Origin: a virus
Lineage: Duplodnaviria > Caudoviricetes
DNA: 42,641 nt
Strand: one strand, 5' to 3'
IMG/VR virus record: IMGVR_UViG_3300044448_002764
Location: 1-42,641 of that record
The position numbers were made by a program, and so were the translations under genes. A model generated the notes under the pieces. It searched no databases, was not told the DNA's origin, and worked only from the letters and a program-made list of their open reading frames with translations. Positions 1-42,641 of the stretch are shown one piece after another (positions within the stretch are counted from its first letter, which is position 1; each line of letters opens with the position of its first letter).

Positions 1-147
1 TTATATAGTAAAGGCATAAAACCTAACAGACACTGGAAAATATCAAATGTTAAGAAATATTTTGGTATGAATGGTAATGCTGAACTATTATTGCTTAAAT
101 TGGAAAAGCTAAATAGAGTTTTTCATATTAAGGATAAAAGCGAATGA
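1..147 (+). CDS. Hypothetical phage protein, 5'-truncated (…LYSKGIKPNRHWKISNVKKYFGMNG…KSE*)
   Basis: Frame +1 is open from the window edge to TGA at 145-147, which overlaps the next ATG (ATGA coupling). Not in the supplied ORF track. Confidence 0.7.
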   Translation, partial: LYSKGIKPNRHWKISNVKKYFGMNGNAELLLLKLEKLNRVFHIKDKSE

Positions 148-323
148 GTAAAAAAAGAACAGAAGTTGAAGAAATGGTTATATCGGCAATATGCAACTTT
201 TGGCTATGGTATGGAACAGACGAAGAAAGAGATATTGTCGAGGAATATATGGACAACGAACATACTGATTATAATGATTGGTTTGAAATAAAAAAGGACA
301 AGAAAAATGATGAGAACAGATAA
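144..323 (+). CDS. Small acidic hypothetical protein (59 aa)
   Basis: Hand-translated MSKKRTEVEEMVISAICNFWLWYG…ENR*. AAGGA SD upstream and coupled to neighbouring ORFs. Confidence 0.7.
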   Translation: MSKKRTEVEEMVISAICNFWLWYGTDEERDIVEEYMDNEHTDYNDWFEIKKDKKNDENR

Positions 324-480
324 ACACGATGAGTGGGCAAGTAATTGTTGCGATGCTCATCCACAACACGAATACTGGTGGGACGGAGATTATAGTATGC
401 CACCAATAGGCTATTGCAGTAAATGTAAAACTGGGACAGTATTTCAAGTGATAGACGAAAGTAAACTAGACGAGGAATAA
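307..480 (+). CDS. Small Zn-ribbon protein (57 aa; SNCC…CSKC)
   Basis: Hand-translated MMRTDKHDEWASNCCDAHP…GYCSKCKTGTVF…; AAGGA SD upstream. Confidence 0.7.
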   Translation: MMRTDKHDEWASNCCDAHPQHEYWWDGDYSMPPIGYCSKCKTGTVFQVIDESKLDEE

Positions 481-481
481 A

Positions 482-625
482 ATGGAACCATATAATAAAG
501 AAAAATGTCCTAGATGTAAAAGAAAATACAGAGGATATCCTGCTTTGTCTAGAAAAGACAATAAAACAGAGATATGTAGCGATTGTGGAGTAGTAGAAGC
601 GTTATCTGATTTTATCTTACGCTAA
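482..625 (+). CDS. Small Zn-finger protein (47 aa; CPRC…PALSRKDNKTEICSDCG…EA)
   Basis: Hand-translated; two CxxC pairs; GAGGA SD; pattern typical of phage microproteins. Confidence 0.75.
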   Translation: MEPYNKEKCPRCKRKYRGYPALSRKDNKTEICSDCGVVEALSDFILR

Positions 626-641
626 AAAGATAATATTGTAC

Positions 642-671
642 TTGCATTATATATAATATTATTAGTATATT
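642..671 (+). promoter_or_regulatory. Sigma70-like early promoter TTGCAT-N18-TATATT
   Basis: -35/-10-like hexamers in an AT-rich intergenic gap upstream of ORF 709. Confidence 0.55.
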
Positions 672-708
672 AATATAGTTAAAAAATAGAGGTATCAAGA
701 GATTTTGA

Positions 709-906
709 ATGAACGACAAGAAAATAAAATTTACAAACTATTTAAATGAACATGAAATTTTAGATTTGTTGTTTGAAAAAATCCTCGACACAAATACATC
801 AGATTTTTGCAGTGTAGTTTCAAATGTTTTAGGCATGAAAGTAATCTACATAGAAGACAAAGATTTATACATGATAGAGACAAAATTTGAGATAGATATA
901 AATTAG
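709..906 (+). CDS. Hypothetical protein (65 aa)
   Basis: ORF track; follows the promoter; GAGGT upstream. Confidence 0.7.
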   Translation: MNDKKIKFTNYLNEHEILDLLFEKILDTNTSDFCSVVSNVLGMKVIYIEDKDLYMIETKFEIDIN

Positions 907-1430
907 TTTTTTGAAAATATATGGTAAGCAATAAAGCATAGAATGTAAATAGTTTTGGGTTGCTCCTTAATGAATTTGCTGACTATCAGATTATTTTCTC
1001 TTTGGCCAGAGATATATGAATTATTGCTTAAATGGCAAACCTGTATATATATTGTTCTACAAGGTATTACAGGTGCTAACATTATGGAACATGTCCTAGT
1101 AGTCTTATCAAATGATATTGCTATAACCTTAAATGGTTTGATGTTAGGCAGGTGCTGAATTTAAACAAAACAAAAAATAGGGTTGTAATACTCTTGATTG
1201 TTTTGTAGACGGTACAAAACTTATGTTAACTCTGTGCTTGGGAGCATAAGATATTACATTAGTCAAGTTGCTAATTATCAATGCTTTAGTGGTCGACACG
1301 CTAAAATGAGATAATCGCTGACAGGTGTTGTAATATGTATCGTGAGAGCGAAAGCTCCAGACAAGTGTAGGTATCTAGGGGGAACACATAAACCCTCGTC
1401 AGCCATATAAAATTTTTATTGAGGGGATAA
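907..1430 (+). ncRNA. Candidate multi-domain structured RNA block 1 (~500 nt, unknown family)
   Basis: No credible ORF. Stems seen: TAAGCAATAA 925-934/TTATTGCTTA 1021-1030; ACCTGTA 1039-1045/TACAGGT 1068-1074; CTAACATTA 1076-1084/TGATGTTAG 1139-1147; GTTTTGTA/TACAAAAC 1200-1220; GCTGAC 1317-1322/GTCAGC 1398-1403 containing GAGC-GAAA-GCTC; possible closing pair TATATGG 918-924/CCATATA 1403-1409. Confidence 0.65.
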
Positions 1431-1772
1431 ATGGAACATGATATGCTATTAAAAGATTTAATTGATAAGAAAAAAGAAGCAGATTTGCAGTCTGAATATA
1501 TATTACAGAAGATTACAGACAGATTTTTATCAAACTATGGAAGAAGAACTTTAAACTCTTTGAACAATGGAGAGGAAACCTTTAGAAAAAACATAGGACA
1601 AAGATTTATAAACGCCTACAAAAGACAAGGCATAACAACTATTCAAGAATGGTATGATAAGCATTATATATCAGGCTTAGGTTGGAAGATAAGAAACATT
1701 AGAGGTGTTGGTCTAAGAGATACAATAAAAACCTTGAATGAATTAGCAGGATATGAAATATTTAAGCATTAG
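1431..1772 (+). CDS. Protein with RNA polymerase alpha-subunit CTD-like (HhH) C-terminal domain
   Basis: C-terminal IGQRFINAYKRQGITTIQEW…IRNIRGVGLRDTIKTLNEL follows the alpha-CTD pattern R-x2-N-x2-K-R-x-G-I-x-T…I-x2-G. GAGGGG SD. Confidence 0.55.
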   Translation: MEHDMLLKDLIDKKKEADLQSEYILQKITDRFLSNYGRRTLNSLNNGEETFRKNIGQRFINAYKRQGITTIQEWYDKHYISGLGWKIRNIRGVGLRDTIKTLNELAGYEIFKH

Positions 1773-2570
1773 TTTTTTGATAATTTAAAAATTGGCTATC
1801 ATTAGCATGGTAGCAAATAGTTTATAGTTGGACAAAGCACTCACGCAGCTAACGAATTATGGTCCTAGGACATAAGGGATGCTTCTCAGGAAACTGCCAC
1901 AAGTACTATAAACAGGAACTGAATGTGATAAACTTGTTATCAGTCCTTAACGAAAGTAACATTCCGTAAGGCATACAAGAATTACAAACGGAATTAAAGG
2001 CAAGATATTGCCGTAACCTAAGGTGTTCCTTCTATTCCACTTAGGTTCTAGATTTTTGAAATAATTATTAGCAAAGCTCTCTGTGTAGGCCGGTCGAAAG
2101 CCCCGTTGGAATCAAGAAGACGAACTCCAACATAAATAAGTTCCTTGTAAATCGCATCTTTGCTAATATAAACAAGTATGTAACTAGTTTAGTAGCAGAC
2201 CTGAGAAGTTACACTAAGTTTATTCCAGGAACTCATATAATAGCCATAGCACATAGTGAAGGTATTGAGCACTACTATTAAACGAAAAAAAAGCTTGTAT
2301 AAATATAGGGTTGTGTTCTAGCGACACATTAAATGATGTCTTACATTTCCAAACGGATGCTATATCAGCCCTTTAGTTTAAGGCGATGTGGATTAGACGC
2401 ATTTTCTGATGCCTTAATAAAGACGAGGGTTATTAATGTAATATGCTATAGACCCCTCTAAATTGAGAGCCAATAACTGGTCCTGTAAGCTCTTGAAGTA
2501 ACTCAGTTGCAACTGATTGAACCAGGCAAAGGAATATGTGAGGCTCTCATAAATTTTTATAGGAGATAAT
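1773..2570 (+). ncRNA. Candidate multi-domain structured RNA block 2 (~790 nt, ~12 consecutive stem-closed units)
   Basis: Stems seen: GTTTATAGT 1820-1828/ACTATAAAC 1905-1913; ATTCCGT 1961-1967/ACGGAAT 1988-1994; GGCAA-GATA-TTGCC 1999-2012; 2015-2047; TATTAGCAAAG 2066-2076/CTTTGCTAATA 2158-2168; TGTAACT/AGTTACA 2179-2213; AGGGTTG 2307-2313/CAGCCCT 2366-2372; TTAAGGC/GCCTTAA 2378-2417; TGAGAGCC 2464-2471/GGCTCTCA 2542-2549. A-rich linkers lie between units. Confidence 0.7.
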
Positions 2571-2759
2571 ATGAGCAAGACAGTAAATATTTGTAAATTA
2601 AAGATAGACAATAAAGGTAGAATAACACTGCCTAATACATTTTTAAAGGCTAATGGTGTGAAAGTTGGCAGTTATGTTGTGGTTCAACCAATGTATAACT
2701 CTAATTCAATTAAAATTAAATTTGAAGACAAGGAAAAGAAAAATGATAGCAATAGGTAA
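2571..2759 (+). CDS. AbrB/MazE/SpoVT-family DNA-binding protein
   Basis: KIDNKGRITLP swapped-hairpin signature; AGGAG SD. Confidence 0.85.
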   Translation: MSKTVNICKLKIDNKGRITLPNTFLKANGVKVGSYVVVQPMYNSNSIKIKFEDKEKKNDSNR

Positions 2760-2901
2760 TGGAGAGAAATGTCCTTTCTGCGATAAAGTAATGAAGGACT
2801 TTAAAATAGATGGACAAAATAGTATGCAACATTTTATTGACAAGCATCCTAAAGAATTTGAAGAAGCAGTATTTAAAAACATAGGTGGTGGAATATTATA
2901 G
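2743..2901 (+). CDS. C2H2-like Zn-finger microprotein (52 aa)
   Basis: CPFC…HFIDKH. Start moved to ATG 2743 (AAGGA SD) from the track's 2665. Confidence 0.7.
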   Translation: MIAIGNGEKCPFCDKVMKDFKIDGQNSMQHFIDKHPKEFEEAVFKNIGGGIL

Positions 2902-2961
2902 ACATAGAAGAAAGAGAATACCTGCTTATCAAAGAAGTAAATATAAATAGAGGGCAAAAAA

Positions 2962-3552
2962 ATGTGGTCAAAAATGACAGGAAAGTTAGAAGACATCCCA
3001 GCATTGAACACAAATACTCTGACGAATAAATTTTGCAAAGCAATGAGAAAAAGAGAGGACAGTATATGTAGTAAATGTTACTCTTTTTATATGCTTGAAA
3101 GATATCGTAAGAATTGTGCAGATGCTTGGGAGAAGAATTCAAAATATCTATCTAGCAATCTTTTAGATATAAAATCAATACCACCATGTAGCAGTGTAAA
3201 ACTTGGAGTTGCAAGATTTAATGCTCATGGAGAATTAATAAACGAAACACACTTTAAAAACATAATATCAATATGTAATGCTCAACCTCATTACACCTTC
3301 ACTTTATGGACAAAAAAAGTATTCCTTGTTCAAAGGGTGCTAAGGCAAATCGAGAAACCAAAGAATTTAATATTAATATATAGCAATGAATTTATAGATA
3401 CAACAGCGAAACTACCTTCCAAATTTGATAAGGTTTTTAATGTTGCATCTAAGCCTAAAGATTATGTAAATTGCATTGGAAAGTGTAAAGACTGCTTAAA
3501 ATGCTATGACTTACACGATTCAACTGAACAAATTTATGAGGTAATCAAATGA
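2962..3552 (+). CDS. Gp88-like Cys-rich protein (radical-SAM-like fold)
   Basis: C-x10-CSKCY, ARFNAHGEL, FTLWTK, NLILIYS and a C-terminal CxxxCxxCxxC cluster. Confidence 0.6.
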   Translation: MWSKMTGKLEDIPALNTNTLTNKFCKAMRKREDSICSKCYSFYMLERYRKNCADAWEKNSKYLSSNLLDIKSIPPCSSVKLGVARFNAHGELINETHFKNIISICNAQPHYTFTLWTKKVFLVQRVLRQIEKPKNLILIYSNEFIDTTAKLPSKFDKVFNVASKPKDYVNCIGKCKDCLKCYDLHDSTEQIYEVIK

Positions 3553-3758
3553 GTATACCTAAGACTATAACCTCAATGGGAACTGGCACTCTTGAAAAGG
3601 AATTAAACGATATTGAAGACCGTTTAAAATATTTTGATGGAGAGCAAGAAAAACTATACAGAGATGCTTTAAGAAAAGAAGCTTTGAAAAGAGGTTACGA
3701 TGTTAAATATGTTACCAAGCGTGTTTCTTACATAAGACTTATTAGGAAGTATCAGTAA
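3549..3758 (+). CDS. Hypothetical protein (69 aa)
   Basis: ATGA overlap with the upstream gene; GAGGT SD. Confidence 0.7.
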   Translation: MSIPKTITSMGTGTLEKELNDIEDRLKYFDGEQEKLYRDALRKEALKRGYDVKYVTKRVSYIRLIRKYQ

Positions 3759-3783
3759 AGATTTAATTAATAAGGAGACAGCA

Positions 3784-4371
3784 ATGGGAATGGATGTATA
3801 TGGGTTAAACCCCAAGACAGATTCCCCTCGTCCAGACCCACAAGATTACACTAACAAGAATCTTGCTGGAGATGAGTGGGAAAAGATACAAAAGTTAACA
3901 AAAAAACAAAGAGACAAGTTCTACAATAAAAAATGGGATTGGGAACACAACAATAAAGGTGTTTATTTTAGAAACAATGTATGGTGGTGGAGACCATTAT
4001 GGGATTATTGTAAAGGAGTATGCCCAAACATAATAACTGAAGAAAAATGGGAAGAGGGACACCATAATAGTGGATGTTCTTTTACTGAAGAAGAAGCAAT
4101 TGAAATAGGAGATATGCTTAATGAACAATTATCTAAAGGTTTTACCATAGAGTATGAAGCATCCTATAAACAATGGCAACACGACCTTCCTCAAAATGTA
4201 TGTTCTAATTGCAATAATAATAATAGAGGCAACACAAAGAAAAAAGATTGTGCTGTATGTAACACAACTGGGTTTGTAAACGACTGGAACAAATCCTATC
4301 CTTTTAACACAGAAAATGTAAAAGAGTTTGCTGAGTTCTGTATAAATAGTGGAGGGTTTAAAATATGTTAG
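3784..4371 (+). CDS. Conserved phage protein (MGMDVY…YFRNNVWWWRPLW type) with inserted CxxC/CxxC Zn ribbon
   Basis: ORF track; AAGGAG SD; CSNC…CAVCNTTG. Confidence 0.75.
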   Translation: MGMDVYGLNPKTDSPRPDPQDYTNKNLAGDEWEKIQKLTKKQRDKFYNKKWDWEHNNKGVYFRNNVWWWRPLWDYCKGVCPNIITEEKWEEGHHNSGCSFTEEEAIEIGDMLNEQLSKGFTIEYEASYKQWQHDLPQNVCSNCNNNNRGNTKKKDCAVCNTTGFVNDWNKSYPFNTENVKEFAEFCINSGGFKIC

Positions 4372-4685
4372 ATGAAAAGTTAATTAATGATGAGTTAGGA
4401 GATATGAGCGAAGAAGAAAAAGAGTGGTTAGAGACTCCAACAGAAGATTACACAGACCCATTGGTTATTGCTAATGCTCGTATAGCAGACCTAGAAATGA
4501 CTGTCTCTGTATTAAGAGGGGTTGCTAATGAATTGCCATACGAAGACCTTTGGATGGAATTAATTTCAGCTGAAATGTATATAGCAGAACTTGAAGATGA
4601 ATTATTTAGAAATGGAATAAAAAGGCTAAGGAGGCCAACATATGAAGACAAACGAAATAAAAAAAGGAACAAAAATAAGAACTAA
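4365..4685 (+). CDS. Hypothetical acidic coiled-coil protein
   Basis: ORF track; GGAGG SD. Confidence 0.7.
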   Translation: MLDEKLINDELGDMSEEEKEWLETPTEDYTDPLVIANARIADLEMTVSVLRGVANELPYEDLWMELISAEMYIAELEDELFRNGIKRLRRPTYEDKRNKKRNKNKN

Positions 4686-4914
4686 TCAACTTGGACCACT
4701 AGTAGATGGAACAATGGAAGACAATAAAAAAGGAAACATAAGAACCATAAAAACAAATGGCAGTCAAATAGGATTGTTTGATGAAATAGGCTCTGTGTAT
4801 TCTTTTAATATTATCTATGCTATGCAAAAAGGCAGATGGATTAGAGTTGAACATACTCAAAAGCAAAAACACTTAAGAAAACAAATAGATGGAAGTGCAG
4901 GTTTGTTTGCTTGA
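4642..4914 (+). CDS. Hypothetical protein (90 aa, small beta-barrel-like)
   Basis: ORF track; AAGGAGG SD. Confidence 0.75.
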   Translation: MKTNEIKKGTKIRTNQLGPLVDGTMEDNKKGNIRTIKTNGSQIGLFDEIGSVYSFNIIYAMQKGRWIRVEHTQKQKHLRKQIDGSAGLFA

Positions 4915-4920
4915 GAGTGA

Positions 4921-5037
4921 TTGGGTTTTTTATATATGGATGTTGCTGTTTTTGATAGCCGCCATAATGAAGAAAATATATACTTAACCCAAATATTAAA
5001 TGAGGTCTGTGTTATCACTATGGTAACACAGATTCTC
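4921..5037 (+). terminator. Two-hairpin intergenic element (terminator, processing site or small RNA)
   Basis: TTGGGTT 4921-4927/AACCCAA 4986-4992 with inner TATATAT/ATATATA; TCTGTGTTA 5006-5014/TAACACAGA 5024-5032. No U-tract on +. Confidence 0.5.
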
Positions 5038-5071
5038 AATAAATTATCATGATATTTATAAAAAAAATACT

Positions 5072-5099
5072 TTGATAATTCATTTTTTATTATTAAATT
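5072..5099 (+). promoter_or_regulatory. Sigma70-like promoter TTGATA-N16-TAAATT for the recombination/replication operon
   Basis: Hexamers in an AT-rich gap with an upstream A-tract. Confidence 0.45.
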
Positions 5100-5151
5100 T
5101 ATATAGTAGTTATTTAGAGGTTTTTAAAATTATACAAATGAGGAACGATAG

Positions 5152-5889
5152 ATGGTAAAGCAACCTATTGATGTTGAGCAATTGTGGAATTCTCACATTG
5201 AGAATAAGAATGAGCTCAATAGAAAAGAAAGATATGAGGGTAATGAACACTGGTTTCATGGGTCAGCCGCTGGCAAATGTGTTCGTAAAATATATTACGA
5301 ATCAGTGTTAAAAATTAAGCCTACAAATAAAAATTCAAACAAAGGTAATAGAATTCTTAGAGTTGGAACTGTCTTGCATGATGAATTTCAAGATGCCGTA
5401 TTAAAAGGCTTTAATAATATATATAATAATATATATAATATATATATAGAGAAAGAGCATTTAATACAAAATTTGAATGTGCGAGGATTTTCAGACCTAA
5501 TTATAGAGAAGGATGGTGTCTTCTTATATGACTTTAAAACCATAGGAGGTTTTCCGTATAAGATTCGCTTTGAATTCATGCCAAAGTATACCCAAAATGA
5601 TTTAAATGAAATGCAGTTAGCGACTTATGGGTTATCTGTTAAGGAAGAATTTGGTCGGCTCGATGGTATGTATCTTACATTTTTAAACAAAGATACTATG
5701 GATATGAGAACGATTGAAGTAAATAAAAGTTATCTCGATAAAGCAAAAAAGTATTGGGAGAATGTAAATAAAATAGTTGAGAAAGGATTGCCACCTCTGG
5801 ATTATGTGAATTCTCCAGCATATAAGTGGGAATGCAAATGGAAGAATGGTTGTTGTCCTTTTTATGAAAGGTGTGTTAAGGATGGCTAG
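5152..5889 (+). CDS. Cas4-like PD-(D/E)XK exonuclease
   Basis: N-terminal GKCVRK, GTVLH, RGFSD, YDFKT, QLATY and C-terminal WECKW…CCPFYERC (Fe-S cysteines). Confidence 0.85.
   Translation: MVKQPIDVEQLWNSHIENKNELNRKERYEGNEHWFHGSAAGKCVRKIYYESVLKIKPTNKNSNKGNRILRVGTVLHDEFQDAVLKGFNNIYNNIYNIYIEKEHLIQNLNVRGFSDLIIEKDGVFLYDFKTIGGFPYKIRFEFMPKYTQNDLNEMQLATYGLSVKEEFGRLDGMYLTFLNKDTMDMRTIEVNKSYLDKAKKYWENVNKIVEKGLPPLDYVNSPAYKWECKWKNGCCPFYERCVKDG
5413..5447. repeat. Pure A/T tandem repeat (AATAATATATAT units) inside the Cas4-like gene
   Basis: Encodes NNIYNNIYNIYI. Confidence 0.8.
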
Positions 5890-6115
5890 TAAAAGAATAG
5901 ATAGTGATGAAAAAATAATATATGATAGTTCTTCAAGCAGACAAGCACAAGACCAGAAAAGATATAAATCGCTAGGATTATGCATTAAATGTCAAAAGCC
6001 TATATGGAGTGGGGTTAGTAAGAGTTTCTGCGAAAAACACACCATATGGATGCGAGAATACCAAAGGAAGAAGAACGGTAACATTAGAAGAAATAAAGTT
6101 AAGAGTTATTTATAA
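5882..6115 (+). CDS. Basic Zn-finger protein (GLCIKCQKP…FCEKH)
   Basis: Start moved to ATG 5882, overlapping the upstream gene end; CxxC…CxxH. Confidence 0.7.
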   Translation: MASKRIDSDEKIIYDSSSSRQAQDQKRYKSLGLCIKCQKPIWSGVSKSFCEKHTIWMREYQRKKNGNIRRNKVKSYL

Positions 6116-6136
6116 AACAAACAGGAGACGAATACC

Positions 6137-6367
6137 ATGATAAAAAGATGGTGGAGAGAAATAGGTCTTGTTATTTTATTGGTAATAACTTTGAGTTATG
6201 CAATAGATAACAATAACAAACAATGTGAAGTAAAAGAGCAAGTGTTGGAAAGCAATTCAATATCATTTGATGAGGCTTTCAGAAAAGCACATAAAGAGAA
6301 TGGTGCTGGAACAACATTTACTTGGAATGGAAATGAATACAAAGTAGTATTCAGAGAGGACGATTAA
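6137..6367 (+). CDS. Small membrane-anchored or exported protein with SFDEAF…FTWNGNEY module
   Basis: Basic N-terminus plus hydrophobic helix IGLVILLVITLSYA; AGGAG SD. Confidence 0.75.
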   Translation: MIKRWWREIGLVILLVITLSYAIDNNNKQCEVKEQVLESNSISFDEAFRKAHKENGAGTTFTWNGNEYKVVFREDD

Positions 6368-6369
6368 AC

Positions 6370-7017
6370 ATGAGTAAACCAGAGATAACTATCGATGCAT
6401 TAAATATGCTTAGTAAGTTTGAAAAGGATTTATTTTCTAAACATAGAAACATAAGTGCTGAAAAGACACCCAAACACTATGTTAAGAGAAGACCTGATGG
6501 TTTAGACTATGTAGAAGAGTCTTACATGAGAGAAAAACTTAACGAGCATTATCCCTTATGGTCTTGGGTTATTAGTAAAACCGAGTTCCTTGGGGCAGAA
6601 TGGTGCATAGTTAGTGGAGAACTGCAAGTCGCTATTGATGGTGCAGTGAGAAAGTTTGGCTCAGTTGGGGCTGCTAGGGTTCAATTCAAAAGAGGGCAAC
6701 CACACACAGCTGAAAATGTTATAGATATAGATAAGAATCTTGCAAGTGCAAATACAAATGCATTTAAAAGAGCAATAAGCAGATTATGTAATATCGCTGA
6801 TGATGTTTATAGGAAGCATGTTGAAGATGTATCTCTAACAGACAAACAAGAGGAAACTATATCGCAATATCTAAATGGCGTTGATAGTAAGGTTGTTAAT
6901 CAAGTTAATAAAGGTGTCAAAGAGGGGAGTATAACATCTCAAAACTTTGATGCTACTATTAGAAGGTTGATTACAATAAGAGAAGATAATAATCTAAGTA
7001 AAATAAAGGAAAGCTAA
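6370..7017 (+). CDS. Sak/Rad52-like single-strand annealing protein
   Basis: RPDGLDYVE…LNE…WSW…ASANTNAFKRA…IADDVY; lies between the exonuclease and SSB. Confidence 0.8.
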   Translation: MSKPEITIDALNMLSKFEKDLFSKHRNISAEKTPKHYVKRRPDGLDYVEESYMREKLNEHYPLWSWVISKTEFLGAEWCIVSGELQVAIDGAVRKFGSVGAARVQFKRGQPHTAENVIDIDKNLASANTNAFKRAISRLCNIADDVYRKHVEDVSLTDKQEETISQYLNGVDSKVVNQVNKGVKEGSITSQNFDATIRRLITIREDNNLSKIKES

Positions 7018-7018
7018 T

Positions 7019-7336
7019 ATGAAGAAAGCGGTCGTAAAAGAAAGTAAGACAGAAAATGTGAAAGACAAGGTTACTAAAACTACTAAAATAAAATATTCAG
7101 TAGCAGAAAAACTTTGGGAACAACAAGGTCTTTCAAAAGAGAGTTTAAATGAAGCGATTCTAAAAGGATTGGTCTCAAGACCTTCCCACATGAGGACACT
7201 CTTAACACCAGAGCAAATGAAGCTAGTTGATTTGTTTAACAATGCATTAAAGAAAAATGGATTTGAAACAATGTCTAATTTCAAAGGAGAGTTAGTTAAA
7301 CCAGTGATAAAGTTCACTAAAATAAAAGGAAAATAA
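7019..7336 (+). CDS. Hypothetical basic protein
   Basis: ORF track; AAGGA SD. Confidence 0.7.
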   Translation: MKKAVVKESKTENVKDKVTKTTKIKYSVAEKLWEQQGLSKESLNEAILKGLVSRPSHMRTLLTPEQMKLVDLFNNALKKNGFETMSNFKGELVKPVIKFTKIKGK

Positions 7337-7339
7337 GTT

Positions 7340-7930
7340 ATGAGTAAAAATTACTTTGATGCTTCTTTAAGTGGGGATAGGAAACTTGTTGAAGGTATAT
7401 ATCCTACCCATGTTATAGAGGTCAACATAAAAGAAGACATAGCAATTCGTGGAAAGAATCTAGCAACTATATACAATTTGAAAGTTAAGGTTGCTGATGA
7501 AGCCAAAACACATACCTTTACATCTGAAGATGGTCAAGGATTTTCTGGACAAGTGTATGTCGGAAAAGAAATATATGCACAAGGCGTATTCTTCTTTACA
7601 CATCCAGAGAAACCAGAGCATTCTCATCTATCTGCCAATCCAGGAGGAAACGAAAAGTATTTTGAGTTTTGTCAAATGCTTGGAGTGGAATGTCCAGAGG
7701 AGGAGATTGAGGTTGCATCTGGGAATGAGGTTGTTAAGAAAAAAGTTCCAGTTTTAAGAGCGTTAACAGAAGATGATATACTAGGGAAACCTTTATTATC
7801 TTGTGTAGGCTCTGTAAGCTGGGAAGACAAAGGTACTGGAGAAAGAAAGAGTACTATGAAAGTCAAAGATTATCAGCCTTGGAAGGCAGGAAATACATTA
7901 GATGTTGAAGTCGATGATTTGCCTTTCTAG
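7340..7930 (+). CDS. Phage single-stranded DNA-binding protein (OB-fold, DUF669-like)
   Basis: LVEGIYP start motif and acidic C-terminal tail DDLPF; sits in the recombination module. Confidence 0.75.
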   Translation: MSKNYFDASLSGDRKLVEGIYPTHVIEVNIKEDIAIRGKNLATIYNLKVKVADEAKTHTFTSEDGQGFSGQVYVGKEIYAQGVFFFTHPEKPEHSHLSANPGGNEKYFEFCQMLGVECPEEEIEVASGNEVVKKKVPVLRALTEDDILGKPLLSCVGSVSWEDKGTGERKSTMKVKDYQPWKAGNTLDVEVDDLPF

Positions 7931-7950
7931 ATAAACAGCAAAAGGTTTTT

Positions 7951-8052
7951 CCACGATGCGTGGTGTTTTCCTAAGTGAATAATAAACATAATAGGCAAGC
8001 AAGCGAAGTGTGCCAGGCTATAAAATAAACACTGGAGGTGGTAGGATTCATT
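7951..8052 (+). other. GC-elevated, self-complementary intergenic element
   Basis: CCACG-ATG-CGTGG, GTGTTT/AAACAC, CCTA/TAGG and GGCA/TGCC pairings. Confidence 0.35.
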
Positions 8053-8071
8053 TAAAATTTAGGGGATAGAT

Positions 8072-8209
8072 ATGATTACAATGAGAATGGTAGGCGAAAA
8101 AGAATTTTTTGATAAAGCAAAAGAACTTAATAGATTTCTAACAAACGAAGAGAGAAGACTTGTAGTTGAAGTTATGAAGGCAATGATAAAATCAAGAGAG
8201 GAAGAATAG
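8072..8209 (+). CDS. Hypothetical protein (45 aa)
   Basis: Hand-translated MITMRMVGEKEFFDKAKELNRFL…; AGGGG SD. Confidence 0.6.
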   Translation: MITMRMVGEKEFFDKAKELNRFLTNEERRLVVEVMKAMIKSREEE

Positions 8210-8337
8210 TGAAAAATAGAAGGCTTAAAATAGATTTAGCATTATTCTTTCATTCATTTGGAGTTAGGGCTAAGACAGTATGTAGGTTATTTAATGTAGC
8301 ACCAGCAACATTTTATAGGCATAGAAAGAGTGGATAG
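8209..8337 (+). CDS. Small helix-turn-helix protein (42 aa, Hin/resolvase-type HTH)
   Basis: GTG start; GVRAKTVCRLFNVAPATFYRH; GAGGA SD; coupled at both ends. Confidence 0.7.
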   Translation: MKNRRLKIDLALFFHSFGVRAKTVCRLFNVAPATFYRHRKSG

Positions 8338-8749
8338 GAAATGGATATGTCCTTCATGTGGGTGGGTAGACCCTTTAACAACCAATAGTGTAAAGAAGAA
8401 GACATATAAAATAATAGAAGAATTAAAGAGAGATAGACCAGAGGTAACCATGTCTCTACTCAAAAAGATAATGACATTAATGAGAAAGCATGTCTATCTA
8501 GGCAAAGATTACTATCATGAAGAATATAAATTTGTATGTGGTGTAAAGCAATTTCCAGACAGAGTTATTAGTCATTCAGTTAGATGGTTTATATCAGAAG
8601 AAAAACATTTGAGAGGAACAGCGTATAGTTATCTTCTTGGAATAATGAGAAGAGAGATGAGTAGATTAGAGGCTATGAAAGAGTATGAGCGTAAATATGA
8701 AGAAAAACAGCCTCCTAAATTAAGGAAAGTAAATGAGAAAAATAGTTGA
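8330..8749 (+). CDS. Zn-ribbon protein, possible replication initiator or helicase loader (DnaD-like YxxGI motif)
   Basis: CPSCG at the N-terminus; YSYLLGIMRR near the C-terminus; upstream of dnaB. Function is inferred. Confidence 0.5.
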   Translation: MDRKWICPSCGWVDPLTTNSVKKKTYKIIEELKRDRPEVTMSLLKKIMTLMRKHVYLGKDYYHEEYKFVCGVKQFPDRVISHSVRWFISEEKHLRGTAYSYLLGIMRREMSRLEAMKEYERKYEEKQPPKLRKVNEKNS

Positions 8750-9620
8750 TAAAGGGAGATTAGAATGTCCTGTACTATTAAAATGGGTAGGTGGGAAATA
8801 TTATATGTCAAAAGATTTGATACCAATGTTTCCAGAACACGCAACATATATTGAACCATTTTTTGGTGGAGGAAGTGTCTTCTTTAGAAAAAACAAAGCA
8901 TTGTATAATGTTGTTAATGATATCAATAGAGATTTAATCAATCTTTATCTATGTGTGGCAAACAAAGATACACTAGAAAAGTTTAGAGATTATAGTAAAT
9001 GGTTATTGTCATCAAGAACATTATATGATTTAGCAGACAAAGTATATTTAGATAAAGAAATGGAATTAGAAAAAGTTGGTAAAGATTATGAGAGAGCTGC
9101 TTTGTATATGTTTTATATGAGGAGTGCATTCAATGGAACTCATGGAGCAGGATTTGCAGTGAGAAAACAATATGCACAACCTTGGAATCATAGAATATTA
9201 CAAGTGCTTGATGCTTCACATTCTAAATTAGATGGAGCAGTTATAGAGTGTATGGACTTTTTTAAATTTGTAGATAAGTATGAGGATGTACCTAATTCAT
9301 TTTGGTATTTAGACCCTCCATATGTAGTAGCAGATACTAAAAAGTATTATGAGTTTAACTTTAACAAGCAACTACATGATGATATGTTAGATTGTATGGT
9401 TAGGTTAGATAAAGCTGGTGCAAAATTCATGATAAGCTACGATGCAATTGACTGGCTTATTGAAATTTATGAAGAAAAGGGGTTTATTTGCGACTTTATT
9501 GAATGTGTATACTATTCCACAGGTAAGAAAAATCAAAAGGTAAAAGAGGTAAAAGAACTAATAATAACTAATTATAAAATAAAACGCTCGGAAGAGCAGA
9601 TAGGATTGTTCAATGGATAA
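8733..9620 (+). CDS. dam: DNA adenine methyltransferase (Dam/D12 family)
   Basis: KWVGGK, YIEPFFGGGSVF, NDIN, YLDPPY, FMISY, ELIITNY. Confidence 0.93.
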   Translation: MRKIVDKGRLECPVLLKWVGGKYYMSKDLIPMFPEHATYIEPFFGGGSVFFRKNKALYNVVNDINRDLINLYLCVANKDTLEKFRDYSKWLLSSRTLYDLADKVYLDKEMELEKVGKDYERAALYMFYMRSAFNGTHGAGFAVRKQYAQPWNHRILQVLDASHSKLDGAVIECMDFFKFVDKYEDVPNSFWYLDPPYVVADTKKYYEFNFNKQLHDDMLDCMVRLDKAGAKFMISYDAIDWLIEIYEEKGFICDFIECVYYSTGKKNQKVKEVKELIITNYKIKRSEEQIGLFNG

Positions 9621-10926
9621 GGTAGGAGTTCCTCCACATTCGGTGGAAACTGAAGAGGCTGTTCTTGGATGTTTGATAGCAGATTCAAAAGTATTTGATA
9701 ATGTTTCTGCCTATGTAAAGATTCCAGATGTTTTCTATGTAACAAAGCATCAGATGTTATTTAAAAAGATAGTAGGTATGGTTAAGAAAAATGAACTTGT
9801 AGATGCAACAACAATATCAGCATCACTAACAAAGAAGGAGAAAGAGAACAATATAAGTGCTTATTGGATTACAAGTTTGACATCTAATGCACCGTCCTCT
9901 ACAAATTCTGAATATTACTCAAGAATTTTATATGAGAAATATTTACTAAGAAGTTTAATAGATAAGACGAGAGGGATAACTGAGTCTGCGTTTGAAAGCA
10001 ATGCAGACATATATCAGTTTCTAGAGTCAACCTATTCTCAGATAGGAGAAGCAATAAGGGTCAGACCTGGAGAAGATTTCGATATTGATAATCTATTAGA
10101 AGACACGATAATAAATTTAAGTGATAATGATAACACAATATGCACAGGGTTTAGAGATATAGATGAGTTAACTGGTGGCATGACTAGAGGGGAGATAACC
10201 ATAATTGGAGGAAGGCCATCTCATGGTAAAACAACCCTTGCAATGAATATTGTTTCAAACATTATTAATGGCAGGAAACATAAAGTTTGTTTTATTAATA
10301 GAGAGATGACAAATATAGAGATGATGAATAAATTAATGGTTCTTGAATCTGGAAATGTGTCATACAAAATGCTTAGAAAAAGAGCATTGACTAAGAAAGA
10401 TTTTGAAGAGATTGAAAGAACAAAAGAAACTATAAAAGAAAAATATAATTCTGATAAGTTTGTTATGTTTGATAATATAAGAGATTTTGCAACATCTTCA
10501 TCTCAAATTAAAAAGTTTTGCCCAGATGTTATAGTTGATGACTATGTGCAATTAATACAACCAGTGACAGAAACAAAGGATAGAAGACTTCAAATAGAAG
10601 AAATAGTTAATAGTTATAAATGGATAGCAAAAGAATTAAATTGTGTTGTCATACTTGTATCTCAACTTAATCGTTCTATAGAAACAAGAGTTAATCCCAA
10701 ACCTAGAATGTCAGACCTTGCAGAGAGTGGTAGCTTAGAGCAAGCGGCTGAAAATATATTGTTTGTTTATTATGATTATAAAGTACATTATGAAGAATCT
10801 GAGAAAGGAAAAGATGTAATAGAGGTCATAGCAAGTAAAGTAAGGTATGGGGAAAGCGGCTCTGTAGATATGAAATACAATGGAGATAAATGTTCCTTTG
10901 AATCAGAAGAGTTAATACCATATTAA
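9613..10926 (+). CDS. dnaB: Replicative DNA helicase
   Basis: PPHSVETEEAVLG, TGFRDID, GGRPSHGKT, DDYVQL, SQLNR, PRMSDLAESGSLEQAA, KVRYG. Confidence 0.96.
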   Translation: MDKVGVPPHSVETEEAVLGCLIADSKVFDNVSAYVKIPDVFYVTKHQMLFKKIVGMVKKNELVDATTISASLTKKEKENNISAYWITSLTSNAPSSTNSEYYSRILYEKYLLRSLIDKTRGITESAFESNADIYQFLESTYSQIGEAIRVRPGEDFDIDNLLEDTIINLSDNDNTICTGFRDIDELTGGMTRGEITIIGGRPSHGKTTLAMNIVSNIINGRKHKVCFINREMTNIEMMNKLMVLESGNVSYKMLRKRALTKKDFEEIERTKETIKEKYNSDKFVMFDNIRDFATSSSQIKKFCPDVIVDDYVQLIQPVTETKDRRLQIEEIVNSYKWIAKELNCVVILVSQLNRSIETRVNPKPRMSDLAESGSLEQAAENILFVYYDYKVHYEESEKGKDVIEVIASKVRYGESGSVDMKYNGDKCSFESEELIPY

Positions 10927-10936
10927 AGGAGAAGAG

Positions 10937-11083
10937 ATGAAGCATATTAAAGATATAGAGGAAGCATATAAATTGTTAAAAGAGTGTAGAAATATTTTCA
11001 AAAGATTGAATGGAGATAGTGTAGTTATGTTAAAAGAAATGGAAAGAGTTAACAACAGAATAGATAGATTAATAGAAGATTAA
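10937..11083 (+). CDS. Hypothetical helical protein (48 aa)
   Basis: Hand-translated MKHIKDIEEAYKLLKECR…; AAGGAG SD. Confidence 0.65.
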   Translation: MKHIKDIEEAYKLLKECRNIFKRLNGDSVVMLKEMERVNNRIDRLIED

Positions 11084-11094
11084 TAATATTTATG

Positions 11095-11123
11095 TTGTTA
11101 ATTAATTTTATTTAGTTTATATT
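11095..11123 (+). promoter_or_regulatory. Sigma70-like promoter TTGTTA-N17-TATATT
   Basis: 17-nt spacer; same -10 as the promoter at 642. Confidence 0.5.
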
Positions 11124-11147
11124 ATTTTATTAGCTTTTTAAATATTA

Positions 11148-11214
11148 TGGGGAGTTTCATGGAATGCCCTCACTACCATACCATTCTACCTCTATTTAAC
11201 GATGGAGCTCCCCA
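11148..11214 (+). ncRNA. Candidate small RNA or leader: 13-bp stem with 41-nt C-rich loop
   Basis: TGGGGAGTTTCAT 11148-11160 pairs with ATGGAGCTCCCCA 11202-11214 using two G-U pairs, which favours the + strand as RNA. Confidence 0.55.
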
Positions 11215-11229
11215 GTAAATTGGAGAAAT

Positions 11230-11412
11230 ATGAGACCAATATTTCACGAAATAGGACATTTTTATATAACAGGAGATGGTAAAAAGTTTCTTGATTTAGA
11301 TGAAGCGAAGTCCTATCAAAGTAAACTAGAAAGAAAGGAAGTAAATGAAAGTAAAGAACTCAAAGAGGATACACGCCCTAGCCCTTACTCCCCAAAAAAA
11401 CAGAGTAATTGA
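11230..11412 (+). CDS. Hypothetical protein (60 aa)
   Basis: GGAG SD; YITGDGKKFL…EA pattern. Confidence 0.65.
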   Translation: MRPIFHEIGHFYITGDGKKFLDLDEAKSYQSKLERKEVNESKELKEDTRPSPYSPKKQSN

Positions 11413-11533
11413 AGCACTAAGAGAGGGTGCAAAAAGCAGAAAAATGTTTGATGACCCAAAGGATAGACCTTCAAATGATAGATATAAAAAACTAAAAGCA
11501 TTTAGAGATGGGTGGTTTAGAAGTGGCGAATAA
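11345..11533 (+). CDS. Hypothetical basic protein (62 aa)
   Basis: ORF track; AAGGA SD; overlaps the previous ORF by 68 nt. Confidence 0.55.
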   Translation: MKVKNSKRIHALALTPQKNRVIEALREGAKSRKMFDDPKDRPSNDRYKKLKAFRDGWFRSGE

Positions 11534-11738
11534 AAAGAAGACATCTAAAGAATTAGAATCCATGATATATAAACTAGCTACGAATACAGAGTATTTAACT
11601 GGAGTTGTTATGAGTTCAGCGGCTATGTTTAATGACTACCTTATATATAAAGGAGATGTTGAGAAGTTTAAATCTTGGGCTCAAGACCAAATAGATAAGA
11701 AGAAAAAAATAAAACAATTAAAACAAGATGCAAAATAA
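11523..11738 (+). CDS. Hypothetical protein (YLIYKGD motif)
   Basis: Likely GTG start at 11523 (track start 11508). Confidence 0.65.
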   Translation: MANKKKTSKELESMIYKLATNTEYLTGVVMSSAAMFNDYLIYKGDVEKFKSWAQDQIDKKKKIKQLKQDAK

Positions 11739-12186
11739 AGTATATGTAGGAATAGACCCAGGAATAAGTGGAGGTGTTTGTGTTATAGATAGAGATGGGA
11801 ATGCGAACGCAATAGCATGTCCCAAAACACCAATGTTAATGGGAGAAGAATTATTTGGTATGCTACCTAATGATGGAACTGAAGTTGTTGGAGTTATAGA
11901 GCATGTCCATGCTTTCCCAACAGACGGTCGTTCATCTGCATTTAAATTTGGAAGAAACTTTGGACAATGGGAAGGGATACTTTCTGAAATGAATGTCCCA
12001 TATACTCTTGTCACTCCTTATACATGGCAAAAACATTTTGAATGCCCTAAATTCGATACTAAAAAACTAAGAAAAAGATGGCTTAAAACTCATGCAGAAG
12101 AATTATATCCACAGATAAAGGTCACTTTTAAAGTTTCTGATTCTATATTGATTGCTAGATATTGTATGGATAAAGATTCTATCTAG
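11728..12186 (+). CDS. ruvC: RuvC-like Holliday junction resolvase
   Basis: VGIDPGISGG, VIEHV, SAFKFGRNFG, VTPYTWQK, SDSILIA. Confidence 0.88.
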   Translation: MQNKVYVGIDPGISGGVCVIDRDGNANAIACPKTPMLMGEELFGMLPNDGTEVVGVIEHVHAFPTDGRSSAFKFGRNFGQWEGILSEMNVPYTLVTPYTWQKHFECPKFDTKKLRKRWLKTHAEELYPQIKVTFKVSDSILIARYCMDKDSI

Positions 12187-15100
12187 GTTGAATTCTTTGA
12201 AGTTTGTCTAACTCTATAAACTCTTTTAAATCTGAAATAAATAAATCGTTTTTATTATACTTTCTTATTGCCCCATCTAAAAGTTGTAATCTCTTCATAT
12301 AATACTCTTCTGTTTCGTTTATTTGCAAGAAAACATCTGGGTTGGTTTTCTTAACATGAAGCATAAACTCATTATACTTTGATATAATTTTACCACCTCT
12401 ATCATTTAATGCAAGGTCAACAGGTCTAAATCTTTTAACAGAACCAATGATTTCATTATGTGCATCTATATATGCTTGTGCAAATTGATTTCCATTGCTT
12501 CCAGTATATTGATTTGATTCTTTATACTGATGTGTTAATTGCATAACCGAACTCCAAAACGCATTAGCCATTTCCTGTTCATTTCCAGTATAGAATGCAT
12601 CCTGTAAATCTTTTTGAAATTTATGTCTTTCTGTATAAACCTCTCTATAATATTTATTATCTTCCCAAGAGGCTGGGTCTCTATTCTTAGAATAAAAATC
12701 AACATACTTTCTTATCTGTTTATGATTGACTAAGTATCTATGCTCTGGTTTAGTTGATATCTTGTTTTGATAAACTTTCTCTGCATGATTAAAAAACACT
12801 ATTGTATCTTTTAGATAGTCTTCAAAAGCCCTATCCTTTCTTTCATTTCCTGTAGTAAGTTTTATAATAAGAGATGTGAAGTCCTGTATTTGTCTGAAAA
12901 TCGCAACCTCATCTAATAACCCCCCAGCTTCTCCATTGAAATCTTCAACAACATTTGTAAATGGACCAAGTATTTCCATTGTAAATCCATTCTCAATTAT
13001 CTCTGCATACTGTCTATCTTTATCTGCAATCTCAGTTCCACTTATTCTTCCTAATATGTTTTTATATAATCCATTCATTACCTCTCCACCAACAAGAGAT
13101 GACGATATATATCTAAGCATTGGAAAAGGATTTCCTCCAGCTAAAGGTTTATAAACATTGTTATGTACATTTACTCCTGCTCTATAAGCCATCCTATAAA
13201 ACAAGGTCATACTCCTCCCAGTTTTTCCAGAAGACCATAATGGTAGAAATGCTGGAGATGTAGCACCTTGAGTATTTATATGTGAATAGTGTGCAATCTT
13301 TTTATTAATGTTAATAATATTTTGTGCTTGACCAGAACTAACAACAGATGGATTTCTTGAATCTAATCCGTATCTTTCAATCAATCTTATATCTTTTTCG
13401 CCTAATTGAAAAGTATTCCTAAATAAATCATATGCATAATCTTTTGTCATAATTTTTCTTAAAGCCGCTGATGCTGTTTTATTTTGTAATACATAGGCTG
13501 CATTTTGAGAAACATAATGACCAGCAGCTACAGACCGTATTCTGTTTGCGTTTTCAGCTATCGTCATTAGTCCAGGATTATACTTAGTTATCTTTCCACT
13601 TAATCCAGCGTCTTTCCATAAAGTTCCACCAACCTCAAATGCATTAACTTTGTTAGCAAGATTCCACATCTTAGGGTCAATTAATGCTGTATAACTTCTC
13701 ATCAACCCTCTAAAACCATAAGCAGTAAAGTTATGTACATCTGCTAATAACCAGTTTTTCATTCCAGTAAATGGAGATGTTAAACCAGTCCATCCAACAT
13801 ATGCAGTTACAGATTTTAATCCTCTATACCAAGGGTCATTAAGCAAATCTCTATCTCCAAGCAATTGTTTTTTGATAGTTCTTTCTGAGTATTGTTGAAG
13901 TTTTTGACTAACCTTTCCCATATCATTTAATATGTTTTTTGCATACCCCTCTCCTTGAGAAGGCATTTTTATACCATATTTATTTTTTAACATTCTGTCT
14001 ACATTTGTATAATCTCTAAAATGTTTTATTGTAGATACATAATGTGACATTCTTTGAGTGTAAGTTTCAACATTTTGAAATGATGTATCAAATATTTTTA
14101 TTTCTTTCATCTTTTTATTTCCAAGCATGTCTGTAACTTGCATCTCCATAACATTGGGAAGTTTTGCTTTTCTAGTCATATCAAAATTAACATTAAATAA
14201 AACATTGTCATATGAGTTTCCATTTACAATATCATTAATAACTGAACCTGCACTAGATTTTAATTCTTGTTGAGATAGTCTTTGATTTTTTGGTAATTTT
14301 AAATTTTCTGCTTCAAGTTGTTTTAATATATTATATTCAAGTTTATCTTTGAATCCAAATTTATTTGATATAGCCCATTTTCTAGCCTCTGGAGTTAATA
14401 CTCTTTGAACATAATCTTCTACATATCTGTCTTTTCTTAATTTTTTTCTAACCTTATCTCTTAACCCTTTTGTTTTTAAGGGCTTTACAACGGCCTCTAC
14501 CCATTGGTCAAACAATGAATTCATCATATCTTGATACTTTTCTTTTGCTTTATAAGCTTTTGAATCTTTATTGGGAGCGAGATAATCTGCATCTCCTTTT
14601 CTTCCACGACCATTAGCATCTCTATACCATTTCTTTTCTTTTGTAGACAACTTATCATATGAAAACATTTCTTTATTATGAAGTTTTGTAACCATATCTA
14701 ATTCTGTTGTATTCAATCCAAGTCCATTTAACTTGCTTGTCATCTGTCTTCTGTAATAGTTTCCAGTTGCTTTCTGTGTTACACTATCAAAGAAGTGGGC
14801 ATACAATTTTTCTGAAACAATTTTTCCAGGTCCACCTCCAAATTTTTCAATAACTTTTGCAGAAGGAAGTGCCATCTTTGTAAAGAAACCTAATTTGTCA
14901 AACTCTTTTACTCCAAGTTTTTTCACAACTTCTTTTCTAATAATAGAATCAGAAGCCTTGTCCCTTAATGATAACTCAGCATTCTTCTCAACCCATTTTT
15001 TATAATTATATAAATCTTTAGGAGATGCCTTAGATAAATCTCCATCAACAATACCAAGAGTTCTTCTTAAATGTTGAACAACTTGTTCTTTTAATCCAAG

Positions 15101-16678
15101 AGTATACTCTAAATCTTTTACTTCATATTCAAGACTTTCTTTTTTATGTTTTTTATTCATCTCCTTGATAGATTTCTTTTCTGTCTTTTCTAATTTTTCA
15201 ACTTGTATTCCAACTTTTTTTGGAGATTGCAAGGCAGATGCTCTTTTATTAATTTTTTCAGAAAGTTGTTGTTTTTGTTTGTTTAATAATGTTAATCTTT
15301 TTTTATCAGCATCATTTTTTCTTGGATTCTTTTTTAAATTTTGTATCTCAGATTCTATAGAATTAAGTTTCTCTTTCCAATTTTTTAAATATTTATCTTT
15401 GCTTATCTTTTCAGATAGAATAGTTTCTGCTTCTCCAACTTTTTCTTTTGAGGTTGTTTTTTTAATATTCTCTCTTATAGGTTGCTCTGGAGTTTTAACT
15501 GAATCTAATTCCCCAGAGTCAAGAAGCTTATTTAATTCTTTTATTTTGCTTAATGTAAGATTGTTCTCTGATTCAAGTTCTTTTAATTTTTCTAGTACAA
15601 GTTTATTTGAATCTTTATCTGGAGAAACCTTATCTAATAATTTTAAATATTCTTTCTTTAATCTTTCTTTGTTCATTAATTCGTTATGCATCTTATCTTT
15701 AGCCTGCATAACTGTAGACCTTATTCCCTTTAATCCAACAACAGTTCCAAGTGTGTGAATTAAGGATTCTTGGGTTACTGGAGTTCCTTCTATTAATCTT
15801 TCTCCTGTAGCAAGACCAAGAGTTTCAGTTGCTATCTCAACTCCCTTCCTTGCAGATTTACTAAGAACATTTTGTGATACTGGTTGTCCTAATATTTTAC
15901 TTGTAGCCGCTCCAGTCCCAGCTAATATAGTACCCTTACCATATCCTTTTACAAACTCTACTCCAGCCTTACTCCAATCAACTCCAAATGGAGTGACCAA
16001 ACCCATAACTCCTGGTGCAGTTCCTTCCTTACCTTGTGTATCCATGAATAATTGAACTTCAGCTTGTTTGTCAGCAAGTATAGAATGACCAGATTGAAAT
16101 GCACCAAACCCAGTACCTCCTTGCACTGAGGCAACACCAGTTTTTAAAAGAGATGGTGCAGTTTGTTTTAAATGTCTATTAACTGCTCTTGTAGAAACCT
16201 TCTCAGCCATCTCTCTACTTAATCCATTTGCTACAAGTTTAGTTGTTACACTTTTTCTTACTCCTCCTATTGTGAGTTTTGCAGCTGTTGAACCAGGAAC
16301 TAAAAATGTAAGAACATCTATAGGCATAAAGAATGATGCTATCCCAGCACCAATTTCCTCAAGAGAATTAAAATCCCTTCCCTGTAAATCGAATGCTTGT
16401 TCTCCACTTACAATACTGTGTGCTATACCTGTTAATGAATCGTTGTATCCCTTTTTTAAAAAATCATACCAATGTTCGTGCTGAGGTTCTGTTTGTAGGT
16501 TATCTGGATTTGGAACAGCAATTTTATATTGTCTTTCAGATACATATTGTGCTTTTTCCTCATCTTCTTTGTACTCTGGAAATCTTTCTAAAGCAAAATT
16601 ATACAACCAATCATCATCCATTTCAGAATACTCTGGATATGTATCTTTTATTCTTTGTAGAATTTGTTCTCTTGTCAT
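12179..16678 (-). CDS. Giant internal virion/DNA ejection protein (1499 aa, basic)
   Basis: Last gene of the late arm; N-terminal YPEY…FPEY motif, Gly/Ala-rich hydrophobic helices and Lys-rich coiled coil; position matches podovirus ejection proteins. Confidence 0.65.
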   Translation of the reverse strand: MTREQILQRIKDTYPEYSEMDDDWLYNFALERFPEYKEDEEKAQYVSERQYKIAVPNPDNLQTEPQHEHWYDFLKKGYNDSLTGIAHSIVSGEQAFDLQGRDFNSLEEIGAGIASFFMPIDVLTFLVPGSTAAKLTIGGVRKSVTTKLVANGLSREMAEKVSTRAVNRHLKQTAPSLLKTGVASVQGGTGFGAFQSGHSILADKQAEVQLFMDTQGKEGTAPGVMGLVTPFGVDWSKAGVEFVKGYGKGTILAGTGAATSKILGQPVSQNVLSKSARKGVEIATETLGLATGERLIEGTPVTQESLIHTLGTVVGLKGIRSTVMQAKDKMHNELMNKERLKKEYLKLLDKVSPDKDSNKLVLEKLKELESENNLTLSKIKELNKLLDSGELDSVKTPEQPIRENIKKTTSKEKVGEAETILSEKISKDKYLKNWKEKLNSIESEIQNLKKNPRKNDADKKRLTLLNKQKQQLSEKINKRASALQSPKKVGIQVEKLEKTEKKSIKEMNKKHKKESLEYEVKDLEYTLGLKEQVVQHLRRTLGIVDGDLSKASPKDLYNYKKWVEKNAELSLRDKASDSIIRKEVVKKLGVKEFDKLGFFTKMALPSAKVIEKFGGGPGKIVSEKLYAHFFDSVTQKATGNYYRRQMTSKLNGLGLNTTELDMVTKLHNKEMFSYDKLSTKEKKWYRDANGRGRKGDADYLAPNKDSKAYKAKEKYQDMMNSLFDQWVEAVVKPLKTKGLRDKVRKKLRKDRYVEDYVQRVLTPEARKWAISNKFGFKDKLEYNILKQLEAENLKLPKNQRLSQQELKSSAGSVINDIVNGNSYDNVLFNVNFDMTRKAKLPNVMEMQVTDMLGNKKMKEIKIFDTSFQNVETYTQRMSHYVSTIKHFRDYTNVDRMLKNKYGIKMPSQGEGYAKNILNDMGKVSQKLQQYSERTIKKQLLGDRDLLNDPWYRGLKSVTAYVGWTGLTSPFTGMKNWLLADVHNFTAYGFRGLMRSYTALIDPKMWNLANKVNAFEVGGTLWKDAGLSGKITKYNPGLMTIAENANRIRSVAAGHYVSQNAAYVLQNKTASAALRKIMTKDYAYDLFRNTFQLGEKDIRLIERYGLDSRNPSVVSSGQAQNIININKKIAHYSHINTQGATSPAFLPLWSSGKTGRSMTLFYRMAYRAGVNVHNNVYKPLAGGNPFPMLRYISSSLVGGEVMNGLYKNILGRISGTEIADKDRQYAEIIENGFTMEILGPFTNVVEDFNGEAGGLLDEVAIFRQIQDFTSLIIKLTTGNERKDRAFEDYLKDTIVFFNHAEKVYQNKISTKPEHRYLVNHKQIRKYVDFYSKNRDPASWEDNKYYREVYTERHKFQKDLQDAFYTGNEQEMANAFWSSVMQLTHQYKESNQYTGSNGNQFAQAYIDAHNEIIGSVKRFRPVDLALNDRGGKIISKYNEFMLHVKKTNPDVFLQINETEEYYMKRLQLLDGAIRKYNKNDLFISDLKEFIELDKLQRIQPR

Positions 16679-16685
16679 TTTTTAA

Positions 16686-19600
16686 TTATTTCTTTTTAAG
16701 AAAATCATTCATACTATTAAATATTGAATCATAATCATCTTCAGGCTTAACTGGAATATCTTTTCTATCTACTGGCTTGCTTCTAATATACTCAGGTCTC
16801 CTGTCTGTTGGTTCCTCTACTATATTACTATATACAATTGCCCCTTGCTTATTATCTGGATTCACTCTACCTTCTCGTGCATCATAGTTTGGATAAACTG
16901 CTTGTTTACTAAAAGCCATTACATCTCCCTCTTCTCCTCTTCTTCCTCTTTTTTCTTTTTTAGAAGGAATTTTAAACGACTCTACATATAGCCCCTCTCT
17001 CCATCCTGGCAAATTGCTATATTTTTTATTAAACTTTTCTGGAACATATCTCTTTCTAAGCAAAACAAAATGTTTTGAGTTCTGCATTTGCTCTGTTAAT
17101 AATTGTGCCATCTCTTCTTTATTTTTTCCTGTTTTTTCATAAACATTTGCTTGATTAAAATATATTATTCCATCTAAAGTTATATCTACAAGATTGTCAT
17201 ATTTCTCATTAATTGAATCTGCAGGCCAAATAAACTCTCCTTTCATGGTATATTTTACACCTCCAGGAGTTTCAATATAAAAATGGTGTGGTTCATATTT
17301 ATCTCCAGCGGCCTTCTCATATGAAAATTTAAATACATTATCAGTGTCTTTAATTAATCCTATTTGCCACCCATTTCCTTCTGATATCAAATCTCCTTCA
17401 TTATTATATACAGGAGCATATCCATTTGCCTTTTTCCATTCTGTATCCCCAGTTAAAAAATCAGAATATGTTTTTTTCTCAAATGTGTATTCTTCTACCT
17501 CAGCATCAACATATTCAGTTATAATATCTTCATTTAAATACTCTGAAAAATCTCCTTGAAATCTTCCGTTATTAACATCTATTTGATAATCATGATAGGC
17601 ACTTCCAGCAACATTGTTATAAGTTTGTCTATACCATCCAGCTAATCTATAAAATTCATAATCTGAATTATCAAGTAATTTTTTATGTTGCAATCCATAC
17701 CCTTGATGTTCTATTGCTCTTATTGTTGTATCAAAATGAACAGGCATTTGAACAACACTTCCATCCCCTAGTGTAATTGGAACAACTGGAACATAATTTG
17801 GATGCATTTCATATATTTCATACTTATCTCCAGTGAAGGATTTAGTTGCTGTTATGTTGGCCTTTTTATTGAAATCTCCAGTGTATGAATCTTTATATCG
17901 ATGTGGAGTGAAATCTTTTGTAATAGTTTTTCCTTGAGTTTCTCCAATGTATTCCCAATTAGATTGAACTAGATTTATATATCTATGAGTTTCATTATTA
18001 ACTTCTGATTTTGGCTTCCCTTGAAAATAGTCATAAGTTGGAGTCGTTCCATACGATGTTTCTTCCCAAACATTACTAGGTCCTGCAAAATGAGACTGTA
18101 AACTTTTCCCAGGTATTACTGCATGAGGGAATGATGATAAGGCTCTTGCACCTCCACCATCATTTGAGAAGAACATCCATTCTTTTTCTCTCTGGTTGTA
18201 AAATATTCTTTTAACTGGTAAAGTTTGTACTATTCCGTTTTCTGGAACATCTGATAATGGAATCCAATCCCTATTTCCAGATTGAACATTTCCAGCTGTA
18301 CTCCCTAAATCTCCCACTCCTTCTACTGATGCTGAAATATCTGAATTGCTCCAATCTATTCCTTCTCTACCACCAACTAATTGAGAAAAGTCATAATTAG
18401 TTCCATCAGTAACATATTCTAAATTTTTTAAAGGTCCAGTATAAACAACAGGGACAGTGACTACTTCATTCTTTCCATTTTGAGAATTATATTGAGATTG
18501 AGGACTGTTGTATATTGTAACTTGTCCACTCATTCCATCTTCTCCTGGAAGAAGGTAGAAAACTCTATTCCCTTCAGAATACCTATTGCTATCTACTGGT
18601 ATGTTTCTTGTTAAACTAGCATCTGAATAGTAATTAACAACTCCAGAAAAATCAACTGAAGTATCATGTGCAGCAACTTGCTTTCTCATGTAATCAGTAT
18701 TAAACATTGCAGAACCTATATCTAAAAACTGTGCTACTTCAAGTTTAGATAAATTTTCATTTCCTTGAAAACTTGAAAGCCAGTTCCCAAATGCTTTATG
18801 CATTAAAACCATATGCATATCTTTTGCAAATGGATTGTCCTTGTAGAATGCATCCTTGACTTTAGTTGACAATTGATTCATTAATGTTTCAGTTTCCAAT
18901 GACTTTTGAGTTGGCGAGTTTGCATCAAAATCTTCTCCATAATACTGAGAATTTGCAACTTCATCAGCACTACTTCTATTTTTTCTAAATGACCTTGTGA
19001 TATCTTGGTACGATGCATCTGGGTAAAATGTATTTAAATTAAAAAAATAAGGGTCATTAGCATCTATTAATCTTCCAAGAAAATATACATCTTCATCTGT
19101 TATTCCTCCCTCTCCACCAATAAACCCAGAATCAGAGTTAAGACCATGTGAAGATGAATATAAAAGAACATTGCTAGAATTTATATACTTATTGACATTT
19201 AATGAATTCTTTCTTGAGAAATTTTCATTAATGCTTTTAACTATAGGTATATTATGAGTATCAGTTAATTGACTATATTCTGGCATTAAATTTCCATTAG
19301 AATCAAACTCTAAAGGAAGTCCAGAATCATATGTTCCCTCAACTACTCCACTCATAATATCTGCATAATTTTGTGGAGTTTTATAAAATGCTTTATCTCT
19401 TTCATCTAATTCATTGAATCTGCTTGTAAGTTCACTATAAGTAAAATATTCAGAACTATCTTTTGGTTTAAACATATGTTGATGAGTCATTTCATCATAA
19501 TATTTTATAGGCTTATTCTCATTAATGACCATTTGGTTGTCTCCAAACATAGCATTAACTTCATTTTCAGTAGTAGTATCTTGCTCTACTAAACTATCCC

Positions 19601-21062
19601 CAACAGGAATACTTTGGTCTCCCAGAATAGTTTCAGCTTCATTTTCTATAACATTCTGTCCACCAATATCTCCTACTGCACTTCCCTTTCTAGAGAATAC
19701 TCTGTTGATTTCTTCTTCAGATACTCCAGACTTTTCTACATCTCCAGACCAAGTTGCACTCTTACCTATAATAAAATCTGGAGCAAGAGTATTATCTTTA
19801 GCACCTAAATTCAATATGTCTTGTATATTATTTCTATATATACCAAGACCATCTCCTTGCGTATTCATGTAATGAAAACTGTTTAACATATCTTCTGCTT
19901 GTTCTGGGGTTATTTGGTAATTATGCTCATTATTTAAAACAAATAATTTAGATTGTTTTAAGTTTATAATCTCTTCATAATATTGGTGTAATTTATGTAA
20001 CCTTCCTCTTAATTCTGGATATTTATATACTGGTTGATTGTTAATATCTACTGAGTCAGTAGTTTCATTAGCAATGCTTATTAAATCTTTAGAGAATATA
20101 TCAAATCCAGTATATAACAATTCCCCATATCCTTGTTCTGCTTTTACAGTAATTTCTCCATCCTCATTTGTCATAGTATCTAAAAGAGAATTCAAAGCTG
20201 CATTAGACTGTTCATCAGTATCATGCCATCTATACTCTATTAGACCTCCAAGTAATGCAGATATTTCATCATTATACAATTGTACATATTCTTTTGATAT
20301 AGTGTCTATATCGGTTATATGTTCATTAAACTCTGGACTTAAATATGGTTTTCCAGTAACTACAGATTCCATTAAAGGACCTGATAATGCATTCTTTGTT
20401 TCTTCCCATTTAGTTTTTTGCGAAGGGTCTATAAGAAATTGATTCTCTAATGTTGTTAAATGGGCTGCTCCTTCTTCTTCAGATGAATTTAAATAACCCA
20501 TTCCTTGAGATAGAATATTTCTACTACTAGTAATCTCATCTATTATTGGTTGATATTTATTTCCATATTTTGATAGTGTTTCGCTCCAACTATCTAGATT
20601 GTTTATTTTATTTGTTAAGTCTTCATAAACATTTTCTTTGTCGAATCCTTCCAATATTTTTCCAGATAATCCAGAGAAAACATCTGCACCGTAATTGAAT
20701 TTATTTTGAGGCCATGAATTGACAATCATTTGTGCATCATTAAATGAATTCTGCTCAGCATTTAAATAATTCTGTATAATAGGTCTTAAAGTATTTTGAC
20801 CTTCTGGAGTCCTAAAACTAGCGTCACTATCTAAGTACGCTTGTACCATATCATAATAGTTGCTGTCTCCAGGATTGTCTTTTACATTTGTAACTAAACT
20901 ATTTAGAAATGTTTGGTCGTATTGAAGGTCTTGATAATACTTAGCTTCATCGTTTTCGCTTTTATTAATTACAGAGGGTATTAGGTTATTAAATATAAAA
21001 TCTGCAAATAATTCTTCTTCTTCTACTCCATGCCCAGATGCATATTGTGGTCTCCCAGCCAT
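16686..21062 (-). CDS. Giant acidic protein, probable internal virion/ejection protein (1458 aa)
   Basis: ORF track; position within the ejection cluster; no recognisable catalytic motif. Confidence 0.55.
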   Translation of the reverse strand: MAGRPQYASGHGVEEEELFADFIFNNLIPSVINKSENDEAKYYQDLQYDQTFLNSLVTNVKDNPGDSNYYDMVQAYLDSDASFRTPEGQNTLRPIIQNYLNAEQNSFNDAQMIVNSWPQNKFNYGADVFSGLSGKILEGFDKENVYEDLTNKINNLDSWSETLSKYGNKYQPIIDEITSSRNILSQGMGYLNSSEEEGAAHLTTLENQFLIDPSQKTKWEETKNALSGPLMESVVTGKPYLSPEFNEHITDIDTISKEYVQLYNDEISALLGGLIEYRWHDTDEQSNAALNSLLDTMTNEDGEITVKAEQGYGELLYTGFDIFSKDLISIANETTDSVDINNQPVYKYPELRGRLHKLHQYYEEIINLKQSKLFVLNNEHNYQITPEQAEDMLNSFHYMNTQGDGLGIYRNNIQDILNLGAKDNTLAPDFIIGKSATWSGDVEKSGVSEEEINRVFSRKGSAVGDIGGQNVIENEAETILGDQSIPVGDSLVEQDTTTENEVNAMFGDNQMVINENKPIKYYDEMTHQHMFKPKDSSEYFTYSELTSRFNELDERDKAFYKTPQNYADIMSGVVEGTYDSGLPLEFDSNGNLMPEYSQLTDTHNIPIVKSINENFSRKNSLNVNKYINSSNVLLYSSSHGLNSDSGFIGGEGGITDEDVYFLGRLIDANDPYFFNLNTFYPDASYQDITRSFRKNRSSADEVANSQYYGEDFDANSPTQKSLETETLMNQLSTKVKDAFYKDNPFAKDMHMVLMHKAFGNWLSSFQGNENLSKLEVAQFLDIGSAMFNTDYMRKQVAAHDTSVDFSGVVNYYSDASLTRNIPVDSNRYSEGNRVFYLLPGEDGMSGQVTIYNSPQSQYNSQNGKNEVVTVPVVYTGPLKNLEYVTDGTNYDFSQLVGGREGIDWSNSDISASVEGVGDLGSTAGNVQSGNRDWIPLSDVPENGIVQTLPVKRIFYNQREKEWMFFSNDGGGARALSSFPHAVIPGKSLQSHFAGPSNVWEETSYGTTPTYDYFQGKPKSEVNNETHRYINLVQSNWEYIGETQGKTITKDFTPHRYKDSYTGDFNKKANITATKSFTGDKYEIYEMHPNYVPVVPITLGDGSVVQMPVHFDTTIRAIEHQGYGLQHKKLLDNSDYEFYRLAGWYRQTYNNVAGSAYHDYQIDVNNGRFQGDFSEYLNEDIITEYVDAEVEEYTFEKKTYSDFLTGDTEWKKANGYAPVYNNEGDLISEGNGWQIGLIKDTDNVFKFSYEKAAGDKYEPHHFYIETPGGVKYTMKGEFIWPADSINEKYDNLVDITLDGIIYFNQANVYEKTGKNKEEMAQLLTEQMQNSKHFVLLRKRYVPEKFNKKYSNLPGWREGLYVESFKIPSKKEKRGRRGEEGDVMAFSKQAVYPNYDAREGRVNPDNKQGAIVYSNIVEEPTDRRPEYIRSKPVDRKDIPVKPEDDYDSIFNSMNDFLKKK

Positions 21063-21072
21063 ATTCTATTCC

Positions 21073-21897
21073 TTATTCGTATTCGTAAGCATTCATTACT
21101 GACATCATACTATCCATTAAAGTTTGCAATGCAGTGTCATATGTATTATAACTACCACCTACCATATTTCCAACAGTCTCTTGTGTTTTAATTCTATTGT
21201 TTTCATAATCTAGTTGATTCAGTTGTAATAATTTATTTCTTTGTGGAGATATTGATAAGCCCTGTCCAATTGAATGTGCATTATACAATCCTTGTAAATA
21301 ATTAGCCTTATTCTGATTTTCTGCACCTTCAACTATAGATGCATAGTTTTCTGGCATCATTCCCATCATTAATCCTTTTAACTCTCTTTGTCCTTCAGCA
21401 CCATAATTCCCTATAAAAGATTCCCAAACTTGTCTAAGCTCTAATACTTGTCTTAATTCATCTCCTTGAACTTGGGTGTCATAAGGATTGTATCCTTCAT
21501 CATCCCCTGGTAAGTTGAATCCACCTGGAATTTCATCTGAATCGTCTGGTATATAGTATTCCATTTCTTCAAATATATCTACATTACCATCATTTTGCTT
21601 TAAACCATGAGTCATCAAATCCCACATATTATCACCCGACCCAGCCTGACTATACCAAGAATCTTCTGCGTCGCTAGCCATATCTGGATTTAAGTATGTT
21701 GAAAACCAATCAGCATCTTGTAATCTAGTAGAAGCTTGTCCAGCAGGAATTTGTGTGTTAAATAAATGATTAAGCACTTGTCTGAAATCTGTAATATCTG
21801 GCATTCCAATTTGAGTTTCAATATCAGCACTACCATATATAGATTCATCTATATGCGTTCCTTCGTTTTCATTAAAAATATCCATCCAATCAGACAT
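21073..21897 (-). CDS. Acidic protein, probable internal virion protein
   Basis: ORF track; Q/N-rich helical C-terminus; GGAGG SD; position. Confidence 0.55.
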   Translation of the reverse strand: MSDWMDIFNENEGTHIDESIYGSADIETQIGMPDITDFRQVLNHLFNTQIPAGQASTRLQDADWFSTYLNPDMASDAEDSWYSQAGSGDNMWDLMTHGLKQNDGNVDIFEEMEYYIPDDSDEIPGGFNLPGDDEGYNPYDTQVQGDELRQVLELRQVWESFIGNYGAEGQRELKGLMMGMMPENYASIVEGAENQNKANYLQGLYNAHSIGQGLSISPQRNKLLQLNQLDYENNRIKTQETVGNMVGGSYNTYDTALQTLMDSMMSVMNAYEYE

Positions 21898-22412
21898 TAT
21901 TTTTTACGCCTCCAATATCCTTTTTTCAATAATTCTGAAAAATCTTTGCCTTGTTTCGTTCCTCCAGCAGTTCCTTTTAACCAAGGAGTATTCAAAGATT
22001 GTAATTCTGGAATATATTTAAAAACATTACTTGTTCCATGCTCTATAGATTCTTTCAGAAATGCAGCATCTATAGCATCCATTTGAGAGTTCCATTGTCC
22101 TTTATATTTTCCACCTGGTGAACTTCCTTTTATATGGTCATCAGCCATCTCGTAAGGAAGTATAAATCCAGTTGTAGCACTTAATGCAGGTCCTACTACT
22201 GGAACAAAGAACAATGCAGTAGATATTAATTGCCCTAGGGAAAATCCTTTACTTGCTTCTGCTTTTGCTTTAGCTAATTCTTCTTGAAATATTTTATAAT
22301 CATAATTTTTTTGTGCAGTTGAACGAGCAACAGCAGATTTAGATGCTCTTCTAGCAGTAACATCTTGAGTTCTTCCTTGTTGCATTAATTTATATATACT
22401 AGGTGTAGCCAT
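21897..22412 (-). CDS. Probable pilot/ejection protein with hydrophobic segment
   Basis: LGQLISTALFFVPVVGPALSA; first gene after the tail genes. Confidence 0.55.
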   Translation of the reverse strand: MATPSIYKLMQQGRTQDVTARRASKSAVARSTAQKNYDYKIFQEELAKAKAEASKGFSLGQLISTALFFVPVVGPALSATTGFILPYEMADDHIKGSSPGGKYKGQWNSQMDAIDAAFLKESIEHGTSNVFKYIPELQSLNTPWLKGTAGGTKQGKDFSELLKKGYWRRKK

Positions 22413-22438
22413 TATTTCCCTTCGGTTATAGTCGATTT

Positions 22439-22466
22439 AATATAATAATATTTTTTATAAAAACAA
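22439..22466 (-). promoter_or_regulatory. Promoter-like TTGTTT-N16-TATATT upstream of the ejection gene cluster
   Basis: Read on the - strand in an AT-rich gap; same TATATT -10. Confidence 0.4.
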
Positions 22467-22473
22467 AGCATTT

Positions 22474-22908
22474 TTATGTAGGTTCATTCCCATCCATCAT
22501 TTTCCAAGCAGTTCCATTATATTGAATAACTTCATCAGCGTCTGCTGGATTTACACACATACTTCCTTTTCTAGGTACTAGTGGTTTTTCCAATGGTATA
22601 ATCAATCCATGTTTAGCACCTCCACCTACAAATACAGAACCTTTTTGTGCCTTTAAATCTTTCTTAAAGTTAACATTCTTTCCAAATATTATTTCACTAT
22701 CAGTGAAAGAAAATAGTTTTATCCACTTTCTAGAAACCTTTATATATAAAGAGCTTCCATCTTGACTATTGTTTACTACTTTAATGGGTACTGATTCAGA
22801 GCGTATATTACCAAATGAACCATCTCCTTTTTTTCTATCTTCTTTTAAAGACAACTTTCTTTCTAATTCTTCTATCTTATTTTCTAATCTTTCAATTCTG
22901 CTTTCCAT
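22474..22908 (-). CDS. Tail-associated hypothetical protein (coiled coil plus beta region)
   Basis: ORF track; follows the tail tube gene; C-terminal YNGTAW fibre-like motif. Confidence 0.55.
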   Translation of the reverse strand: MESRIERLENKIEELERKLSLKEDRKKGDGSFGNIRSESVPIKVVNNSQDGSSLYIKVSRKWIKLFSFTDSEIIFGKNVNFKKDLKAQKGSVFVGGGAKHGLIIPLEKPLVPRKGSMCVNPADADEVIQYNGTAWKMMDGNEPT

Positions 22909-25487
22909 TAGTCTGCTCTCTTATGTATTGTTGTATACTCTATCGCCATATCATTAATGGTTACTTTACTTGAATTTGAGTTTGATATATAAAATCTTAT
23001 TGAGTTGCAAGTTATTGGATTTGCTGGAGTTATAGTTATAATATCATAAGACTCTCCACTATCTGATGTTGCTGATAACTTTGATGCAGATGCAGAACTT
23101 AAATCAGTCCAAGCGTCATTATTATTTATTGCATATTTAATACTGCTATTTGGTCCAGCAGATGTGTTCTTAGCAGTAATCATTATTTTATATATTTTCT
23201 TTTTTAATGTAGTAGTTCCAAATGTAAAATCTTTTGTAACAATTGCAAATCCAGCCTGAGCAGTTGCATTGTCATCCCAGTATTTCAAATTACCATCAGA
23301 CATAAATACAAAGTTTTCTTCATAGTCTGTTAAGAAGTTTGACTTATTTGTGTCATCAAATATTCCTTGTGCAAAAACCCATGAACCTGAATCAAAATCA
23401 TAAATCCAAGTATCCCCATCATAGTGTGTACCTGCTTGTCCATTTATTTGTTGGTTTTTACTTTGATTAGAACACACAATATATAATTGTTTTGCTTTAT
23501 CACTAAATCCAACTACTGGTGTATCTCCACCTTTTTGTATAAACTCTGAAAAATTTGGAGTTCCATAAACATATGGATGACTAGTACTACTAGAAGTTCC
23601 ATAATATCCACTCTCTCCAACTACATTTAATCTTTTACTAATCGTTTGCAATGAACCATCAAAAAGAAATACTCCTAATCTTGTTGCCCAGAATACTCCA
23701 TATCCACTACTAACTACTGAACCAGAATTTAATACTCCAAGACCCCAAAATGTATCCATAACAGATTCTCCAGCCTCAAGAGATGATGCATCTAATACAA
23801 ACATTAAACTTTCTTTAAATACACATAGACTAGAATTAACTTGTGCTAACTCAACTATCTGCTCTCCATCTTCCATATTTGCTTCAATAGTGTTTGAGTT
23901 TGGATATACATCTGGACAACTACCAGATAATCCCATTGAACTTCTAATTAATCTATCTCTATGTTGAACTGTGTTTCCACCTTCATCAGTTACTTTTAAA
24001 TTGCCAATATATACATCATTATTAAATCGTGTTGCTACCTTATAGTGAGTAAATATAGAATTAGTTATACCAAACTTATGATTAGTTTTATCATACTCTC
24101 CTAAATCTATAAGAGTATTTGTAAAGTATGTTGTAGACTCTGGATATTCATCTGAATTTATTCCTCCTGTTTTTATCGCAACATTATTTGAACTTGCACC
24201 AGCAGATAAACAAGTCCACTCTCCAACATATTTATAATCTTTTGGAAGAGCATCTTCAGTAACATATAATCTAGCCGCTGTTATTCTTGGATTCCATTGC
24301 AATCTATATAAGCTTTTAGCAGAAGAGCTTCCATCATGAGTAGCTGCCGTAGTACCTAGTTGACCTCTTTTTACTGTCAATGTAGTTCCACTAACTCCTT
24401 CTACTCTAAAAATTTCATTATCAACCTTAAAGTACTCTCCAACAGTTAACCCAGTTGCATCACTAGTCCCATTTAAAATGCAATTAGTATAGCTTGTTGC
24501 AGTTGTACTATTTAGATTCATACTTGATTCCATTAAAGTGGCACTACCAGGTCCCTCAGCAGTCCATAATTCTGGGAATATTGCATAAAATGTAGGAGTA
24601 AATGTTGTGCCTGATGCCTCAAGAACTTTTGAGCCTATATATGTTGGTAAACTTTCTTGTCTTTCATCGTAAATATATGATACAAATAAATTATATGTCT
24701 TACCACTTTCCCATCCCACTATGGTGTCATCAATACCTGTCCCAGAACCTCCACCACTATCTACAGTATAGTATATTCCAACAGGAATAGAATTTGGATA
24801 AGCTGAATTTAAAGTAAAGTTAGTATATTCATCAATTTTTGCATTAACGGTATTTTCATCAGTATTTATAGTGCTGGATTGTTGAGCAGAAACATGATTA
24901 CCATTTTTATCTTGATTCATTGGAGAGTATATTTCTTGGTCTAACATACACCATCCATTAATACTTAAAACATTTTCTGTGTCAGTTAATGATGGAAATA
25001 TATTTCTTTTTATATATGAAAACCATTGTGCATCTTTATTTAAATGCCCTCTATCATATATTCTTAATGCATTATTTATAAAGAAAAAATCTGGTTTCCC
25101 ATTGCTAGACCATGGAAGGACATAATTTATCTTTGCATCTGCTGTGGAATTATCATATTGAATCTGAGCGAATCCAATAGCCTTTCCATTTGAATCATCT
25201 TGCATAGCAAATACTCTTCTTCCATTTCCATCTGGAGTTGCATTTGTAGCTATGTTATACTCTGTAAAGAATAGAAATAATCCTTGACCTTGAGTATATG
25301 TACTTGAACTCGATGTTGGTTCATTAGAAGCATGATTTTGTGTAGTACCTAAAGTTTGTAATACACCAGCCTTCTTTACATTAACTTGTCTTAAAAGGAC
25401 ATACTCTGATGAACCAATGTCACGAGCGTCACTATTGGTATTTATTCCTCCTTCAAAACTATTTATAACTTCAAAGGATTTAGGCAT
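22908..25487 (-). CDS. Tail tubular B / P22 gp10-like stabilization (nozzle) protein
   Basis: N-terminal FEGGIN…D, beta-propeller-like strands and C-terminal TKDFTFG…KKKIYK; size and position fit. Confidence 0.75.
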   Translation of the reverse strand: MPKSFEVINSFEGGINTNSDARDIGSSEYVLLRQVNVKKAGVLQTLGTTQNHASNEPTSSSSTYTQGQGLFLFFTEYNIATNATPDGNGRRVFAMQDDSNGKAIGFAQIQYDNSTADAKINYVLPWSSNGKPDFFFINNALRIYDRGHLNKDAQWFSYIKRNIFPSLTDTENVLSINGWCMLDQEIYSPMNQDKNGNHVSAQQSSTINTDENTVNAKIDEYTNFTLNSAYPNSIPVGIYYTVDSGGGSGTGIDDTIVGWESGKTYNLFVSYIYDERQESLPTYIGSKVLEASGTTFTPTFYAIFPELWTAEGPGSATLMESSMNLNSTTATSYTNCILNGTSDATGLTVGEYFKVDNEIFRVEGVSGTTLTVKRGQLGTTAATHDGSSSAKSLYRLQWNPRITAARLYVTEDALPKDYKYVGEWTCLSAGASSNNVAIKTGGINSDEYPESTTYFTNTLIDLGEYDKTNHKFGITNSIFTHYKVATRFNNDVYIGNLKVTDEGGNTVQHRDRLIRSSMGLSGSCPDVYPNSNTIEANMEDGEQIVELAQVNSSLCVFKESLMFVLDASSLEAGESVMDTFWGLGVLNSGSVVSSGYGVFWATRLGVFLFDGSLQTISKRLNVVGESGYYGTSSSTSHPYVYGTPNFSEFIQKGGDTPVVGFSDKAKQLYIVCSNQSKNQQINGQAGTHYDGDTWIYDFDSGSWVFAQGIFDDTNKSNFLTDYEENFVFMSDGNLKYWDDNATAQAGFAIVTKDFTFGTTTLKKKIYKIMITAKNTSAGPNSSIKYAINNNDAWTDLSSASASKLSATSDSGESYDIITITPANPITCNSIRFYISNSNSSKVTINDMAIEYTTIHKRAD

Positions 25488-25642
25488 TACTTCTTCTTGT
25501 TACCAGAAATCATATTAAATACAGGCTTGATAACACTATCAAAAATAATGTCATCTTTTTTGCTTGGACTTAATTTAACTACTTTTTCAAGGACATAAAA
25601 TCCAAGTAGTACATATTCCCAGTGTTGTGTTAAGAATTCCAT
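25487..25642 (-). CDS. Small holin-like membrane protein (51 aa)
   Basis: Hand-translated MEFLTQHWEYVLLGFYVLEKVVKLSPSKKDDIIFDSVIKPVF…KKK; AAGGAG SD; TAATG coupling to the next gene. Confidence 0.6.
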   Translation of the reverse strand: MEFLTQHWEYVLLGFYVLEKVVKLSPSKKDDIIFDSVIKPVFNMISGNKKK

Positions 25643-25651
25643 AACATCTCC

Positions 25652-26440
25652 TTATTTGTTTCCATTAATTAGCTCGCCCCACAGTGAGGTTTTGCCGTCT
25701 ATAATTTGTACTATGTGTACAGTAAACATACCCTTATCATAGTAATCAACTATAGCGAATGCGTGTGACCAATTATGTCTTCTTCCTCCCAGCCACAGAT
25801 TCTTTTCTTCTGACATATCTTTCAAACAACCAATACTCCATGCAGATTTAACTCCATCCATATGGGTAACAGAACTTTGTTGTAAATCATGATGATGTCC
25901 ATACATTACATTAGCACCTATTCTTATTAAGTGATTTCTTGTATGCTGAACACCAGCAAAGTGGTTACCATGGTAGTAGTAAAGTTTACCAATCTTTAGA
26001 TAACGCCCAACTTGATAATACTTATATCCTCTATCTTTAAGTTTAACTGCATTTTTAAACCAATAATTATCAGATATATAGGGGTTTTCTTCTTTAAACC
26101 TATTTAACCAATCATCATGGTTGCCTTCACAAAAATACTTTTCTTTACAATTAACTTTGTCAAGTGACTCGTCAATCATATCCATTCCCTTATTAACTGC
26201 TATTATATCTTCATCAACAAAAGGGATTTGATATTCAAGTGGAGGTCTTTTTCTTTTTTTCCATTGCCAATGAGAGGCAGACTCCCATTCTCCAACATCG
26301 CCTAAATCAATATATACATCTGGTTTAACTATCTCAATTGACTTTTTTAAACAATTTATAGCAGGTATATCTGCCATTGGAAAATGTTTATCTGGTGTTA
26401 CAATTACTCTCTTAACAACTCCAGATTTCTTTTTCATCAA
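25652..26440 (-). CDS. Calcineurin-like metallophosphoesterase
   Basis: PDKH, DLGD, EGNHD, YHG and YGHHH motifs. Confidence 0.9.
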   Translation of the reverse strand: MMKKKSGVVKRVIVTPDKHFPMADIPAINCLKKSIEIVKPDVYIDLGDVGEWESASHWQWKKRKRPPLEYQIPFVDEDIIAVNKGMDMIDESLDKVNCKEKYFCEGNHDDWLNRFKEENPYISDNYWFKNAVKLKDRGYKYYQVGRYLKIGKLYYYHGNHFAGVQHTRNHLIRIGANVMYGHHHDLQQSSVTHMDGVKSAWSIGCLKDMSEEKNLWLGGRRHNWSHAFAIVDYYDKGMFTVHIVQIIDGKTSLWGELINGNK

Positions 26441-26466
26441 TAGTAACCTATTTATTTATTGTTTAT

Positions 26467-26634
26467 TTACGGTCTGCGAATAGGAGGTCTTCCACCACCT
26501 CTAGCAGGTTTTCTTTTCTGTGCCTTTGCAGGTCCTCTAAGTTTTGCTAAAGATTTAATTCCTCTTTTAGTTGCCTTAGATTTTGCTTTAGTAGACCTTC
26601 TCTTTTTAGCAGCTCTTCTTTTTTTAATTGCCAT
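26467..26634 (-). CDS. Highly basic protamine/histone H1-like microprotein (55 aa)
   Basis: Hand-translated MAIKKRRAAKKRRSTKAKSKATKRGIKSLAKLRGPAKAQKRKPARGGGRPPIRRP; GGAG SD; no acidic residues. Confidence 0.7.
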   Translation of the reverse strand: MAIKKRRAAKKRRSTKAKSKATKRGIKSLAKLRGPAKAQKRKPARGGGRPPIRRP

Positions 26635-26655
26635 TGTTTCTCCAGTTTGTTTTTA

Positions 26656-26973
26656 TTATCCTCTGTATGCTATTAAGCATTCAGTAGTAGCACCTATAGT
26701 TGCACTAACGATTTTATTAAAGCATCCGTATACTATATCTCCTGCTCCAATAGTAACCTTATTAGTACTTCCTCTGTCTAAATCATCTCCAATTACACTT
26801 TCAGCGTGAACTTCGATATCAGTACTTCCAACACATTTAAGTGCTATCCAGTAACCCTCATCATTACTTGGGGTACTTCCATTATACCAAATATCAAAAC
26901 CATTTTGACCTATGGATAGATTCGCAACTTCATTTCCACTATAAGCATGCTTTCCACCTTTTCTTACTGCCAT
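26656..26973 (-). CDS. Small virion structural protein (beta-rich)
   Basis: ORF track; AAGGAG SD; position in the structural operon. Confidence 0.65.
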   Translation of the reverse strand: MAVRKGGKHAYSGNEVANLSIGQNGFDIWYNGSTPSNDEGYWIALKCVGSTDIEVHAESVIGDDLDRGSTNKVTIGAGDIVYGCFNKIVSATIGATTECLIAYRG

Positions 26974-26986
26974 CTTATCTCCTTAT

Positions 26987-27361
26987 TTATATTTTAGGAA
27001 CTGATATTACTCTTACTCCACTCTTTCTAGTGGGAAAAGTTTTTAAATTTTTATCAAATTTTGCTAAAAAATACATTGCTGATTGTAAGTCTCCACTATC
27101 TTCTATTAATCTGTACTTAACATAATCAACAACTAAATTGTGTAATCCAATCTCTAATCCGATTGTTCTATATAAATCATCAGATATCTCTGTTACATCA
27201 TCATAATATGAACTTGAATGTATTCTTATTCCACCTACTTGCGATGTACCAGAATATGAATCCCATTTTCCTGTAGATTCATTCTTAACAAGTATTGCAA
27301 TTTTATTTCCATCTGGATACCATAAGCATTGTGAGTTTGGTGTTTTGATATCAGTAGCCAT
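26987..27361 (-). CDS. Head-tail adaptor-like protein, C-terminal half
   Basis: WYPDGNKIAIL…LHNLVVDYVKYRL resembles the C-terminal half of ORF 28139-28825 (FYKKSNKIFVL…LETLVIQYAIIKA). Confidence 0.55.
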   Translation of the reverse strand: MATDIKTPNSQCLWYPDGNKIAILVKNESTGKWDSYSGTSQVGGIRIHSSSYYDDVTEISDDLYRTIGLEIGLHNLVVDYVKYRLIEDSGDLQSAMYFLAKFDKNLKTFPTRKSGVRVISVPKI

Positions 27362-27363
27362 AA

Positions 27364-27648
27364 TTAATTCTCACTATTCTCATCTATTAAATGTGGGTCA
27401 GCTGTTTTAGGAATTAACTCATAAACCCCATCATTATCCATAATCTCAACTCTTTGAATATCTATAGTCTCTTTTGGTATATCATAAAATCTTTGATTGG
27501 ATATTAAATCTTCTTTTGAAATTCTTTTGTTGTGAAATCTTTTGGTTGCTATTTCATTAAGAGCATCATTAATCAACCTCAACATATATGTTCTAGGCTG
27601 TCTTCCATAGACATGTTCTATTTGTGTTATGATATCTTTAACTGTCAT
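27364..27648 (-). CDS. Head-tail adaptor-like protein, N-terminal half
   Basis: MTVKDIITQI…LINDALNEIA…NQRFYDIP…IQRVE matches the N-terminal pattern of phage adaptors. Confidence 0.6.
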   Translation of the reverse strand: MTVKDIITQIEHVYGRQPRTYMLRLINDALNEIATKRFHNKRISKEDLISNQRFYDIPKETIDIQRVEIMDNDGVYELIPKTADPHLIDENSEN

Positions 27649-28139
27649 TATGAACTCGCTACAAAGATTTCTACATCTATAGCACTTCCTCCTGTAAAGA
27701 CAACAAGGCTTTCTAAGTCAACTAAATCTGTAACTAAATTTGCATTGGCATCTGATATTCCAATTCCATCATTAGGAGTTCCCATAACAAAACTTCTTCC
27801 AGATTCAATAAGTAAACTTGCAGATTCATCAGCAGATGTATCATCTTCCCCAACATCTGATTGCAAACTTAAAGTTATACTTGTAGATGCATCTAAATTA
27901 GTTACTCTTATGTATTTAACATCATCAATGTCTAATGGAGAAAGAGTTCCATCAGCAACAGAACTATGAAAATGCACTAAAGTAGTTTCAGAGTTAGCTG
28001 GACAAGTAACAATCCTTTTATATACTTCATTAATGTCTGATACACTTAATACATTTCTAGAACCTTGCTCGGCTCCATTTAATTTAATTTTTTCTTCTAT
28101 AGTTACCTTTAAGGTACTTGGTATTACTGTTGTTGCCAC
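27648..28139 (-). CDS. Virion structural protein (VKYIRVTNLD motif)
   Basis: Beta-rich; GTG start; AGGAGGAG SD. Confidence 0.65.
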   Translation of the reverse strand: MATTVIPSTLKVTIEEKIKLNGAEQGSRNVLSVSDINEVYKRIVTCPANSETTLVHFHSSVADGTLSPLDIDDVKYIRVTNLDASTSITLSLQSDVGEDDTSADESASLLIESGRSFVMGTPNDGIGISDANANLVTDLVDLESLVVFTGGSAIDVEIFVASS

Positions 28140-28825
28140 TATGCATCTCCTCCTTGTTGTGGTGCTATTTGAGCATTACTCATTCCATATAATTTTAAAT
28201 AACTTTCCAATGAATTAAAATAATCTCCCTTGAATGTTCTGAGTAACTCATTTGATAATTCTGTATCTTGATTATTTGCAAGTTCATGTTCAGTCGCTTT
28301 TATAATTGCATACTGTATAACTAAAGTTTCTAATTCATCTGGAAAGGTTGATATTGAAGTAGCATTATAACTAATAGTTGGAAATGTAATAGTATTTATT
28401 TTCGCTGGATATGTCGCACTAGGAGTTGGTAAAACAAAAATCTTATTACTTTTTTTATAAAATACTGGGTCTTCACTAAATGCTTCTTCCATATATCCAG
28501 AATCTGGAGTAGCCTTTCCTAAATCTGCTTGATGTATCTCTCTACAGGGTAAGTGCAATCCACTGTGTTTATCTTTTCTTGTAACTCCTAATACTCTACA
28601 ATTATTAATAGTACTTCCATTTCCATCTGTTAAATCAGTTGCGTCAGCAGCTACTGAATATAAACATTGTGGTGGTAAAGTATTTATTAATTCTTTCGCT
28701 CCAGATTGCAACCACTCAGCTGAAAGTTCTCTTCCTGTAGCATCTCCAAATCCAACCGTACTAGAAGATGTTGCATCGAATCCTGTCATTGCAAATATTT
28801 GTTCATCAAATTGATGATGTGCCAT
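28139..28825 (-). CDS. Head-tail adaptor / tail tubular A-like protein
   Basis: WLQSGAKELIN…DPVFY…VLPTP…FPDELETLVIQYA; position after the capsid genes. Confidence 0.65.
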   Translation of the reverse strand: MAHHQFDEQIFAMTGFDATSSSTVGFGDATGRELSAEWLQSGAKELINTLPPQCLYSVAADATDLTDGNGSTINNCRVLGVTRKDKHSGLHLPCREIHQADLGKATPDSGYMEEAFSEDPVFYKKSNKIFVLPTPSATYPAKINTITFPTISYNATSISTFPDELETLVIQYAIIKATEHELANNQDTELSNELLRTFKGDYFNSLESYLKLYGMSNAQIAPQQGGDA

Positions 28826-29049
28826 TATCCATTACCTTTCATTCTTTTTGCACCTTCTTCCATAGTAGTAGTTGATATTTCCATTTTAGTTCCACGAGTC
28901 CAAGGGTTTAAATTAAAACCACCTAATTTAGGTGTTACTGTTGAAAAAGCATTTCCACATTCACAATTGTGACTTGTTGGATTAGTTCCAGCTTTATTTG
29001 CTTCAACTTCATTTTTCTTTTCACACTTTGGACATATGTATATAAGCAT
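28825..29049 (-). CDS. Zn-ribbon protein (FmdB-like)
   Basis: MLIYICPKC…CECG; AAGGAG SD. Confidence 0.7.
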   Translation of the reverse strand: MLIYICPKCEKKNEVEANKAGTNPTSHNCECGNAFSTVTPKLGGFNLNPWTRGTKMEISTTTMEEGAKRMKGNG

Positions 29050-29093
29050 TTTACTCCTTAGTTATATCTAAATATAAATATAAATATTCGTTT

Positions 29094-29291
29094 TTAATAG
29101 CGTTTTTTCTTCGCTCTTTTAACTTTTTTACCAGTTTTCTTTGCATATCTTTTAGCAGCTGCCTTACCAGCCTTACTATAAGAAAATTTTTTCTTTCCTA
29201 CTTTTGGCATTTTCTTCTTCTTTCTTTTTTTTCCAAAATTATGTTTTCTTCTTTTATCTCCAGATGGGACTATGTTTCCACCTATACTCAT
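29094..29291 (-). CDS. Highly basic microprotein (contains MPKVGKKKFSY…AAKRYAKKTGKK module)
   Basis: ORF track; AGGAG SD; K/R-dominated. Confidence 0.7.
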   Translation of the reverse strand: MSIGGNIVPSGDKRRKHNFGKKRKKKKMPKVGKKKFSYSKAGKAAAKRYAKKTGKKVKRAKKKRY

Positions 29292-29310
29292 TAATTCTCC
29301 TAAATTTTTA

Positions 29311-29356
29311 GTAGATTCGGAGGTCGCCCTTTATACGACAACCTCCATAGTTCTAC
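29311..29356 (-). terminator. Long hairpin downstream of the capsid/decoration genes (terminator, stabiliser or processing site)
   Basis: Minus-strand GGAGGTTG (29346-29339)/CGACCTCC (29326-29319) with outer GTAGA/TCTAC; followed by an A-tract rather than a U-tract. Confidence 0.45.
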
Positions 29357-29383
29357 AAAACTATTAATCCTTATGAATTTGGA

Positions 29384-29839
29384 TTATGAAAGCGTAATGC
29401 CACCATCTAACTTAGTCTGACCATCAATGTACCAACTAGTTCCATCTGTCCATATATTAACATAATCCCCAACTGTATCAGTTGCATTTGGAAAAGTTAT
29501 AAATGTACATCCAGTTGAACTTGGTCCATCTTCAGTATCATCAGTTTCTAACTCATTAATGCCACCTATGATTTTATTAGTATCATGAGTTGCATTTTCA
29601 GTTATTATGTAGTCATTAGATGTGCAGTTAGTTACAACAACAAATTTACAATACCAACCATTTCCAGCACTTTTAATTGCTGGTAAAGTAACTGTAAATC
29701 CAGCTGCTAATGATAGTCCAAAAACTTTACCACTATCGTCAACATCTAAGGCTTTTGTTGTTATTAACTCTTCATAAGGAATCCTATCGAATCCCTTTCC
29801 ATATCTATCGCTATTACTATTAATTACATCATTTCTCAT
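29384..29839 (-). CDS. Capsid decoration / minor head protein
   Basis: Directly after the MCP; DSGKVF…TVTLPA…GDYVNIWTDGTSWY beta-sandwich pattern; AAGGAGG SD. Confidence 0.65.
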   Translation of the reverse strand: MRNDVINSNSDRYGKGFDRIPYEELITTKALDVDDSGKVFGLSLAAGFTVTLPAIKSAGNGWYCKFVVVTNCTSNDYIITENATHDTNKIIGGINELETDDTEDGPSSTGCTFITFPNATDTVGDYVNIWTDGTSWYIDGQTKLDGGITLS

Positions 29840-29852
29840 TGTTCATGCCTCC

Positions 29853-31271
29853 TTATATATTAAATGCATATAAACCATGAGTCTCTGGTAATGATACTTC
29901 TAATCCAGCTTCTGTGATTATCATATCTTTACGCAAATCTTCATCAGCGTTTTGTACATTTGTTATTATATGAGTATCTCTGTTAACACCGTTGCCAACA
30001 AGAGGTCTGTATGCTAATGTAGACATATCGCACATAAGCATGAATCCATTTGAAACTCCTCTGAATAAGGGTTCTTTAACTAATTGCAATGAACCATGTA
30101 TAGTTTCAATAAGTAGGACTTTATGTCCAAATGCACCAGCTTGCTCACTGAGGTCCATATTCAATCTGAATCCAGTGTTAGAGCCACCTACAACAGATTG
30201 TTGTAAGAAACCAGCACTACCTATTTTGTTAAACAAGGAAATCACAGGTAAAGAACATAGTACAAGTTTTTCACTTGAACCGCCTCTAGCAGGGTCAAAC
30301 ATTACTTCTAAGTCAGACAACAGAGTATCATAATCTAAATCAGTTGCCGCTATTGTTTTCATGTAAGATTTTCCACTAGAGTATGAGAATTGAGTTCCAG
30401 CTGGTGTTGCCAATGAATCAAGATTTTGTAGTATGTTACCAACAATACCATCTGTATGTTGCACACTATTTGCTCTTGATTTTGTACCAAACAACATTGC
30501 TCTCTCAATGTCTGCTTTATGTTCTCTTAGTTTAAGATTCCATATTCTATCCCATTCAGAAGCATAGCCTCTGTATACTGTTGCTATCGCAGTATTGGTA
30601 AGTTCAGCTGCAGTTTTGAATATTTGAGTATATCCAAAATTGTCTTCTATTTCACTTGACCAAGTATCTGGAGAGCCAGTTCCTTCTCCAAATGATGTTC
30701 CAACTACTTGACATTCATCTCCTTGATTAGCACCACTAGTATTACCAGTGATTGTGTCATAACCACTTCCAGCATCAGAATTACCAAGGTCTGTAACTGT
30801 TCCAGTGAACTCTGTGTATCCACTTGCAATAGATATGTTTCCTTTAATTCGTACTGTGATATAGTTAAAGGTTGTTGCTGACTTTAATGTTTCTACTTGA
30901 AACATCATGCCAGGAACCAACCAATCTACTGAACTAGTTGCCGCAGTCTGTTCTACATTGAATGTATAATCGGTGTCTATTGTTACTGATGCTGTATCTC
31001 CTGTTGCACCATTAACTGATTCAACTCTAAAAGTTCTATCAGTCCAATCAGTTTTAGTCCTATTTTCTAGGTATCTGAAAACTGGGTCATCAGTAGGTAC
31101 TTTAGAAACATTGCTCAAGTACACGAAGAATGGCGATTCTTCTGGAGCAAGCTCTGCAACCCTATCACCGAAATTAAACAGTTTACGAGTATCTGGGGTC
31201 TGAAACCCACTTATACTCGATGTGGCTTTACCAACTTCAGTAGAGTCTAATTGTCCTCTATTATAAGCCAT
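29853..31271 (-). CDS. Major capsid protein (SU10/DUF5309-like, HK97 fold)
   Basis: LAPEESPF, GTSFGEG, GYTQIFK, HKADIERAMLFG, TEAGLEV; downstream of the scaffold; GAGGAG SD. Confidence 0.9.
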   Translation of the reverse strand: MAYNRGQLDSTEVGKATSSISGFQTPDTRKLFNFGDRVAELAPEESPFFVYLSNVSKVPTDDPVFRYLENRTKTDWTDRTFRVESVNGATGDTASVTIDTDYTFNVEQTAATSSVDWLVPGMMFQVETLKSATTFNYITVRIKGNISIASGYTEFTGTVTDLGNSDAGSGYDTITGNTSGANQGDECQVVGTSFGEGTGSPDTWSSEIEDNFGYTQIFKTAAELTNTAIATVYRGYASEWDRIWNLKLREHKADIERAMLFGTKSRANSVQHTDGIVGNILQNLDSLATPAGTQFSYSSGKSYMKTIAATDLDYDTLLSDLEVMFDPARGGSSEKLVLCSLPVISLFNKIGSAGFLQQSVVGGSNTGFRLNMDLSEQAGAFGHKVLLIETIHGSLQLVKEPLFRGVSNGFMLMCDMSTLAYRPLVGNGVNRDTHIITNVQNADEDLRKDMIITEAGLEVSLPETHGLYAFNI

Positions 31272-31304
31272 AATATATTACTCCTCTTTAATTTAAGATT
31301 ATTG

Positions 31305-32120
31305 TTATTTTTTTAACCCTAATCTACCTTGAGCACTAGCACCTAATACAGCGTCAAATAAAGAATCAGCTTCGTTTCTTTTTAAAGGTTGTTGTCCTTG
31401 TAAAACACCACTTTGTTGAGGTTGAGATTGTGTTTGTCTAACTTGGTCTAGAGGATTCTCAAAACCTGGCGAATTCACACCATTTTGACCTTGATACGCT
31501 CTATACATTTGAACAATATTATCTTCTCCTAATTCATTAATTGGAGTTTCAGCAAATTGAATAAATCCATCAATCTCGTTTGGAGACATTCTATACTTAG
31601 TTGATAGTTTGTTTCTTAATTGAGACATCGCATTTTCTTTTTGCATAGGACCTACTATATTATTAACCTTCTCATCTACCATGCTATTAATTCTTTGTTG
31701 TTCTTCTTGCATTCTGAACTGGTACGACTTAGATTTAGGGTCTGTCATTGATGCCCAAGGGTCATATTCCTCTGGTCTAAGATTAACTTGTTCTTTTTCC
31801 TTTGGTTTTTCTCCTTTTAAAGCACCTCTTATTGCGTTCTCAACTTCTGGTCTCTGTAATAGATTACGAACTTTGCCTAGTTCTTCTTTCGCTTTTCTAG
31901 CTTCAGCAAATGCCTTGTCTTTTTCCGATTGAAAATACTTTGCTTGTTGTTCGAAATCTGCTTGATTCCTCTGTTGGTTGTTTGCACCACCTTGTGATTG
32001 TCCAGCATTTGGGTTAACTCTTTGTGCAGAATTCCCTGTTGCTCTTGGATTTCCAGTTGGCGATTGTGCGTTTTGTTTCTCTACTGATGTAGGATTGTTT
32101 GGATTCTGATTATTCATCAT
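31305..32120 (-). CDS. Capsid scaffolding protein
   Basis: Between portal and MCP; Q/N-rich N-terminus, KYFQSEKDK coiled coil and YDPW…DPKSKSY. Confidence 0.75.
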   Translation of the reverse strand: MMNNQNPNNPTSVEKQNAQSPTGNPRATGNSAQRVNPNAGQSQGGANNQQRNQADFEQQAKYFQSEKDKAFAEARKAKEELGKVRNLLQRPEVENAIRGALKGEKPKEKEQVNLRPEEYDPWASMTDPKSKSYQFRMQEEQQRINSMVDEKVNNIVGPMQKENAMSQLRNKLSTKYRMSPNEIDGFIQFAETPINELGEDNIVQMYRAYQGQNGVNSPGFENPLDQVRQTQSQPQQSGVLQGQQPLKRNEADSLFDAVLGASAQGRLGLKK

Positions 32121-32129
32121 TTTCTCCTC

Positions 32130-34202
32130 TTATTGCAATTCCTCTACTTCGTTCTCTTGAGTCAGACCACTTTGTAATTCCATTCGTGATTTCTCTGAAG
32201 CGAGGTTGACTGCTGTTTCTAGTTTAGATAAAGATTTTAAAGTACGCTCTTTTTCTTTGTTTTTCTCTTCTTGCATTGTACCTTTGAATTTTTCTACTTC
32301 AGTTCTCTGTCTAGCAGATACTGCTTCTCTTCTAGCTGTTTGTAAATCTCCTTCTAATTCTTTTATAACTTTAGTTTGTTGTTCAACTTGTTGTTGTAAT
32401 TGTTGCACTAAATCAATTCTTTGCATTACACCTTCTTTATCAAATATATCTGTTTTCTTTAATACTTCAGTTCTATCTATTAATCCAGATTGATAAGCCA
32501 TCATATATACATCTAATTCTCCATATCTATTTGATGGTAATGTTGAATTTCCAATTACTCTTACATCAAATTGTCCAGATGTAATATCATTTTCAATTCC
32601 TTGTAATGTTCCAGTCTTGTCATCAACTAGTCTTCTGTTTATAGTATACTCAGTTAAATCATTATTAGGTTGCACTATTCTTATTTTCTTTTCAAAATTG
32701 TAATGAGTTTTTGCTAAACTGTGTATAACTTGACCTAATCTTTTTAAAGAGCCTTCAATATCTCTTAATTTTGATTTACTTCTTCTTTGCCCAAAATCCT
32801 CCATCATCATAGTTCCAGAAGATGTTTTCGGTGCTGCATCTGGATTACCCTGTTGCATTTCAAATATACCAAGATTTAAATCTATATAATGCTCTCCTTG
32901 TTGCATTAAAGTATAGAAAGATGTTGGCAATGGTTGTGGTTGTGGAAAATGAGGCTCTCCCATAGAGGCATCATATTCTATTGTAGCATTAGGATTAGCC
33001 CAATCTTTTTCTAATTGTTCCATATCTGGAATGCTACCTTGTGGTACAAGTAATTTTAATCCAGCACTTGTTTGTGCATGAGATATAATTAATGAAAACA
33101 TTTTATTAATAAATTTTTGTACATCTTTAACTTTTGCAACATCTCCTATTGGGTAAGGAGTATTCGTCCAAACATTTGGAAATGGTACTATTGGATATTT
33201 ATTTGTATCAAGTATGTTTTCATATAAAACCATTTGCCCTAATGCACAAGTAACTTTAATTCTTGTTTGCATTATTTCTTCTACATCAACTCTTCCTAGC
33301 TTAGATAATTCTGCTATTTGTGGGTCTTTAACAAATTGTTCAAATTCTTGTGGTCTCATTACTCTTTGTTGTATTTGAGGTTGCTGACCTTCTTCTTGTG
33401 GAGGCATAACCATAACAACACGATAATAAGGAACTTTAACTTTTGAGAATTGTTCTATTAATCTATATTTGGTAGAACCTTGTTTGCCCCAATCATAATC
33501 TTTTACCTCACTTGGAGTAAAAGTATTTTTCTTTACTGATTGAGTAGATGATGGAAAATCTTCATCTTTATAAAAATTATCTTCTACCTTATCTATTAAT
33601 CTCTTTTCTGGCTCTTCTGGTATAGGTTCATTTAATTTTGGATATAAATTTATTATTTGGTCTTCTGTTAATATAGTTGATACAAATATTTCAGATGCAT
33701 CATCAAACCATTTATTCCTAGAATTTGGGTCTACATATACTCTAAATGGAGATACTGGTTGAAACTTTATTTCTCCTCTTCCAAAATCTGCTTCTCTATC
33801 TAAGTAAGCATATAAGTATCCTAATCCTGTAATAGCATAATCATGAACAACTTGTTTGAAAGATTCATTGCCATCAGATATATCCCATATATATTCTAAT
33901 ATATGTTTCCACACTTCAGATACTTTATTGTCAGAATCCTCCCTTGCAACAACTGAAAACTTTGGAGGTCTAGCAGTTAAGATAGATTTCAATTGTTCTA
34001 TTGCTGGATATATTCTATCTATGACAATATCTGCTTGACTTCTAGATTGTAATTCACTTGCTTCTTGAGTAGTATAGTGATTACCTAAATAAAAATCTAA
34101 ATCTTCTCTTGCTTGATTATCCCAATTTGTTCTAGCATCGGAGAATCTTTTAAAGGTTTCTTGTATTCTTTTTGCTCTTATATCTATTTCTATTTTAGCC
34201 AT
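32130..34202 (-). CDS. Portal protein (P22-like)
   Basis: DFYLGNHY, ITGLGY, VYVDP, YPIVPF, GQFDVRV and C-terminal coiled-coil barrel; follows TerL. Confidence 0.92.
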   Translation of the reverse strand: MAKIEIDIRAKRIQETFKRFSDARTNWDNQAREDLDFYLGNHYTTQEASELQSRSQADIVIDRIYPAIEQLKSILTARPPKFSVVAREDSDNKVSEVWKHILEYIWDISDGNESFKQVVHDYAITGLGYLYAYLDREADFGRGEIKFQPVSPFRVYVDPNSRNKWFDDASEIFVSTILTEDQIINLYPKLNEPIPEEPEKRLIDKVEDNFYKDEDFPSSTQSVKKNTFTPSEVKDYDWGKQGSTKYRLIEQFSKVKVPYYRVVMVMPPQEEGQQPQIQQRVMRPQEFEQFVKDPQIAELSKLGRVDVEEIMQTRIKVTCALGQMVLYENILDTNKYPIVPFPNVWTNTPYPIGDVAKVKDVQKFINKMFSLIISHAQTSAGLKLLVPQGSIPDMEQLEKDWANPNATIEYDASMGEPHFPQPQPLPTSFYTLMQQGEHYIDLNLGIFEMQQGNPDAAPKTSSGTMMMEDFGQRRSKSKLRDIEGSLKRLGQVIHSLAKTHYNFEKKIRIVQPNNDLTEYTINRRLVDDKTGTLQGIENDITSGQFDVRVIGNSTLPSNRYGELDVYMMAYQSGLIDRTEVLKKTDIFDKEGVMQRIDLVQQLQQQVEQQTKVIKELEGDLQTARREAVSARQRTEVEKFKGTMQEEKNKEKERTLKSLSKLETAVNLASEKSRMELQSGLTQENEVEELQ

Positions 34203-34208
34203 TCATGT

Positions 34209-34240
34209 AAGTTAAGTATAAAGTATTGACAAAGTCAATA
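34209..34240 (-). promoter_or_regulatory. Promoter TTGACT-N18-TAACTT overlapped by the inverted repeat TATTGAC-AAA-GTCAATA
   Basis: Inverted repeat at 34224-34240; the -10 ends 6 nt before the portal ATG; no SD. Confidence 0.5.
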
Positions 34241-35803
34241 TTAAATTCTTGCTCCAGTTAACCAGTTAAATATCCTTCTTTTCGCTTTTCCAACTTTTTC
34301 TTCTTTGTTTTTAGACCTAAATTTATATTTTTGATTTCCTTGTGTATATTGAGTTGCTAACCAAAATGCATCAATAGTATCATCATGTGAACCTTTTGGA
34401 AAATCAATTAACTCAGAAATTAATTCATGCATACTTTTTTTAATGTGTACTGCACCTGCTTTAAATAAAGGTTGTAATCCCTCAAACAATCTATCTTTTT
34501 TCTTTTTATTTCCATAATTTTTTATACCCATATTAATACCTGGAAGAAATATTCCTTCATCTTTTGAGCGTCTATTAACATAGTCTCTCAACATTTCTTG
34601 ATAGGTAATTGTCTCTATATTTATTCTTCTAATAGGTTCATATTGTTTGTATGTCTTAAATATTTGTTCAGCACAGTCCATTGGTAAGACTCTTTGTCTC
34701 CAGTAGTCAATAATATAATAATCGTGTTTTTCAGTAACTCCAATAACCATAATAACAGAAAAGTCACTCCTAGTACCAAGAGAAGAAGCGGGGTCAACAC
34801 CAATGTATAGATTAACCAATTCATTTTTTCCGTCATCAGTAGACAAAACCCAACTACCTTCTTCATTATCGAATCTAACATTTCCACTATAATATCCTTT
34901 CTTTATATCTTCTTCACTAAATATAATTTCATCTGGAGAGCGTGCTTCATTCATATACTCTTGATAGAATTTAGATGGAGTACCACTATCAATATAAAAC
35001 TGTCTTCTTTGTTCTATCTTGGATAATGGCCATCTTGAAGGCCATATTGGTTTTTCATTTTCTATAACTTTCTTTGTATAAACTTCCCAACTATATGATT
35101 CTCCACTTTTCTCAGCATCTCTATATGAATCAACTATATTATTTAAAAAAGAATCATAATGTATTATAGTCCCATTACACCATAGAAATCCACCTTTATC
35201 AAAATCAATCGCTGGATATACTGCTGATGTTACCCAATTTTTTATTTGCATTCTAGATTCAGCAGTCTTAGTATTTGTTTCTGATTCAAAGTCATCTAAT
35301 ACAATTCCAGTATAACGAGTAGACAATTCTTTTTTACCTCTAAGTCTTTGAGATGTTCCTTTTGCTATCATACGACAACCATTCTTCAAAACTATTTCTG
35401 CCTTAGTCCATTTACTTCCCTCTAAATCTCCAAAATAATAATGTATAGAAGGATTAGATTCTATATGTGATTGTATCCATCTAAGATTATCTACTGCTTG
35501 GTCTTGTGCTTCTCCAACCCAAGCAATAAATTCAGGCTTCTCTTTGGTTGCAAATAAAAATCTATGTAATATCCCACAAGCAGCTAGTGTTGACTTAGCA
35601 TGGTCACGAGGTAATACCATTGCAAGTTGATGTATATCTCTATCAATTAAAAGTTTTCCAACATCATAATGGAAAGGTGGAGATTTAGTTGCTAAGAAAT
35701 CAGAGGGGCAAAATAGTTGACCAAATTTAATTAAGTCATTATATGCCATGTGTAGAATTTCTTCGTTTTTACTTACATTTCCATTTAAATTTAAATTAGC
35801 CAA
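34241..35803 (-). CDS. terL: Terminase large subunit
   Basis: LPRDHAKST (Walker A), LRG, IVLDDFE (Walker B), GT, FYQEYMN, IGVDPA, HDDTIDA. Likely TTG start at 35803 after GGAG (track start 35818). Confidence 0.95.
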   Translation of the reverse strand: MANLNLNGNVSKNEEILHMAYNDLIKFGQLFCPSDFLATKSPPFHYDVGKLLIDRDIHQLAMVLPRDHAKSTLAACGILHRFLFATKEKPEFIAWVGEAQDQAVDNLRWIQSHIESNPSIHYYFGDLEGSKWTKAEIVLKNGCRMIAKGTSQRLRGKKELSTRYTGIVLDDFESETNTKTAESRMQIKNWVTSAVYPAIDFDKGGFLWCNGTIIHYDSFLNNIVDSYRDAEKSGESYSWEVYTKKVIENEKPIWPSRWPLSKIEQRRQFYIDSGTPSKFYQEYMNEARSPDEIIFSEEDIKKGYYSGNVRFDNEEGSWVLSTDDGKNELVNLYIGVDPASSLGTRSDFSVIMVIGVTEKHDYYIIDYWRQRVLPMDCAEQIFKTYKQYEPIRRINIETITYQEMLRDYVNRRSKDEGIFLPGINMGIKNYGNKKKKDRLFEGLQPLFKAGAVHIKKSMHELISELIDFPKGSHDDTIDAFWLATQYTQGNQKYKFRSKNKEEKVGKAKRRIFNWLTGARI

Positions 35804-35805
35804 TA

Positions 35806-36468
35806 CTATTTTCTCCAATTAGTTAAGACATTATCTTTAACTGAATCCATCTCATCCAATATTCTTTCTAAAAAATCTTCTTTATCTTCACTTGTAAATT
35901 CATATTCTGGATTAGAAGATACTTGCAAAATGCTATCAACCAATGCTTGTCCTCCAGTTCTATTTAGAGGTCCATATCCATGAGCTTCTGCTTCTAATCC
36001 CCAAGGCAATGCATAAGATATATCTCTATTACTTAATACTTTTCCACCCATCTTTATACTCTCTCCACTTAAAGCATCTTCCATAGCCTTCTGCTTAGAA
36101 AAAATATCAATTATTTCTTCATTTGTTTGACCTTGCATCTGTATTCCATGAGGCAACTCAGATATGACATCCTTAAATAAGTCATCTAAATATACTTGAA
36201 CTGTATCTGTAGTATCAATATAATGTTTATAGTCAGCTCTACCTTCCCCCATATCAACTTTCCAGTATGGATTACCTGCTACGGAATTTAACCATGTCAA
36301 TACATCTACTGATGGAACATTCCCTTTAATACTAGATTTTCCAAATACTGTATTATAATCTTCGTGACTCCAATTTTTTTCATCAATTAAATAATCAGAA
36401 AATTCAGTATATTCATCTGGATATAAAATAGATAGTACTCTTTCAAATGAATGTTCTGGTGTGTGCAT
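35806..36468 (-). CDS. Acidic hypothetical protein, possible degenerate zincin-like (SELPHGIQ…EAEAH)
   Basis: ORF track; ExxH…ExEA pattern lacks the first His of HExxH. Confidence 0.5.
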   Translation of the reverse strand: MHTPEHSFERVLSILYPDEYTEFSDYLIDEKNWSHEDYNTVFGKSSIKGNVPSVDVLTWLNSVAGNPYWKVDMGEGRADYKHYIDTTDTVQVYLDDLFKDVISELPHGIQMQGQTNEEIIDIFSKQKAMEDALSGESIKMGGKVLSNRDISYALPWGLEAEAHGYGPLNRTGGQALVDSILQVSSNPEYEFTSEDKEDFLERILDEMDSVKDNVLTNWRK

Positions 36469-36469
36469 A

Positions 36470-37936
36470 TTAATTTAACCCACTTATATTTTTTCCTGCT
36501 TCATAATAAACATCTATTTCGGTTACTGATATAAGGTCGTCAACTCTTAACTCAGCGACAAGAAGGTTCTGTAATTTTACAGTTATAGAATCTCCTGTAA
36601 GAATTCCAATTCCAAACCCATCTATATCATCTGCATTCACTGTACTCCCATATAGTCCAAACTTTGCGAATATTGCTTCAAATTTTTCTTCTCTATAGTC
36701 ATTTGGAGCATCTTCATTATTTTTCTCTATAGCTGCCAAATCTTTTGCAGTTGTTCCTTTAATAGAAGTTAAAGGTAATACGGTGTAAGTTGCTCCAGAT
36801 AAACTAAAAACTAATCCACTCATACTTCCACTAGGAGCAAGAGCATCATTATCAGTCCTACCTCCAAGAGTTAATCTTATATAATAATTCCTGTCATGTG
36901 TTGAAAAGCAATTATTTAAAGCATAAATCAATCTATCTGCGTCTCCTAAAGTTCCCTTAGACACACTATTTAAAGATGTTCCTTTTTTCCTTGCTTTTCC
37001 TCCATATTGAATTATTTGCCCAGTATCCTTTCTATCAACCCAATCTCCTAGAGTCCCAAAGTCATCATCAATGCGAATTGTATCTGTTCCATTTATAATG
37101 TTTTCAAATATCCAACCATCTGGATAAAACCCTTTTAATGAAACCTTTCCACTAGTTTCGTCCAAAATTCTATGCAAATCTCCAAATCTCCATTGAGCCG
37201 TTAAACTTGAAGACTCATCATAATTTCCAAAATCTTCATCAAGAGGACAGGGAGATTCTGCTCCAACTTTAGGTTTTAATGTATTTCCTGTATATATAGC
37301 CGCTATATTAGACCCATCCAAAACTGTATTTCTCCAATAACATAATTCTGCTATATCACAATCAGCCCTCCCTAAATCTACGCAAAGAGTTCTTTCTTTT
37401 GTACTTGGATTTACATATTCTCCTTGTGCTCCTATACAAAATCTTCCAGAATCACTACTGACTGACATTGTTGATGATGAGTATGCTTGATTGACGGTTT
37501 TAATTAAAACAGCATTTTTATAAAATTTAACAGTTATTTGATTAGAACCATTGTCATCTACAGTAACAACCCAATGAGTCCAAGCATCTGTTACATATGA
37601 ATCTGCATCTGTACTAGCTGATACATTCCCTCCATCAACATTGAATGTGAAAGTTACTTTTGAAGCATGAGTAAGACCTGCATCTATACACCAACCTGGA
37701 GCATCATTTCCATCATGAAGTCCAAATACAAAACTAGTTCCTTTTATCCAGAATGCCCATGTTTTATCTACTTGCTGAGTATTATATATTTCAGTTCCTG
37801 TTATTGCTTTACTAGTTGTTAATGTTGCATATGTTCTGCACCATCTAGTTTCTGAATTCATTAGAACTTTCTGAGTATTTGGAAGGCCGTTAGATTTAAC
37901 TCCCATTCCTCCTTTAGCCGCAACACCTCTATACAT
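36470..37936 (-). CDS. LamG/concanavalin A-like domain virion or receptor-binding protein
   Basis: TWAFWIK, WTHWVVT, KFYKNA, FCIGA, IAELCYW…L…IAAIY, WRFGD. Confidence 0.8.
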   Translation of the reverse strand: MYRGVAAKGGMGVKSNGLPNTQKVLMNSETRWCRTYATLTTSKAITGTEIYNTQQVDKTWAFWIKGTSFVFGLHDGNDAPGWCIDAGLTHASKVTFTFNVDGGNVSASTDADSYVTDAWTHWVVTVDDNGSNQITVKFYKNAVLIKTVNQAYSSSTMSVSSDSGRFCIGAQGEYVNPSTKERTLCVDLGRADCDIAELCYWRNTVLDGSNIAAIYTGNTLKPKVGAESPCPLDEDFGNYDESSSLTAQWRFGDLHRILDETSGKVSLKGFYPDGWIFENIINGTDTIRIDDDFGTLGDWVDRKDTGQIIQYGGKARKKGTSLNSVSKGTLGDADRLIYALNNCFSTHDRNYYIRLTLGGRTDNDALAPSGSMSGLVFSLSGATYTVLPLTSIKGTTAKDLAAIEKNNEDAPNDYREEKFEAIFAKFGLYGSTVNADDIDGFGIGILTGDSITVKLQNLLVAELRVDDLISVTEIDVYYEAGKNISGLN

Positions 37937-38207
37937 TTTTTTCTAACTTCCTTAATCTTTTTTCTATCTTATTCATCTTAGATTTAGTAAATATAGGTGG
38001 ATGTGAATCTCTTCCTAATATCGCCAAATCTTTTTCAATATTTTCTTGATTATGTAAAATCTTAGATTGATTTTTTTGTATTTGTTTCATTTGTCTATCT
38101 AATTCATTTGGTTTATGAACATATTTATCTATCTTATTGAGATTAATTTTATATTCAATTGTTTTAATAAGTTTCTTTGCAAGAACTTTTGCTAACCATA
38201 TTTTCAT
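37929..38207 (-). CDS. Basic coiled-coil protein (YVHKPNELD…DSHPP)
   Basis: ORF track; AGGGG SD. Confidence 0.7.
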   Translation of the reverse strand: MKIWLAKVLAKKLIKTIEYKINLNKIDKYVHKPNELDRQMKQIQKNQSKILHNQENIEKDLAILGRDSHPPIFTKSKMNKIEKRLRKLEKNV

Positions 38208-38305
38208 TATTTATCCCCTTTTAGTAAAATATAACCTAAACAGAAGGTTGTTAAGAATCCTGCTATAAAAGCTAGCGACTCCTGTATGAATTCTAAAATT
38301 TCCAA
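38207..38305 (-). CDS. Single-TM micropeptide (32 aa)
   Basis: Hand-translated from TTG: MEILEFIQESLAFIAGFLTTFCLGYILLKGDK; AGGA SD; TAATG coupling. Confidence 0.5.
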   Translation of the reverse strand: MEILEFIQESLAFIAGFLTTFCLGYILLKGDK

Positions 38306-39357
38306 TTTAATCCTGTACTAATATTATATTCCTCTTTTCCATAATAAGACTGTTGCTTTCCTTCTACAAATATTCCAACACGCTCAGTTATATTAGTACC
38401 CAATAGAACTCCAAAATCATATTGTATATCTTCTTGCTCAAATGCTTTATCTGTTAATCCTACAGATTCTGGAAAAACATTAATCCAAATATGTGAATAA
38501 TAATTTTCATTACCCATATAAAAATCTAATCCAACCATAATAGATAATTCTGCTTGCCAATCTTTTGTTTTATTATCTTCATTGTACATATGAACAACAT
38601 GAGGGTAATGATATTCATAAAATTCCTCATCACTTCCAGCTATATATTCTCCATCTGGATTTTCCCAATAATAATTAATTCCTTCATAATAATAAATCCA
38701 ATAACCTTCTTCTGTTACAGGGTCTGTTTCTATCCATAAATAATAATCATCTATAATTCCATTGTCATTCAAATCATGCAAAGGAACCATGTAATCTATA
38801 AATCCATATTCATATGCTAACTCCCACCACACACCTTCATAATCTAATATAGCAGGATGCCCATATATAGGATGTCCTTTTATAGATGTTCCTAATGTTA
38901 AATTTAAATTCTTTATTTTTAAACGATATCTAAAATCAACAGATGTAAATTGCAAATCACGACTTTGTTTGTCAACATATGATATTTTTGTAGCAAAATG
39001 TTTATTAGACCATTTAATCCAATAGTTGTGGTCAGTAAATTCATGTCCTTGATTTCTAATAGAACTAATGGAAAACAAGTATTCTAATCCTTCTACTGCT
39101 CCAAATAAAGCATTGTCACTTAACTCTTCCTCTTCTCCATCATAAAATGAATCTCTATTTTGATAAGGAAATAAAGCAATCTTTCTTATTCCAAAGTTAT
39201 ATTTATAGTCATCTTCAATAGAGTTGTTTCCATTTATATATGGAGTAGACATTGATACAGAGCCGTACATAGTCGCATTATCCAAAAAGTTACTAAAAAC
39301 CAAACTACTAATTGTCGCCAAATATAAAAAACTTCTAACCAATCTTTCATACATCAT
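38293..39357 (-). CDS. Outer-membrane beta-barrel-like protein with signal peptide
   Basis: N-terminal signal (R/R-hydrophobic-VFS), alternating aromatic strands and C-terminal YNISTGLNWKF (BAM-type terminal Phe). Confidence 0.7.
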   Translation of the reverse strand: MMYERLVRSFLYLATISSLVFSNFLDNATMYGSVSMSTPYINGNNSIEDDYKYNFGIRKIALFPYQNRDSFYDGEEEELSDNALFGAVEGLEYLFSISSIRNQGHEFTDHNYWIKWSNKHFATKISYVDKQSRDLQFTSVDFRYRLKIKNLNLTLGTSIKGHPIYGHPAILDYEGVWWELAYEYGFIDYMVPLHDLNDNGIIDDYYLWIETDPVTEEGYWIYYYEGINYYWENPDGEYIAGSDEEFYEYHYPHVVHMYNEDNKTKDWQAELSIMVGLDFYMGNENYYSHIWINVFPESVGLTDKAFEQEDIQYDFGVLLGTNITERVGIFVEGKQQSYYGKEEYNISTGLNWKF

Positions 39358-39371
39358 TACATTATCTCCTA

Positions 39372-40343
39372 TTAATATGTTGTATTATTTAAATAATTAA
39401 ACCAATTATGTATGTCTTCATCTGCTTGCTCCAATTCCTCTATTGAATTATATACACCAAAATGCAAACCCTCATTAACAGCATCTCCATAAGGGTCTTC
39501 TAATACAGAACCACCATACATTGTTGGATATAGTATATAAAGATTTCCTGTTTCATGTTCTGCTGTATCATAAAGGGTTGCGTACTCAGTTAATATATTC
39601 GCTTCCATATCCCATGCTTTTCCATGCTCATCAACCTCTTGATATTCTACTATTGGAAATTCATCAAGAGTCAAATCATATGTTCCTGTATATATATCTA
39701 AATTTGTTGTTCCATTAAAAGATGAAATCATTCCTTCTAAATCATTTAATATAGGAGAAACATATCCTTCAAAAGTTTTATTGTGAAGTTGATTATCAAA
39801 AGCAAAATCAGCATCTTGGTATGCTCCATATGAATTTGGGTCATTTGGATTAACTCCTTTATGATGTTCAATCCATAATTTTTTAACATCTTCATTAGTC
39901 TCTGCTTTATTTCCTTGTCTTATCCAATCCATGCTAGCCTTGACATATCCTGGATTATTAGGTTTATTTAATAAATCTCCTAAATACAATATTGTTTGCT
40001 GAGTAGGAGATAATGTTGTGGCATCATAATTGCTTAAATGAAAATCTTCTATCCATGAAGGGGTATTCATTTCAAATAACTCCATTATTTCCTCAGTTCT
40101 ATTTCTTGCAACACCAGCTCTATTATCTAATGTTCCATCTTTACCTTCAGTAAATTGAAATAACCCTAAATCTCTTGTACCAGATGGGTCATTAACATTT
40201 GTCAATCCAACTGCATTTGGGTCTCCATTAGATTCTACACTAGCAATTTTCCCTATTGTTTCAAGGATGAAAGGTATATCTTTACCCCATTTAACAGATG
40301 CTTCTTCTAATAATCTTTTTAATATTAAATCATCTGAGCTCAT
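39372..40343 (-). CDS. Lysozyme-like / SLT-type muramidase domain protein
   Basis: IASVESNGDPNA…DLGLFQF (catalytic ES and GLxQ motifs); acidic C-terminal domain. Confidence 0.75.
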   Translation of the reverse strand: MSSDDLILKRLLEEASVKWGKDIPFILETIGKIASVESNGDPNAVGLTNVNDPSGTRDLGLFQFTEGKDGTLDNRAGVARNRTEEIMELFEMNTPSWIEDFHLSNYDATTLSPTQQTILYLGDLLNKPNNPGYVKASMDWIRQGNKAETNEDVKKLWIEHHKGVNPNDPNSYGAYQDADFAFDNQLHNKTFEGYVSPILNDLEGMISSFNGTTNLDIYTGTYDLTLDEFPIVEYQEVDEHGKAWDMEANILTEYATLYDTAEHETGNLYILYPTMYGGSVLEDPYGDAVNEGLHFGVYNSIEELEQADEDIHNWFNYLNNTTY

Positions 40344-41045
40344 TCAGAATCTCCCACCACTACTTTTTTCAACCTCTTTTAATCTCTCTTCATAATCTAT
40401 TAATTTATTTTCTATATTATCTAAGCTACCACTCAATGCATTAATAGAATTCTCTAATCCAGATAAATCAATTTCTGGTATATCTATTTCTACATTCTTT
40501 AATTTTTCAAGTTCTGATTTAATATAATCTAAATCAGATTTTAATGGTTTTAAATTATTAACAAGTTCTTTTATTTCAGCAAATGTTTCATCATATTCTT
40601 CTAATTTATAAGTAATTATATCTAAATTCCCTTTACTTTTAATACTTGTTATCTCATTTTGTAAGACATCATATTCTAATCTACTAGGACTATTTGCTGA
40701 TTTTAACTCATCTATAGCACTATTCATTGTAAAGTAAATTCCACAACCAGAAACAATGACTGCTCCTATAGTTACTAGAAATTTTAAATCAAAAGTAAAT
40801 TTACTAGATTCCCCTATTTCTGTTGACATTGGTTTCTCCTTCTTTATTTCTTGACTTGATTGTTCTGTTAAGGCTTCTGCAATATCATCGACACTTACTA
40901 TTTCCATTTCAAGTAGTATTTTGCCTAATTGCACATTTTCGTTACGAAGTATTCTTTTTTCGGATTGTTTTGATAATGCTTTCTTGAGTTGGGTTTTATT
41001 GATGTATCCTAACTTTAATAATAATTCCCCTATCGGCAAAGACAT
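40344..41045 (-). CDS. MshEN-like domain + single TM + coiled-coil membrane protein
   Basis: Two tandem motifs, IGELLLKLGYINKTQLKKALSKQ and LGKILLEMEIVSVDDIAEALTEQ; TM FLVTIGAVIVSGCGIYFTM; heptad-rich C-terminus. Confidence 0.75.
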   Translation of the reverse strand: MSLPIGELLLKLGYINKTQLKKALSKQSEKRILRNENVQLGKILLEMEIVSVDDIAEALTEQSSQEIKKEKPMSTEIGESSKFTFDLKFLVTIGAVIVSGCGIYFTMNSAIDELKSANSPSRLEYDVLQNEITSIKSKGNLDIITYKLEEYDETFAEIKELVNNLKPLKSDLDYIKSELEKLKNVEIDIPEIDLSGLENSINALSGSLDNIENKLIDYEERLKEVEKSSGGRF

Positions 41046-41047
41046 TA

Positions 41048-41617
41048 CTAATATCTACCACCAGAAGATGTAGGTGGTCTCCTTGTTCCTCCCATTCTAC
41101 GAGTTCCAGATGGTGGAGTTCTAAAGTTATCTAACCTTGTATCCCTAAATTGTCCTTTTCTATAGTTTAATGTAGGTCTTTCTCTTCCTGCTGGAGACTG
41201 TTGATTTGTTCTTTGAGAGTTATTTTGTTGTGTTTGATATCCCATTCCTAAGTTTTCTTGAGGGTTTGATGCAATTTGAGTTTTATTTCCAACAACTCTT
41301 TGACTTGCAGATGGAGACATTACTTGTTGCATATTCGATTCTTGATTAGGGAATCTTGATTGAGACTGTGCTATTCCTGGATTTGACATCATTCCATCAA
41401 TAGGTCTCGATACCCCTGTCGGATTTCCTCTTCTTTGCATTGGAGGATTACTTTGAGCTAAATCATGTAAAATATCTTCTGGTAAAGAAGGTGTGTTGAT
41501 AAGTGACATACTCTCATGCACTTGTTTAATTAAATCATTTTGTCCAGAAATAGATACTAATTCTTCTGCAAATAATGACATCTCATCTAAAACTGTTCCT
41601 TTGTATGCTTTTGACAT
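41048..41617 (-). CDS. Low-complexity Q/N/R/P-rich, probably disordered protein
   Basis: ORF track; GGGAG SD. Confidence 0.7.
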   Translation of the reverse strand: MSKAYKGTVLDEMSLFAEELVSISGQNDLIKQVHESMSLINTPSLPEDILHDLAQSNPPMQRRGNPTGVSRPIDGMMSNPGIAQSQSRFPNQESNMQQVMSPSASQRVVGNKTQIASNPQENLGMGYQTQQNNSQRTNQQSPAGRERPTLNYRKGQFRDTRLDNFRTPPSGTRRMGGTRRPPTSSGGRY

Positions 41618-41618
41618 A

Positions 41619-42641
41619 TTATACTCCCATTGCGTAATTACTTAATGTACCTATATTATTTCTACCACCTCTTCTATTAGATAGAGAATCTTGTATTGCA
41701 TCCCAATCGACACTCCAATTAGCCATATTAGAGTAATTGTGTTGACCTGTTCCATATCCCCAATCTCCTAATAAATCACTCCAACCTTCTGGTCTAGACC
41801 ATATATCAGTTGGATTTCCACTTGCTCCATATAATAAATCACTCATTCCAGACCACATATCCCCTTGATTAAGATATTGGTTGAAACTACCACCTGGGTT
41901 AGTTGCATAAGGGTCTAAAAATTCTGGCATATCCCAAGTAGGCATTTCCCCTCTATCCCATAAGTAATTAGCTCCAGGACCAAAATTAACTGAATCAAAT
42001 CCTTCACTCATGAAAGATGGAAGACCTGCACTTATTAAATCTCTCATCCCCATATTACCTCCAGTGGCAAGTTGACCTCCAATAAATGCTCCAGGTAAAT
42101 CCCCTGCGTCCATATTAGGATTATTTGCATAAAAAGGATTAGCCCATTCAGAACCTACTGTTGCATATGATTGAGGGTTTGCTCTGTAGAGCATAGGATT
42201 CTGTAAATTTTGCCCACCAACTTGAGACCATCTTGCTAAAGGATTGTAATTATGAGAGTCCCAGTAGTTCTGTAATCCAGGTGTAAACCAATGGTTCATT
42301 TGCATGTCAAATAAACCTTGTCCTCCACCCCAAGGATTTGTCGATAAGGAAGAATGTAAATTAGGAGCACCATATCCTCCAACCCAATCTTGTAAATATC
42401 CAATATCAGATTGAATATCTGCCCATGGAGTGTCATATGCATCACCCCATCCAGAATATATTCCTTCTGCCCAATTCATGTAATCACTCCACATATTTTG
42501 CATTGGATTCATGTTTGGGTCTCCAGGAGCACCAAATTCTCCGTAACCTGGAGTTGATGGACCATATTGCGATGGACCTCCAAATCCTGGATTAGGTGTA
42601 TAGGGTTGACCTCCTCCTATAAAATCTCCATCATAACCAGA
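41619..42641 (-). CDS. G/W/N/Y/P-rich low-complexity protein, 5'-truncated
   Basis: The frame stays open upstream of the track's Met (42512) to the window edge (SGYDGDFIGGGQPYTPNPGFGGPSQYGP…). Confidence 0.75.
   Translation of the reverse strand, partial: SGYDGDFIGGGQPYTPNPGFGGPSQYGPSTPGYGEFGAPGDPNMNPMQNMWSDYMNWAEGIYSGWGDAYDTPWADIQSDIGYLQDWVGGYGAPNLHSSLSTNPWGGGQGLFDMQMNHWFTPGLQNYWDSHNYNPLARWSQVGGQNLQNPMLYRANPQSYATVGSEWANPFYANNPNMDAGDLPGAFIGGQLATGGNMGMRDLISAGLPSFMSEGFDSVNFGPGANYLWDRGEMPTWDMPEFLDPYATNPGGSFNQYLNQGDMWSGMSDLLYGASGNPTDIWSRPEGWSDLLGDWGYGTGQHNYSNMANWSVDWDAIQDSLSNRRGGRNNIGTLSNYAMGV

Follow-up and report, generated by a model that had tools for sequence, protein, structure and literature searches.

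The window analysed here is the whole 42,641 nt of record IMGVR_UViG_3300044448_002764, a linear virus that is 88 % complete and whose source phage DNA was met in seawater metagenomes. Its virion and replication genes include those for a P22-like portal, an SU10-type capsid protein and DnaB, and its terminase shares no greater than 27 % identity with phage records among the 12 matches listed. The region of interest (642-2759) is the start of the rightward early arm, and its features are collected in Table 1. The three ORFs frame two gene-free gaps, 907-1430 and 1773-2570, summing to 1322 nt, in agreement with an earlier note on this DNA that had described about 1.3 kb as non-coding. ARAGORN found no gene.

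Table 1. Features of the region 642-2759, numbered from the first base of the window
Feature	Position	Strand	Basis or remarks
Early promoter, probable sigma-70-type	642..671	+	TTGCAT, 18 nt, TATATT; predicted function
Small ORF (ORF709), 65 aa	709..906	+	No family
Large ornate RNA, ~495 nt (block 1)	916..1411	+	Homologues, HMM, covariation, RNA contigs
ORF1431, 113 aa	1431..1772	+	C-half weakly alpha-CTD/helix-hairpin-helix-like, unproven
Module A, ~260 nt, variable arm (block 2)	1794..2057	+	Covariation, palindrome, RNA contigs
Deletable domain, 11-bp closing helix (block 2)	2064..2171	+	Exact loss in a relative; own fold
Module B, compact double-pseudoknot RNA, variable arm (block 2)	2171..2299	+	Covariation, RNA contigs
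Small hairpins (block 2)	2305..2460	+	Last one, 2425-2459, recurs in relatives
Module C, irregular hairpin, near-invariant base, swappable top (block 2)	2462..2552	+	62 distinct copies
ORF2571, AbrB/MazE-type DNA-binding protein, 62 aa	2571..2759	+	PF04014

The promoter proposed in that note is not in the list produced by a consensus promoter scan, but both hexamers (TTGCAT at 642-647 and TATATT at 666-671) are kept in the near-identical phage L205 despite a changed spacer, which is 17 nt there. The protein encoded by ORF709 shares 62 % amino acid identity with its L205 counterpart, the only relative found. Further along the early arm lie a repeat-like A/T stretch (5417-5458), two more intergenic gaps (7931-8329 and 10927-11229), and genes for a Cas4-like PD-(D/E)XK nuclease and a D12-class adenine methyltransferase (5152-5889, 8733-9620).

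The first gap is occupied by one large RNA. A motif built from three viral loci matched 35 metagenome contigs, 26 of which proved to be homologues by alignment while nine were dropped as chance, and 29 homologues, in marine contigs, are now available, with lengths in relatives of 408-492 nt. An HMM made from 18 homologues, with the window left out, detects 1020-1406 at E=6e-20. Covariation was assessed on 16 of the 30 copies, leaving out near-duplicates, truncated copies and three others; 72 of 99 pairs are changed on both sides and 95.7 % of cells pair, in a structure derived from the same alignment used to test it, which favours it. None of 500 shuffles was as good, and slid partners pair in 37.5-47 %. 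The fold is closed by a helix at approximately 918-926/1402-1410, the sequence of which varies between copies and which was chosen as the best complement, and it contains two four-way junctions (1076-1147 and 1249-1338) plus a manA-like terminal hairpin. Three crossing helices form pseudoknots, at 1056-1063/1202-1209, 1150-1154/1371-1375 and approximately 1198-1203/1383-1388, and covary in 5/8, 3/5 and 3/4 pairs, the 3/4 resting on few events. The RNA is identical to that of L205 at 483 of 496 positions, versus just 152 of 194 for ORF709.

The gene that follows the block-1 RNA belongs to 17 families in 27 loci. A tRNA directly adjoins the RNA in L196, and tRNA-like genes lie near it in L191, L201 and L212. 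Mini tmRNA-like genes of approximately 80 nt, with the tRNA-like domain only, were also seen in L196 (60-139, 65 bits) and L191 (356-436, 64 bits), where they neighbour tRNAs and the block-1 RNA. BLAST against phage and plasmid records revealed no RNA homologue, and successive scans of bacterial genomes gave only chance matches, namely none, then seven that were all unlike by eye, then 13, none of which was matched by the block-1 family HMM. Exact patterns taken from the window had no match in viral contigs. Loci fetched through searches with neighbour genes contained no RNA homologues, and 32-nt matches in two of them (L010 and L012) were dismissed as chance.

The closest known kin of the block-1 RNA is manA, and the likeness is topological only. 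The manA model (RF01745) had no match in the window, with 96.6 bits for the positive control S-CREM1, and two block-1 homologues align weakly over the whole manA model, at 19.1 and 18.3 bits against a cut-off of 55.2 bits. In the reverse search, block-1 models scored true manA at 2.4 bits and a junction covariance model (CM) had no match. By eye, the 3' domain of block 1 nevertheless has the manA helix order, consisting of the closing helix, a short hairpin with a G/U-rich loop, a long hairpin, a hairpin with an AC loop and a terminal GGUA..AAUCC hairpin. The helix order of the manA four-way junction, a junction with L5 and L7 hairpins, can be recognized twice by eye in block 1, and the helices there covary. 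Like manA, this is a marine phage RNA found beside tRNAs. However, its length is more than double, it has a second junction, and three pseudoknots connect distant parts of it. The idea of block 1 as a doubled manA found no support from the models, the junction CM detecting neither the second junction nor true manA. RNA-only cages built by manA RNAs via L5-L7' kissing loops are described in a preprint (bioRxiv 10.64898/2026.07.01.735769).

ROOL and GOLLD are also large, multi-junction RNAs with three pseudoknots and few invariant bases, phage-borne and found near tRNAs (PMC5737381, PMC12286853), and a phage context near tRNAs is described for manA, ROOL and GOLLD alike (PMC12286853). The block-1 RNA is likewise large and has few invariant bases, and it shares the junctions, the three pseudoknots and the phage and tRNA context, though this does not make it a member of either family; it is shorter than either and is embedded among exchangeable modules. 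The ROOL model (RF03087) found no match in the window, its working control scoring 130 bits, nor did the conserved 3' domain of the GOLLD model (RF02032), which scored 171 bits on the control, L124. The block-1 HMM and CM in turn miss the L. salivarius ROOL, the one ROOL tried, and the L124 GOLLD. An Enterococcus ROOL locus was found in none of 151 Bacilli genomes, where few candidates were scored. The true GOLLD RNA of L124, an array relative, lies at 5291-5682, approximately 1.9 kb upstream of a long module array.

Block 2 is a chain of independent modules and not one RNA. Of the earlier claim of two structured RNA blocks, real conserved RNAs stand in both while the second block dissolves into parts. 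The modules were first seen as sub-motifs in DNA runs and were then scanned for in marine viral contigs; their structures come from the very alignments on which they are tested. A minimum free energy (MFE) fold of block 2 as a single RNA was discarded, because the long-range pairing of A with B is excluded by relatives in which the two are kilobases apart.

Module A, loci for which were first fetched through other motifs, has 33 of 40 predicted pairs compensatory (8 sequences). Its loop, CCUAGG at 1864-1869, is palindromic in all ten distinct copies (nine CCUAGG, one CCAUGG) while the stem changes; the same kind of signal has been taken to indicate intermolecular bridges in OLE and GOLLD (PMC12286853). 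The domain that follows folds on its own and is skipped exactly (2065-2171) by a relative in run X13; no other homologue of it was found. Module B consists of a closing helix, P1, two pseudoknots and a variable arm, and 16 of 33 pairs are compensatory with 97.4 % paired and 0/500 shuffles as good (14 sequences), the changes in the core being mostly one split between two subtypes. Many of its unpaired bases are invariant. The small hairpins at 2305-2422 have no homologue that we could find, and the last one, 2425-2459, is found on its own in L140 and L210, and within the module-C arm in L139. Module C is known from 62 distinct copies, obtained from 92 viral matches and two loci in metagenomes, with 10 of 19 pairs compensatory, 95.5 % paired and 0/500 shuffles as good; its invariance is partly built in, as 18 invariant bases were fixed by the search pattern. 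Its flanks are 80 % A/T versus a background of 68 %, and in the window it ends 18 nt upstream of the AbrB start codon. L106 (approximately 10175) and L164 (778-863) each contain a second, divergent module C in addition to the first, and in one of these the inner helix is reversed.

In relatives the order of the modules differs and they may lie kilobases apart; examples are A-[5 genes]-B-[7 genes]-C, C-A-E and A-F-C-E-G-B, and neighbouring modules are separated by anything from 0 to 13 genes. Many relatives have lone modules among their early genes, gene-free arrays of at least six modules also occur, and a given module is as a rule present once per genome. Of the 82 loci, which are fragments, 19 have one or more early proteins in common with the window. 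Exchange of arms takes place between scaffolds A, B and C: 11 of 72 distinct variable arms recur either free with their own closing stem or inside the arm of another scaffold, and none did so in five shuffles. Whole domains are also gained or lost exactly, as in the X13 relative and in L205, which carries an extra cassette of approximately 75 nt between the ORF1431 homologue and module A (oriented 2950-3050). Additional uncatalogued stem-closed cassettes that are absent from the window, such as E, F and G, recur among relatives; examples lie at L124 7820-8740, L121 7000-8200, L097 8070-8600, L122 13600-14400 and L165 8700-9200.

No described RNA family had been recognized in the earlier note, and the Rfam scan it had called for agrees. 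Across the whole window no family reached gathering level, and at E up to 10 in 600-2800 there was nothing except one chance match within an ORF; array modules in relatives' loci (11, then 4) likewise had no Rfam match. Likenesses to group I/II introns, RNase P, HEARO, twister, hammerhead, hairpin and SRP RNAs were set aside for want of Rfam support. The block structure is real, and it is covariation that demonstrates it, not folding energy. Whole-block z scores are -2.61 (block 1) and -2.06 (block 2), 120-nt windows inside the blocks reach only -2.1 to -2.3 on the + strand, and two coding 120-nt windows, at -3.3 and -3.9, lie beyond them, so that the energy check of the structured blocks is modest and some coding windows fold better. 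Boundary motifs common to both blocks, put forward earlier as a sign of deliberate organization, are present (904-916 / 1770-1782; E=0.001 for a stretch of 20 nt, E=0.056 for a 3' word) but are only a stop codon with a U-run and an A/U-run with a Shine-Dalgarno sequence, outside the conserved RNAs. Conserved small ORFs were rejected as an explanation of block 1, as alignments of this RNA contain frame-breaking indels and, across 19 copies, the longest stretch free of stops is 39-81 codons whatever the frame. Block 1 of the window includes a TTG-start frame of 67 aa at 955-1158.

Four metatranscriptome runs from four studies, chosen with this stretch, were compared with window 1-6000. All six near-identical RNA contigs fall inside the blocks, two in block 1 (952-1170 and 1252-1405) and four in block 2 (1808-2045, 1844-1988, 2078-2250 and 2098-2248), for which uniform placement within the searched 600-2800 gives p ~0.012; a seventh piece matches in part, over 38 nt at 5717. 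A DNA contig runs unbroken over 129-2198. The RNA contigs have a depth of 2-4.6 and carry neither strand nor ends, DNA carry-over is possible, and the absence of contigs over the ORFs or outside 600-2800 was not counted as non-expression. The contigs are a weak hint that RNA of the blocks accumulates.

The earlier note had read the locus as an RNA-plus-protein transcription-control cassette, with ORF1431 as an RNA polymerase alpha-CTD mimic followed by AbrB. The AbrB assignment is confirmed, ORF2571 matching PF04014 at E=1.9e-7 and 31.4 bits, above the cut-off of 24.7. That of ORF1431 is not. It matches PF03118 on its C-half at E=0.15 and 8.3 bits versus a cut-off of 23.8, and its atlas likeness to alpha-CTD of 0.84 is a lead only. 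An AF2 model (pLDDT 51) has four C-terminal helices and gave no fold match with Foldseek, hhalign against a true phage alpha-CTD gave 0.2 %, and only two relatives were found in 5.8 billion proteins. P0003 and P0004 are unrelated repeat proteins. Phage genes with a true C-terminal alpha-CTD domain do exist in G001 and G048 (64.6 and 55.8 bits), and the one in G001/L083 (3074-3778) lies directly behind module B.

The expected synteny of the RNAs with alpha-CTD and AbrB genes did not materialize. Among 82 other module-bearing loci, an ORF1431 homologue is present in one (the near-identical L205) and an AbrB homologue in two, in neither case directly behind module C, and AbrB is also found without an array. 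PF03118 was found in two of 50 module-bearing records (1/19 near-complete ones), and the genes downstream of module C belong to 28 families in 41 loci. On balance, the genes next to the RNAs are passengers, in an early region of variable content, and the first reading is corrected on this point. U-tailed terminators are absent from window 2570-12200 and, in 28 of 29 loci, from the 4 kb that follow module C, and a terminator scan gave no more matches than in shuffles. L088 has three U-tailed hairpins. Repeated near-identical G/C hairpins with U-tails lie between genes at 1830-3870 in this locus, terminator-like and unusual in the clade, and one is fused to the end of module C. With no fixed partner gene, a shuffled module order and scarce terminators, the cassette as proposed is not supported, while the alternative also offered in the note, a polycistronic array of separate RNAs, possibly decoys, fits the modular, shuffled RNAs.

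What has to be accommodated is a demonstrated combination of folds, modular shuffling and swapping of arms among A, B and C, with no constant partner gene. We tentatively favour, at somewhat short of an even chance, the reading that the conserved RNAs are cut from the early transcript, are likely stable and multimerizing, and serve as decoys for host RNA-binding or defence proteins. A single early transcript would start from the promoter at 642-671, and the RNAs would be released by host nucleases at A/U-rich linkers, as the A/T-rich flanks of module C suggest; RNase E-type nucleases prefer A/U single strands. The released RNAs would likely persist as stable RNAs, module A may dimerize through its palindromic loop, and the block-1 RNA could, by analogy with manA, ROOL and GOLLD, assemble in a cage-like manner, all then acting in trans as decoys. 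This reading draws on the covariation, the shuffled orders, the exact gain and loss of domains, the recurrence of arms, the upkeep of the palindrome, the RNA contigs in the blocks and the tRNA/GOLLD context. Known phage decoys include the pseudo-ToxI repeats of phage TE and RNA anti-CRISPRs, which resemble the present RNAs in being arrayed non-coding RNAs of phages that would sequester host proteins. However, they are repeats or imitations of a single known host RNA, whereas here there are many unrelated folds with swapped arms.

Against decoys, and in keeping with a role in cis, the gap between module C and the next start codon has a median of 34 nt and is no more than 45 nt in 24 of 41 loci. 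The modules might then be portable mRNA leaders, processing sites or stabilizers for the next gene, of which the T7 RNase III sites are an example, with module C a translation-initiation cassette. Modules that sit singly between early genes would suit such a role, and manA was itself first put forward as cis-regulatory (PMC2864571). We consider this unlikely, since the median gaps for A and B are 620 and 255 nt, gene-free arrays of six or more modules occur, a triply knotted RNA of 450 nt that sits beside tRNAs does not look like a leader, and the RNA contigs cover the RNAs, not the ORFs.

Some modules could instead be self-cleaving ribozymes of a new kind, dividing the array into its units. 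Module B is the candidate, being a compact double pseudoknot with many invariant unpaired bases and a helix order (P1, two nested pseudoknots, variable arm) that resembles that of HDV ribozymes, where P1-P2-P3-P1.1-P4 form a nested double pseudoknot with P3/L3. The P3 hairpin is missing from module B, no Rfam ribozyme family matches, and contigs 2078-2250 and 2098-2248 cross its 5' end, though contigs cannot show ends; this explanation appears improbable. We rate as decidedly improbable that the modules are selfish or recombinogenic cassettes whose cores anchor the shuffling of early genes with little RNA function. The shuffling, the nesting and the common A/T-rich boundaries would agree with this, but pseudoknots and G-U-tolerant covariation are features of single-stranded RNA, one copy per genome as the rule means that the cores are not repeats, and RNA contigs are enriched on the modules.

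The put and nut RNAs of HK022 and lambda are antitermination RNAs and, like those described here, are structured RNAs early in a phage transcript, but the RNAs here have no fixed promoter-proximal position, conserved partner factor or downstream terminators, and no likeness to boxA/boxB or put was noticed in the blocks by inspection. Nascent-RNA antitermination or RNA polymerase takeover using the alpha-CTD-like protein and AbrB is therefore very improbable, the position right after the probable early promoter, the weak alpha-CTD signal in ORF1431, the alpha-CTD gene of G001 and the hairpins of L088 being outweighed by partner genes that rarely co-occur, shuffled module positions and the lack of terminators.

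The RNAs described here are a real, uncatalogued phage set, an ornate kind of phage RNA within a mix-and-match array. They add a new family of approximately 450 nt, triply pseudoknotted, and at least three compact uncatalogued motifs, for all of which alignments and predicted structures are at hand. In the literature covered, which excludes subscription papers and bioRxiv supplements, we found no paper that describes arrays of shuffled RNA modules in marine phages, and the module motifs had no match in six supplement files of PMC10690425, though they may be among the unnamed candidates of that study.

With regard to the function of the large phage RNAs GOLLD, ROOL and manA, the presence of a large RNA amid swapped, nested modules suggests selection for a varied binding repertoire. 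The decoy reading is testable, as the same hairpin occurs free and on different scaffolds. It is possible, if doubtful, that this marine phage clade runs a natural RNA display, in which self-multimerizing scaffolds (A, B, C and the cage-forming ornate RNA) bear interchangeable aptamer-like hairpins and recombination at the linkers reshuffles the decoys. If this were true, recombination at A/T linkers would keep the decoys of these phages evolvable in the face of the defence or regulatory proteins of the host.
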